DNA of 61,578 nucleotides, filler included, from Globobulimina sp. (Eukaryota), in NCBI GenBank assembly GCA_003354225.1. It is 20 parts of 20 records of this genome, joined end to end, with 100 filler letters (N's around TTAATTAATTAA, not from the genome) between each part and the next. Parts side by side here need not be neighbours in the genome. Positions count along the whole stretch, not along the records: positions 15,429 to 18,413 come from PIVH01004134.1; 19 more parts are not named here. One strand, 5' to 3'. Each line of letters opens with the position of its first letter. Position 1 is the first letter of the stretch. A model generated the notes under the pieces. That model did not search any database. It was not told where the DNA came from and saw only the letters and a list, made by a program, of their open reading frames with translations. Positions 1 through 61,578 of the stretch are shown in pieces. Made by a program: the position numbers and the translations under genes.

Positions 1-2
1 TG

Positions 3-374
3 ATGAGAAAAATGATGAAGGGTAAAGGCCACAAGAAGGGGTTTAATCCCATGGAAATGATGGGCAGGATGATGGGTAGTGAAGAGGGAATGGAAGGGTT
101 CAATCCCATGGAAATGTGTCATGAAATGATGTCCTCCATGCATGAGAGCCAAAGAATTTCAACTATGGCAACTCCCGAGTTACGGGGCATGTTTGAAGAC
201 TGGGTGGAACAGATTGAAGAGGAAATCCTTGAAACGTTTGAAAAGGATAAAAAAATCTCTGTATCTACTGTAGCGGAACACTTTAAGATTTCCAAAGACA
301 GTGCTTACTATTTCCTGACCAAGCTGGCCCAAAAGGGAAAAATCGATCTTGAGGTCGTGGACAAAGATAAGTAG
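3..374 (+). CDS. Bacterial-type hypothetical protein with Met/Gly-rich N-terminus and probable C-terminal winged-HTH (possibly 5'-partial)
   Basis: Intronless and higher in GC than the rest of the contig. GFNPMEM occurs twice. The C-terminus ISVSTVAEHFKISKDSAYYFLTKLAQKGKI has a wHTH pattern. Confidence 0.65.
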   Translation: MRKMMKGKGHKKGFNPMEMMGRMMGSEEGMEGFNPMEMCHEMMSSMHESQRISTMATPELRGMFEDWVEQIEEEILETFEKDKKISVSTVAEHFKISKDSAYYFLTKLAQKGKIDLEVVDKDK

Positions 375-487
375 ACTTTATTCCATGGAGACAATTGGTC
401 TCTTTCTGGTGTCTGGCTCACAGAGTAAAGATAGTCGAAGCTTGTGAATACAGTTGATTTGTTTGGTTGTGTGGCCCTGTAAATTAG

Positions 488-518
488 TATGACCGGAGGC
501 GTTATGCCGTCGGTCATA
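488..518. terminator. Stem-loop between convergent bacterial-type genes (possible bidirectional terminator)
   Basis: TATGACCG (488-495) pairs with CGGTCATA (511-518), with an inner GGC/GCC pair. It lies between the stops at 374 and 539. Confidence 0.4.
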
Positions 519-538
519 GAAATCAGTTGGCTATCCTG

Positions 539-845
539 CTATTTAGCCAACTCTTTTCTGATTTTAATAACATCCAGATTTTTTATCAATTCAACCAGAT
601 TTGGGAACATACTTGCGTGGTAACCATATCCACCATGGATCATCTCATCTAAGGCTTTTTCCTTTGACCACTGGTTAAAAATGATTCGATAAGCAGCTAT
701 GGTCGCACCTGTTCGATCAGAGCCATGCCAGCAATGAATCAGAATGGGCCCCTTTTTGTTTTGAATGATTGAAAGAGCCTGGATAATCTCTTCTTCCGAA
801 ACTGAATCAGTTTCCAATTCCAATCTGTGAAGTTTTAGGGGTGTT
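539..845 (-). CDS. Bacterial-type protein-tyrosine/dual-specificity phosphatase (Siw14/Y_phosphatase-like), 5'-truncated
   Basis: P-loop HCWHGSDRTG (HCxxGxDRT), followed by WSKEKALDEMIHGGYGYH. The frame reads LKLHRLELETDSV and then hits a stop just upstream, inside the USO1 sequence. Confidence 0.8.
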
Positions 846-2261
846 TTCGTTCAATTTACGCATCAAAATATGGATAAAGTTATGATTAATAAATGCTAGT
901 TTTGTAGCGTCATTATCGTTTATTAGATATGTCAATATTTTATAATACGCACAGGAATCACCAGTGTGATATTCGTGTAATAATTGGCCAAAACTGCCTT
1001 TTTTAGTTATGAATGATTCCGTTAATCGTTGTTGTAAATCTTTATTGTTACAAAGCAATGATTGTAATACTCGCAGAGATAAATGAGACAAATTGTTATT
1101 TGGCGACAAAGCGGCATCGAAGAGGAATAATAAATATTTGCCAGTCTTCAATGCAACAAATATATTCGCATTGTTTTTGTTAATATATAATAAAATGCGC
1201 AATAAAATTAAACTGTTTTGTTTGATTAAATTGATTTGTGGCGATTCGTTGTCGTACGTTATTATCAAACATAATGATTCGATAATTTCTGCAAAAGCAA
1301 TTTGAGTGTTATATAAATGGCCGCAATTCCTTGTAATCTCAAGTAAAATGGCCATGATTTTGTGTATGATTTTGATTTTGTGTTCGTTGATAATCAATAA
1401 TTGTTTTAATTGTTTGATACATCCAATTTCAACAAAATATTTCTGATTTGACTCATTATTTCGCATCAAATTCCGCATCAAATACAAAGAGTCGTCGATG
1501 ACCACACCATTTCTCCCGTTGCTCTCATCGTTGATTATGGTTAGAATGCGTTCAAAGGCACCGTCGAAAGCGATTAATTTTTGAATGGATGGGTCGGATT
1601 CGGATAAATGAGCCAATAAAATGATGGAGGAATTGCGTATAAACTCGTGATTGGAATTTAAAAGTTGTGATAAAGTGTTCATTGCACCGTAAATATTTAT
1701 CAATTGTGTGCGTAATTTGTACGCTGTGTTTTTGTATAATAAAATAACTGTTAATATTTGAATGATATTATATTGGATTTCAATCAATTCATTGAAATCG
1801 TCACCGAGTAATTTGATAAAAATGTCAACGCGATCCGTCACGTTCTTGCTTGGGCTTTTCGCGAATAATAAATCTAAATTATATTCGTAATAAATGCGAT
1901 TTGTCGACGGATCGCGTTGTAATAAATTGATATCATACGGCTGTTCTGGCGGCAATAATAAGAGCATCAATATATCGATACATTTTTTTATTAATATTGT
2001 GTCGTTCACAAAGGATAATAATACGTCATCACATAAAACTGAGATGGATTTTATACCCACTTCCTATGTATTAAAGTGCTGTTAAACACATCATACAATA
2101 ATTAATTCATAAACACAAACCAATGGGTGCTCTTTAGACAAAATTTCTAATTCATTCAAAGCAGATACTTTGTCCTCGAATAGAGTGCTTGTTTTTAATC
2201 GCGCACAACATGATATTATTGCTTGGGTTAAGCCATCATCACCAAATAACCATTTTTGCAT
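846..2261 (-). CDS. USO1: USO1/p115 vesicle-tethering factor, armadillo head (3'-truncated); exons 2261-2121 and 2063-~846
   Basis: Exon 1 (CARLKTSTLFEDKVSALNEL...HPL) splices through a 57-bp GT-AG intron (2120-2064) to EVG. p115-head motifs IQKLIAFDGAFERILTII and NLMRNNESNQKYF are present. The coiled-coil tail is missing. Confidence 0.88.
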
Positions 2262-2277
2262 GTTAAACTCAAGTAAA

Positions 2278-2986
2278 TTAATAAAAAAAAGAGAAAACTT
2301 CATGTAATAAATTTATTAAATTAAGTAAAGATAACGCAGCATGATCAGCAATCCCTGGCATACAAAAATGGTTTCCCTTTGCCCAATATCTCGTTTCCTG
2401 GAATTGAGCGCCAATCCGTTGATACCAATCTATCCATACTATATTGCCATATTTTGCATACATTTCATTTAACAACGATTTATTTGAAAACGGTAAATTA
2501 TGTTCAAAATATGACATAAAAATCAGCGGCTTCTTTTTAAACGGCAAACGTTCAAAATCTTGTTTAAATTTATTATTAAAATCATACATAGGCTCATTTC
2601 CTGGATTAAATATTAAAATATCTGAATTAGTTAGATCTATATAATGACTATGATCCGCTATGTTTAATTTTGATAAGTACGGTGTGTGATATTTTGTAAA
2701 CCAACTCAATGTTTTATTTTTTTCAAAACTTGCAAAAATATATGAAATATTGCTGTTGTCGGCAAAATTCATTAATAACAGAGGCTTGTTATCGCACCAT
2801 CCGATATTATTATTAATATGATTCTTTTCGAGTTGATTTAAAATATTGCCTTTTAAATGCAATCCGGTCATTTCTCTGCCATTCCATCTGTGCAATTGTT
2901 TGGCTTTATCAATATAATTAACATTATCACAGCGGAAATCGACATCTTTTATTTCTGATTGCTTGCTATTAATGAAGGAGTTAGAA
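2278..2986 (-). CDS. PC-esterase / TBL-like SGNH acyl-esterase domain protein (5'-partial)
   Basis: C-terminal GNHFCMPGIADH resembles the DxxHWCLPGxxD motif; DILIFNPG core strand. Confidence 0.6.
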
Positions 2987-3086
2987 NNNNNNNNNNNNNN
3001 NNNNNNNNNNNNNNNNNNNNNNNNNNNNNNTTAATTAATTAANNNNNNNNNNNNNNNNNNNNNNNNNNNNNNNNNNNNNNNNNNNN
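2987..3086. other. Artificial contig-joining spacer N44-TTAATTAATTAA-N44 (first of 19)
   Basis: Identical 100-bp spacers start at 2987, 6073, 9159, 12244, 15329, 18414, 21499, 24584, 27669, 30754, 33839, 36923, 40007, 43091, 46173, 49255, 52336, 55417 and 58498. The core gives stops in all six frames. Contig lengths never increase, going from 2986 to 2981. Confidence 0.99.
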
Positions 3087-3174
3087 AACGAACCCTGTCC
3101 GTTTTTACTTCTTTCCCTACTGTAAGTTGGGGAACTAGACATGTAAGTTATACACTGTTGGGGGTAAAGGGCAT

Positions 3175-3504
3175 CTATGCTGACCCTGCCTGGCGAGCAG
3201 AACACGGACAAACAATATTATACAGATTTTTTACCTTTCTAAATTGTGTGGAAACTTTTTCAATATTGAATATCTGTGGCAAGGAATGATAACGATTAAT
3301 TGAAACACGAGACAGTATGTTTTCCATTATCTCTTGTGGCATTTTGTTGATGTGACATGATTCAAGATCGATCAAAATCGCTGAATCGATATCACCGGAT
3401 ACTTTCTGTTTGCATTGGCGTGACAGATGAAGACGTGACAATTTGATTGCCTGTACGTTGGTTTGCTGGAGGAGACGTTTTTTGGACGATTGTTTGTTTT
3501 TCAT
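3175..3504 (-). CDS. F-box protein, N-terminal exon (partial)
   Basis: INKMPQEIMENILSRV...EKVSTQFRK matches the F-box pattern LPxEIxxxIL...VCKxW. Confidence 0.5.
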   Translation of the reverse strand: MKNKQSSKKRLLQQTNVQAIKLSRLHLSRQCKQKVSGDIDSAILIDLESCHINKMPQEIMENILSRVSINRYHSLPQIFNIEKVSTQFRKVKNLYNIVCPCSARQAGSA

Positions 3505-4289
3505 ACCGTTCTGTCTGGCTGCAAATACAAAATACTACAATTTTAACAAAACCTAATTTAATTACTACATAACATACAGGTACTGTAATACAGCATCGAT
3601 ACCTATTATAATCTGAATGTAATTCTATCATAACTTCTCTCCATTCAGAGACAACACTGATATAAATACATTCAAACATACATACAACAATACAGTGATA
3701 TATGATATCGATGCTGTGGTGCAAGAATGACCTAACTGCTTAAAAATTGGTAAAAAAGAAATAGTTATAAATAGGATAAGAAAGTATTATATGACAGAAT
3801 TTTGAGAAATATTGCAGTTGGGCCATTCTTGCACCCACAACATCGATATACAAGATGGACTACAGTACAGCTTATATGGATTGTGACCGAAGATCAGAAT
3901 TTTTAGAAATTTGGTGCTTTGAACACTAAATTTGTCATTAATTAGCAAGGAAGGTTCCCAGAAATCCCATTTTTCCTGACTTTTACGAAAAATAGCTCTA
4001 TTTCCCATCCCTAATTTGAGTTATTTTGGCATGGGGCAGAACAACGTCAATATGTACCTTACAGTATATTATGATGATATGGAAGACGAGAGTCTGTATC
4101 CCTGGTCTGTATCAGAAAAATAACCGCTCACATACAATGAATGTACAGATAAAAATAAAATAAAGAATTTTGCTCTATATCATCACCAGCAAGAAAACCA
4201 AAATCGTGAGAGGAAATTTTTTTTCGGGCAACAGCTAATTCAAGCCCCACACTTAAGACCACATATCGCGATATTTTTACATTAGATTA

Positions 4290-4452
4290 CGAACCTTTTC
4301 CCACTTTAACGGTCCTTTCCACTTTAACGGTTCTTTCCACTTTTAGTGGTTCTTTCGAATTTTAATGGTTCTTTCATACTTTGGTGGTCCTTTGACACTG
4401 GTTTTTATAATAGTGCTTTAGTCCTTTCCTATTCCATTTTAGCGGTCCTTTC
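4290..4452. repeat. Degenerate ~18-19 bp tandem minisatellite
   Basis: Successive units ccactttaacggtccttt, ccactttaacggttcttt, ccacttttagtggttcttt, cgaattttaatggttcttt and further decayed copies. Confidence 0.75.
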
Positions 4453-4578
4453 TGAAATTGAATTGCAATCGAAGTTTCGGAATGTTCTATGTAATCGGCA
4501 CCCATAATTCAGAGAATACAGTAGTGAAGGGCGTAAACTTTTGCGTAAATTTGAACGCATTTAGGGCACAATTACAAA

Positions 4579-4799
4579 TACAATAGGCCATTGAACACCC
4601 ACGGTTTTATGGTTTGATTTTATTGCTTTGCCGTCTACATAATTGTGCATTCGTCTACTTTTATAACTGAGAAAGCAGAGCACTAACATGTGAAACTAAA
4701 TAGTACAATAGGCCATTGAACACCCACGGTTTTATGGTTTGATTTTATTGCTTTGCTGTCTACATATTGTGCATTCGTCTACTTTTATAACTGAGAAAG
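4579..4799 (+). repeat. ~97-bp near-identical direct repeat (4579-4675 and 4704-4799)
   Basis: Both copies run tacaataggccattgaacacccacgg...ataactgagaaag with few differences, separated by 28 bp. Confidence 0.92.
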
Positions 4800-4939
4800 T
4801 ATTACACCCTGGGCGTTTATTATTTCAACCTATCGCTAAGAATCGATCAATTGCTTAAGCTAGAAGAAATACTATGCGATCTGATCATTTCAATGTGATG
4901 CAATTCGATACGACTCAACTTACATTTAATTTGAATTCC

Positions 4940-5608
4940 TTACAAATTCCTTTTTATACACTGCATAATCTCGCCTATTTTATGTTGAGGCAGTTGGAAA
5001 TAGGCTACTGCTCGAATTAAATGCGAGTCGATGTGCCTTCGTCGAGCCATTCGTATAATATCTTCACTGACGTCTCCAGCAACGTATCCAACAACAAGTG
5101 TATAAGCCAAAGCGAGTTCACCAGACCGAAGTTCGAATACACCATTTTCGTTCCGATGTAAATCGATTTCAATGTTCGAAAATGTTTCATCAAACCAACT
5201 TCCGGGAAAACGTTTCATGGAAGCCAAGCTCAGTTCGATAACGGGAGAGATATATCTCCAACCATCTTCATCAACGCCTTTTATACATAATTTGATCTTG
5301 TTTTTTTGAGGGTCCAAAAGGTCCACCAGTTCAGGTATTAGATAAAATTCGGCTTCTCTCCTTATTCGTTGTTTCATCGCATCACAGTTGGGAAATACCA
5401 TTTTAATTCCATTGCGCAGATAGTCCAAGACATACTCGAAGGCTTTTCCATCTCTATCAATAAAGATTCGTCCACTTTCGTCCATTCCTGTTTCCCAATT
5501 ACCATCGAATAGCGCAGAGAAAAATGAATTTTCAGTTTTTAACAGAATTTGAAGTGAAACTTCATAATATCTTCCACCAACATCGAGTTTCACAATTTTG
5601 GGTTGCAT
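4940..5608 (-). CDS. BTB/POZ (KCTD, potassium-channel tetramerisation-type) domain protein
   Basis: IVKLDVGGRYY, SFFSALF, IFIDRDGKAFEYVLDYLRNG and REAEFYLI. A second, degenerate BTB-like segment follows (SMKRFPGSWF). Confidence 0.88.
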   Translation of the reverse strand: MQPKIVKLDVGGRYYEVSLQILLKTENSFFSALFDGNWETGMDESGRIFIDRDGKAFEYVLDYLRNGIKMVFPNCDAMKQRIRREAEFYLIPELVDLLDPQKNKIKLCIKGVDEDGWRYISPVIELSLASMKRFPGSWFDETFSNIEIDLHRNENGVFELRSGELALAYTLVVGYVAGDVSEDIIRMARRRHIDSHLIRAVAYFQLPQHKIGEIMQCIKRNL

Positions 5609-5883
5609 TTTAAGTAAAGTTCTAACAATAATGAATTGATGTCGACAAAAAGCTGCAAGAAATGTAACAGCTGATTTATTAAATATGAACTGAGAATACC
5701 TGACGAAAAGCCTCGACGGCCCTGTCTGGGGGGGGGTAAATTTTTTTTCGAAAATTGCGTTATTTTAGTCAAAAATGCCTAAAGCCGTAGTTTTCTAGCA
5801 AAAATCTCCAAAAATCCTCCAGAAGGCCCAAAAATAACCCCCCAAAATTCGGTCCAGGGGGGGTTAGCCCATTTTACCCTGTT

Positions 5884-5905
5884 GGGGGGGGGGTTACCCC
5901 CCCCC
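5884..5905. repeat. G-tract/C-tract inverted repeat (G10-TTA-C9 hairpin)
   Basis: gggggggggg tta ccccccccc, with further G runs near 5728 and 5857. Confidence 0.6.
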
Positions 5906-6298
5906 GCCCCAAGGGCATACATTAAAACATTCAAGCGTACATTCAATCAATATACATGGTCAGTTACGAATTTGTGTAAGAGCTTTTGAAAGAAGTAAAG
6001 CAAGAAAGGGATGGATACCTGTATAGTGGGATGGCGTCAAAATTCACTGTAGGAATGTGCGGCCACATCTCANNNNNNNNNNNNNNNNNNNNNNNNNNNN
6101 NNNNNNNNNNNNNNNNTTAATTAATTAANNNNNNNNNNNNNNNNNNNNNNNNNNNNNNNNNNNNNNNNNNNNTTTCTATCATTTATTTTGTTGTTGTTGT
6201 TGTTGTGCTTTGCTGTATATTTTTAAATTACATTTTTTGAGAACACCAAAGTGATTCGATGACTAGCTCACTTCACCAAAACTTCAGAGAAATAAACA

Positions 6299-7416
6299 AT
6301 GGCAACTCCAGCAAATATAAAAGAAGAGTCTCCTCTGGGCTTAACACAACAAACTTTGTTGAATTTTCATCAACAAAAATTGCAAAAGCACACAAATTAT
6401 AATAATCAGCACAACACAGAAACGATTATTGATATTTTTGGCGGAATTGATTCAGTATTAACAGTATTATTATCCTCACCGGATATAAAATTAAATCAAG
6501 AGAATTTGATAGCAATTAACAAGATAATGACAGAAAACAATAATGCCGACAGTATTTCGTCAATTTCGAGTTCAGAGCCAATTAATGAGATCTATGGAGA
6601 GGAAATTGCAGAGAAATGGACTTATTGTTTCTCAAAAAAAAACACGTTTTTACATTTGATATTTGGTAATCTTAATGGACAAAAAATATTTGATTTAATT
6701 TACTCCAAATATACTATCATATTAACGGTCATATTATTTATATTACAGGTGTTTGTAGCGTTTGATATCTCTGTCTATGTTCACATATTGGTGATGATAA
6801 TATGTATATTGTCTGCTATCTGTATGATATTGTCTGCAAATATAAGATGTTTCAGATTAATTGTAAAATCATTTCATTTTTGGTTCAAATTGTTATATGC
6901 GACACAGGCGGCTCTGGCTCATCAAATCTATATATTCCACTGTAATGATAGTAAAATATATATTGGTGCGGGCGGAATAGATCTGATTGGACTTTTGGCG
7001 TTGTATACTATGTTTGCTTTGGTTGATTCGTTTCAGCTTCGATTATCAATTAAAATTATGGTTGGCTCATTATTTGCTTGTGGGACTACATTATTTGCTG
7101 TTGTTTGGGGCTTGGATTTTTTTATGAATGCAGATGATTCTATAATACATATTAAGTTTATTGATTGGTCAGTTTCAATGAAATCAATCGAGTCAACGCA
7201 GTGCAAATTTTATCAATTTTTATGTGGAAACAAGTTGTTTCTTCTTTTATGAAAAGGCAAAGATGTGTTTTAATCAAATATTCACCATATTTAAAATGGA
7301 TCGATCCTCCAAATGTTGCAAATCTAGCAGTTAAAGATGATAATAATCCAAATATTGACATGATTGAAACTAATATTAATATGTCCAAAAAAATTGAAAA
7401 TAAGTATATTTCATGA
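6299..7416 (+). pseudogene. Multi-pass membrane protein of unknown family, frameshifted near 7185-7192
   Basis: ORF 6299-7252 has several TM segments. The natural continuation (VNAVQILSIFMWKQ...IKYSPYLKW) is in the overlapping frame ending at 7416, and no intron-sized gap separates them. Confidence 0.55.
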
Positions 7417-7518
7417 ATGTGTTGCTGTGGTGTATTTTTGTTGTGTCATTTAATACCCTCTTCTGCAAAAACCTTTCATCTTTGACCAGACTCAAACTCC
7501 TGAATACTACTACTAGAC

Positions 7519-8623
7519 ATGAACGAGTTTGAGAAAGCAAAGTATAAAGTTATGGAGGGTACAAAAAGAAGGTGTAAGCGTAGAATTGACCTTTTTGTTG
7601 ATATTGTGAATAAAGAACTTTCTGTCAGTGAATGCAAAACTTGTTTTCCACGATTTGAGATTTCTGATGCAACCCAAAACAAATTAATATCACAAATATT
7701 GCCACATATATCAAATTGGGTTGGTGGTAAATATACAAAAGAGGTGGAATCAGTGTCTGATTGGTATTCAAAAACGCGTATTTGGTGGAATCGCGGGAAA
7801 GCAATAAAATTAGGAAATGATTTATTTGCCCCGATTATGACAACAATACAGCAGTTTGTCCATAATCAAGGTAAACAATTACAAGAAAGAACCAAATTGG
7901 CATTGTTTCTGAATATTTTAATATCCATTTTAAGCACAAATATTTCGTTTAAACAAACTATGCCAAGATCACTTATTCCCCATCAAACATTGACAAAAAA
8001 TAATAGTTTTAAGGTACTGTATAATACGTTATTTGAATGCACGTACATTTGGTATATTTTTTAATTTTAGACATTGGCAGAACAGTTTGTCCGCTATTTT
8101 GATATTGATGGCAACCAATGGCTGAGTGAATGGAATAATTTATCAAAGATGGCCTCAGGAAACTGTTATTTGCCAAATAAACACCGATCATCACAAGTAT
8201 TTTTTGCTTATTTAAGTTATTGCAAAAATATAAAACATAATTTCTTTAAAATTACCAGTAATAAACAAATTCGATTTCAATGTATTTGGAAAAAGGAGGA
8301 AAATGTAAAAACGAAGGTTATATCTGCTGATAATTATAATTATTATAATAATATTATATTTGCGTTGGCTCATATATTTATGGAAAATAATATGCGTATT
8401 AATAATATTCCAAATGGATATGTCGGAGTTCATGGTTACAATCGACGCGTTTCAGGTATACCTTTCTTCAAAACTATATATTCTCATTACCTGTGTCCTG
8501 GGACATGGTGGGACTTTTTGCATATGCATCAAATGTATATATTTTATATATATATATATGAGTTATAATATATAATTATGTAATCCAAATAGATGCACGT
8601 TATCAACCATATCCAACAAATAA
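7519..8623 (+). CDS. Hypothetical multi-exon protein
   Basis: A 57-bp GT-AG intron (8014-8070) joins the two ORFs in frame (FK|TLAEQ). A second intron at ~8535-8592 is probable. No family recognised. Confidence 0.45.
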
Positions 8624-9596
8624 TATTCCAAAAGAATTATCCGATCAATATTTCTAAAGTTAATACTGTCGATGTGTACAATAATAAAACTAATATTTGT
8701 TTTTCATATATTTGGTGCCTTTGTAAAATTAACATGTGTTGTTTTTTTATTTGGATAACTCAAATGTTTAATTTTCATGTACTTGTCTCGTCTCAGTAAT
8801 CTTAAAGTTATACAATTGTGCGTTCACACTTTAAAGCTTTTTGCGCCTACATTAGGCTACATTTATGGGCAGCGCCAGATCGCACATCTTTACAAAATGT
8901 CATTAAATCTTTTCAAATCTTTTTATTTGGTTCACTCCTCCCTTTAAAAATCTTTTCAAATCTTTCAAATGACTTTCAAATCTCTGCCAATCTCCATAAA
9001 TGTGCACAAAATGGGAAGGAAAATAGGTTAATAATAAAATATTAATGGTTCCCGATGAAACACAACCTTTAAGAATTCAATTTTGACTTTCAATGTTTTT
9101 ATTTTGAATAATCTGTAAAAAACTGTAAATTCAAAGAGTTTACAGTAAAAACAGTAATNNNNNNNNNNNNNNNNNNNNNNNNNNNNNNNNNNNNNNNNNN
9201 NNTTAATTAATTAANNNNNNNNNNNNNNNNNNNNNNNNNNNNNNNNNNNNNNNNNNNNATGATTGCAGTTGCCTATGTCGACCGGTTAAAAGAAGACACC
9301 GTGCCAAGTAAATATACGCCAAAAGAAATTAAATCTTGGATGGATAATGCCATTGATGTGCTGTTGCAATATATCTATCAGTTTGTGTTAAAAAAATAAA
9401 CTTTTGCTTGTATTTATTTGATTTGCTCTTTTTAGCATAATACTTTTTAGCATAATACTTTTTAGCAGTTTGAATGAGGATTGTTTAAAATTTCAAGCCA
9501 CCATCAAACAAATAGTGGTTGGAAATACAATGAAATACAAAAGAAAAAGGGAATCATTCACAAAACAAATTAACAAATTACAATATTGTGCTATAA

Positions 9597-10504
9597 TTAA
9601 TCTGTCACAGTTTGATCTTTCTTAAATTTTACTTTTTCATTCTCATACTCATACAAATTATTATTAGAATTTTCCTTATTGGTTTCTTCAAAAGTGAGCG
9701 TAAATATGTATTCTTTGAATGCGTCGATGAAGTCAGTTTGTACAAATCCCAGTTTTTTAAACAATTTAATGGATGAATGGTTGTCATTTGATATCTTTGC
9801 AATAAATGTTTTAATCTCTAAATGCTTTCTGGCGAATTCAATGATAAGTTGCAAGGTCTCGGTGGCTAAGCCCTTTCGCTGCGATTTATTCTCAGCGATC
9901 ATTATATTTAATTCGCCGATATGTTCATGTTTGTCATCCTTAATAATAAATATGTTGATATCGCCACACATTGGCGAATTATCCAAGGTCTTATCTAAAA
10001 TAATAAAGATATATTTCTTATCATCCAGCTTCCATTCCTGCTGATACTCATATTCCTGGTCGATGGTATATGGCTGAGTCTGTGTCATTTGCTGAATATG
10101 CGGGTCGTTGAGCCATTTATTGTAAGTTTTAACGTGTTCGACTGCGTACGGCACCAGTTTGCATTTTGTGCCTTCGATTGAAATTTCCTTCAATTGTAAA
10201 TGGAGAGAAAGTTCAAGAAATTAATTAGTTTTATAATTTTATACAATTTAACTTTAAGTGCTTGCCAATCATCAAACGAGTCACTAATTACATTGCTATC
10301 GTGAGCGTATATATTATTTTCAGTTTTTAATTCTTTCTCCGACTCCAACATTTCGTTATATTCCATTGGGTCTGTGTCTGATTTGCTGTTCGTTTTCTTT
10401 TTATTTTTCGAGTGGTTCATTTCGCAATTATCGAGCTGATGATTTAATTCATTTTTACCTTTAATACAACTTGATTGGGTCTGCTCATTCTTCAATAAAG
10501 ACAT
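9597..10504 (-). CDS. NAT9: N-acetyltransferase 9-like GNAT; exons 10504-10253 and 10187-9597
   Basis: LVPYAVEHVKTYNKWL, EYEYQQEWKLDDKKYIFII, GDINIFI and GELNIMIAE...RKGLA. An in-frame 65-bp GT-AG intron lies at 10252-10188. Confidence 0.88.
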
Positions 10505-10640
10505 TGTATGAGTGATTAGATGGCAATGCGTATACTTTTTAATATAAATCAGCAGTTAATTATGGTGGTGTTAGTCCAACGGCAGGCACGCTGACATGGT
10601 GAAAATGTACAAAAACTAGTTGAAAAAATACAAATTAAAC

Positions 10641-11544
10641 ATGGCTGATGGCCACGAACAATTTGAATCAATCGATAGTGAAATGATAGATGGTATTAAT
10701 GCAAACGAAATGGATGTAATTTATGCAAAACTGCGTGCCATTCATGCAAATGCTTCCTCTCAAGACAGCAATGCTCAAATAGTCGATTACGATATCGATA
10801 ATATAGAAGCAAAACTCATGGAACAGACGTCCAGGTTAAATACAATCAAATACATGTTAATAATTCTAATTTTTTTGTGGTTAGTACTGTCATCATTTAC
10901 TTTGGTTGGATTTATATTGGCATTTTCAGGAAGCACCACAATGTTTAGATGTTCATATTTATTATTTAGTTGGTTTATGACTATCCTCAATCTGCCATTC
11001 ATACTGCGTCCAGTATTAAAATCATTGTCCTTATGGCATGAGCAGATGGATGAATTTAGTAACACATGTTTATATTTCCTAGATCGCTTTCTTTATATTG
11101 CATTTATTGCCGTAAACATTGTCAATTCCATTCTTTTGCTCAACGGAACATATTTTTTAGGCTGTTTCCTCATTGGCATTCATAACGTAATTTTAGCATT
11201 TAAAGTTGGTGCTTATTTTGCAATGCCATTAAAGGGAATGAAATTCCATGCTTATCATTTCTGTTACGTTATATTAGCAATTATTAATAATGTATATGTA
11301 CCGTCTTTACATAGTGTTACTGTGCGTTGCTATGGTTGTTGCTGGAGGAATTTGGGGTCGTGGATTATTATTGTTAGTAAGCATTATAATTTGGCTTGTT
11401 GATTTTGCTATTTTTTTAGTGGTAACATCCACACTCAAATTAAACGCAAACAGAAAAGCTACCACAGACAGAACCAATACAGACGAGCACTGCGCGGAGC
11501 AGCTCCACAGCAAAGTAGTGTTGCTGTTAAACATTTGTCGCTGA
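10641..11544 (+). CDS. Multi-pass membrane protein, hypothetical
   Basis: Several hydrophobic helices. A plausible intron at 11263-11314 links the two ORFs. The 3' end is uncertain. Confidence 0.5.
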
Positions 11545-12343
11545 GAGTTAATGATGATCGAAAAGCAGAGGAACAGCATCCAAATGCATCTCTGCCATCG
11601 AAGCACGCAGTATCTGTCAATACGAGTATTGATATGGATGCAATGGGAATAATACCACCTGCTAAGAAAGTAAAATTCGAAGTGGAGAGATACAGACATC
11701 GAAAAGTGACGTGTTGTTGTCATCGCTTTGGCTGTGGGCTGCGAACATGTTTACAAATCCAAACATGGGTATGTTTATGTTATGCGATATAATGGATAAT
11801 GAAATGTTGTTTGTCAGGTCAGTGCAGTATCGATTTGGGGTTCAGTGGCATTGTTTTTGTTGAATAAGATTAGTTGGACATGTTATGGACTTATGATATT
11901 TGTTTCCGTCACCACTGTGTATAATCCAGTTAATGTTCTCCATGTTTGATCACAATCCATTATATTTTTGTTGAAAATGACTAGATTTGTTTCACGAAAC
12001 GATGTTATAAGATCCGCACAGCAAAGAAATGCTGTACCTGTGACAAATTCGGGCTGTGTTTAGCATATGTTTTTGGCGTAGTTACTATATTAGTTACAGC
12101 CTGTTTATGTACTGCATTATTTATCGTAGCAAATCCATTCTCGGTCGGGGACATCGACCAAGCATTGGGCGAAAATGTGACAGACTCTGCGCAGGTTTTA
12201 TTAGGTTTGAATGCAACCGGAAACAAAGTAGCGTTGATGTATANNNNNNNNNNNNNNNNNNNNNNNNNNNNNNNNNNNNNNNNNNNNTTAATTAATTAAN
12301 NNNNNNNNNNNNNNNNNNNNNNNNNNNNNNNNNNNNNNNNNNN

Positions 12344-14406
12344 CCAATAAAGTTATCCCCAAATCGCTGATAATTACTATGCTCTGTTAATAATTTTATG
12401 TATTTATCCATAGTCGGTTTGTCATCTTTGTCCAATAATTTGCCACATTTCATCATTAATATACAAATTGCTTCAATGTCAATTTCCGATAATTGTTTAT
12501 TTTGAGGCGGTAATAATGTATTTAATATGTCATTAAATATCATATTGATTTTAAATAATTGTTGGTTATATAAAGAGGCGCTTAATATCATTACATTAAA
12601 AAATGAATTTGCATCAACATGCTTATTTTCTTTATATTTGATAAATAATAAACATGTCTCACGCATTATAGTTTGAATAAAAATACCCGAATTCATCACG
12701 ATGTATTTATTTGTTAATTGATGACTGTATGCATCTAAATGCTTACATAAATCTACATATTTGTGCATCATTACTTTATTTTTTATTGCAAATTCTAAAA
12801 TGTGATAAACAATGTCTCGGAGTTGCTTTAATGTGTCACAATGATGGCATATTATATCAGTGGTTTCATGTAAAACACCGCTGAATGTATCGGCTGTCAT
12901 GGTGTTCAAAATACGCAGCCATTCCTCTTTCTTAATAGTATTTAATTTACTTTTGTTATTCTCATTATCATTATATTGCAATTGATCGATATCATGATTT
13001 TCTTCTGATAAAATACATGATGATGAGTCAAGTGATGAACTGGTATTTTCATCTGGTTCGACGTCTGGCAAAATACATGAAGATGATGATTCTTCTTCAC
13101 TTTCGCTTTCGGTGTCATCATCTTGAACAAAAAGTTTTTCTTCTTGTTTTTGTTTGGGTACCAAATGTTGTTTTTCTTTTTCTTTTTCTTTTTGTTTGGG
13201 TGCCAAATGTAGATTTTCTTTTGGTTTTAAAATTTGTTTCTTTTTTTGTTTTTGTTTTTGTGTTTTCTTATTTTGAGGTTTTGCTATCAATTTCTTTTTG
13301 ATTGGTTCAGTCTGTGCGTGTGTAGAATATGGATGAGTCCACTGTTTCATTTTTAATTTTAATCCTTTAAACGGCAAATTTCGCATTTCTTTAATCACAA
13401 ATTGGAGATCATTGTTTGTTTCAAATACTATTATACATTGTGATATTATTTTTTCTTTTGGATAAACAATCTGTATGTTATAGATATTATCTTTTCGTTT
13501 TTGAGTGTTTGTTTTTGAATAAAGCCAGCTTTCAAAAGCGTTTTTATTTATTATAGCATTTAGATTTCTCATTGCTACCTTATATCCGCCATCAGGATTA
13601 TTTACTATTTTTGCAGTAACAGTACGACCAAAACATTTCATAGTTTGTTTGTTTATCTTTTTAATAAATTTCATAACAATTGATTTATTTTGCGATGAGA
13701 ACCATGCCAATCGTTCATTTGATTTTGCATAAATATCGACAATATTTTTTTTTGTATTTGTCTCAATAAAATATTTTAAAGCAGGTATAAATTCTTTCGC
13801 TGTCAATTGTGTTGATATGTTTATTAATAAATAATATTTATCTGTTTGTTGAGGCATCTTTTTTTTTGATTGGAAGCTTAATATTTTTATGGCTTTCTTT
13901 GAAAATGAGATTAAAAAATCTTGTGAAAATGTGTCATAAAATAGAACAAATATTGAACGGATATGCACACGGTTAGTGATTCCAGAGACTGTGGGTTCGT
14001 GTGATAGGAACTGTGGATACTTCTCATTATGTTTTCGGACTAACTCAGTAAATGTTATTTGTTTTTGGTCGTTATTTGCTGCCATCAATGTTTGGAGAAT
14101 GAACTGTAGTCTTTGTTTCAAAGTAGGTTGCGGAATTAGTAAAATGTGCTGTTTCTCATAAGAATGAATCAATTGACAATCGTCTCTCCGGCATATTTGT
14201 TGTCTGCAAATATCCTCCTCTTCAATCGCCAAATGAATTATTCCGTATTTAATTTTAATGAATGGCAAAACTTTTACCTGTTCTTGCGCCAATCGAATGT
14301 AGTGTTGTTCATATTTGATACGTAGTTGTTTCCAGCTGATTGATGTTGTTCGGTTAAATTTAAATATTAAATATATCTCATCTGCAAATGTGCATTTAGT
14401 GGCCAT
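12344..14406 (-). CDS. Multidomain RNA-binding protein: CCCH finger, RRM-like domains, acidic linker, C-terminal MIF4G (3'-partial)
   Basis: CRQQICRRDDCQLIH is a CCCH finger. RRM-like segments are YKVAMRNL...CIIVFET...FKGLKLKM. MIF4G pattern: ILNTMTADTF...ILEFAI...YVDLCKHL...DIEAICILMMKCGKLLD. Confidence 0.7.
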
Positions 14407-14832
14407 GGTATGTATTGATTATGATTGTGTTAATTATGAGGCGCGTGATGCTACTCATAATTGTGTATTGCTTATTGTGTGCATGTTTCAAGTAACTCCG
14501 AAGGTGATAAATAGATTTTGAGTTTTTATGCTTTGAACATGAACGCATTGCTAGTATGTTCAAATATGAATCCCAAAATAAGCTGTTTTTCACAACTGTG
14601 GTATATGATTACAAATATATTTTTATATGATTACAACTATTGAGCTAATTTTAATTTTGGTGATCGGATTTTAACTTTTGGAGTTATAGAAACGGCTTTA
14701 CTAAAAGACGATATATTCCATGCAATGACTGTACAAATAAAAATATTCACATCCAAACAACGCATACTATGCATGCAATACATACAAAAAGAAGTTATGT
14801 AATATATTATATCAAATCCAGAACTGTATTCT

Positions 14833-15120
14833 TTAATCACTTTCCTCCTCACTTTCATCCGTAGCTTGTTCACTCAATACATCCAAATAATCTTTTTCTA
14901 AGAAACCTAAATCTTCTCTAGCTTCGGCAAATTCACCTTCTTCCATTCCTTCACCAACATACCAATGAACAAATGCTCTCTGAGAATACATTAAATCATA
15001 TTTTTTGCTGATTCTTTCACTGAATAATCTTGAAATTGCCGTATTGTTTCCAATCATTACAACATTTCTTTTTGAAGGCGCAATATCATCAAATTTTAAT
15101 ACTGCGGTTGGTTGATTCTT
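14833..15120 (-). CDS. Alpha-tubulin C-terminal fragment, divergent alpha2-type, joined in frame to non-tubulin sequence
   Basis: [60 protein letters not shown] followed by an acidic tail. Confidence 0.9.
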
Positions 15121-15428
15121 CCAATTTGAAGAATTTGATCGCGAATTATAAGAATTTGAAGAATAACTAGAATTATATGGATCGCTAAAATTTTCATTAA
15201 TTAATTTTTGTATAATTTTAATTTCTTTTTCTAATTCATTATCATTACATTTTTTCATTTCTTTACCAAAATATTTCAAAAATTTTGGAAATATTATTGT
15301 TTTATATTTCTGTTTATTTGGTGATTGANNNNNNNNNNNNNNNNNNNNNNNNNNNNNNNNNNNNNNNNNNNNTTAATTAATTAANNNNNNNNNNNNNNNN
15401 NNNNNNNNNNNNNNNNNNNNNNNNNNNN

Positions 15429-15747
15429 AGATATTCATAGTCCATCGGGATTGGAAGTATTAATGAATGATGGGAATTGGCATAGATACGAAGCAATATC
15501 TAACACATTTGTTGTTAATTTTGGCGATATTATGGCCAGATTTAGCAATGATATGTTTAGATCGACCGTGCATAGAGCTGTTAGTCCTAAATCTAGATCA
15601 AGACATAGCATTGCTTTCTTTCGGCATTGCAATTTTGATACACACGTTGATAATTTGAAAGAGGATGAAATTGCAAAATATAAACCTATTGTTGCTGGCC
15701 AACATATGTTGGATAGAGTGGAAAGAGCAAATAAAGCTTTGTTTTGA
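15429..15747 (+). CDS. 2OG-Fe(II) oxygenase (IPNS-like), C-terminal part
   Basis: GLEV...FVVNFGDIMARFSND.FRSTVHRAV...RHSIAFF contains the distal His and the RxS motif. Confidence 0.88.
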
Positions 15748-15876
15748 GTAAGTCCTTGTCATTCAAACTGAAAACTGTTTAATAAATATTGTATTGTATT
15801 ATATTAAAAATTCGTGGTCTAGATCTAACGTATAAATTCAAAACAAAGTTAAGCTATAAAAATATAAAAGAATGGG

Positions 15877-17022
15877 TCATGAGTCATGATCAACGGCAAT
15901 AACCTGCGCACTCTGTTTAACTGTCAAAGTCCCATCAGACTTAGAAATACTATCATGTATAGCATCCACAACTAGATTTACTAATTTTATGCCTTTGACA
16001 GGTTCATAGGTCGACACACTCACTGTGAATAATGGCGGAGCTACTAATTTTATTTTTAGATTCATATCGTCCTTCGCATTATTATTATCGTCGGATTTTA
16101 TGTCGCCACCAACGGCTAAGCCTTCTTTTAATGATCGTTTGATGGCATCCACGCCTTCATGCGTAAAACAAGTAATTTCTACCTTTGCGCGTACAGTCAC
16201 AATTTGCGGCTTTAACCGTTTTTCAATATTCTTCTGCAAAAACGGTTGTACATCCTTTGGGACATTGGGATATTTTATCAGAAACTGCTCCCAATTATTC
16301 ATCGCAAATTTAAATCCATCGTATAAATGGCCGTAATCTTTGGCACATTTAAAGCCAAACAGTTTATACAAATCCTTCATAGAATATTTCTTTTCTGATA
16401 ATACCGAGACTTGCCGCATGATAGAATGCGATGCCTTGGATTTATTCCTGTTGTACAGGTACAGTATTTGCAATATTTTATTGCAATCTCAATGGCACAG
16501 AACACACACCATCGATCTTCCACTTTTGGTATCTCCTCCGCGTCCACCCGCTTTTTACTCAAATCGATGAAATGTTTGCTGCGATTTACCCGCAATACTT
16601 GCACAATTTCTTGCCGCCCCTCTTTGATCACACGTTTTACGGAACGTATTCTTCTTCGTTGCAATTCTGACATTAATAACATCCCTAAATCGCATATTGA
16701 TTATATTTAAATGTGTGAGTCATTCAAATTATTATTATATTGTGCAAGGATGTACTGTACCTTCGAGGTTATTATATTCCAATAGATTGCAATAAGCGCC
16801 CATGTCGACAATTTTTTTCACTTCAACAATTACTAAATCACCAGTGGCTGGATAATCATTTTCGTACATTCGACATTTCAATGGGTCGCCACCGGATAAT
16901 TGTTCGTGTAAAGAATCATCAGATCCTGATTCGTATTCTGACTCTGTCACTGATTCTTCTGCGTCTTCGGCCGATTTTGCATCAGTACTGTCGGCATTTT
17001 TTTGTTGATCAGCTGAACTCAT
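15877..17022 (-). CDS. EIF2S1: Eukaryotic translation initiation factor 2 alpha; exons 17022-16761, 16684-16510, 16447-15877
   Basis: CRMYENDYP, MGAYCNLLEYNNLEG|MLLMSELQRRRIRS, IDLSKKRV, EITCFTHEGVDAIK and IKLVAPPLF. Two GT-AG introns (76 and 62 bp) restore one continuous frame. Confidence 0.96.
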
Positions 17023-17374
17023 GTTTGTGGTAAAGGTTTTTAATAATAAATAATTAGTTCTAATGTTAAGTGTCAGTATCAATATTGTGTACGTGTAAAA
17101 ACCAAGAGTCAATATGAGGAACGTTTAATGAACAACAATATACACAAAAAAACATCAAAAACATTTGTTTTCAGAAAAAAAACAAAAAACAACTACTGTA
17201 TACAGTGCGGACAACAAACACATACTCAATAAAACCAACAAAAAAAAGTTCCAAACTAATGCATATAATAAGCAAAACCAACACAAATAACGTCTTTCAC
17301 AAAATTTTGCACAAAAATAATAATACAATATATTCTAAGATGAATTGGACATTAATTTAATTATTATGTACTAA

Positions 17375-18413
17375 TTAATCTACAAATTTTAGATGTTTAT
17401 GATGAGGATTTAATGGATTAAAATTTCTTTGTTCTTCTTCAATTGGATCATCATCATCATCCATATCAGTATTATCCATTGAATTATTATTTAATTCAAT
17501 TCCTAATTTCAAAGCTTCCTTTGTTCGCTTAGCTGAAGAAAGCAACATTTTGGCTGAAGAAAGCATTTGGTTTCTAAACGATTGCGATAGGTTTTTCCTG
17601 TGATGCTTTTTCAATATTATGGGCTCAACTTGTTGATATTCCTTCGATGCTGCAAACCGCCGATACGAATCTTTTAAATTTTTAATTATTTCATCTTTTG
17701 CATGATCAAAAACAGAGAATAAGTCTAATTCTGATGGACCATCAAACAGCATTGGCATTGGAGGATTTATTTCTTTTTCCTTTGTATCATCAACGTTAAC
17801 TAAGTCTGCATTATCACTCAAACTATTCACTTTCAATAATGTGTTTTTTGCCATTTTATCATTCAATTCATTTTGTAAAGAAACAGTCATTGAATCAACA
17901 TTTGAATGAGAAGGAGGATCATTTGGATACATTGAATTAAAAAATTCATGTAACTCCGCTCTGGTTCTCGACGATACATTGATTTCGAACTGCAATGCAT
18001 TATATTCACTGTAAATATATTTATTATAAATGCCGCGAGCCGCACTTAAACTTGATTTGCTATGTTTTATTAAACGTGATATTGGTATAATATCCATTGG
18101 CAACTCCATTATGAATAAATTGGACGATTCCATTAATGAGTGCGCGAAATCTGTTTCTGACAATTCTGATAACGTTCTGCGTATACAATATTAAAGTGTT
18201 TTTAATTAATTGTTGCTCAAAAACATGTATCGTATTTCTTAACGGTTTAATGATCCCAGTTTGCAAATGTTGTTTAAATTGCATTAATTCACAAATAAAT
18301 AGCAAATTTTCCACAGCAAACTCTTTTACGAGGTGAAGCATAAATAATTCAAACGCTTGCGAATTTTTTAATATTTCAGTTAGTGGCAATATGTTTGATT
18401 GTCTATTTGGCAT
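17375..18413 (-). CDS. RGS-domain protein (5'-partial); intron ~18243-18177
   Basis: FELFMLHLVKEFAVENLLF, IYNKYI...FEINVSSRTR and VFDHAKDEIIKNLKDSYRRF form an RGS box. Confidence 0.85.
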
Positions 18414-18513
18414 NNNNNNNNNNNNNNNNNNNNNNNNNNNNNNNNNNNNNNNNNNNNTTAATTAATTAANNNNNNNNNNNNNNNNNNNNNNNNNNNNNNN
18501 NNNNNNNNNNNNN

Positions 18514-20906
18514 ATTGGGGTCAATTTGATGCCTGATTTCAATGTAAAAAATAATCGCCAGTAACTACGCATGGATTTGGCTTTGATTCTGGCAAAATGG
18601 TCATCGAACCATAATCCAAGGTATCTGGCCGAGCTTTCATATTTTATTGGAACTGAGTTTATATTATACTTACTTATCTGGATTTTTTTATTCGTTTTCT
18701 GGTCAATCTGTTCTCTGAATTTTGGATAATATTTTATAGGTTTGGCATGGTAGAGACTCATTGATAGGCATTTGGATGGATTTATGAGTAGCTGCCATTT
18801 TTCACACCAATCCCCGAAATTATTGAGCTCTTTTTGGAGAAACTTATACCGGATTGGATCTTTTGTGCCGGGGCTGGTCCAGAATGCAGTATCGTCTGCA
18901 AAACATGCAAAATGGACAAAATTTGGATATTTTAGTTGGAAATCATTTGTAAAAATTATATAGAGGATAGGGGATAAGGCAGATCCTTGTGGAACACCAA
19001 TTGGTTGAGCCACCTAATTTGACTCTGCGTTTTTAGCGATGTATGAATGATGCAAGAACTTTCAGCATATTTTCTTTGATATTAAGCCGTTATGCCATAC
19101 ACTGTCATATGCTTTGGAGAAGTCCGTAAAAACGACATCAGTATAAAAATTCCAGTATCCGGGGAATACTCCCTCCGTCAAGCATTTGTTAAATAAGGGA
19201 AGCAAACATTCAATGAGAGATTCTCCGCCGTGTTTAATCATTTGGTTATGTATTCTGTCCGGACCATATGCTTTATGCGTGTCCAGTTTCTTTATTACAG
19301 ATCTGATTTCATATTTTAATATTTGGTATTCATTATTGGGTATATTTATCGCAGTATTTATTTGTGAAGGGTTTCGGATTTCGGATTGTTTATTTTGCGT
19401 CAATTTATCCTCAACTATGCAGTGTGTAAGTCATTTGGGTCATTTATAGGATCATTTCTATGGTTATTAATGAATTCCGGAACAAATTTATTTATATATT
19501 TATGCCATTCATTATGGGCAGGACTAGTTTTTGGTTTTGGAGGTCTTGTCATGGCTTCCTGCAAAGCCTTTGCCTGTTTGTGTGGATCAATTATATTCAA
19601 ATCATTTTTAAAGTTTAATGGGGGAATGTTATTTGTGTTAATGTCATTTGATTTATTATTGGATATTGTTCGCCAGAATCTGCGTCCATAATCTTTGCAT
19701 GTTTGGATGTATTTATTTATTCTATCATTATATTTGGCTTTGGCAGTTTGTATCGCTTTGATTTTTTTCGACTGTAATGCATTTAATATGGGCTTCAATC
19801 GTTTATAACTGGGAAATATATGGAAATCAGTAGAATATCGTTTTGCTTTTTTCTTCATTCGCTGTATTCTGCGTCGAAGACTTTTGCATTTCTTCTTCAA
19901 TTTTTTTATTTTATTGTTCCACCATGGTTTGTGACCACGATAATAATGTTTATATCCAATTGATTGTTCTGCAGTATACAATATAAAATATGTAAGCTGC
20001 TCTGTATATATATTTGGGTCTGGATCAAAGACTGTGTCATTTATATTATTTTCTAGTGTTTCTGTGTATTTATTCCACTTTTTGTGGTCCGACAAGTTCC
20101 ATGTTTTTTTTGTTTCACTAAAACCAAAAACATTCTCCACTTCAAAGGTGGTAACGATGGGAACGTGGTCGGAGCAGTTTTGTTCTTACATTGAATGAAG
20201 GATAGACCAGTTTGTATGCTTCAAATTATCAGAGATTAAAGTTAGATCAATGGAGGATTTTGTTTTATACGATCTATTGATATGTGTATAGGATGGATTT
20301 GTAATATTTAAAATTTGCATTCCAAGGAAGTTCAAGGCATCAACAAATTCATTGGACTCATTTGTGGATGAATTGCTGCCCCAAATAATGTTTGGGACAT
20401 TGAAATCTCCAGCAATTACATTTTTAGCAACATTCAAGGGATAATTGAATATTTAGTCAATATTTGGATTGCGTGGACAGTTGTAAAGGGAATGTATTCC
20501 TATGTCTTGGTCGCCGCAATGAAGTATTATACTGGTTATATGGCAGTTTTTTGTGTGACTATTTCGGTTATAATTTGCTGGGCAGTTTAACGGAGTGACC
20601 ACCAATGTTTCTCTGTATAATATCGCTGTTTCTGTACCAGTATAATGGACTTTATATTTTGGGAAATATTTGATTGGGAATTCAATGGAATGTGTTTCAT
20701 TTTTGCTATCAATATATGTGGATTTTTTCGGAGTCACTGCATAACGTAAAGTTGCACTCCATATGTCTCCATTCTTGGAGCAAAAGGAAGTCAATTTGCC
20801 GAGATATTAATATTTGATTAATTCTACGGCACTTATTTTCTTGTGACATTTTTGTGGGACTTATTAGTCCGCTTACATTATATTGCAATATATTATATTT
20901 TACCAT
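18514..20906 (-). mobile_element. Decayed non-LTR retrotransposon (LINE) ORF2: AP endonuclease plus reverse transcriptase
   Basis: APE motifs: ILQYNVSG, FLLLQE, IAGDFN, SSIDLT, SDHVPI. RT motifs: KAYGPDRI, DFSKAYDSVWH, GVPQGSALSPILY, FADD, RYLGLWFD. The element is broken by frameshifts, stops and deletions. Confidence 0.93.
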
Positions 20907-21598
20907 TTACATATTTGTTTAGGGATTTCTTTATATAGACATTATTGTCGATTTTCTTCGGACTTTCAATTTTTAATTTTGGGCCACAATTTGTATGAGG
21001 TTGCAATTGAATTATTAATAAACAGGGGGCTTTTACTGCAATTTTAAAAAGAACAACAGGAGGTAAAGTAGAGTATTTTATTATTATTGTCAGACCGCAC
21101 TGAGAGAAATTCTCAATTTGCAAATCCGTAAAAATAAAATGGTCTCTTGCTTTATTATCATCAATCACAAAATAAATGGCAGGATATAATAAAGAATAAA
21201 CAAAGGAAATAACACAAATGCACCGCCGTCGGCCGCAAGTTTTTGAACGGCAATGAATTCATTTTATTATTCTGTTTGGCTGTCTTTGATAACTTATTGT
21301 TTATCATATTGACGCGAAAAGATTCCGCATTCTTAATTCTTTTATTTGAATATTTCGGTAATTTGGGTGTAACCTCTACTAGGAGCCGGTATCGATGTCA
21401 TTTTCCTTTTTATCAACGTTATCCTCCCAATCTGGTTTATAATACATGATACCTTTTTTATTAATTATATTGACTTTATACGCAGGAGCTGTGCTGTCNN
21501 NNNNNNNNNNNNNNNNNNNNNNNNNNNNNNNNNNNNNNNNNNTTAATTAATTAANNNNNNNNNNNNNNNNNNNNNNNNNNNNNNNNNNNNNNNNNNNN

Positions 21599-23084
21599 GT
21601 CATTATATATACAACATTCTTTCTCTTGAGCCAAGGCCATACTGCACCATCACCAGAACACAACACATTCTGCGTGACCGGCTCTATTATCTCACCATTT
21701 GTGGATGGGACATATGATTATGACAGCAATACACATGCAAACGATTCAATTTATTACAATCAACAATTAAATTTCTATTTATTTCCATGGATCACATCCG
21801 ATCATTCCAAACAATATTTAATTGGAAGTGATCCAACTCGCTATGCTGCACACTCATTCTCCACAATTCGAGCACCATCGCCATACACCTTCATTGCAGA
21901 AGATTTCATCAAAAATTGGCAAAGTTGGACTAACAATGCACTCATTAATGACACATCCATGCGATTGGTAAATTGCAATGCTGTTTATGTTAGATCCGCA
22001 GTATACAAATGGATAAATTATTCGGTATCCATTGAAAGTTCAATCTATCACAACAGCGCCAATGGTTTATATTTATATCGCTCAAATATCGGATCACATA
22101 ATGAAAAATGGCAAATTTACGACGGTACAACCTACGAAACACTCTCTCATATAAATATCACATCGCATATCCGTACAAACACAAGTTAATTATTTATAAA
22201 TTCTGTAGAAAATATAGCAAAAACAAAATATGTTATAAATATTTAAGGTGTTATTACGGAAATATTCAATGAAACAGCGGAGGTTCCAACAGATATAAAT
22301 ATCACAACCGATATAAATATTACAACCTATATAAATATTACGTCGTTTACCCATACAATTGATGCAAACACAAGTTTTGTGAGGCATTTCCTGTATAATT
22401 TTGTATAGAAAATATATATAACAAAAACATATAAAAAATTCAGCTGAAATATCCAATATCAATCAATACGAAGTGGTGACAACACATGACACTAAAAATG
22501 ATTTATTGATAGCAATTATTGCCACTTCGAGCGGATTACTGATTATGTTGGTTTCCATGGCGGTGATTGTCAAGAAATATTTATTTGGCCACAAAGAAAA
22601 CGATGCAACGCAAAGTGATCACGAATTGCAAACCAACAGCAAACCAGAAACGAATTCGAAATTAAGTATAAGCAACGCACAAAGCAAATGTATGCAGGAA
22701 TTACAAATCAAAATACGGTCTCCGTCATCAGCTACGGGACGCGGCACACTTACAATTGATGTAAATTCAGCTGATGCCAGGAAAAAGAAATCATTATCAG
22801 TCTATTCAGCCGATGACGAAGTGTGGCATACACATCATAGGAAGAGTAGTGCGAATTCGATGGGACGGTCGAGATCGAGTTCAAAGTATGCGGATATTTT
22901 GCCGCCTTGCAAGCCGCCACCAATTGGAATGAGACCTGTATTGACCGCCAAGCAACAAGCAATACGACCATTGCCTCCCACACCAACTGAAGATAAAGTA
23001 TTAGCGGAGGTTACGACATCGGGACTGGCAGTAACTGGGGAGACGGAGTTTGATGATGTTTTGAATTTAAGTGATTTAATTTAA
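21599..23084 (+). CDS. Single-pass type I membrane glycoprotein (5'-partial); introns 22185-22277 and 22374-22443
   Basis: Two phase-1 GT-AG introns join three exons in frame. The TM segment is LLIAIIATSSGLLIMLVSMAVIV, followed by a Ser/Pro-rich cytoplasmic tail. Confidence 0.7.
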
Positions 23085-23841
23085 ATGTGTGTGATTTAAG
23101 CGTGAATTAAATGTGTTTTATTCAGTAGCTATATTTTTTCCAATATATTTTTTTATATTTTTCTGTGTAAATTGATGTTTTAATTTGGTTTTAATTTTGT
23201 ACTTTTTTAGCGTAAAATCATAACTGCTGTGGGCTTATCCAGAGCACCTCCTAAATCATAGTGAGTGAGTGACAACACTAATTTTAAGATTTTCACGAAG
23301 TGGGTTATATAATCATCGTATCCTTAAACACGAGTAAAGGCAACGACTGACTGGTAGACAAGAAACAATCCATCCATCAATCCAAGACTCCAAGTCAACT
23401 ACACTATGAATTCTCCATTTAGTTAACTCATAAATCTGCATCTTTGTTTCGAACCTACAACGCCTGAATTGCCCACATTAAACACAAAACAGTCACCTTA
23501 TTATTCGCATTCTTCTATGCATCAACAATAAATGGTATAGCAAACATATAATTTATGCAGACGAATATTTATCTAATCCAATTTGGCAATGAATTAAATC
23601 AAAATGAAAGCGAGTGTTGAGGCATATTTACAGAAATACATATTACATTCAATTTGGTACCGCATCTAAATCACTGCACATTTTAATATATTGTTATACA
23701 TTATCCATATTCAAAGATACTGCGCCATGCAGTTGGTTGTGCATCGAAAATAAAACAGTGTCTGCTTCATTTCCATCCATTGCCAAATTGGATTATTCGT
23801 CTGTTTTTTTTTGTAGCATATATTCAAAATGAAACAAAACA

Positions 23842-24320
23842 ATGACAGCACAGTGTCCTGCTTTGTATACCGGCACCGTCGTTGGCTGCCAGGCCGAATC
23901 AGGCGGTGGAACATGTTGTGACTGCTCACCGCAAGGACCAGATCCCACACTATGTCAAGGCGAGTCATGTGTAGAAACGGCGTGTCCTCCTACAACATCA
24001 CCAACATCAGAACCAACAACTAATCCAACAATTAATCCAACATTAAATCCGACAAACAGTTAATTGAACGATTTTATATTTTGTAAATTAACTAAATTTG
24101 ATCGCAATGAATTGAATGAAAAACAGGTCCAACCACAGCTTCGCCGACAACTGCATCACCGACAACGAGCAGTTAATTGAATATAAATTCCAAATACAAA
24201 AAACAAAATATTTAAAATAAACACAGGTCCAACAGCGCCTACAGCGGCAAATGGATCTCAATCACAGAGAAATTTTGGAATTGCAATTGGAATTGGAATT
24301 GTTTGGCTCATTTCTTTTTA
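23842..24320 (+). CDS. Small Cys-rich, PT-repeat surface protein with hydrophobic C-terminus (possibly GPI-anchored), multi-exon
   Basis: A Cys cluster is followed by PTT/PT repeats split by short introns (gttaattga...acag). It ends FGIAIGIGIVWLISF*. The 5' end is undefined. Confidence 0.55.
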
Positions 24321-24683
24321 AAAAACTTTACAAAATACTCATTATATATTTGTGTAATTGTGTTTTTTTTGTTTTTACCATTGTATTTTATTTTTGATAT
24401 TGGCTGATGTTAATTTTGTTGTTTTTGTTGTTGCATTTATTCTATATATCATATGTCGTGATATGTTTTTTAATTTAGAAACGTTGGCACCGATATTGAC
24501 ATTTTGATAGACGGAAAAATAAAATACGATGGAATTCCAAACTATTTCGACAAAGTATTTTTATTACCGAATCATTTAAATGANNNNNNNNNNNNNNNNN
24601 NNNNNNNNNNNNNNNNNNNNNNNNNNNTTAATTAATTAANNNNNNNNNNNNNNNNNNNNNNNNNNNNNNNNNNNNNNNNNNNN

Positions 24684-25728
24684 AAAGAGATGCCTGCAAT
24701 GTGCGCATTCCATTTGATTTTATTGGCTTTATTCAAAGTAAACTTGACGATAATTATGATGCGTCTGGCAGCCAAGAAGAAGATGTTGATATTGAAGAGG
24801 TTGTATCTGAGAGCAGAGTGTTTGGCAAATCAAAGTTATTTGTTTACCTAAACTAAAAACGTTTTTTTATATGATCGATGTATTCGTTTTCGACTAAATA
24901 ATACTCTGAATATATGTATATTTATTCAAAAACGGATTGTCGAAACATTATGGCTCGGAATAATATATATGTAGTTTGGTAACGTTGTTGGATGAATATC
25001 TAACTGTTTCTGATAAAGGATGGAAAATAATGTTTGATCATGTGATGCATCCCATAATTACGCATGTTAAGAAATTGTTGATGGAGCCTGCGTTAATGGG
25101 AAACTGCAAATATTTGTGCTTAGCCGGAGGATTGTCGACGTCTCCATATTTCCAGGCGAAAATAAAAGAGGAATTTGGCTGTCGATCCAAATATAGATTG
25201 CGTTTAATTACAGCGCAGAGACCCATCTTGTCGGTGGTTGTCGGAGCAGCATATTTTGGGATTACTCCAAATTTTATAAGAGCAAGAAAATTGAACTATA
25301 CATATGGTTGGATTGCGGATTTGTCGGCGCAATATGCGAAGACATGCAATGTTCCATCGGATTATATTGTAGAGAACCTATATTATGAGGAATATCACCG
25401 TCAATGGACTGTTCAAGATTGTTTTGTAGTGCTTGCACGGAAAAATGAAGAGATTTACACCGGACAAATAAAGCGAGTGAAGAGTGTCCGAACTAATCCG
25501 AAACATAGCACATGCATAGAAATCATATGCAGTATGATGGAATATCCAACAATCAAAAAACACGGGAAAGTTCTAGGCGATATCCTTGTCACATATCCAA
25601 ATGACGATGAGGATGATATGAACATTATTTTAGAGTTTCATTTTTATGACACTATAATCAAAGCGGTAGTTTATAGAGAAAAGGATCCAAATGATAAACA
25701 AATACGTTATATTTCCAACAATGATTAG
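24684..25728 (+). CDS. HSPA12-like atypical Hsp70, C-terminal part; intron 24835-24974
   Basis: YLCLAGGLSTSPYFQAKIKEEF, LSVVVGAAYFG, IRARKLNYTYG and LEFHFYDTIIK. Confidence 0.85.
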
Positions 25729-25864
25729 TGTTTTCATCGATCTTGTTTTTTCAAAAAACTCTTCGTCATCGAATACAAGGTCAACTTCGAATACTCGTAC
25801 TAGGTTGAAAACTACTCTAGAAATTTGGCTCAAGAAACAAAAGCTGTGCGTCAAAATCTTTACA

Positions 25865-27366
25865 ATGACTGATTCCATGTACGCGTATAATGGTTTTTGC
25901 CTATTTGTGGCAATTATGTCAATTATCATTACAATATCAACATCTGGAATTGCATTTTTTTTAATCAAACATTTTATCCACAGCAGTTCCACAGAGATTA
26001 TGCGCAAAGGTGAAATTGTTCAAATTAAACTATATTTTAAAATAACTGCATCGATTACTCTTATATTTAACTCATTAAATACCTTTTTTAACAGTTTATA
26101 TTGTTTATATGTATATTTTGATTGTCCATTACATGACGATACACCATTTATATATCACCCATCACATATTCAACGCATTACATCCACCGTATCATGGTAT
26201 ATTGCTAAAGTATCATTAATATGGTTTTTTAGTGGTCGATTATATCATGGATTTAAAGGCAGTTCGTTAAGGTATCAAATATATCATTTATCTCTCCTCA
26301 CATACACATAAAAACAAACCCCTCCATTTATAAAAACAGAGTAAATCGTTACATAATGATATTTATTAATAGTTTTAACACATTATTTGCTCCAACCTCT
26401 CTTTGTTTAGCTTATTGGTTCGTGTATAACAATTATTTCATTCTCGCAGAAATTGCCTTTAATGTTTGGCGTATCCAATATCAAATTGTAGTATTTTATG
26501 TTTTAGTGCAGTTCAGCAAAAGGTTGTTATTTTTAACAATGCGCGAACTCCACAGCACCAATGATAATATTAATAGGAAAGGCGGAAAACAGCGCATTTA
26601 TCTTTTAAATGTAACCACAAGAAATGCCATATTAGTAACCACCATATCTTTCACTGTATTTTTGGTTTCCATTTGTTTTTTTGGTTTCCGTTTTTTATTT
26701 GGCGAACAAACCCGATTAACTTTATTGATTCCTTTGAATATGGCGGCTGTGGATAGTTTATGCACTTCCATTTGTATGATATGTTTATTTTCCACCGCAG
26801 CTGGCGACAGAATCTATCATTCAATCTGCAAATTCTGTGATAAAAACATTTATTTATTATTTGTGTACATGGCAAAAAGACAAATGACAAATAAAAACGC
26901 CCAGTTCCCGATGCTGACGAATTCGGTCAGTCTCAGTAGAGTGCCGGAGAAGTTATTACGAATCGGAAAGAATCGATCATCACTGCCTCCGCATGGCCAT
27001 ACTAGCAAAGTCCGGTCGAGCACTCCTCCGCCGCTCAGAGGGCAGAATATGTTGTCAAGTGTTCCCAGCTCCAGTGTACATTTAGGGACTGACCATGACA
27101 GATCAAATAGTAATGTATTGTCAGATGTTATTGTTACCAAAAATGAAAATGAAGCAAAACCGGTGGAATTACAAGTGGTATTTGGGGATATTACGAGTCA
27201 CAGTGCTCCATTATCTGAGCCATTATCAATACCATTAATCAATGTCAGTGTTTTGAAAATCGACTCCCATTCTGAACCGCTTACAGAAAGTAACAATAAG
27301 GATTCTAAAAACAAAAAAAAATATTCAAAATCCAATAGAAATTCATTACTCTTAAAAAAGATGTAG
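25865..27366 (+). CDS. Seven-TM (GPCR-like) membrane protein; intron 26272-26339
   Basis: About 7 hydrophobic helices after in-frame splicing (68-bp GT-AG intron), followed by a long Ser/Pro-rich tail. Confidence 0.65.
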
Positions 27367-27769
27367 CCATATATACAGTGCTGGCCTTACATACTTATTA
27401 CATTTTAATATTATATAAATTTCTTAGTGTTTTGAAGATATATATTTAGTTTGAGTGTTATTTTGTTTGCAATTTTTTTGATGTGTTTGCGTTAATAGTA
27501 TTTTAACTACGGTACAAAATTCGTATTTATAAGTTTCATTGTGACAAATAAGTTTATACCTAGACTTCAGCACACTAACTCTGTCGTCATTTTGCTTGCT
27601 TTGTGTGTTTGTTATTGTGTGTGTATTGTATCAATCAGATAGATTCTAAAAGGAAAGACTTCAATTCTNNNNNNNNNNNNNNNNNNNNNNNNNNNNNNNN
27701 NNNNNNNNNNNNTTAATTAATTAANNNNNNNNNNNNNNNNNNNNNNNNNNNNNNNNNNNNNNNNNNNNC

Positions 27770-29797
27770 AAAACAAAATCATTTAAAAGAACTGAGCCAT
27801 TCGTTTTGTTGTTGTCTGCATTTATCATTTTATCCGCGTCCTTTCTGACCCATTTACCGCACCATAACCACTCACTTGATATACAACAACAATTTCTCAG
27901 CGATGAGCGTGCCTTTATGCATCACTCTGCCATTCACGAACATGAACATGAACACGATCACAAATTATTGAGTACTGGCAGTCATAAACAAAAAATGATG
28001 AAAGAATTGGAAGAATTGGTTGTCATTAACAACAACAACAACAACAAAGACGTAAATATAATTGAATATACGTTATGGAGTATAATTATTTATATATTGT
28101 TTGTTTTGTTTTTTATTTTATTAAACACTCAGTTGTCATATTTACAAACGAGAATATATGAATTAATATTTGTTGATAAAAAGCTAAATAATGTGATAAA
28201 ATATACAAAATCCAAACAATCCGATTCAAATAAACCAATTGCGGATATTTTAAAATTAGTAACACTCTCAAAAGGTGATCGAAATGATATTATTGACAAT
28301 CAAATAGCTGTGCCATTATGGGCAAAATTAATATTTTTATACCAATTTGTGTCGATTCAATGTATTGCTATGATATCATATTTATTATTAACAATATTTG
28401 GATTGATGCTGAATTGGAATAATTCTAGAAACTCTCCATTTGTTCCAATGATTGCTTCCTTTACAATGTTGGTAGGAAATGAATTTAGTACTCGCAGTCT
28501 AAGGAGCTTGCAATTGCCGTATCATCCAAATTGGTTAAATCGTATTTTACATTTTCTGTTTGGTTATAAAATAAAACATCATCATCATCATCATGGCCAT
28601 GGCCATGGCCATCATATTAATATACCGCATCATCATAATAATATTACAGCCTTTATTCAACACTTAAGAGAGACCACATCCTCTCGGCGAATATTTATAT
28701 TTTTAAGTCTAAATTTTTTATTTATGTTTGTCGAATTTATCTATGGCTATTTATCAAATTCTTTAGGTTTGATATCTGATGCTTGCCATATGTTATTTGA
28801 TTGCATTGCGTTGGTAATTGGTCTGTTGGCCTCTTATTTGGGTTCGCCACATTATGCGCAGGCCACTGCCACGGCGGATGGATATGGATCCGGATCAGGA
28901 GCAGATATTAAATATTCCTATGGCTACGGCAAAATGAAGGTATTGTCTGGATTTATCAATGCAATATTTTTGGTATACATCGGTGTGTCAGTACTGATTG
29001 AATCATTTGAACGGATCATAAACCCGCCACACATTCATACGGCGGATCAGTTGTTAATAGTTTCTGTTTTAGGATTGCTTGTAAATCTCGTTGGTTTATT
29101 TTTTTTCCATGACGCCCATATGCATAGTCATGGTCATGGTCATAGTCATAGTGATTGTAATCATGGCCATGGCCATAATCATAATGATCATAATATCCGT
29201 GGCATTTTTTTGCATATTTTAGCCGATACCTTAGGCTCAGTCGGCGTAATAATATCTTCCTTATTGATATATTTTTTTGATTTAATAGTATTTGATGCGT
29301 TATGTTCCGTATTTATTGCAATTTTAATATTTCTGACGGTTTATCCCTTAATTCAGTCGACATCAAAGATATTATTACAAGAGACGCCATCATTTATATT
29401 GCCGTCATTTGCGCGCAGATTAGAGAGTGGTTTGTCTTCTGTGAGTGGAATAATTGGATATCGAGAAGCACATTTTTGGGAATATGAGCCCGGAAAACTG
29501 ATTGGTACCATCCACATACAAATCACTGAGGATGCAAATGAACAGCAATTATTGTCGCAGATCAATGATATTTTAAAACAAAGATTCGGTTTCAAGTCGG
29601 AAAAAGATTTAACGATTCAAATTGAAAAGCAATCATATTTAGATAAATGTGATCCAATTCATCATTCTGTTTATTCCAAAATTATTCCAATAAAAAACCT
29701 TCCAAACACAAAAAAAACAATAAATAAAATTCATATCGACGATCATGATGAATTACATTCAAATTGTAATCATAACCATAATCATAATCATTCATAA
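27770..29797 (+). CDS. CDF-family zinc transporter, ZnT5/ZnT7/Msc2-like (5'-partial)
   Basis: FLSLNFLFMFVEFIYG, SLGLISDACHMLFDC, YSYGYGKMKVLSGFIN, a His-rich loop, and NIRGIFLHILADTLGSVGVI. Confidence 0.93.
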   Translation, partial: KTKSFKRTEPFVLLLSAFIILSASFLTHLPHHNHSLDIQQQFLSDERAFMHHSAIHEHEHEHDHKLLSTGSHKQKMMKELEELVVINNNNNNKDVNIIEYTLWSIIIYILFVLFFILLNTQLSYLQTRIYELIFVDKKLNNVIKYTKSKQSDSNKPIADILKLVTLSKGDRNDIIDNQIAVPLWAKLIFLYQFVSIQCIAMISYLLLTIFGLMLNWNNSRNSPFVPMIASFTMLVGNEFSTRSLRSLQLPYHPNWLNRILHFLFGYKIKHHHHHHGHGHGHHINIPHHHNNITAFIQHLRETTSSRRIFIFLSLNFLFMFVEFIYGYLSNSLGLISDACHMLFDCIALVIGLLASYLGSPHYAQATATADGYGSGSGADIKYSYGYGKMKVLSGFINAIFLVYIGVSVLIESFERIINPPHIHTADQLLIVSVLGLLVNLVGLFFFHDAHMHSHGHGHSHSDCNHGHGHNHNDHNIRGIFLHILADTLGSVGVIISSLLIYFFDLIVFDALCSVFIAILIFLTVYPLIQSTSKILLQETPSFILPSFARRLESGLSSVSGIIGYREAHFWEYEPGKLIGTIHIQITEDANEQQLLSQINDILKQRFGFKSEKDLTIQIEKQSYLDKCDPIHHSVYSKIIPIKNLPNTKKTINKIHIDDHDELHSNCNHNHNHNHS

Positions 29798-29852
29798 AAG
29801 TTTTTTGTTTTGTTTTTGGTTTTGTGTTTTTTATAAATTAATTTTAATTCAG

Positions 29853-30753
29853 TTACAATGATGAAATAATGGGAAATTGTGTATCCATAACACTCGGAAT
29901 ACATTGAATCATGTCATTTGTGAGTGTGCTTCTTTTGTATTTATTAAATGCTTCGACGGCAAGATGTCGGGTCAATGACGAAGCCGCATAAGCTGCTGTC
30001 AGTGGAGTGTTAATATTGATATTATTATTTTGTTGATAAATATGTGTCCAATACAACCATAACCCAACAATACCGCATAATATATCGCCCTGTCCCCCAC
30101 ATCTGCGAAATGAATATGGTTCGCCAATCAGCACAAATTTATCACCATTTGTAATTATATCAACAGCACCTTTCCTTAAAATGGTAACACCGCCTAAACT
30201 ATTTGCCAACAATGACGTATCTCTGATTGATTTATATTGTATGTCCTCTTCAAAATCTTTACATGACAAAATCTCATCACATTTTATTGATCGATATCTT
30301 GATTTTAAACCCTTTTCTTCCGTATTGTCGATATCGATATCCTTATCCTTTTCCTTTTTAATCACTAATTCTTCAAATAAATCGCATGTATCAAATGGTG
30401 GTAAATATTCGTTAATATTGTTCTCATTAACATCTTTTTCAAGAATATAATTAATCCATAACCGCCGAAATTCCATGGCATTTGGTGTTAATATTATATT
30501 TTTATGCATATTCTGTGTTAAAATATGCCGATATTTAATTTGTGACAATAGCCACAATGCATCGCCATCCAAAACCATCGGCATTTTATATTGCAATGAC
30601 TGATTAATTATTAATGAGGCAGAAAAAAGAATATTTTTATTTCTGCCTAAACCTGGTCCAATTATTATTGCATGCATTCTTTTTAGGGATTGCTTAATCC
30701 AAATATCTAAATCATTTGGAATGTTATCACAAGCACAGTCGAGATATGGCGCA
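29853..30753 (-). CDS. NAXD: ATP-dependent (S)-NAD(P)H-hydrate dehydratase (CARKD/YjeF_C), 5'-partial
   Basis: HAIIIGPGLGR, VLDGDAL, ILTPNAMEFRRL, LRKGAVDII and RRCGGQGDILCG. Confidence 0.92.
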
Positions 30754-30853
30754 NNNNNNNNNNNNNNNNNNNNNNNNNNNNNNNNNNNNNNNNNNNNTTA
30801 ATTAATTAANNNNNNNNNNNNNNNNNNNNNNNNNNNNNNNNNNNNNNNNNNNN

Positions 30854-32711
30854 TTTTTTTCAATAATTTTAGCAACACTTCTTCCCTTTGATAATGTTTA
30901 AATTCTCGCAGTTGGTGACTCATTCTTTTCTGTTTCTTGCTGACCGGTTTTCCATTCACCATTTCAAGCTGTTTACCTTTTCTTTTTCCTCTTTGTTTCC
31001 TTTTTTTATTCTTATCATTCCCCTTAAACTTATCATCATTATTATTTTTCTTTTTATTTCTATTTTTTGCCCTCTCCAACTTCCTTCGTTTAATCATGTC
31101 CAATTTTTTAAGTCTCTCCTTTTCCCGCCATTTCTGTTTATATTTAATATCATTAAAATCAACATCCGTTCGCATAACAAATGAATCAATCGCATCCTTA
31201 CTCATTTTAATCCGTTTCAATTTTGGCAAATATAGCAATCCCATACAGTTTGCAATGGCGCCACAATTCAACACATTGATACTAAAAATATATTTACATT
31301 CATGATTATTATACGCCTCAATAAATGACACAAACGCTTTATGCGCCTTATCGAAAACAGCCCGATCTGACACTAAAATACCTTGCAACTTCTCCGTCAA
31401 CGCCGCAATTTCATCATTTATAATCTCTTCGCATGATTCAATATATTCCTCTTCACCGAGAAAACATTTTACATTCGATTCCGAAAACAATCTGTGCGTA
31501 AACAAGGAATTAACGCCTATTTGCTTTGCGATTGGCACTTTTTGCATTTCCAACAGACGCAAATAATTCATCTCATGTTCTCGTAGCAACACAATGGAAT
31601 TTCCAGACTTTCCCATCCGCGCCGTTCTGCCCACTCTGTGGATAAAAAATTCTATTTTCTGAGGTGGGTCGGCTTGAATAATAATATCAATATCAGCAAT
31701 ATCGATACCTCGCGCTACGACGTCTGTACATATTAACGCGCCGGCTTTGACTGTCGGACATGAGAATTCTTTATGTCTTTTACGTCGTATTTGCTGGTTT
31801 AGCCTACCGTGCATATACCAGATATTCATGCCATTATTCCGCAATAATTCGGACAAAACAAGCCGTAAATAGTCGACCTGGGCGCAGGTCAACACAAAGA
31901 TGATTATTTTTTTATCCTTCAACGCGTGTAATAAATATAGCAAATATAACATTTCCTGTCCTTCCCGCATTTTTATGTACTGATTTTCGAGCGATTGTGG
32001 TGTTTTTTGTGTTGTTATCAAAGTGTTTTTAAAAGTGTTTTTATTCCTACATTTTATAGATAATTGTATACGAATTGGATTGCGAAGGCCGACGCGAATT
32101 AATTCTTGGATTGTCTTTGACTGCGTCGCTGAAAATAAGCCCGTTCTGCGTTGTTTTGGTAAGAAGTGTAAAATGGAGTTTATTTGCTTAGAAAAGCCGA
32201 GGTCTAATAACCGATCGGCCTCATCAAACACTAATATTTCCAGTTCACGAACTTGTAAATATCCGACATTTAAGCAATGCAAAATCCGGCCTGGTGTTCC
32301 TATGACAATGTTACAGCCGGACTTTAGAATTAGTTGTAAGTCTTGCGAGTGACTGCGGATACCGCCGGTTATTAAAGCCAATGATAGCTTTCTCTTGGTA
32401 TGATTTAGAAATTCTTTTGCAACGCCAGCAATTTGTTCAGATAATTCACGGGTTGGTGCTATCACTAATCCGCCCGTTTTGTGTGAGGCCAATGGTGTTT
32501 CTAAGGATAATAATTTGTCAAAGATCGGAATGAGAAATGCTAACGTTTTACCGGAGCCAGTACAGGCTTCTACCACCACATCTTTGAATTTGGTAAAGTG
32601 AGGGATTGTGTTGGCTTGGACAGGGGTTGGTTTGTTGAAACCTAATGATGCAATTGTTTTGGCACAGCATGGATGGACATTCTTAAGAACTGATTCCCAG
32701 TCGAGCGACAT
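30854..32711 (-). CDS. DDX55: DEAD-box RNA helicase DDX55/Spb4 (3' end slightly truncated)
   Basis: Q motif, TGSGKT, PTRELS, DEADRLLD, LPKQRRTGLFSAT, HRVGRTAR, and the Spb4-type C-terminus AFVSFIEAY...GLLYLPK. Confidence 0.92.
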
Positions 32712-32784
32712 GGTCTTAATTTACAGTTTATAAAAACGTTAGTTTATGTTGCACCGCTCTGTTATATCAGTGTTACAAAGTATA

Positions 32785-33838
32785 ATGGCACAGGAACTGT
32801 TGGAAACAACTAGTATAAGAGACGAGGAAGGATCAGTACCACAGTCAGCAATACCAACATTAGAGCAAGTATTATCAGAACATGGTGTTGCTGCTGATGT
32901 GTATTCTAAATTAGTAGAAATGGGAGTTGGTTGGAATGAGTTATTGTTCATAGAAAATGATGATTTAAAGGTATTGTGTGGCAAAAAACAATTAAACTTA
33001 TCATTTACAATGAAATTGAAATTTAAAGCAGCGATAAAACAAATTCAATTAAAATATAAACCACAACAAAAAGCAGAGAGACATACTGTGCCAATTACAG
33101 TGAAAGAAGGAGAATATTTAACAACATTAAAAAGAAGATTTAAAAATACTGAAAATGTTCAAATATTATTCTCCAAACATTTTAATGAAATTGAAGAGTG
33201 TGTCAAGGAAAATAAATTGAACATTGATCAGGAATTTGATGCCATTCTCAATAATTTAAATAAACGAAAACAATCATTGTATAAACAAGTTGAGGTTATG
33301 TGGAATATAGAATTTATTTTATTTATATATATATTTCAAATGTATCAGATCGAAGAATGGAAATTGACGAAATTAGAGAATATAAATAAAGAAATGTCAA
33401 ATATTACCGATTATCGACAAGACATAGAATTGGCACTAAATGAATGTGATAAATTATTGGCAAATAATGATTATAACACTAAAAACAGACAACATAAAAT
33501 GGAACAAATTATTAATCCGTTATTTGAAAAATATACTGAATATAAACAATGGTTTGAATATATTGAGAATAATACGAAATTAATGCATGTTAAATTCGCA
33601 TCAAATATATCGATAAATGAATTGGGAAAATATGGAGAAATTGATAGAAATTGTTCCAATTCATTGTGTAAACAGACAGCAATAAAATTGAATGAAATTA
33701 AGGAAAGAGAGGAATTAATGAATGGATATAAAGTGACATTAAAATGGGAAACATCAAATAATTTAGAACAGCAACAAAATGATTTTGTAATTAAATATAT
33801 TGAGAATGAGGAAGATGACGAAAAAAAAGAAAATAATG
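32785..33838 (+). CDS. SAM-like domain plus coiled-coil protein (3'-partial)
   Basis: LEQVLSEHGV...SKLVEMGV..ELL...DDLK...KLKFKAAIKQ is SAM-like. A heptad-rich region follows. Confidence 0.55.
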
Positions 33839-33938
33839 NNNNNNNNNNNNNNNNNNNNNNNNNNNNNNNNNNNNNNNNNNNNTTAATTAATTAANNNNNN
33901 NNNNNNNNNNNNNNNNNNNNNNNNNNNNNNNNNNNNNN

Positions 33939-36922
33939 TTTTGGCTAATCCAGCCATCAAATCATGTGCTCGTCGATAGCCAGACAACGCACCTTCGCAG
34001 GCCACCACATATAAAACAATGCCATGCTCAGCTAAATTCCTGGCCACTTTGATTGGGTCCAATCCATCCGGCGAACCCTCCGGAAATCCCTCGTATTCAT
34101 TACCACCCAAGCCATGTACCGGTGCATCGGCGATCAAAACCACAATCCGCACACTGGACGCTCTCCATACTAATTTATTCCCAGACGCATCGTTAATGGC
34201 TGCGTTCAAACCCGATGTGACTGCCTCAGGGCCATCGCCCCCTCCTTCGGCACCATATTCATTGATATAAGCTATCATTTCTTTTTTCAATTTCGTGAAT
34301 GGATGGATTTGATAAATGAATGAAGAATCTTGGGGTGGATGGTCCCGATAGGCAATGTAACCAAATTGCACATCGATGTCTTTATTTTCCTCAATTTCAG
34401 ACACAATGGAGGTGATGGCTTCTTTTCCCTTTTCAATATATGCAGACATTGAACTCGTGCAATCCATACAAAACACCAAATCTAATTCTTGTTTATCCGA
34501 CATTACCACATCTTTTTTATTCGTCATTGCTGCGTCCAAACTACTCGCAAAACCTCCGCCTAATGCTAGCACAGATTTGTTCGGCAAACCACGTAAAAAG
34601 CCATATATCAAACCACTTATATGTTGGCATAAATATGCATTCTGAAACGCTAAGATATCAATCAACAATAAAGCATCAAATATGCTCTGTTGGATATATG
34701 GCAATTGCTCATCACCCGAATCGATTGCGATTGAACTCAACATTAAGGCAGCAATCCCCAATAAGCCATCGAATTTGCTGGTATCCGGCTTCAAGGGATG
34801 TAATCGGATTTGTTTTATATCACAATCCGCGATACTTTTGATTGCCTGACATCGACTCATGATCAAACCATTAATATTTTGATGTAAAAAGCTCACCAAA
34901 AATAATTTACATTGCTCATTAATTTCCTTCTTATACAAATCGAATAACTGTGCAAAATAATATCCTTTGTATCGTCTATTCTCGCCTTCATCAGACACCA
35001 ATATAAACAAATCCACTTTGATTTTATTAATGTAATATGGATATAACGCGCTCGCCATCGACGTAGTGCCATTCCCCTTCACTTTTGTCACCACTTCGAT
35101 GGTTTCGCGTACATCTCTGGGCACAACCGGTGGATCAAAGGGCTCTGAATTGAAAAACAACAAATCCGCACATAAGGCATAGCTCATCAACGATGACAAT
35201 ATCGAGGCAGTTCTAATTGCTACGTTCATGGAAGCAGAGGCATCGCCAAATATCGCCACGCGAAATTCAGATTTCTTCTCTCTGAAAATATCCACAATCC
35301 GCGGGATGGAATACAGTTTTAACTGTACGTGTTGTATCAGCAACGGTGCAAATTTGCGTCGTTCCTGTAAGAATTTGAGCAATCTCTCCATTAATTTCCC
35401 ATAATTTGATTTATTGCTACCGTCGTCTATAAAGATTAACTTATCTTTGCTCGCACTCAATCGCTCACAAATTGTATTTTCGACCTGCGGCAGTTCGAAT
35501 TCATCGTACCACCATAATAAATCTGGTAAGGGCGCATGTTGCGACAATATCAATTTTGCCGCATCGGGCAAAGTATCTTCAGGCGACACTAAAATCCGCG
35601 TTCGAATGTAACTATAACATTGACACAAATACGAATATTTCGTCAATAGTTCAACCAAATTCTCTTTGTTTACCATCTTTGCATTGTAAACCAACGAATC
35701 TTTGTCCATTAATTCTTCGTCTTTTTTTTCGTCCGTGTTTTCGTTAAACATCACGTTTTGGAAAAAGCCCATTTTTTTAGGGAAGTCTTTTACCGGATTG
35801 GTATGGATCAAATCGCAAATAATTCGCCAGTTCGTTTTCGGGAAATTTAATAAAAAAAATGACAATACGTTGCTGTCGACGCATTTGACCCATTTGGCGA
35901 AAAATTTCTGCTTTGCACCGCTTAATGAACCACAATGTAACGACTCGCCGTCTTTTTGTAAATTGTATACTTTTTGTTTTAACATTAATAATTTCTTTCG
36001 TTTTTTTGCGGGATTAGTTGGTTTCTGCTTGTTTTTCTTTGTGTTTTTCTTTTTGTTTGCCGGTGCTTCCAATTTTTGTATTTCTTTGATTTTTTGTCGT
36101 GCCAATCGCGGCGCATCTAATAATTGGATAACTTTTGCAATTTCAGGCACTGAATAATAACTAATATTTGCGGTCTTGTTTGTTGTTTCAGTATCTAATG
36201 TATATAATAATTGATGCACAATTTCAGTTTGTTTACAGGTAATTAATGCCACCAAAATCTTTGATTTGGAGGAGATACTCAATGTGCTGAATACTTTAAA
36301 TTTCATAAATGCTTCGATATGGGAAATATATGTTTCTTTGTTGTATCGTATACAATATATATGCTGCTGTACAGTGGTTATACTCTTGTGCTGTCCCAAT
36401 AATATTTGTTGAATACTTTCTATATTTAGTGCACTGAATTTCGTTTTGATTGCATCCATTTGTTTTTCATCTGGCTTCCATTCTTGTTTTGACAATAATT
36501 CAGTTGTAGCCATACCAATACTCTCACCCTGCTTATTGTCAATCGTAGCTTTTTCTAATGGGGATGGTTTGATACGTGCTCTATCATAACCTCCGTCATA
36601 ACCTCTGCCTCCGCCTCTGCTCCTGCCTCTGTCTCTGTCTCTGCCTCTGCTTCTGCCTCTATCATAACTATCATAGTCTCTATCATAGTCTCTATCATCC
36701 CGTCCACTCCTGTCTCTTCTTCTATCGTCTCCGCTTCTGTCTCGTATTCTGCCCCGCATTCTACCTCTGCTTCGACCTCTCATTCTACCTCTTGCACCAC
36801 CTCGGCCTCTATACCTGCTGCTTCTCAATCTTCCTCTACCTCTTCCTCTACCTCTGCTTCTGCTTCTGCCTCTACCTCTGCCTCTGACTGTTCCTCTTCT
36901 TCCACATTCGTCTCTATATGAT
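33939..36922 (-). CDS. RG/RS-rich protein with helical (TROVE-like?) region and two vWA domains (both ends partial)
   Basis: The frame is open across the whole contig. RG/RD repeats lie at ~36580-36922. vWA1 has VAIFGDASASM...GTT...ILVSDE. vWA2 has DLVFCMDCTSSM...YRDHPPQD...GGGDGPEA...LIADAPVHG. Confidence 0.85.
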
Positions 36923-37066
36923 NNNNNNNNNNNNNNNNNNNNNNNNNNNNNNNNNNNNNNNNNNNNTTAATTAATTAANNNNNNNNNNNNNNNNNNNNNN
37001 NNNNNNNNNNNNNNNNNNNNNNTGTTCACTTTGTTTTTCACTCCGGAATGTTCACTTTGTTTTTCA

Positions 37067-37360
37067 TTATTTTATTTTTATTGCATATACATACTTGAAT
37101 TTATTGTATTTCACAATTTCTTCGCCCACTAATCCTGTCCCAACACCAATGTCCAAAATAGTTAACCCTGAATTCTTTGTATTTGCCGCATATTTATTCA
37201 ACAACGAAGCACATATTGCTGGCGCATTATACCCCCATTCTTTTAGACATTCATCGTAATCCTTTGACCATGTATCATAGAAATTTTCTGTTGTGCCAAG
37301 CTTTTGTACCTCCAAATCATTCGCCAGTTTGTTCTTCCATTCTTTGGCTTTCTCCGACAT
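37067..37360 (-). CDS. Class I SAM-dependent methyltransferase (METTL27/WBSCR27-like), first exon
   Basis: FYDTWSKDYD...GYNAP...ILDIGVGTGLVGE. Confidence 0.8.
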   Translation of the reverse strand: MSEKAKEWKNKLANDLEVQKLGTTENFYDTWSKDYDECLKEWGYNAPAICASLLNKYAANTKNSGLTILDIGVGTGLVGEEIVKYNKFKYVYAIKIK

Positions 37361-37420
37361 TCTGATGTTTAATAATTGATAATACTTGAAAAACTGTGCG
37401 TGTTTTTTCCAGCAACAACC

Positions 37421-40006
37421 ATGTCACATTTGCAAAAGCTAAATTGTCGATGTGAAGTAACCGCTGTTAAATTCATTTGCGATGGCAATTTTTTATTAAC
37501 ATCACAAGGACCATTTCTATCCATTTATGATGCAATGAAAGGAATTTATATCGATTCATGTCAAATTTTATGCGCAAACAAAATTCATGGAATCCACACA
37601 CATTCGATATTATTGAATCTGATCGAATATACTATAATTATCTGCTTTGGTGGTCGAGAATTATCCATTTCGATATTTAACCCAAATAACAAAACAATAA
37701 ACACATTACATTCACCGCTACTATTAAATGATTGGATATTTGATACAAAACTATTAAAAACACAAAATGTAAATGCAACTCCAAATACCAATGCACAAAC
37801 ATTTGAGTTAGCCATTGGAATGATGCATAATCAAGTTTTAATATATAAGCTCTCATTGAAATATGACATAAAAGCAGAAAAATCAAAAATATCCTTATTA
37901 TATTCATACATTGAGACGATATTAAGTGAGAATACATCAATATTATATTCATTAACATTTTATGGCACGAAACGGAACAATTTAATGATAGCTGCTGGCG
38001 ATTGTTTTAACCATGTTAAGCATAGCAAATATTCACTGTTTTTGTGCGAAAACGCGTTTTCTATCTCAATTTAATGAATTTATAATAAATATAGCTATTA
38101 TTATGGAATGTATTTGAAACAGAAACAGTGCCAAACAGCAAAACCAAACACACAAATAAGTCCAAAATAAAATTCCGTGGACGAAGAAAGGGCGCAATTC
38201 ATGATATATCCTGGAGCTCCAATGGGAAGTACTTATGCTATGTGTCAGATGATCGCAGTGTGCAATTATGGAAATTCACAGATTCCAAATCGTTGCAAAT
38301 GTTATATCGGGTCTATGGTCATCAAGCGCGCGTTTTTAAATGTTGGATATCGTCAAATGCGGAGTATGTAGTGTCAATCAGTGAAGATTCAACGTGCAGA
38401 GTCTGGAACTTTGACGGCGATTTAATTGATGTCTTTGAGTTCCGTTATGGACAAATCTGGTCTTTGGATATCTGCTATAAACAGATCAGAAATAAGAATG
38501 TATATCATGTTGCTTTGGGTGGCGCGGATTCCTCCATACGTTTTCATTATTTTTTGTCCTCAAAACAGCCCAAACCCACAGCGGACATTAACACAAAAAC
38601 TATCTCGTTGAGTACCAAAAAAGCAGTCACAAACACAGAATTAATCCCTTTCAAACACCACATTGACGCAAAAGTATTCTATCAAATAAATTTACCAAAT
38701 AAATATTTTCCACATCAATCAGCCAAAAAGAAAAACCGTGGCAAAAAAAGAAACAACACGAACGTGATCAGAATGATGACCATCGATAAAAATCAACATA
38801 TAATATTTGCGACAGCGACCGACATTTATCGCGTTTCCAAATTATCCGCGGTGACAGAACTATGTAAATGGGAACATATCAGCTCATTAAAAAAGATATT
38901 TTCAGACAACAAACACGACGAAATTACCACAATGCAGATATGTAACGACTTATTTAGTGATTATGGACATTATCGGGGCTCGCGTTTATTTGCCAATGTT
39001 GATGTAACATTTCCTGAAGAAGCACAATACGGAGCCTCGCACGAACAAAAAACTGCATTGCAGCGTGCATCGCAGGCATCGCTCCGCACTCTCATCAAAC
39101 AGACAGATTATAAAATTGCTGAAAACCTACATTTGGAATACCAACGTTGGCTCATTATTGGCACCAAAGTAGGCCGAGTGTCTATCATTGATTTAACGTC
39201 AAAGCAGATTGCATTATCCTTTCGTGCGCACGACATTGGAATCATATCCCTGTATTCCTGTATTACCTGCTTTCAACCTGAAACATTGAGAGCTGACATC
39301 ACTGAAAACGATGCCAAAAGGCCTGAACACACCGCCAGCAAACTGAGAACACGTAAAATGAGGTTTTCTGTGACTGCATCGGAACTGCACACTATGCGGA
39401 CTGACCCGGTCGCGATTGATCAATATATCAAACAAACGGGTAACTCCTCGCTAATGCTGTTCACTTCTGACGGCAATGGGAACATTACATATTGGTGTTT
39501 CCCGTTGGCTGCATTACAGAAACCGAGCTCGACACTTTTGATGCTGTTGAAAAATAACTTGGACGACGTACACGTTGACGATGACGTCGTATCAGCGGTA
39601 TCCAGCGGGTCCAACGCGAGCAGTGTGTCGGTCAAGTTTGACGCCATGCGATCAGCTCTAAAATCTAGAGCAACGTTCCTGAATCCTGCAAAGAAGCAAA
39701 TTTGTGCGTTCTGCTATTTGCCGCCACCGAAAGATATATTGATTGTAGGTGATTCGCGGGGGAGTATTATGTTATTTTCATTGCTGAGTTTGGAGGACAG
39801 GGAGCGACATAAACCGATGCAAGTATTGAAGGAGATGCATGGTCGAGAGCCGGTATCCTGTATCAAGGCCTTATGTGGTATCAAATATATACATGACAGA
39901 CATAGACGGCAATCGCTGCATGACATGGACGAGAAATATCATATTGTTTCTGGTGGGAAAGATGGCAAAATTGTGGAATATACATTTGTGGATAGAAAGT
40001 ATTACA
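37421..40006 (+). CDS. WDR6: WD40 protein WDR6/Trm734-like (3'-partial); intron 38015-38094
   Basis: VTAVKF, KIHGI, DWIFD, ILYS, IAAGDCFNH|LLLWN, VSDDRSVQLW, YGHQARVF, SISEDSTCRVWN and GGADSSIR. Confidence 0.85.
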
Positions 40007-40106
40007 NNNNNNNNNNNNNNNNNNNNNNNNNNNNNNNNNNNNNNNNNNNNTTAATTAATTAANNNNNNNNNNNNNNNNNNNNNNNNNNNNNNNNNNNNNN
40101 NNNNNN

Positions 40107-41075
40107 TGAGAGATATCCTTCAATGCATTGTCCATCGCAAAACACCGTGTCATTTAACAATAAAACACCAATGCATTTATTATCCAATGTGATGCGGTAC
40201 TTATGTTTATTATTATTATTATTTTTATTTTTATTTTTATTATTAATGTCGGTTTCATTTTGCAATTGTGTGATAAATACAATATTATCGTCGAGATTAT
40301 CAGTGTTTATATAATAGCTTGAAATATTATCCTTTTCTTCTAATTTCTTATTTGTTGTCGACAATAAGTTATTTTCAACGAAATGCGAATCTGAAGCTGG
40401 CAACAAAAGAGATGGTGATGGTTTATCACTTATTTTCATATTATTGTTATGATCAGTATTTATATTTATTTTTATTTTCTTTCTTTTGCGAAATATAGAC
40501 ATTCTTTCTTGCAAATTTTTTGGTGTTAATAAATTTGGAATGTTATCAGTCTGATTATTCTTTAACGGCATCACATAAAAAGGTACGCGGCATTTTGTTG
40601 GATGGATATGTTTTGATATAGCAACATATAATTGAGCAAAATATAGATATTGAATAAAAAAACCACTATAACTGCATGGTAAAATGGGTGGAAGCTGCAC
40701 TACAAAGTCAAATTGAATGCTTTTCAAAGTATTATGACTATTATCAGCCATATCGGTCAGTTGCAATGCACGGCCTAAAACATTCTCTTTTCCACGTAAT
40801 ATATTGAAATAATCATTTTCAGTTTTTAAATGTGCGGGAAAATGGGTTTGCTCTGATTCTAAATTAATTTTACATATCCCCGATACTGATATGGATACTT
40901 TATCAATATCAATATTACCATTATTATCATTACCATTATTATCATTATCATGTTTATGTTTATGTTTATGCATTAATTGTAATATTACTGTGCCATGCAA
41001 GTTTGATCCGGGGTAAACCTCTGCATTTTTTAGTTGTAATGTTATTATTAATCTCTTCTTATGCTTCGTTTGCAT
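40107..41075 (-). CDS. RGP1: RGP1-like (arrestin-fold Rab6 GEF subunit) protein, 3'-partial
   Basis: VYPGSNLHGTV, QLPPILPCSYSG..IQYLY and YRIT.DNKCIG.LLL....FC.GQ.IEG. Confidence 0.62.
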
Positions 41076-41138
41076 TCTCGTTACAAGTTTACAGAAAATA
41101 CAGTTAAAAGTTTTTTTAAAAATATTTAATTATTGAAC

Positions 41139-43042
41139 ATGACAGACTCGTCGTATGATGATGATGATGATTCTCAACCCGATCAAACACAACATTCCCA
41201 TTCTCATTCGCATCCACAATCAGCATTTTCACAGAAATTTGGTGCAATTACCAAACAGGTGATTACCTATTTAATTTGTTATATGAATTGGAATAATAAT
41301 AATAATATATGTATATATAGTTTCCTTCTGCATTTAAAAAAGCAGTTTCGAGAGAACGAATGACGGCTAATGAGGAGCATGATTTTCATCATGAGAAGGC
41401 ATCATCATTTGGTTCATTATTTAAGAATAGATTTCAACCATCTTTTGTAAATAGAATTCGTTCCGCATCGGATGGCAGTCACAACAGTAACAGTAATATT
41501 AATAATAATAATAGCATTAATAACGGTGCCGTAGCTGGAGGTGTTACAAGCGGAGCAGTTGCAATCCCATCCTCTCCGTCGCCTGGTCACTATTCACTTA
41601 ATTCTCATCATTCATCATCTCATCATTCCTCACCGAAACCAGTCAAAAAACAAAAAAAGAAAAAAAAACACTCAACAAAAAGTATCAAGAAACAACAACT
41701 AAAACAACTGAAACAAATCCAGCAAATCCAACACATGCAACAGATACAACAGATCCAACGAAGAAGAAGCTCGCCGACGCCACCAAGTAATAATAACCCC
41801 GCCGGTCACAGCGGTCACAGTCTCAGTCATAGTCTCAGTCACAGCCACAGCAATAATCGAGCATTTGAAGTGATAATAAATGAGAATCGCGCATTAAAAA
41901 ATGAGATTGAAGTATATAAGCGGTCCATTGATGCGCTAACAAATGAAAAGGAACATTTAGAGCATAATTACGAGCAATTAAAGGACAAAGTGTCTGATAT
42001 TACGACCCAATTACGGATAATGACCAGAAGGTATAATAAAATCAAAAATAAAAACGAAGAGTACAAGAAACATTTTCAAAACACACTCACTATTCGGTTA
42101 TCTGCACAGCAACAAACTATTCGCAATTACCACAACCAATTAACACAAATCAAACAAAAATATGACATCTTATACTCTGAATATTTAGATAAAAATAATA
42201 TTATTAAAGATTGGGAATCCAAATATCATCGATTAGCGCATGACTTTGACCAATTTACTTCTGTTCATAGCCGCAGTCATCCTCATCCTCATCCTCATCC
42301 TTCTAAACTCATAAAAAAATGTAAAAAATTAAAAATAAAATTACATCAAAAAGATGAATCTTTAAATTTCTTATCCCAAATAATCTCAAATATGTACCAT
42401 AATTCATTGCCAATCATTCAAAATCATTTTAAAAAAGATTATAATAATAATAATAACAATGATGATGAGGATGAGGATGACCAAGATGACGATGAAGAGG
42501 ACGATGAAGAAGCTGATGACAATGAGGACGAAGAGGAAGAAGAAGAAGAGGAGGAAGAGGATGATGATGAATCAACAGAGTCAACAAATAATAATAATAA
42601 TAATAACAACAACAACAACAACGCAAATTTAAAATTAAATAATTCATCCATAGATGAAGAAGAAGAGGAAGAGGAGGAAGAGGAGGAAGAAGAAGAGAAT
42701 ATATCACCAATAAACGGAGAGAAATATAAATATAAATATAAAGGGAGAGAGAACTGCGAATTGATTGACTCAGAGAATGAAAATAAACACGATATTTCAC
42801 ATTATGCAGTAAGTAATAATTTAAGTATTCCCAATTCAAATAAATTAAATATTCGTTCACTATCTGGCATATCGGTGGATGATGATGGCATCGATAAGCG
42901 AGATGATGATGAATTAGAGAATCAATTAAAAATGAATCAGTGGTACATTGAGGCGTATTTTTTGCGGAGCAGCAATAGGGTTTTTGCTTTTAGTTCATTT
43001 CTTCAATCAACATTTAAATTTTCTATTTTTACTAACATTTGA
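41139..43042 (+). CDS. Low-complexity (His/Ser/Asn/Glu-rich) coiled-coil protein; intron 41259-41320
   Basis: In-frame 62-bp intron, a central coiled coil, and poly-N and poly-E tracts. The 3' end is uncertain. Confidence 0.6.
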
Positions 43043-43190
43043 GTGCTTCACTTTGTAACTAAGTATGCTGACCATGGGCAATAACTCTTTNNNNNNNNNN
43101 NNNNNNNNNNNNNNNNNNNNNNNNNNNNNNNNNNTTAATTAATTAANNNNNNNNNNNNNNNNNNNNNNNNNNNNNNNNNNNNNNNNNNNN

Positions 43191-46172
43191 CAACGTGCCT
43201 GGACTATTGCAATTATACGGAGATTGATGGGGAGGACGTAATGCTAAATGCATATGATTATATAAATTATGTGCAGTTGTTAGCTGAGACATCGATACAG
43301 CGAAGTGCAGATGTGGCAGCTCTAAATAACGCAGATATATCTTGCGACGATGCCAACGGCTGTGAATTGCATTGTGACTATGTCGTATCTTGCTTGACTG
43401 CCACCTATCACTGCAACTCTCCACTGGGCTGTAATATATACTGTGGGGAGTCTACGAGTTGCAGTAATATGGCGATATATGCGGACAAACATCCCAACAC
43501 ATCCATTACATTGGTATGTGGCGCCATCAACGCCTGTCGAGGCGTAACCGCACATATAAGTGGAGTGCAAGCAGCTGAAATACACTGTGTGGCGGAGCTA
43601 TCTTGCCAGGATCTGAATGTTACCTTTTCGGGCATTTCGAGCCAAAACAATAGCAACACGTCAGTCTCCTGCTATGCTCACAATGCGTGTGGCCGAGCGT
43701 ATATTTATGCCGATGGGCCATATACGAGATTGAATATGTATGACTATTCAGAGGAGGTTACTTTCGATAATGGATATGGATTTGTCCCTGCATTGGACAC
43801 AGTTACCTGTGGCACCGAGCTAAAGTACATCCACTATGAAAAGAATACCGATTTCTCCATTGCTGAGCTTGCCAGAGCTGAATATGAAGCGAAATTGACT
43901 GCGTGTGAGGGCGTCACCATTCACTGCGCAGATGCGAATGATGCAGCAAAACAATGTGCCATGTCGCATTTATACACTTCCATTGATGACGCACATAAAA
44001 GCTATTCATATGCACATTGTGTATGGGTACTACTCGCAGATATTACACAATTGGAATGTGGTATGTATATCCGAAATTATATAATTGTTATTAATCCGAA
44101 ATTATAAATAGATGGCTGCTGGAAGGCGCCAACTCTCGCACCCACGCCTGCGCCCACTGACAATCCTACACTCGCTCCATCATTGGCGCCGTCATTGGCG
44201 CCCACGACACCGCCCAGTGCAGCTCCCTCATTGTCGCCTTCCTTGAATCCAACAGCCGCACCGACCGTTGCTCCCAGTCTAGCTCCCACCACTCCCCCAA
44301 CGGCGGCACCCTCGGATGCTCCATCATTAGCGCCCACTGATGCGCCCTCTGTAGCTCCTACCCATGCCCCAACGCAACCGCCTACCCAGGCACCGACGCG
44401 CTTTCCTACGAATGACGCGCTTCGTTTATATGACTCTTGGACTGATATTGTTTACATTTTCAGGAACTTAACCCGTGATAATTATGATTGGATTTTAAAT
44501 AACTCGGCGAGTTCTGTATCTTACCTTGAAGAAGTGATCGAATCCGGTTACTTTCATTTTGAAATTGGCGGACCAGATTATCAATTATTTTCAGTGCGGG
44601 CACTGGCCATTAACCAGGTTGATTATAAAGACAGCGCAGCATTCGAAAAAGGAGTGTTATACAATAAAACTAATTGGAAAGGCACTCCTGAAATGCACAT
44701 GAAATCGCAAATTAAGTATAAGAGTCAGTTTGAGCATTATTTGATTTCTACCTGCTCCAAAAATGCGCGCTGGGCTACGGAGCTCACCTACACCTTTCGC
44801 GAATATCTGAACAACACTCATTTGAATTTCAGCGTGTCGAATACGTCGGGTTTGTTTCGGGACTATGTCAAGGAAGACGGGAACAGTCAGATCCCCTTTA
44901 TTGCGTTGTCATGTTTTTTGGGTTTGTGTATAATGCTGGGAGTATTGGCTAAAATCAATAATGGCAGAAAGTGGGGACCGGAGACTAGGAAATGTTGGGT
45001 GCCGGTTGATAATGCAAATTGGTTGGCGGGTATGTCTGATATATATCTCTTGACTGTCTTCAATTGGTTTTATTTTTTTTCAACTGCTCAGTGATTATTT
45101 ATGGATTGCAGATATATGACATGTTCAGTGATTTTTCACTGACATATGAGATATTCATTGCCATTACTAATGATGCAGCAGATGACGGCGATAATATAGT
45201 AACTGATGATTTAGACAAAGTTGATACGTTACAAGAATATGTATTGTGGGGCTCCGGCATAATGTCTTTGGTGTTTTTGGTGGTACCGTATATATTAAAT
45301 ATTGTATACGCCGCGAAATTGCCAAACAATAAAATAATCCGCACCAATGCCACTGCGCGAACCTGGTTTGACCAGCACCAGTATGTATTTATTGCACTTG
45401 TGGTTATCAGTGGCGGTTGTTATCCTTCTCTCAGTTTAATCTCATCCAATATATTTGGCATTAAATTACTAAATGCCGGGCTATCTTCCTTCGAATTAGC
45501 CGGTTTGTCGGATATTCGTGTCATCACTACAGTGCTCACTGAAAACGGCCCGCAATTATTTGTATGTTTATCCTTTTATACCGGCATATTATATATACAA
45601 AAACCAACACACAAACAAGGTTCAAATTGGTTATTCATATGCAACGGGAGGAATATCGCAAACCACGGTTTTAGCCTTTTCCACGTCAATCATGTCGATT
45701 ATTGCGAGCATCTTAAACTTTTTAATCAACCGCGATAAGAAAGGCGCAGTGCATGACATCTTTTATTACTTCGAACTGAAGAAAAGCACAGGAAAGGAGT
45801 TGAACGACTTATCCAAACCAGAAAAGTTCCACATTAAAAAACGAAAAGGGATCAAATTAGCTTTGGCGCGGAAAATAGTGAAACTGTATGGAGACATTGA
45901 CGTCGCTCATTTTGAGATCGGCCATCTGACCATAAGGAAGAAGAACTTTGTTACGCGAGTATGTCAGCATTTGCATGAACAGGACCTAGCGAATGAAATA
46001 AAAAGTACTAGTTCTGACCCGCAGAAACCATTTAAAAACCATTGTTTTGAGTTATTTGCAGCGCATCGCGAAGAGATTGCTACTATTATGTTTGGACATT
46101 ATTCGGCATTGGATCCAACAGAATATGAGCTGTTATATCATCGGGAATATCCATCTGAAAAATTGGAGGATA
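43191..46172 (+). CDS. Cys-rich repeat ectodomain + PT/PS mucin stalk + multi-pass TM protein (both ends partial); introns 44061-44111, 45030-45091, 45562-45619
   Basis: Repeated I.C....SC units and APT/APS repeats at ~44125-44410. TM region GLQIYDMFSD...ENGPQLF|VQI. All three introns restore frame. Confidence 0.8.
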
Positions 46173-46272
46173 NNNNNNNNNNNNNNNNNNNNNNNNNNNN
46201 NNNNNNNNNNNNNNNNTTAATTAATTAANNNNNNNNNNNNNNNNNNNNNNNNNNNNNNNNNNNNNNNNNNNN

Positions 46273-47291
46273 TCACGTGCTGTTTTATAATAAGATATGG
46301 ACGGCTCACAACCTAATACGTATAATATAATTCCACGGCGACTCATTTCATGGCATATTTGAATGGGATCGTATCCATTTGGATTGCCTCCAGGATAGCT
46401 GTCATACGCCGTACATCCCCAACCATGTCCCGGTGCGTCGCAAATTAATATATTGATTTTAATATTATTATCATTATATTGTATGTGTCGCAACGAATCA
46501 TTTAATGCTTCTGTCAATGCTTCAGGTCCGTCACCACCACCACCGGCACCATACGCGTTTAAATATTCATACATTTTGTTTACGTCATCGGTCAATGGAA
46601 AGGTTTTGGTAATAAATGTTGGTTCAGATTTCGGTTGGTCTCTATAGGCAATATAGCCAAAATTGATATTATTTATATTGTTGTTTTTATCATTTTTTAA
46701 TTCGTTTATGATATTTTTTATGGTTGCTTTGCCTGCGTTTATTTTATTTGACATTGTACCGGTACAATCCATTAAAAATACTAAATCGACATCGACTTTA
46801 TTTGTGGCTTTTAATTCTTTTAATTTTAATTCAATTTCAACATTTAATTTAACAGAAACACTTTTTGGATTTGGAGCTGCCGGTTTCTTCTCTTCGTCGT
46901 CCATTGCAATATCTTTATGTTTATATTTGCCACATTTGCAATTTCTACATTGCTTACGATCTGAATAATTGCTGGTATTGCAGCTACGGCAAATCCAGTC
47001 CGTATCGTCTTTGTTTTTCGCTGATTCATCTTTAATAACAACAGTGCCAGGTTCAGCGCTTGTGGCTGTTCGCCTTGTTTTGCATTTTCTGCATTTTGCG
47101 CGGTCTGCGAAATTGCTTGAACTGCAGTTTGAACATATCCATTCATCGCCTGATTTGGCAAACTTTTTTTGTCTTTTTCTTCCGCCCGAACCAGGTTTTT
47201 TTGCACCACATTTCTTGCATGAATTCTTGCTGGCAAATATCAAAAAGTTACAGTTTGGACACATCCAATCTCCTGCTCTTCTTCTTGACAT
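46273..47291 (-). CDS. Three RanBP2-type zinc fingers plus vWA domain (3'-partial)
   Basis: Fingers: DWMCPNC..FASKNSCKKC, EWICSNC..NFADRAKCRKC and DWICRSC..NYSDRKQCRNC. vWA: DLVFLMDCTGTM...YRD...GGGDGPEA...DAPGHG. Confidence 0.9.
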
Positions 47292-47415
47292 GATGGAAAC
47301 GGTCCGGTTGAGTATTAATTTAGTAAAAATGGTAGGTAATGCTGTGATATAAAGATTTGAAAACTTTCTGTGAAGTGAAACTTGAATACTTGATTGAAAC
47401 TTTTCGAAATTTCTT

Positions 47416-49254
47416 ATGTATGGAGTCTGTAAATCACGGTATAAATATAAGATAGCGCTGCAATATAATTTATTGACAAATTCATTTCATTCATCAACAA
47501 CAACAACAAACGAATGCTATTATAAAACATTAGGAGTTGTACGGGATGCCTCAGAGAAAGATATTCGTAGCGCATATATTCAAATGGCGAAAAAATACCA
47601 TCCAGATGTTAATACACAATTGAATTCAACACAAAAATTCACATCAATAAATGAAGCATATTCTATATTATCGGACAAACTAAAAAAACAAAAATACGAT
47701 TCTCAAATTGGTAACCTATTGAACCATAAAAATAACACACAAAAAAATGGCCATACTAAAAATTGGTGGGACTTTAATTTTTATGGCCATAATAACTCGA
47801 ATCCAAACACCAACAACAAACCGTACGAAGAGGATTATGGTGATTTTGAGTTTGGGCGTGATTTTTATGGCGATTTCTCTCGATTTTCAACAAACGATAA
47901 CAATAAAAATAGAAAACGGAAGCGAGACCATTCGAATAATGAACAAAATGCATATGCAGATTATTATTATTATTACCAACAACAAACGAAAAACAATCAG
48001 GATACTCACAACCATCAACATAAGAAATATGAAAATGTTTGGAAAGATTTTGAGTTTGAATTTGAGGTCGAACACGAATTTGATTCTGAATTTAACAATG
48101 ACGCATTTTGGAAGTTTTTAAGAAATAATAATAAAAAAAATAGAACCAAACATCAAGAAAATATTAATGAAAATAAAAAAAAGAATAACAATAATAATAA
48201 AGAGAAAATTAAGGAAAAAATAAAATCAAATAATAATAAAAACAGTAATAATAACAACAAACAACAGAAAGAAAAAGAAAAAGAGAAGGAGAATAATACA
48301 AAAACAAAGCGATTTAAACAGAAAGAGGTATCAATAAATGATATTGAAATTGATTTAGATTGGGATTTCTTGGAAGCAACGCTTGGTTGCACAAAAAATA
48401 TAAATTTTGAAAGAAATGAGATTTGTAACAATTGTGGTGGTACTGCCTTTGAATTAGATATTGAATGTATAAAATGTATCAAATGTGAGGGGAATGGCTA
48501 TATTTATGGATTTGGAAATGACTTTGTGTCACATAAATGCATCAATTGTGGTGGGAGAGGTTATATCTTTAAGAATTGTACCAATTGCAATGGGAAAGCA
48601 AGTATAAATGTGCCTAAATCATTAACTATAACCATTCCGAGTGGGATAAGAGACAATGACCGCGTTCGTGTCAGCAAACAAGGCCATCAATATATGAATA
48701 AAATGAATAACAGCAATAGCCATAAAAGGGATATTCTTCGATATGGACATATTTGGATCAATTGTAAGATGAAAAAGCATGAACATTTTATTCGAATCAA
48801 TAATGATATCCATGTTACTATGAATGTGCCGTATGTTTTGGCAGTGTTAGGTGGCTCCTTTGTGGTGCCTACTATTTACGGACCGAATATTGTTAAGATA
48901 TTATCGGGAATAAATACAAATGATTATGAATGTATGGAAGGCAAAGGGATCTATGATGCGTCTACGAATAAGAAAGGAAATCAATACATACATTTTGTTA
49001 TCAATATACCTGCGGAGAGTGAATTAAACCAACAACAAAAACAATTATTGAATCAATATGCAAAGTTAGAGAAAGCTCCGGTTGTTATTAAGACTACCAA
49101 TAATTTAAAACATTTTAAAAAATATGGACAAAAGGTTCAAACCTATAATCGTAAGGATAAGGATATGGAGGACATAGATGATGATAATGATGATGATGGT
49201 GGCGACGAGCTCGAGGATGAGGATGTGAAACAGGATGATTTTAGTGATGAATAT
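47416..49254 (+). CDS. Class A DnaJ/Hsp40, probably mitochondrial (Mdj1/Tid1-like)
   Basis: Presequence-like N-terminus, J-domain with HPD, four CxxCxGxG-type repeats, and C-terminal domain IPSGI...AVLGGSFVVPTIYG. Confidence 0.9.
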
Positions 49255-49354
49255 NNNNNNNNNNNNNNNNNNNNNNNNNNNNNNNNNNNNNNNNNNNNTT
49301 AATTAATTAANNNNNNNNNNNNNNNNNNNNNNNNNNNNNNNNNNNNNNNNNNNN

Positions 49355-49873
49355 AGTGCAGTTTATGCGCAAACATGTTTAGAAGATATCGTGGGTGATG
49401 TAGCTTGGTCTGATATTCCGACTTTAGGAATTTCTCCAACTATTACAACATCAGTGGATGTAGCAACGGATGAAGTAACATTTACAATCGATGTAGAATA
49501 TTTTAATCGGGATTTCGTCAACAACGTTCCTCTTGGAACAGATTTTGATTGGGTGTTGGGAGGTGATTATTTTTTTTATTTTGGCGAAGAAGGAGTAACA
49601 TTCCCCATTGGCAGTGGGACAGTAACTACCGACGGGTGGCTCGGAACATGTGATTCAATACAGTTTGTACACCAAACAACACTGACTGCATTATGGGCTG
49701 ACGCTTCTGTTCAAGTCACAGCCACAGAAACAAAAGTTCCGATCAACGGAGCTTTTACCATTACTGACCCATCTGGAACAGATCTGTATCAATTTTTTGG
49801 ATCACACCATGTAACTAAACTGTTAATCGCTGCATCGGGAACAGTGACAGTCACAGAGACTATCATCAATTGA
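49355..49873 (+). CDS. Hypothetical beta-rich, Thr-rich protein fragment
   Basis: Open frame with coding-like composition; no family recognised. Confidence 0.4.
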   Translation, partial: SAVYAQTCLEDIVGDVAWSDIPTLGISPTITTSVDVATDEVTFTIDVEYFNRDFVNNVPLGTDFDWVLGGDYFFYFGEEGVTFPIGSGTVTTDGWLGTCDSIQFVHQTTLTALWADASVQVTATETKVPINGAFTITDPSGTDLYQFFGSHHVTKLLIAASGTVTVTETIIN

Positions 49874-50297
49874 TTTTATATATATCCTCCGTATCCTCGC
49901 AAAATGATGCTACATTATTTGAGGCATCTTTGCATGAACCAAGACAACAAACAGAAAAGGCAGAAGCAGCCGATCCACCATGGCCAATATCGACCTGTAT
50001 ATTTCCAGTACATGACAAGATTGCTTCACACTCAATACCACACTCTCCGGCACTGCATCGAATTGAAACATCAGAACATGCATATTTATCTAAACAGTGT
50101 ACTTTTAAATTTGCAGCTTGTGCTCCATTGATGACTGCTCCATAACATGCATATTCTCCATCACAGAAAACAACACAGGCTCGATTTGCTGTGCAGAGTA
50201 TTGTTTCATCAGCACATTGACCTTCTTCACAAGTAATATCATCACTATTGCTAATAAATGACAATATCATTACTGTTGCTAATATAGTTGTAAGCAT
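49866..50297 (-). CDS. Small secreted Cys-rich repeat protein
   Basis: Signal peptide MLTTILATVMILSFISNS. C....C/AC repeats resemble those in the 43191 ectodomain. Confidence 0.7.
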   Translation of the reverse strand: MLTTILATVMILSFISNSDDITCEEGQCADETILCTANRACVVFCDGEYACYGAVINGAQAANLKVHCLDKYACSDVSIRCSAGECGIECEAILSCTGNIQVDIGHGGSAASAFSVCCLGSCKDASNNVASFCEDTEDIYKIN

Positions 50298-50471
50298 GAC
50301 TAGATCACTTCAGTTGTGAAGACAATTTTCCTTGATCTGATGCGATGACATGACATCCTTTATAGTTAGACTATATATAGCTCAAGTGTAAAGTATTGGA
50401 TAATGCTGAAACAATGTAAAAGTATTGGATATAGACTTAATTTGCGATTACATACTCAGTGCTGTCGGTAA

Positions 50472-52052
50472 TTTCTTTTTTATACAATCCATTATATATT
50501 TACAACCAAAACATATCTGAAAACAGCAATATTAAAGATTCAAAGCAATCCATTCTCAGATTGGAAATATGATAAAGAAGAAGAATACTTTCCATCCATA
50601 AAAAAATCCAAATCCAAATCTGGTCCTAAAATAATACTTGATTCCGACGAGCATAAATTTGAGAGTCCTTATATTAAAATAAAAAAACAGAAAAATCCAT
50701 CATTTTCTTACCAATCGCAACCGCAAAATCAAGATATTTTCTCTTCACTCCAACCATTAATAAAACACACAAAAGAGACACACGATGATGATGAAAAAAT
50801 AGAATCTGAATCCGAGTCTGACTCAAATTCAAATTCAATAATTGCAGAAAAACAGCATCAAAACTATCAAGTTACAAAATACAACGAATGGAAAGCAAAA
50901 CAGATTGAAACGAAAGAATTTATTCCAAGGTCCGATCATTATAAACCAAGAACGTTGCAAGATTTTAAAAATTGGAACATTAAACAAGATGAAATATTAA
51001 AATACAAAGAAAAACAACATAGAAACATCACAGAGGAAGAAACATTACGTTCCTATGATTTACTTCGTAGCGGACATATTATCAAAGCATTGCAACCACC
51101 AAATACAACACATTCAAACTCCGATGGCATAAACCAATACAACACAAACTCCGACGATACATTAGCATTATCCACCAAACATAAGTTTGATTTCCATGGC
51201 GATGCAACGTACGTTATTGAAGGAGTTAAATATTTTGAATATTATGTCGCTAAATATGCATATTTTTTTACTTTTGGACTTGTGAAAATATCCATTTTAT
51301 CCTCAGTGTCATTATATTTGTTATTGTATCAAAACTATGTCTCACAAAATGAATTAATCGATTTACTACAAGCGATGCAACCATTCAATGCATCAACTAT
51401 TTCTATCGCAAAATCTGACCATTTATCGGATATTTTGTACAATGCATTGGTTGGTTCGTGCGTGTTGCCAATAATTATAACATCGGGGATTTATGCAAAA
51501 TGCAAAGGTGAATGGTGGGAATATAAGGCACTCAAAAAAAATCCAAAAGAAAATGTGAATTTGAAAACAGATGTATTGACCTTGCAAAATAAAGGAAATG
51601 TATCTGGCTCGAAAATAATTTATGAGATTGCATTGATCCGTGAACGAAGAAAGGAGAGAAAGAATGCATTGGCGCCTTTGTACGATGTGGTGGATATTTC
51701 AGAAACATTTAGTCCGCATAGAAAAAGTGGTCTGAGCAGTGGCGGCGGAATGCCTTTTACGCCAAAAAAAATGGCTGAAAAAGGCATGAAAATGAATAAA
51801 TTTATAAAGAAACATGGAGTTTCAAATGGAATTGCTTTATGGATGTCAACCTCGTTCAGTGCAACGGATCCGCGGCGTGCTGGGTCTACGCAGAATTTTG
51901 GTTTGTTGAAATTGCAAACGAGATTGGATGAATTTGGTCGGGTTATACCGGGCTGGCAACGACAAAACACGAAGTTGTGGATTATGCCAACTGTTGCTAT
52001 TTTTTTGTTTTTTCCATGTTTTGGTGATTGGCTGCTTGCATGGACTGCTTAA
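50472..52052 (+). CDS. Hypothetical membrane protein, start undefined
   Basis: The frame is open from 50472 with no ATG in the first ~900 nt. About three hydrophobic segments. Confidence 0.5.
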   Translation, partial: FLFYTIHYIFTTKTYLKTAILKIQSNPFSDWKYDKEEEYFPSIKKSKSKSGPKIILDSDEHKFESPYIKIKKQKNPSFSYQSQPQNQDIFSSLQPLIKHTKETHDDDEKIESESESDSNSNSIIAEKQHQNYQVTKYNEWKAKQIETKEFIPRSDHYKPRTLQDFKNWNIKQDEILKYKEKQHRNITEEETLRSYDLLRSGHIIKALQPPNTTHSNSDGINQYNTNSDDTLALSTKHKFDFHGDATYVIEGVKYFEYYVAKYAYFFTFGLVKISILSSVSLYLLLYQNYVSQNELIDLLQAMQPFNASTISIAKSDHLSDILYNALVGSCVLPIIITSGIYAKCKGEWWEYKALKKNPKENVNLKTDVLTLQNKGNVSGSKIIYEIALIRERRKERKNALAPLYDVVDISETFSPHRKSGLSSGGGMPFTPKKMAEKGMKMNKFIKKHGVSNGIALWMSTSFSATDPRRAGSTQNFGLLKLQTRLDEFGRVIPGWQRQNTKLWIMPTVAIFLFFPCFGDWLLAWTA

Positions 52053-52512
52053 TTAAAAAACTTTGCGTTGAAAAAACTTTACGTACTACACTAAGTTGGT
52101 AAATCAGTTTGATCATTTGCCATAGTAGTGGGGGCACATTCAGCCAGGAAGTAAGTCTGGCTCCATAATCACCGATTGCTGGAACATCCGGCGAGGTTGC
52201 CATACAAAAAGAAAGTTTTTTTAGGTTGTCGGTGTTTAGTATACTATTATTTAGGTAGATAGTTAGGTGTTTGCTTCTAGGAAGGGTTACTTTTAAACAA
52301 ATAAGAAATCGACGTTTCGACAGAATACTGTCTTCNNNNNNNNNNNNNNNNNNNNNNNNNNNNNNNNNNNNNNNNNNNNTTAATTAATTAANNNNNNNNN
52401 NNNNNNNNNNNNNNNNNNNNNNNNNNNNNNNNNNNTGTCACAAAAAGATGATTGAAAATCACTTGATTGTTATATTAATTACAATTTTATTACATCAACA
52501 AGTTTCATATAT

Positions 52513-54841
52513 TTATTCAACATCACTGCCATCATAAACAATGGAACAATATTTTCTGAGCTCAGGACTGTTTATAGGATATGCATATACTGTCAATATT
52601 GTATCATAAAATGAAAATTCAATCATCATACATAACTCCACAGATGTCTCCGGAAATATTATTTTGAATTCCCCCAATTTCGTGGCATCTTGAACAGTCT
52701 CTGGTATCTCAACATTATCCTTTCCACAATATATCACAATGGCAACTTGTTTAATATCCGCACTCTTTCGATATTTCTTTATGCGCCAAATATGATTCAT
52801 CAATATCTCCTCTCCTTTAATGCAGAGACACTGCCCTTTCCCTAAAATACCACGAACCATTTTAATATTACCCTTTGTGGTCAATGTATGACTAACAATG
52901 AATTGTTTGCTTAAATTCATACTTTTATTAATATCCTTTTTTAATATGGACCCTTCGATGCAATATGTTCTCTGTAATATTCTGCTTTGAACAAAATTCT
53001 GTATTATTCCAAATCTCGCCGCGCCGCAAACAACTGATAAAATACCATTTACCGGCACTATTATTATTATTTTATACTCTGAATCCATACCAAATGCCTC
53101 AACCATTTCGTCCTGAAAATAGTAATTTTGTGATAAGCCACCGACCATAAATATATATTTACATTGTCCGTCTTTCATAGCCTCATTTTCCAAAATATAA
53201 ATACAATCTTCAATGATTTTTTGAACACAAGAATCAAATATTTTCTTCCATACAGTTATGCTTAAATGCAACCAATCACTTTGCAATTCCACTAATCTGT
53301 ACATATCACATCACATAATTCACACTCACACAACTCACCAAACACAAAAACAACTTAACGGTTCGCCACAATAACAATAACAATTATAAACCTCTTGAAT
53401 ATTCGATAACTTTTCTACCAAACCAACATTGTGAGTCTTGTGACGTTTTTGCATAAAATTTACAAAAGGTTGAGGCAATAGAATCGAATGCCATTTTTTA
53501 TCTGCAACTTCTTGAAAGGAATCCTTTGCCAACGCACAATTCTCCAACAACTTCACCCACATTTGATGCTGCTGCGTTTTAAATAATGCCATTTTATCTT
53601 TGTCAAATAACTGTTTTAAAACCTGCATAATTGCGAGGTCAATTTGCGACGACGCATAAGCGCCACCTTTCACATTGACAACTTCTCGAACACCAAACTT
53701 GCACTCAACTGCATGCGAAACAATGTCGACAGTACCACCTCCTGCATCAATTAAAATGTATTTGTCGCCTGATCTCAGCACAAGATTCCCTTCGATCTCT
53801 TTTGAATGCGAGGGTTTGGACAAAATCCTCAATTGGTTATACTGTTTGGTATGTATTAAATATTGAACGTCTAAGGCAGCACATTCGGGTTCTAACGCCA
53901 TACGCAGCTGGTTGCGAATCAGTGGATTTATTAAACCCGCTTTGATTCCCCACCGCTTCATATCACATTTTGCTTTGTCACTCCATATGCCTGGAATGGT
54001 TAATATCCATTGAATATCATCGCAAGTTATCTCATTCAGATGGTTTATATTGCTTTTTATATATTTTATTGCTTCGGATTTGAAATATTTTAATGTTTCG
54101 ATAAACACATGTTCAGTACAATAATTTGCATCTTCTCTGTCCAGCATTTGTTTGCATAAATTGACTTTGTTTTGTTTTGAATAAGAACGTGTTCTGTCAC
54201 GTGGCGTTCCGTCGACGTCATTGTTATTTGGAACATCTGACAATGAATTGTGATATACAGAATCGACATCTTTTTTCCATCTCGGATCACGGAATAACTT
54301 CATTTTGAACCTTTCAAATAACTTAAATCCAGTGTTATTGAGTAAATTCTCGTATGTATTGACAGCTTGTTTGCCAAACATAAATAATTCGTTATGTTTA
54401 TCCAATAAAATAAATGCTTTCTTTTTTGCATAATTTTCTTCCTCACACCAACGATGTTCATAAACTTTGTTAACTTTAATTTCAATGTTTTGGTTTGCTT
54501 CTAGTGCTTGAAAATATTGCTTTTGTTCTTTCTCTTCATTTTCGTCATTCACTTCATTAATATTGGCGTCAATGCACATTCGATATGTGTCTTTTGTTGG
54601 TATTGAATATGCCAATCCTATGCATGTTGTTTTGATGTTTCATGTGTCAGATTTATATATTAAATATATTTTGTAGAATACACAAACCAACTCCATCTGT
54701 GCCAAAATCTATAGCACAGATTACCTTAAAATCGTCTTTAATTTGAGGTTTAATGTCTTCTTTTTGTTCTGGTTTGTCTTGCTTTTCGTCATCGTGGTGT
54801 TCAATGTCAGATGGTATTTCTGGACCACTGCAGTTACCCAT
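52513..54841 (-). CDS. HSPA12-like atypical Hsp70, full length; introns 54687-54618 and probably 53359-53297
   Basis: CAIDFGTDGVG|LAYS, FERFKMKL, QWILTIPGIWSDKAK, ALEPECAA, LIDAGGGTVD, FMVGGLS and LSVVCGAARFG. Confidence 0.92.
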
Positions 54842-55574
54842 GGTTGAAACTCATTTAATGTTTGTGTGAAAATCTTAATGTTAAGTCAAGTAAACATTTT
54901 TTAATTAAATGGAGAAAAGTTGACAAAACAGGGAGTCAGCAGGAAATAAATGATCACTTCTTTTCAAACTTATAATATTTTATAATATTCCATGACATTA
55001 TAATATTCCTTCTTTGCCTCTGCTTCATTTTTATCTTTATTATAATTGCCATATTTATCATAACCGTATTTATCGTATCTCTTCGTTCTGTCCTCTTCAA
55101 TTTTATATTTATCATAACCAGGCCTGAAATGTTGCGTTCATCGACTTGGAATGGGACTGCAATATGCAACAAATTGGGGTGACTGTGATTATTCTTGTCC
55201 GCAAAACGCATATTCAATTGATATTTCTTGGCTCAAGACCCGTAGTTTTTGCACTGAAAACCTTAACTACTAAAATCTGAATGAAACAGTCGAAAAACAT
55301 TATATTTTTTGCAATTGGTTTAGCAATGAATTACATCATTTATTTATATTTACTGCGTGGCAGTCATACAATCATTGTAACTCCCATCACTCGCATTGAT
55401 TACAACAAAACTAAAANNNNNNNNNNNNNNNNNNNNNNNNNNNNNNNNNNNNNNNNNNNNTTAATTAATTAANNNNNNNNNNNNNNNNNNNNNNNNNNNN
55501 NNNNNNNNNNNNNNNNGTAGTATTTGAGAATATCCAGTTTGCTGACAGGCCTTGATAAATCGACATCACCACCG

Positions 55575-56123
55575 TCAAGTGTGATTTTTGTGCCCATACG
55601 TTTTGCCAGTTCCAGGCGGGCCATATAATAATATTCCTTTCCATGGTTTCCTTTTACCAATGAATAATTGCGGAAATTTCATCGGCAAAATGACTGCTTC
55701 TTTTAAGAGTGATTTTGCTTTTTCTAATCCAGCCACTTGTGACCATGAAACATTTGGCTTTTCAACAATGACAGAACCACTGAGAGCAGCTTTTAATTTT
55801 GCAATTTCTTCGTTTTCGTTATTTGATATATCCATACCTTCTTTTGCTACTTTTTTTTCTTCTTTGCAGTGGTCCGCTGGTGCTGGTTTCGATAACACTT
55901 GTTTTATTTCTTCAGCGCGTTTTAAGTACTTTATGATTTTAGATTTTATGGCTACTGTTATTTGTTGGTTGCTTTTTTCATATTTCAATCCAACAAACAA
56001 ATAATTAATCCCTTTACAGTATAAAGTCAGTGCTTCTTCATATTTGTCTCGATTGTCCTCTTTGTCTGCAACAACCGCTTTTTGAATTGATTCGATTCCT
56101 TTGGAAACAAAACTCGTTGTCAT
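55575..56123 (-). CDS. VPS4: VPS4 AAA ATPase: MIT domain and start of AAA domain (3'-truncated)
   Basis: MIT domain (AVVADKE...YEEA...LKYEK...YLKRAEEIK), [33 protein letters not shown] and [16 protein letters not shown]. Confidence 0.95.
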
Positions 56124-56277
56124 GCTAAGTTAAGTTTAGTTAACTACTTAGTACTTTTTAGTTGGAGTTTTATGTCAAATGTCAAATGTGAAAGAGAGAC
56201 AGAGTGCGCAAGTTTAAACAAGTTAGAAGTTGAGACAATTATATTATTAATTTAATATTATGTACTTATCCTTATCC

Positions 56278-57079
56278 TTATACTTGTGGTGCATTCATTT
56301 CCTGTCTTCTCATTCTTTGTTCATGATGTTTTTTATGTTGTCTTTGGCCAGAACGTGATTTTAAATATCGAGCTTTATTTAAGGCAACCATAAATTCATC
56401 ATAATTAGCATATGGCCAATACCAATCTTCGGCATGATCCCCATGTCTTAAGTTGTGCATATGATATGCTGTTCCGGGCTTAGGCGGTACTCCTTGGCTG
56501 GCCCACCGACGATGCAATATTAATTGTTGCTGTTCCCATGGTCTTTTTTCCTTTAATTTGTTTAGGCATATCCTTGCACTCTAACTATGTAATTAATTAT
56601 TAATCATCGACAAACTTAACTTGCTGTGGTCCGATACCTAATGTGATTACAGGTGGTCTTGTTGGATGATACCAATCTCGAAATACAGATGGATCGATAG
56701 ATTTTTTCTCTCTTATTGTCATGTATTGCCATTTGGTATATTTACGAACATCATATGAATCTATGGATGAATGAGCGGCGTCAGGCTCATACTCTTCATG
56801 CAATGTCCAATCAATTGACCAACCGCCTTGCACCCGTTCACGCGCCGACTCACCACCACCAATGTTGTGAAATGAAAATATTGACGAACCCATCACATCT
56901 GTTACTCCCGTTGCTAATCCTTCTTCATTGTACATTCTGTACGGATGATCAAAACCATCTATATACACATATACACATAAAAACAAAAATATTATACATT
57001 CATCACACATATTATACTTACATTTCCATATTTCATAGTAATATTTAGCACTGCTTTTTATCCGTGACACAAGCGACAT
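56278..57079 (-). CDS. Hypothetical multi-exon protein, possibly mitochondrial
   Basis: Coding-like segments separated by AT-rich intron-like gaps near 56960-57020 and 56585-56620. The basic N-terminus is MSLVSRIKSSAK. Confidence 0.5.
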
Positions 57080-57135
57080 GATCTAAAGATTTTCCATTCT
57101 TTAATTTTTTGGAGACTCAAATTGTTATCTTCGTA

Positions 57136-58497
57136 ATGGCAGAGCAACTGCCACCATCAAAGCGTCACCAATATGAACAAAACAAAGGCAGTGAGCAAAT
57201 TGATAATCCTTATTTGGATCCAAATCTTCTAAATACTTCAAAGAAGTCATTTTCACCCAATAACAATGCATCATTTATACAACAACATGGCATAAATAAG
57301 GCGGATTCAGATGATACTGACAGTACAAAGGTATAATACTCACTCCGCTGTGCAAGGATAATAATATATATTAATAATAACAACACGTCAGGAAAATGAT
57401 AATAATTCAAGTAATTCTTCAGGAGCAGGATCACCATTTGTAGTTCATCAAAATGGAATTCTTGATGGTAATCACCAAAATGGAATAAAACCATCCTCTC
57501 CATTTCAAGCCAATCAATCTATAAATACACAACAACGACAACGACAACGAGAAGAAGAAGAAGAAGAAGAAAAAAAAGAAGAAGAAAAGTATGAACAATC
57601 TGTTCCCAAAGGAAATGGAATCATTAGTGCCTATCACAAATATCCATTTTTTTCATTAGAGAGTGGATTGCATTCATTATTAACCGCTATAAATTTACCA
57701 ATTTCATCTGAAGTATTAATAACCGCATTAGCCTCGCCATCCATGATTCGTATTATCGAATTGCATGGCTTGACAGTCCGATCAATTGATATTAATTTAG
57801 AAAGCATGCAACCAACCGCGCCCATCCACGATTTAATTACAAATGAAACCAAATTAGTAATTGTTGGGCATTTATTTGGATTTAATATCGATATCGATAT
57901 GGATATGCACAGAATTAATGCAAATGGCATATTAATTATTGAAGATTGTTCACATACACATCCGGATGCTTCTCCTTATAGTGACATTAAAATGTATCAC
58001 TTTGACGACAGATATCCATCACAGTATGCCACGAATGGCGCATTATTTGAATTTAAAGATAAAATATTAATGCAGAAAGTGGCTAGTATCACGAATGCGT
58101 ATTCAGAGCAAAGTAGAATGGCATCATACTTATGGACGTCCATCATACCATATTTATTAGCACCATTAAAGAATAAATTTATATCACAAATGTTTGTAAT
58201 AATGTGTCATATATTAAGTATAAATTTAAACGAATGGTTTATCTCCAAATCAAAAAAGAATACAAAAGAATTCATGTCTTGGTTAGAAACGCAGCCATCG
58301 TCACATTTAATAAAGATGATAAATAATAAAATGAAACGTAAAATGAAGCAAAGCAACAAAAAAGTTGATACAATCAAGAAAAAGCGTGGCATTGCGTTGT
58401 CCACATTGACTGCTATCAGCAATATAGTGATTGTGGGCAAATCATCATTTAATAGCAAGAGTGCCCAATCCTCATTTAATGCGTTCCCTCTTTGTAT
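57136..58497 (+). CDS. DegT/DnrJ/EryC1/StrS-like PLP-fold protein, divergent (3'-partial); intron 57331-57391
   Basis: GLHSLLTAINL...SEVLITA...IDIN...TKLVIVGHLFG...GILIIEDCSH, with an in-frame 61-bp intron. Confidence 0.75.
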
Positions 58498-58736
58498 NNN
58501 NNNNNNNNNNNNNNNNNNNNNNNNNNNNNNNNNNNNNNNNNTTAATTAATTAANNNNNNNNNNNNNNNNNNNNNNNNNNNNNNNNNNNNNNNNNNNNCTG
58601 TAAACTGATATCGGACATTTTTAGCAATATTAAATACCCTCCGAATGAGATCCATTTCTCGCATAATAAAATAACAAATATCGGCTTTAATTCAATTATC
58701 GATTTCGTTAAAATCCGCAATGAAAACGGTAGTGCA

Positions 58737-61553
58737 TTGTTGAGCTATCCACTGCGATATTATAGGATAAAATATTGGCCGTCAATACAGGACACAGCAC
58801 CGTTATGGCTCAGGATTGACAACAATTATATTAAAATAGACGACGCCAAAGCATATATGCAAGAAAATAATATCACTGTTTGCTATGCTCTCAATTTTTT
58901 ATCCCCAAAATTCAAAACCAACGACACGAACCACTGCGACGCAATGCATTGTGTTATGGATAATGTTGTAAAGTATTATGATAAACATTTGATTGACTAT
59001 AAACAAAAAGGACAAAAAGAAAAATATAGCAAACATTTGAATAGCAAATGTAGGAAATGTGAAAAACTAAGAAAAGGTAAAAAGAGAAAAGTTGTAATCT
59101 GTAACCGCTGTCTAGCAAAAGCAAAATTTATTGATAGAGAGCAGACAGAGAGCGATTTGTCATTGAAAGTGGAGGAGATAATGCAGGATAAAAAAATGAG
59201 TATGGATCAAAAAATTGAGGCCATGGAAGCGATCGCAGCGCAGCAAGACATTGCAAATAAAAAACAGGAACACACATTTAATAAAACCGTGGTTAATAAG
59301 GAAGTAAAGTTAATAAACAAAGCCGAATCTGAGGAAGCAAAGTTAGTCAAATGGGTTTGGGGCCAATCTGATGATGAAAAGGAACCGGATAACATCCAAG
59401 AGATAGAAGAAAATGTCTGCGCAGAAAAAAAAGACGAAGAGACCGAGAGCGCAGAAAAAAAAGAGGAGGAGACTGAAAGCGAAGAGAATGTAGAAAATGA
59501 AGCAGAATTGTTTGAAAATGAATTTTTTATGCAAAGTATATGTGAATTGCCTCCCAATTATGACATTGCAATGCTTCATTTGCAGAAATTTGACAGTCAA
59601 AGAAAAGCAGCAATCACCAATAAAATAGTAACCATGGCATTGGCGGATGAAAAAGAAACGGAAAACGAGAAGGACAACAAAATCGAAATAGAAAAAGCAA
59701 TCAGTTACATATCCAATGATGATGATGAGGATAATATATGTTGTGATAAGAGCGAATATTTGAACAATATGATTGATAGCTCCTCCACGCCATTATTTAT
59801 AATGTGCGACACCAACAGCATCCTTCGGATGGTGTCATTGCCCCGGAAGTCTGCCATGAATTATTGGGAAACTATGCTGACTCACACCCAAAAGATACAA
59901 TATGTGCTACATTTTAGCATTCGGGAGATATTGCACAAAGAGAAGTTTTTGTCGAGTTCGGAAATGTATAAAAGGAAGCTACGCATTGAAATATTGCCCG
60001 CGTTGCAGTTGCATTTGAATACGGATGAAATTCACGAAATTGGTGAGAAATTAATCAAAGTGCCATTTAAAGTATTATTAAAAAGCAAGAATAAAAACAA
60101 AGTGTACTCCGACTCCAATGCCCAGGACAGAAATATTATTATTGCTCAAATGTATCGCTTTTCTGCGTTATTTGCAGATAAATTTGTTGGCAAAAAACTC
60201 AGCGAGCAATCCAAAGTAATACGGCAATATATATTTAACGACATTGGTTATGAATGTCCGCCGGAATTACTTAAGAAATTTAAATCGCTGACTTCAAAAT
60301 ATTCCAAGCAATATCACGGGCAAAATACGCTGGAATCCGGAAAAATATTCACATTAAATACATTGATTGAGAAAGCAGAGCAGAATGCATTTGGATTTAA
60401 CAATGATGAGATCAGCAAATGCGAGCAAACGTGCGTCTTAATACCGCATACAGTGACTTTGGAATTGGAACACATAAAAAAGGACACCTCTCGTACCAAA
60501 ACTAAAGGCGATTTGTGGCGCGTGCAGAAGTTGTGCGGTTCGGGTGGTTTATTGGAGAGATTGTGCGTGTGTTCAGGCTGCGACATCTTAGGCAGCGAAC
60601 AGGGCGAAGCTCACTTGCAATACAAATATGGTAAGAAAGATAATGATTTTACCATCATTTCCATCGCAAAGTATTACAGTACGTTGTTGAATAATGAACA
60701 CAATTTAGGCTTTGTTTTGATTACCAACGACAAAGCCATGTATACCATAGCTTGTGGCAAACATATTCCTGTGGTATCCCTGGATACATTGAATGGACAG
60801 TTGCAGAGAGAGCAGGGAGACCAGGCATGGAATGCAAGCTATTTAAGGAAGGTATTGAGTGAAGTAGGTTTTGTTGGAGGCTTTGTCAAGAAACATTTAA
60901 TTAAAAATGCGGTAAACCTATTAAAAACAAATAAAATTAATCATGAGAAGAATGTTGTTGTTGTTGATAGCGATGAAAGTGAGGTTAAAAAAGCAGTAAA
61001 TAGTGAGGAGGATATGTTGGAGTTAGAAATTCGACGAAAACAGGTTGAGAATTACATGGCAATGGAACGAGGCTATGCGTATGAATTATTTTCGTCGGTC
61101 ATGTTGACCAATGATTTAATTGTTACGTTGCAGGATATATTAAAAAATCGTGATTCTACGGCGATTATGCAGCAAATATATAAGAATAAAGTTGCAAATT
61201 TGCAATCATTGGTTCGCAATTCACATAAAAAATGGAGTCAAATAATAAATGATTTCCAATCGAGATATAATGATATTGCTATAAATGAAACAGATGACAA
61301 TGACAATAATGAGATGACTGGAAACGAAGCAGATGATAATGAAGAAAAAAAGGAAAAAAAAGAAACAAATAATATTTATTTGGATGATACTATACCGGAA
61401 ATAAAGATGTTTCATGCGGATGATGTGAATGATGTGAATGCATATGATTTAGAGTTAGATTTAGATGATGTGAATGCATACGATATAAATGATGATTTGC
61501 ATGGACAGAATGAGGAGGATCCGGATGCCGAGAATGATGACAAGGATTCATAG
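58737..61553 (+). CDS. Large acidic protein with SWT1/SMG6-type PIN-domain motifs
   Basis: IMCDTNS (~59800), VLIPHTVTLELEHIK (~60435), DNDFTII (~60640) and LITNDKAM...HIPVV (~60725). An N-terminal CxxC...CxxC pair is present. The start codon is uncertain. Confidence 0.7.
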   Translation: MLSYPLRYYRIKYWPSIQDTAPLWLRIDNNYIKIDDAKAYMQENNITVCYALNFLSPKFKTNDTNHCDAMHCVMDNVVKYYDKHLIDYKQKGQKEKYSKHLNSKCRKCEKLRKGKKRKVVICNRCLAKAKFIDREQTESDLSLKVEEIMQDKKMSMDQKIEAMEAIAAQQDIANKKQEHTFNKTVVNKEVKLINKAESEEAKLVKWVWGQSDDEKEPDNIQEIEENVCAEKKDEETESAEKKEEETESEENVENEAELFENEFFMQSICELPPNYDIAMLHLQKFDSQRKAAITNKIVTMALADEKETENEKDNKIEIEKAISYISNDDDEDNICCDKSEYLNNMIDSSSTPLFIMCDTNSILRMVSLPRKSAMNYWETMLTHTQKIQYVLHFSIREILHKEKFLSSSEMYKRKLRIEILPALQLHLNTDEIHEIGEKLIKVPFKVLLKSKNKNKVYSDSNAQDRNIIIAQMYRFSALFADKFVGKKLSEQSKVIRQYIFNDIGYECPPELLKKFKSLTSKYSKQYHGQNTLESGKIFTLNTLIEKAEQNAFGFNNDEISKCEQTCVLIPHTVTLELEHIKKDTSRTKTKGDLWRVQKLCGSGGLLERLCVCSGCDILGSEQGEAHLQYKYGKKDNDFTIISIAKYYSTLLNNEHNLGFVLITNDKAMYTIACGKHIPVVSLDTLNGQLQREQGDQAWNASYLRKVLSEVGFVGGFVKKHLIKNAVNLLKTNKINHEKNVVVVDSDESEVKKAVNSEEDMLELEIRRKQVENYMAMERGYAYELFSSVMLTNDLIVTLQDILKNRDSTAIMQQIYKNKVANLQSLVRNSHKKWSQIINDFQSRYNDIAINETDDNDNNEMTGNEADDNEEKKEKKETNNIYLDDTIPEIKMFHADDVNDVNAYDLELDLDDVNAYDINDDLHGQNEEDPDAENDDKDS

Positions 61554-61578
61554 GACAGTGTTTTGCCACCGCCTTTAA

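What the first reader, a model, noticed from the sequence alone, without database searches (positions are those of the whole stretch)
16563..16682. Intact eIF2-alpha lacking the Ser51 phosphosite (Gln) and with an altered KGYID kinase-recognition motif
Seen in sequence: the spliced gene reads MLLMSELQRRRIRS where canonical eIF2-alpha has ILLSELS51RRRIRS. The codon is CAA (16661-16659), at least two substitutions from any Ser codon, so a single base-call error cannot explain it. KGYID reads KHFID (16577-16563). The ORF, both introns and the C-terminal domain are intact, and there is an acidic N-terminal extension of ~45 aa. Established: Ser51 phosphorylation by GCN2/PERK/PKR/HRI triggers the integrated stress response, and KGYID is needed for kinase recognition. 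Inference: two coordinated changes suggest either a lineage that lost or rewired this control, or a kinase-resistant paralog that keeps translation running under stress (for example anoxia in a benthic protist).
Basis: partly seen in the sequence, partly recalled or inferred. Interest (0 to 1): 0.82.

Follow-up and report, generated by a model that had tools for sequence, protein, structure and literature searches.

The report
Foraminiferal eIF2-alpha paralog lacking its phosphosite
This is a real, spliced and conserved second copy of translation factor eIF2-alpha in a foraminifer that has lost the serine stress kinases use to shut down protein synthesis, while related species also keep a normal copy.

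Summary
A three-exon, 335-codon gene on the minus strand (17022..15877) encodes a full eIF2-alpha. It has Gln (CAA, 16661..16659) where solved human eIF2-alpha has Ser51, and KHFID (16577..16563) where it has KGYID. It also has a 45-residue acidic N-terminal extension.

Contigs from three other studies skip exactly both introns. Of the 40 variants listed, 31 are synonymous.

It is not a lineage-wide loss. Database searches and two trees show two sister clades specific to Foraminifera:
- Type A is canonical (Ser51, KGYID). It is found in Ammonia, Elphidium, Nonionella, Globobulimina and Bolivina.
- Type B includes this gene. 21 of 23 members have Gln51. It is found in Elphidium, Rosalina, Nonionella and Bolivina.
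- Both types occur together in three named species.

In the S1 domain, B-specific fixed changes sit at Ser51, in or next to helix 58-63, and at Gly80/Tyr81. These are the kinase and eIF2B regulatory surface. The C-terminal domain is as conserved in B as in A.

Most likely B forms an eIF2 that kinases cannot convert into an eIF2B inhibitor, which would damp the integrated stress response. This function is inferred, not shown. I could not check whether the window's own genome holds type A or any eIF2-alpha kinases. Six literature searches found no description of this paralog.

The parts
15877..17022 (-). Whole coding region of the type-B eIF2-alpha gene (3 exons, 2 introns; 335 codons plus TGA stop)
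   Evidence: Spliced in a script from window coordinates: 1008 nt in frame with one terminal stop. Both introns are skipped by contigs in runs X5, X6 and X8. Pfam PF07541 matches exon 3 at 1.7e-25. The S1 domain on exon 2 scores 21.2 bits, just under the cut-off of 22, because the domain is split by intron 1.
16761..17022 (-). Exon 1: start codon, acidic N-terminal extension and first half of the S1/OB domain
   Evidence: Translation. Residues 49-87 align to residues 4-42 of yeast eIF2-alpha chain 2a19_A. An X8 contig runs upstream to 17053.
16879..17022 (-). N-terminal extension (residues 1-48), acidic and Ser-rich, with the motif YESGSDDSL.EQLSGGDP conserved in core type B
   Evidence: The extension ahead of the conserved Cys has median length 50 and median net charge -15 in 10 core-B rows, against 10 and 0 in 76 other eukaryote rows. 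Eight S/T-x-x-D/E sites lie in the window's extension. The motif is conserved in alignment A1. The equivalent region of the Nonionella homolog model has pLDDT below 50.
16685..16760 (-). Intron 1 (76 nt, GT..AG)
   Evidence: Sequence. Joint 16683/16760 'skips 76' in X5 (2 contigs), X6 (1) and X8 (1).
16510..16684 (-). Exon 2: second half of the S1 domain with the S-loop and the KGYID-equivalent strand
   Evidence: Translation. Gap-free alignment to residues 44-100 of 1kl9_A. All 4 variants listed in this exon are synonymous.
16659..16661 (-). CAA = Gln96, the position of Ser51
   Evidence: Gln in 21 of the 23 type-B database proteins that cover the site.
16620..16642 (-). Codons for residues 58-64 (VKRVIKE), holding the B-specific L61V and V64E changes in and next to helix 58-63
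   Evidence: These sites are conserved in at least 85% of A rows and other eukaryote rows but changed and fixed in core B. Helix 58-63 contacts eIF2B-delta and Met-tRNAi (passages of PMC6572841).
16563..16577 (-). KHFID, the position of KGYID (residues 79-83): G80H and Y81F
   Evidence: KHFID in 16 of 24 type-B database proteins; basal B members keep KGYID.
16448..16509 (-). Intron 2 (62 nt, GT..AG)
   Evidence: Sequence. Joint 16446/16509 'skips 62' in X5 (2 contigs), X6 (1) and X8 (1).
15877..16447 (-). Exon 3: helical domain and alpha-beta C-terminal domain, with almost no acidic C-terminal tail
   Evidence: Translation. PF07541 at 1.7e-25. Aligns to eIF2-alpha chains 9h74_A and 3j81_j. C-tail median length is 5.5 residues in core B against 32 (median net charge -10) in other eukaryotes.

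Best explanation
The gene is the 'type B' paralog of eIF2-alpha. It is a duplicate that arose within, or just before, Foraminifera and sits beside a canonical 'type A' copy.

Shown:
- It is intact, spliced and under purifying selection.
- It keeps the three-domain eIF2-alpha architecture and the Arg-rich S-loop.
- It has Gln instead of the phospho-acceptor Ser51.
- Its lineage-specific fixed changes in the S1 domain fall at Ser51, in and next to helix 58-63, and at Gly80/Tyr81. Its C-terminal domain is as conserved as that of type A.

Inferred:
- B still pairs with eIF2-gamma/beta and delivers Met-tRNAi.
- It cannot be phosphorylated at position 51.
- It docks poorly on eIF2-alpha kinases and in the eIF2B-alpha/delta inhibitory pocket.

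Cells would then carry one eIF2 pool that can be converted into an eIF2B inhibitor (A) and one that cannot (B). Phosphorylated A would still inhibit the shared eIF2B. The expected effect of B is therefore to cap the fraction of eIF2 that can become inhibitory, and so lower the gain of the integrated stress response. It would not be a full bypass.

The order of events read from the trees is: duplication, then Ser51 to Gln with KGYID still intact, then G80H/Y81F. This fits a release of the kinase-docking constraint once the acceptor was gone. Lys79, an aromatic at 81, Ile82 and Asp83 stayed, and these are also used for eIF2B and ribosome contacts.
For: - Sequence and gene model.
- Position mapping onto solved eIF2-alpha.
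- Splicing: contigs skipping both introns in runs from 3 other studies.
- Selection: 31 of 40 listed variants are synonymous against 21% expected from random changes (binomial p 3.6e-14); 34 of 40 are at third codon positions; 4 of 4 in exon 2 are synonymous.
- Relatives: 24 type-B database proteins, 23 of them covering site 51, with Gln 21, Val 1, Ser 1.
- Named type B: Elphidium margaritaceum, Rosalina sp. (an 85-aa cluster member), Nonionella stella (83-84% identical to the window protein), Bolivina argentea.
- Named type A, all Ser51 + KGYID: Ammonia sp., Elphidium, Nonionella, Globobulimina turgida, Bolivina.
- Trees: A, P0027 and B form one clade with SH-aLRT 99 in both trees. B alone has 99. 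Members with Gln + KGYID are basal and paraphyletic.
- Fixed differences: only 12 sites are conserved in at least 85% of 14 A rows and 76 other rows yet changed and at least 80% fixed in 11 core-B rows. The six in the S1 domain are D16G, S51Q, L61V, V64E, G80H and Y81F.
- Identity to the eukaryote consensus: S1 domain 0.705 (B) vs 0.856 (A); helical domain 0.555 vs 0.607; C-terminal domain 0.492 vs 0.494.
- Fold: the AlphaFold2 model of the Nonionella B protein (mean pLDDT 75) matches human eIF2-alpha in eIF2-eIF2B complexes over 283-284 columns, target TM 0.81-0.82.
- Roles of KGYID, Tyr81 and helix 58-63 in kinase, eIF2B-alpha/delta, uS11 and tRNA contacts: passages of 10.1101/501411, 10.1101/504654 and PMC6572841.
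Against: - No functional test exists. Incorporation into eIF2, resistance to kinases and the effect on eIF2B are all inferred.
- The window's own genome could not be searched. Presence of type A and of any eIF2-alpha kinase in this organism is extrapolated from relatives.
- No foraminiferal eIF2-alpha kinase, eIF2B or eIF2-gamma sequence was examined.
- One B member (P0021) has Ser at the site and one (P0011) has Val, so the position is not strictly Gln.
- L61V is a conservative change.
- Both trees used the 'quick' method, whose starred branches are less reliable when long rows are present. The trait's own columns were not removed.
- The runs with spliced contigs are only guessed to be RNA.
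Confidence: 0.6

Rival explanations
1. Lineage-wide loss or rewiring: Foraminifera have only this Gln51 eIF2-alpha and no longer use eIF2-alpha kinases.
For: The window holds only the Gln51 gene, and its genome could not be searched for another copy. No type-A protein of this organism was seen.
Against: Type A proteins with Ser51 and KGYID intact come from five named foraminiferal species. They co-occur with type B in three of them. A and B form one clade, so A is not foreign. All 14 A rows keep Ser51, Gly80 and Tyr81, which implies the site is still in use.
Confidence: 0.05
2. Decoy or regulator: B does not deliver Met-tRNAi. It acts as a pseudosubstrate for eIF2-alpha kinases, or as a non-inhibitory occupant of eIF2B, in the way viral eIF2-alpha mimics work.
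For: B lacks the acceptor residue, as viral mimics do. Basal B members keep KGYID (P0012, P0024, P0026), which a pseudosubstrate needs according to the K3L passages of 10.1101/501411.
Against: Core B, including this gene, has altered the docking motif (KHFID in 16 of 24). The C-terminal domain is as conserved as in type A; in canonical eIF2-alpha that domain connects to eIF2-gamma (passage). The Arg-rich loop is intact. All three domains model onto eIF2-alpha.
Confidence: 0.15
3. Rewired control: B is still switched by phosphorylation, but at other sites, such as the Ser-rich acidic N-terminal extension. This could hold alongside the main explanation.
For: The extension is conserved in core B. 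It carries 8 S/T-x-x-D/E sites in the window protein. It replaces the acidic C-terminal tail of other eukaryotes: N-extension median net charge -15 with a C-tail of 5.5 residues in B, against 0 and a 32-residue tail of charge -10 in others. That S/T-x-x-D/E is a casein-kinase-2 type site is recalled, not from a call.
Against: No phosphoproteomic or other data exist. The extension is predicted disordered. The motif count is a pattern match on an acidic, Ser-rich stretch, where such matches are expected.
Confidence: 0.15
4. Decaying duplicate or assembly/base-call artefact.
For: The window has N gaps nearby, at about 15373-15432.
Against: The reading frame is intact. The gene is spliced in three studies' runs. 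31 of 40 variants are synonymous. 21 independent relatives share Gln. The codon is two changes from any Ser codon.
Confidence: 0.02

Closest known systems
Canonical eukaryotic eIF2-alpha (human EIF2S1, yeast SUI2)
   Same: Three-domain architecture, with an S1/OB domain, a helical domain and an alpha-beta C-terminal domain. Arg-rich S-loop RRRIRS. Gly30-Ala31-Tyr32 and Met44 equivalents are intact. It is nested inside eukaryotic eIF2-alpha in both trees.
   Different: Gln for Ser51. KHFID for KGYID. L61V and V64E in and next to helix 58-63. A 45-residue acidic N-terminal extension and virtually no acidic C-terminal tail.
Foraminiferal type-A eIF2-alpha (e.g. Nonionella stella P0036, Ammonia sp. 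P0030)
   Same: Sister clade within the same lineage (SH-aLRT 99). 48-54% identical to the window protein. Shares Met47 in the loop (ILMSELS vs LLMSELQ).
   Different: Type A keeps Ser51, Gly80 and Tyr81 in 14 of 14 rows. Its S1 domain is closer to the eukaryote consensus, 0.856 against 0.705. Its N-extension is shorter and near neutral, and its tail is longer.
Engineered eIF2-alpha S51A alleles (yeast SUI2-S51A, mouse knock-in)
   Same: A non-phosphorylatable residue at position 51 in an otherwise functional factor. This is the closest functional analogy. The comparison rests on my own knowledge and not on a call.
   Different: The gene here is natural, old and conserved. It co-exists with a wild-type paralog and carries additional changes on the docking surface.
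Viral eIF2-alpha mimics (poxvirus K3L; ranavirus vIF2-alpha)
   Same: An eIF2-alpha-like S1 domain without the phospho-acceptor.
   Different: K3L keeps KGYID to bind PKR and is a mimic of domain 1 of eIF2-alpha (passages of 10.1101/501411). This gene has changed that motif, keeps all three domains and is a nuclear gene with spliceosomal introns. The vIF2-alpha properties are recalled.
Archaeal aIF2-alpha
   Same: Same fold. It works without Ser51-type regulation and without eIF2B; this statement is recalled.
   Different: Far weaker sequence match: E-value 2.5e-4 for 2aho_B against about 1e-13 for eukaryotic chains, and 26-27% against 37-40% identity in the fold search. The gene is phylogenetically a eukaryotic eIF2-alpha.

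Membership tests
eIF2-alpha (Pfam PF07541 + S1 PF00575) | S1/OB-fold N-terminal domain | tested here: met
   Exons 1 and 2 align without gaps to residues 4-42 and 44-100 of solved eIF2-alpha chains. PF00575 scores 21.2 bits on exon 2 alone (cut-off 22; the domain is split by intron 1) and 42.2 bits on the 84%-identical Nonionella protein.
eIF2-alpha (Pfam PF07541 + S1 PF00575) | Helical domain plus alpha-beta C-terminal domain (the domain that connects eIF2-alpha to eIF2-gamma) | tested here: met
   PF07541 at 1.7e-25, 89.7 bits against a cut-off of 22.8, on exon 3. The homolog model matches human eIF2-alpha chains 9hve_K and 6o81_L over 283-284 columns, target TM 0.81-0.82. Actual binding to gamma was not tested.
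eIF2-alpha (Pfam PF07541 + S1 PF00575) | Arg-rich S-loop following position 51 | tested here: met
   RRRIRS is identical to the human chain in the alignment.
Kinase-regulated (ISR-competent) eIF2-alpha | Ser (or Thr) phospho-acceptor at position 51 | tested here: not met
   Gln (CAA) aligns with Ser51 of 1kl9_A. Among the best 150 library representatives the aligned site is S 120, T 15, Q 7, V 3, H 2, gap 3.
Kinase-regulated (ISR-competent) eIF2-alpha | KGYID docking motif at residues 79-83 | tested here: not met
   KHFID. Gly80 and Tyr81 are invariant in 14 A rows and 76 other eukaryote rows.
Kinase-regulated (ISR-competent) eIF2-alpha | Is phosphorylated by GCN2, PERK, PKR or HRI and then inhibits eIF2B | not testable with these tools
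   Needs biochemistry or yeast genetics.
Viral-type eIF2-alpha pseudosubstrate (K3L-like) | Retains the KGYID surface to bind the kinase | tested here: not met
   KHFID in this gene. Only the basal B members P0012, P0024 and P0026 keep KGYID.
Foraminiferal type-B eIF2-alpha clade (defined here) | Falls in the B clade, sister to type A | tested here: met
   The window protein sits in the 17-row B clade (SH-aLRT 99) and the 12-row B clade (99). Its nearest row is Nonionella stella P0014 at 84% identity.

The most novel reading that the evidence does not exclude
Foraminifera, and possibly a wider group given the unnamed Gln51 sequences P0185 and P0212, run two eIF2 systems. One is a canonical eIF2 that stress kinases can switch. 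The other is a type-B eIF2 that is blind to those kinases and does not enter the inhibitory eIF2B pocket. The B:A ratio would set how strongly stress can shut down initiation. B's conserved acidic, Ser-rich N-terminal extension, which replaces the usual acidic C-terminal tail, would be a new regulatory handle. This would be a natural, ancient equivalent of a heterozygous S51A cell.
Probability: 0.3. Interest if true: 0.8.

Novelty: new variant of a known kind. Interest (0 to 1): 0.62.

Why it matters
Ser51 of eIF2-alpha is among the most conserved regulatory sites in eukaryotes. In the best 150 library representatives, 135 of the 147 that cover the site have Ser or Thr. A conserved, expressed paralog that has replaced this serine and reshaped the kinase/eIF2B docking surface, beside an untouched canonical copy, is a natural experiment on how much of the eIF2 pool needs to be regulatable.

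The stepwise series found here is Ser51 + KGYID, then Gln51 + KGYID, then Gln51 + KHFID. It gives ready-made variants for separating the kinase-docking role of KGYID from its eIF2B and ribosome roles.

It also bears on how foraminifera control translation during dormancy, starvation or anoxia, but that link is untested.

Tried and rejected
- Own genome: searching it for a second eIF2-alpha was not possible because no genome is held.
- eIF2-alpha kinases, GCN1, eIF2B and eIF2-gamma of foraminifera: not searched.
- RNA holders: one search listed no run on record as RNA ('no RNA holder listed'). The spliced contigs come from runs whose RNA nature is only a guess. Depths were not used to rank expression.
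- Dating the duplication:
  - Cluster look-ups for the basal and intermediate proteins (P0012, P0024, P0026, P0041, P0027, P0029, P0040, P0046, P0021, P0045) gave no organism names.
  - A search from P0212 found only P0185 and P0026 at E <= 1e-40.
  - It therefore stays open whether the duplication predates Rotaliida or Foraminifera.
- AU test: holding B + P0185 + P0212 as one clade was not rejected (p 0.718; lnL 14.5 higher than the quick free tree). The group was named after seeing the tree and long branches are involved, so this does not prove a single origin.
- Literature: six full-text searches found no description of a foraminiferal or rhizarian eIF2-alpha lacking Ser51 or of an eIF2-alpha paralog pair.
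  - eIF2alpha / Ser51 / foraminifera.
  - foraminifera + eIF2.
  - eIF2alpha / paralog / Ser51 / protist.
  - eIF2alpha + Rhizaria.
  - eIF2alpha kinase distribution.
  - foraminifera / GCN2 / PERK / UPR.
  - Subscription journals and supplements are not covered.
  - Only passages were read of PMC3359775 and PMC4881399; neither mentions it.
- Rows left out of tree 1: P0004 (a transcript with an internal duplication), fragments under 280 aa (P0017, P0019, P0020, P0022, P0023, P0025, P0028), P0032, P0037, and 56 of the 78 other-eukaryote rows. Their type was assigned from identity to the window protein and from motifs.
- First regex pass on the 150 representatives failed on 55 rows. It was replaced by a MAFFT alignment.
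Full report
**What is in the sequence**

On the minus strand, 17022..15877 holds a three-exon gene:
- exon 1: 17022..16761
- intron 1: 16760..16685 (76 nt, GT..AG)
- exon 2: 16684..16510
- intron 2: 16509..16448 (62 nt, GT..AG)
- exon 3: 16447..15877

Spliced by coordinates in a script, it gives 1008 nt, 335 codons and one terminal stop. Exon 2 reads MLLMSELQRRRIRS...KHFID. The Gln codon is CAA at 16661..16659 and KHFID is at 16577..16563.

phmmer against all PDB chains aligns these 57 residues without gaps to residues 44-100 of human eIF2-alpha (1kl9_A). Gln therefore lies on Ser51 and KHFID on K79-D83, KGYID. Exon 1 residues 49-87 align to residues 4-42 of yeast eIF2-alpha in the PKR complex 2a19_A. 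This makes the N-terminal extension 45 residues. Exon 3 matches Pfam PF07541 at 1.7e-25 and aligns to eIF2-alpha chains.

**Is it real, expressed and constrained?**

Four public runs were laid on 15850..17100.
- X1 keeps the introns, and its contigs cover both motifs with no differing letter. It may be the assembly's own sample, so it is not independent support.
- X5, X6 and X8 come from three other studies. Each holds contigs that skip exactly 62 and 76 bases at the two predicted introns, with CT..AC ends on the plus strand, which is GT..AG on the gene strand.
- These runs are only guessed to be RNA. An intron-less form at those exact borders is nonetheless what a spliced transcript gives.

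The table lists 40 differences between the window and these contigs. Classified in a script:
- 34 lie at third codon positions, 6 at second and none at first.
- 31 are synonymous, against 21% expected for random single changes in this CDS (binomial p 3.6e-14).
- All 4 in exon 2 are synonymous.

No difference is listed in the CAA or KHFID codons. The tool says two rows are not shown, so for X5, X6 and X8 this means 'none listed'. Type-B sequences also occur in transcriptome-derived protein sets of four named species (see below).

**Relatives: two paralog clades**

The first search used exon 3 and looked at longer proteins. It found 10 proteins, and 8 of them had Gln at the Ser51 position (the others: Val in P0011, Ser in P0013). 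A full-length search with P0007 gave 133 hits among 1797 candidates, of which 120 were listed.

Reading the loop in all stored proteins gives two groups.

Type B is the window's kind, with 24 database proteins: P0004-P0012, P0014-P0026, P0028 and P0041.
- 23 of them cover site 51: Gln 21, Val 1 (P0011), Ser 1 (P0021).
- At residues 79-83 they read KHFID 16, KQFVD 2, KGYID 3, NGYID 1, QQYIN 1 and KHVID 1.

The second group is P0027, P0029-P0040 and P0042-P0046. All 18 have Ser51 and KGYID. They are 48-54% identical to the window protein, closer than any other eukaryote (44% or less).

Source labels name these species:
- Type B: Elphidium margaritaceum (P0004), Rosalina sp. (an 85-aa member of the P0005 cluster), Nonionella stella (P0014, 83-84% identical to the window protein) and Bolivina argentea (P0025, plus the divergent P0011).
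- Canonical type A: Ammonia sp. (P0030), Elphidium margaritaceum (P0042), Nonionella stella (P0036, P0039), Globobulimina turgida (P0038) and Bolivina argentea (P0037).
- A and B therefore co-occur in three named species.

**Trees**

Two maximum-likelihood trees were built (IQ-TREE, LG+C20+F+G4 by PMSF, 'quick' search, 57 rows each).

Both place A, P0027 and B together in one clade with SH-aLRT 99: 32 rows and 21 rows. B itself has 99. The window protein sits next to Nonionella P0014. Inside B, the members with Gln51 but KGYID or NGYID (P0024, P0026, P0041, then P0012) branch first. The KHFID core is nested within them. P0027 (Ser51, KGYID) is sister to B with support 88 and is unresolved.

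With the other eukaryotes as outgroup, the order is duplication, then Ser51 to Gln, then G80H/Y81F.

Caveats:
- Quick searches are less reliable when long rows are present.
- The trait's own columns were not removed.
- Many fragments and most 'other' rows were left out (listed under Tried and rejected).

**How unusual is the site?**

A profile of 16 type-B proteins (alignment A1) was run with HMMER over 1.84 billion representatives. It found 5829 proteins at E <= 0.001.

In a MAFFT alignment of the best 150 with the window protein, the site reads S 120, T 15, Q 7, V 3, H 2 and gap 3. Five of the 12 non-Ser/Thr rows are type B.

The other seven are unnamed:
- P0185 and P0212 (both Gln) pair up next to the foraminiferal clade. 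An AU test does not reject them forming one clade with B (p 0.718; lnL 14.5 better than the free quick tree).
- P0154, P0177, P0211, P0248 and P0250 are long, scattered branches.

Loss of the acceptor is therefore rare but not unique to this clade.

**Where B differs**

I looked for sites conserved in at least 85% of 14 A rows and 76 other eukaryote rows, but changed and at least 80% fixed in 11 core-B rows. There are only 12.
- The six in the S1 domain are D16G, S51Q, L61V, V64E, G80H and Y81F.
- The other six are two substitutions and a two-residue insertion in the helical domain, and Y-to-F and P-to-A in the C-terminal domain.

Identity to the eukaryote consensus:

| Domain | Type B | Type A |
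|---|---|---|
| S1 | 0.705 | 0.856 |
| Helical | 0.555 | 0.607 |
| C-terminal | 0.492 | 0.494 |

Passages read in three structural papers say the following:
- KGYID is the interface with eIF2-alpha kinases. It overlaps the eIF2B-alpha interface of phosphorylated eIF2-alpha and touches uS11 in the pre-initiation complex (10.1101/501411).
- Tyr81 makes a cation-pi bond with eIF2B-delta Arg250 in the productive complex. Phosphorylation refolds the S-loop and exposes hydrophobic residues that bind eIF2B-alpha/delta (10.1101/504654).
- Helix 58-63 contacts eIF2B-delta in the phosphorylated complex and Met-tRNAi in the ternary complex (PMC6572841).

B's extra divergence is thus concentrated on the regulatory face. 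Phe at 81 keeps the aromatic ring, and Lys79, Ile82 and Asp83 are kept.

**Tails**

Core B has an N-terminal extension of median 50 residues with median net charge -15, and a C-terminal tail of about 5 residues. Other eukaryotes have a median N-extension of 10 residues (charge 0) and a 32-residue tail of charge -10. Type A is intermediate.

The motif YESGSDDSL..QLSGGDP is conserved in core B. The window's extension has eight S/T-x-x-D/E sites. That this is a casein-kinase-2 type pattern is recalled, not tested.

In the AlphaFold2 model of the Nonionella B protein (mean pLDDT 75.1), the extension is disordered, with pLDDT under 50 for residues 1-50. The rest matches human eIF2-alpha in eIF2-eIF2B complexes (9hve_K, 6o81_L; 283-284 columns, target TM 0.81-0.82).

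**Mechanism**

Shown: this is a conserved, spliced, full-length eIF2-alpha paralog without the acceptor serine and with a changed docking motif. A canonical paralog sits beside it in related species.

Inferred: B joins eIF2-beta/gamma and works in initiation. The grounds are its conserved C-terminal domain, S-loop and fold. It cannot be turned into an eIF2B inhibitor.

Phosphorylated A would still block the shared eIF2B. I therefore expect B to limit the inhibitory fraction of eIF2 and to compete for eIF2B as a substrate. That would lower the gain of the stress response rather than bypass it. Confidence in this functional reading is about 0.6.

The rivals are a decoy or regulator role, control moved to other phosphosites, lineage-wide loss, and an artefact. 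Each is weighed separately in the rival explanations.

**Comparison and novelty**

By sequence, fold and phylogeny this is a member of the eIF2-alpha family. It fails two defining features of the kinase-regulated form, Ser/Thr51 and KGYID.
- It works most like an engineered S51A allele (recalled).
- It is not like K3L-type viral mimics, which keep KGYID.
- It is not an archaeal aIF2-alpha.

Six full-text searches found no description of it. Only passages of two reviews or papers mentioning foraminifera and eIF2 were read. Subscription journals and supplements are not covered. I rate it a new variant of a known kind.

**Context**

The rest of the window carries ordinary nuclear genes: an SPB4-like DEAD-box helicase, a cation efflux protein, DnaJ, NAD(P)H-hydrate dehydratase, and WD40, BTB and VWA proteins. 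There is no kinase or eIF2B gene. GC content is 29-38%.

**What remains open**

- Whether this organism itself has type A and eIF2-alpha kinases. Its genome is not held.
- How deep the duplication goes. The basal members are unnamed.
- All biochemistry.

Noticed in passing
P0037, P0025 and P0011: Bolivina argentea carries three eIF2-alpha forms: canonical A (P0037), type B with Gln51/KHFID (P0025), and a further diverged B2 form with Val51 and QQYIN (P0011). P0011 groups with the unnamed P0021, which has Ser51 and KHVID. The B lineage has therefore duplicated again, and site 51 drifts within it.
   Followed up: partly
P0154, P0177, P0211, P0248, P0250, P0185, P0212: Seven unnamed eIF2-alpha representatives outside the named type-B clade also lack Ser/Thr at the aligned site 51 (Gln, His or Val). 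Five are long, scattered branches, suggesting independent losses in unknown eukaryotes. P0185 and P0212 may belong with type B.
   Followed up: partly
window 16879..17022 and the end of exon 3 near 15877: The acidic tail seems to have changed ends. Type B has a long acidic N-terminal extension and almost no C-terminal tail. Other eukaryotes have the reverse, and type A is intermediate.
   Followed up: partly
window 18513..19013 (-): An open frame matches reverse transcriptase RVT_1 (PF00078, 1.2e-13) and is bounded by N gaps. It lies about 1.5 kb upstream of the eIF2-alpha gene and is probably a retroelement fragment.
   Followed up: no
window 15433..15744 (+): A 2OG-Fe(II) oxygenase fragment (PF03171, 2.9e-13) is convergent with the 3' end of the eIF2-alpha gene. 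Its 5' part is cut by an N gap at about 15373-15432.
   Followed up: no
window 14833..15372 (-): The last ~50 residues of this open frame (…[15 protein letters not shown]…) look, from memory, like the C-terminus of an alpha-tubulin joined to an unrelated Asn/Ser-rich stretch after an N gap. Pfam gave no hit on 14836..15327. It may be an exon of a tubulin gene or an assembly join.
   Followed up: partly
PMC4881399 (passages): The paper reports that eIF2-beta of the foraminifer Reticulomyxa filosa has its own kind of N-terminus without the usual lysine blocks. A second eIF2 subunit is therefore unusual in this lineage.
   Followed up: no
P0004: The Elphidium type-B transcript has an internal duplication of about 60 residues (…FAMNDWNAFLAKYP… occurs twice). 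This is probably a transcriptome assembly artefact, and the row was left out of the trees.
   Followed up: no
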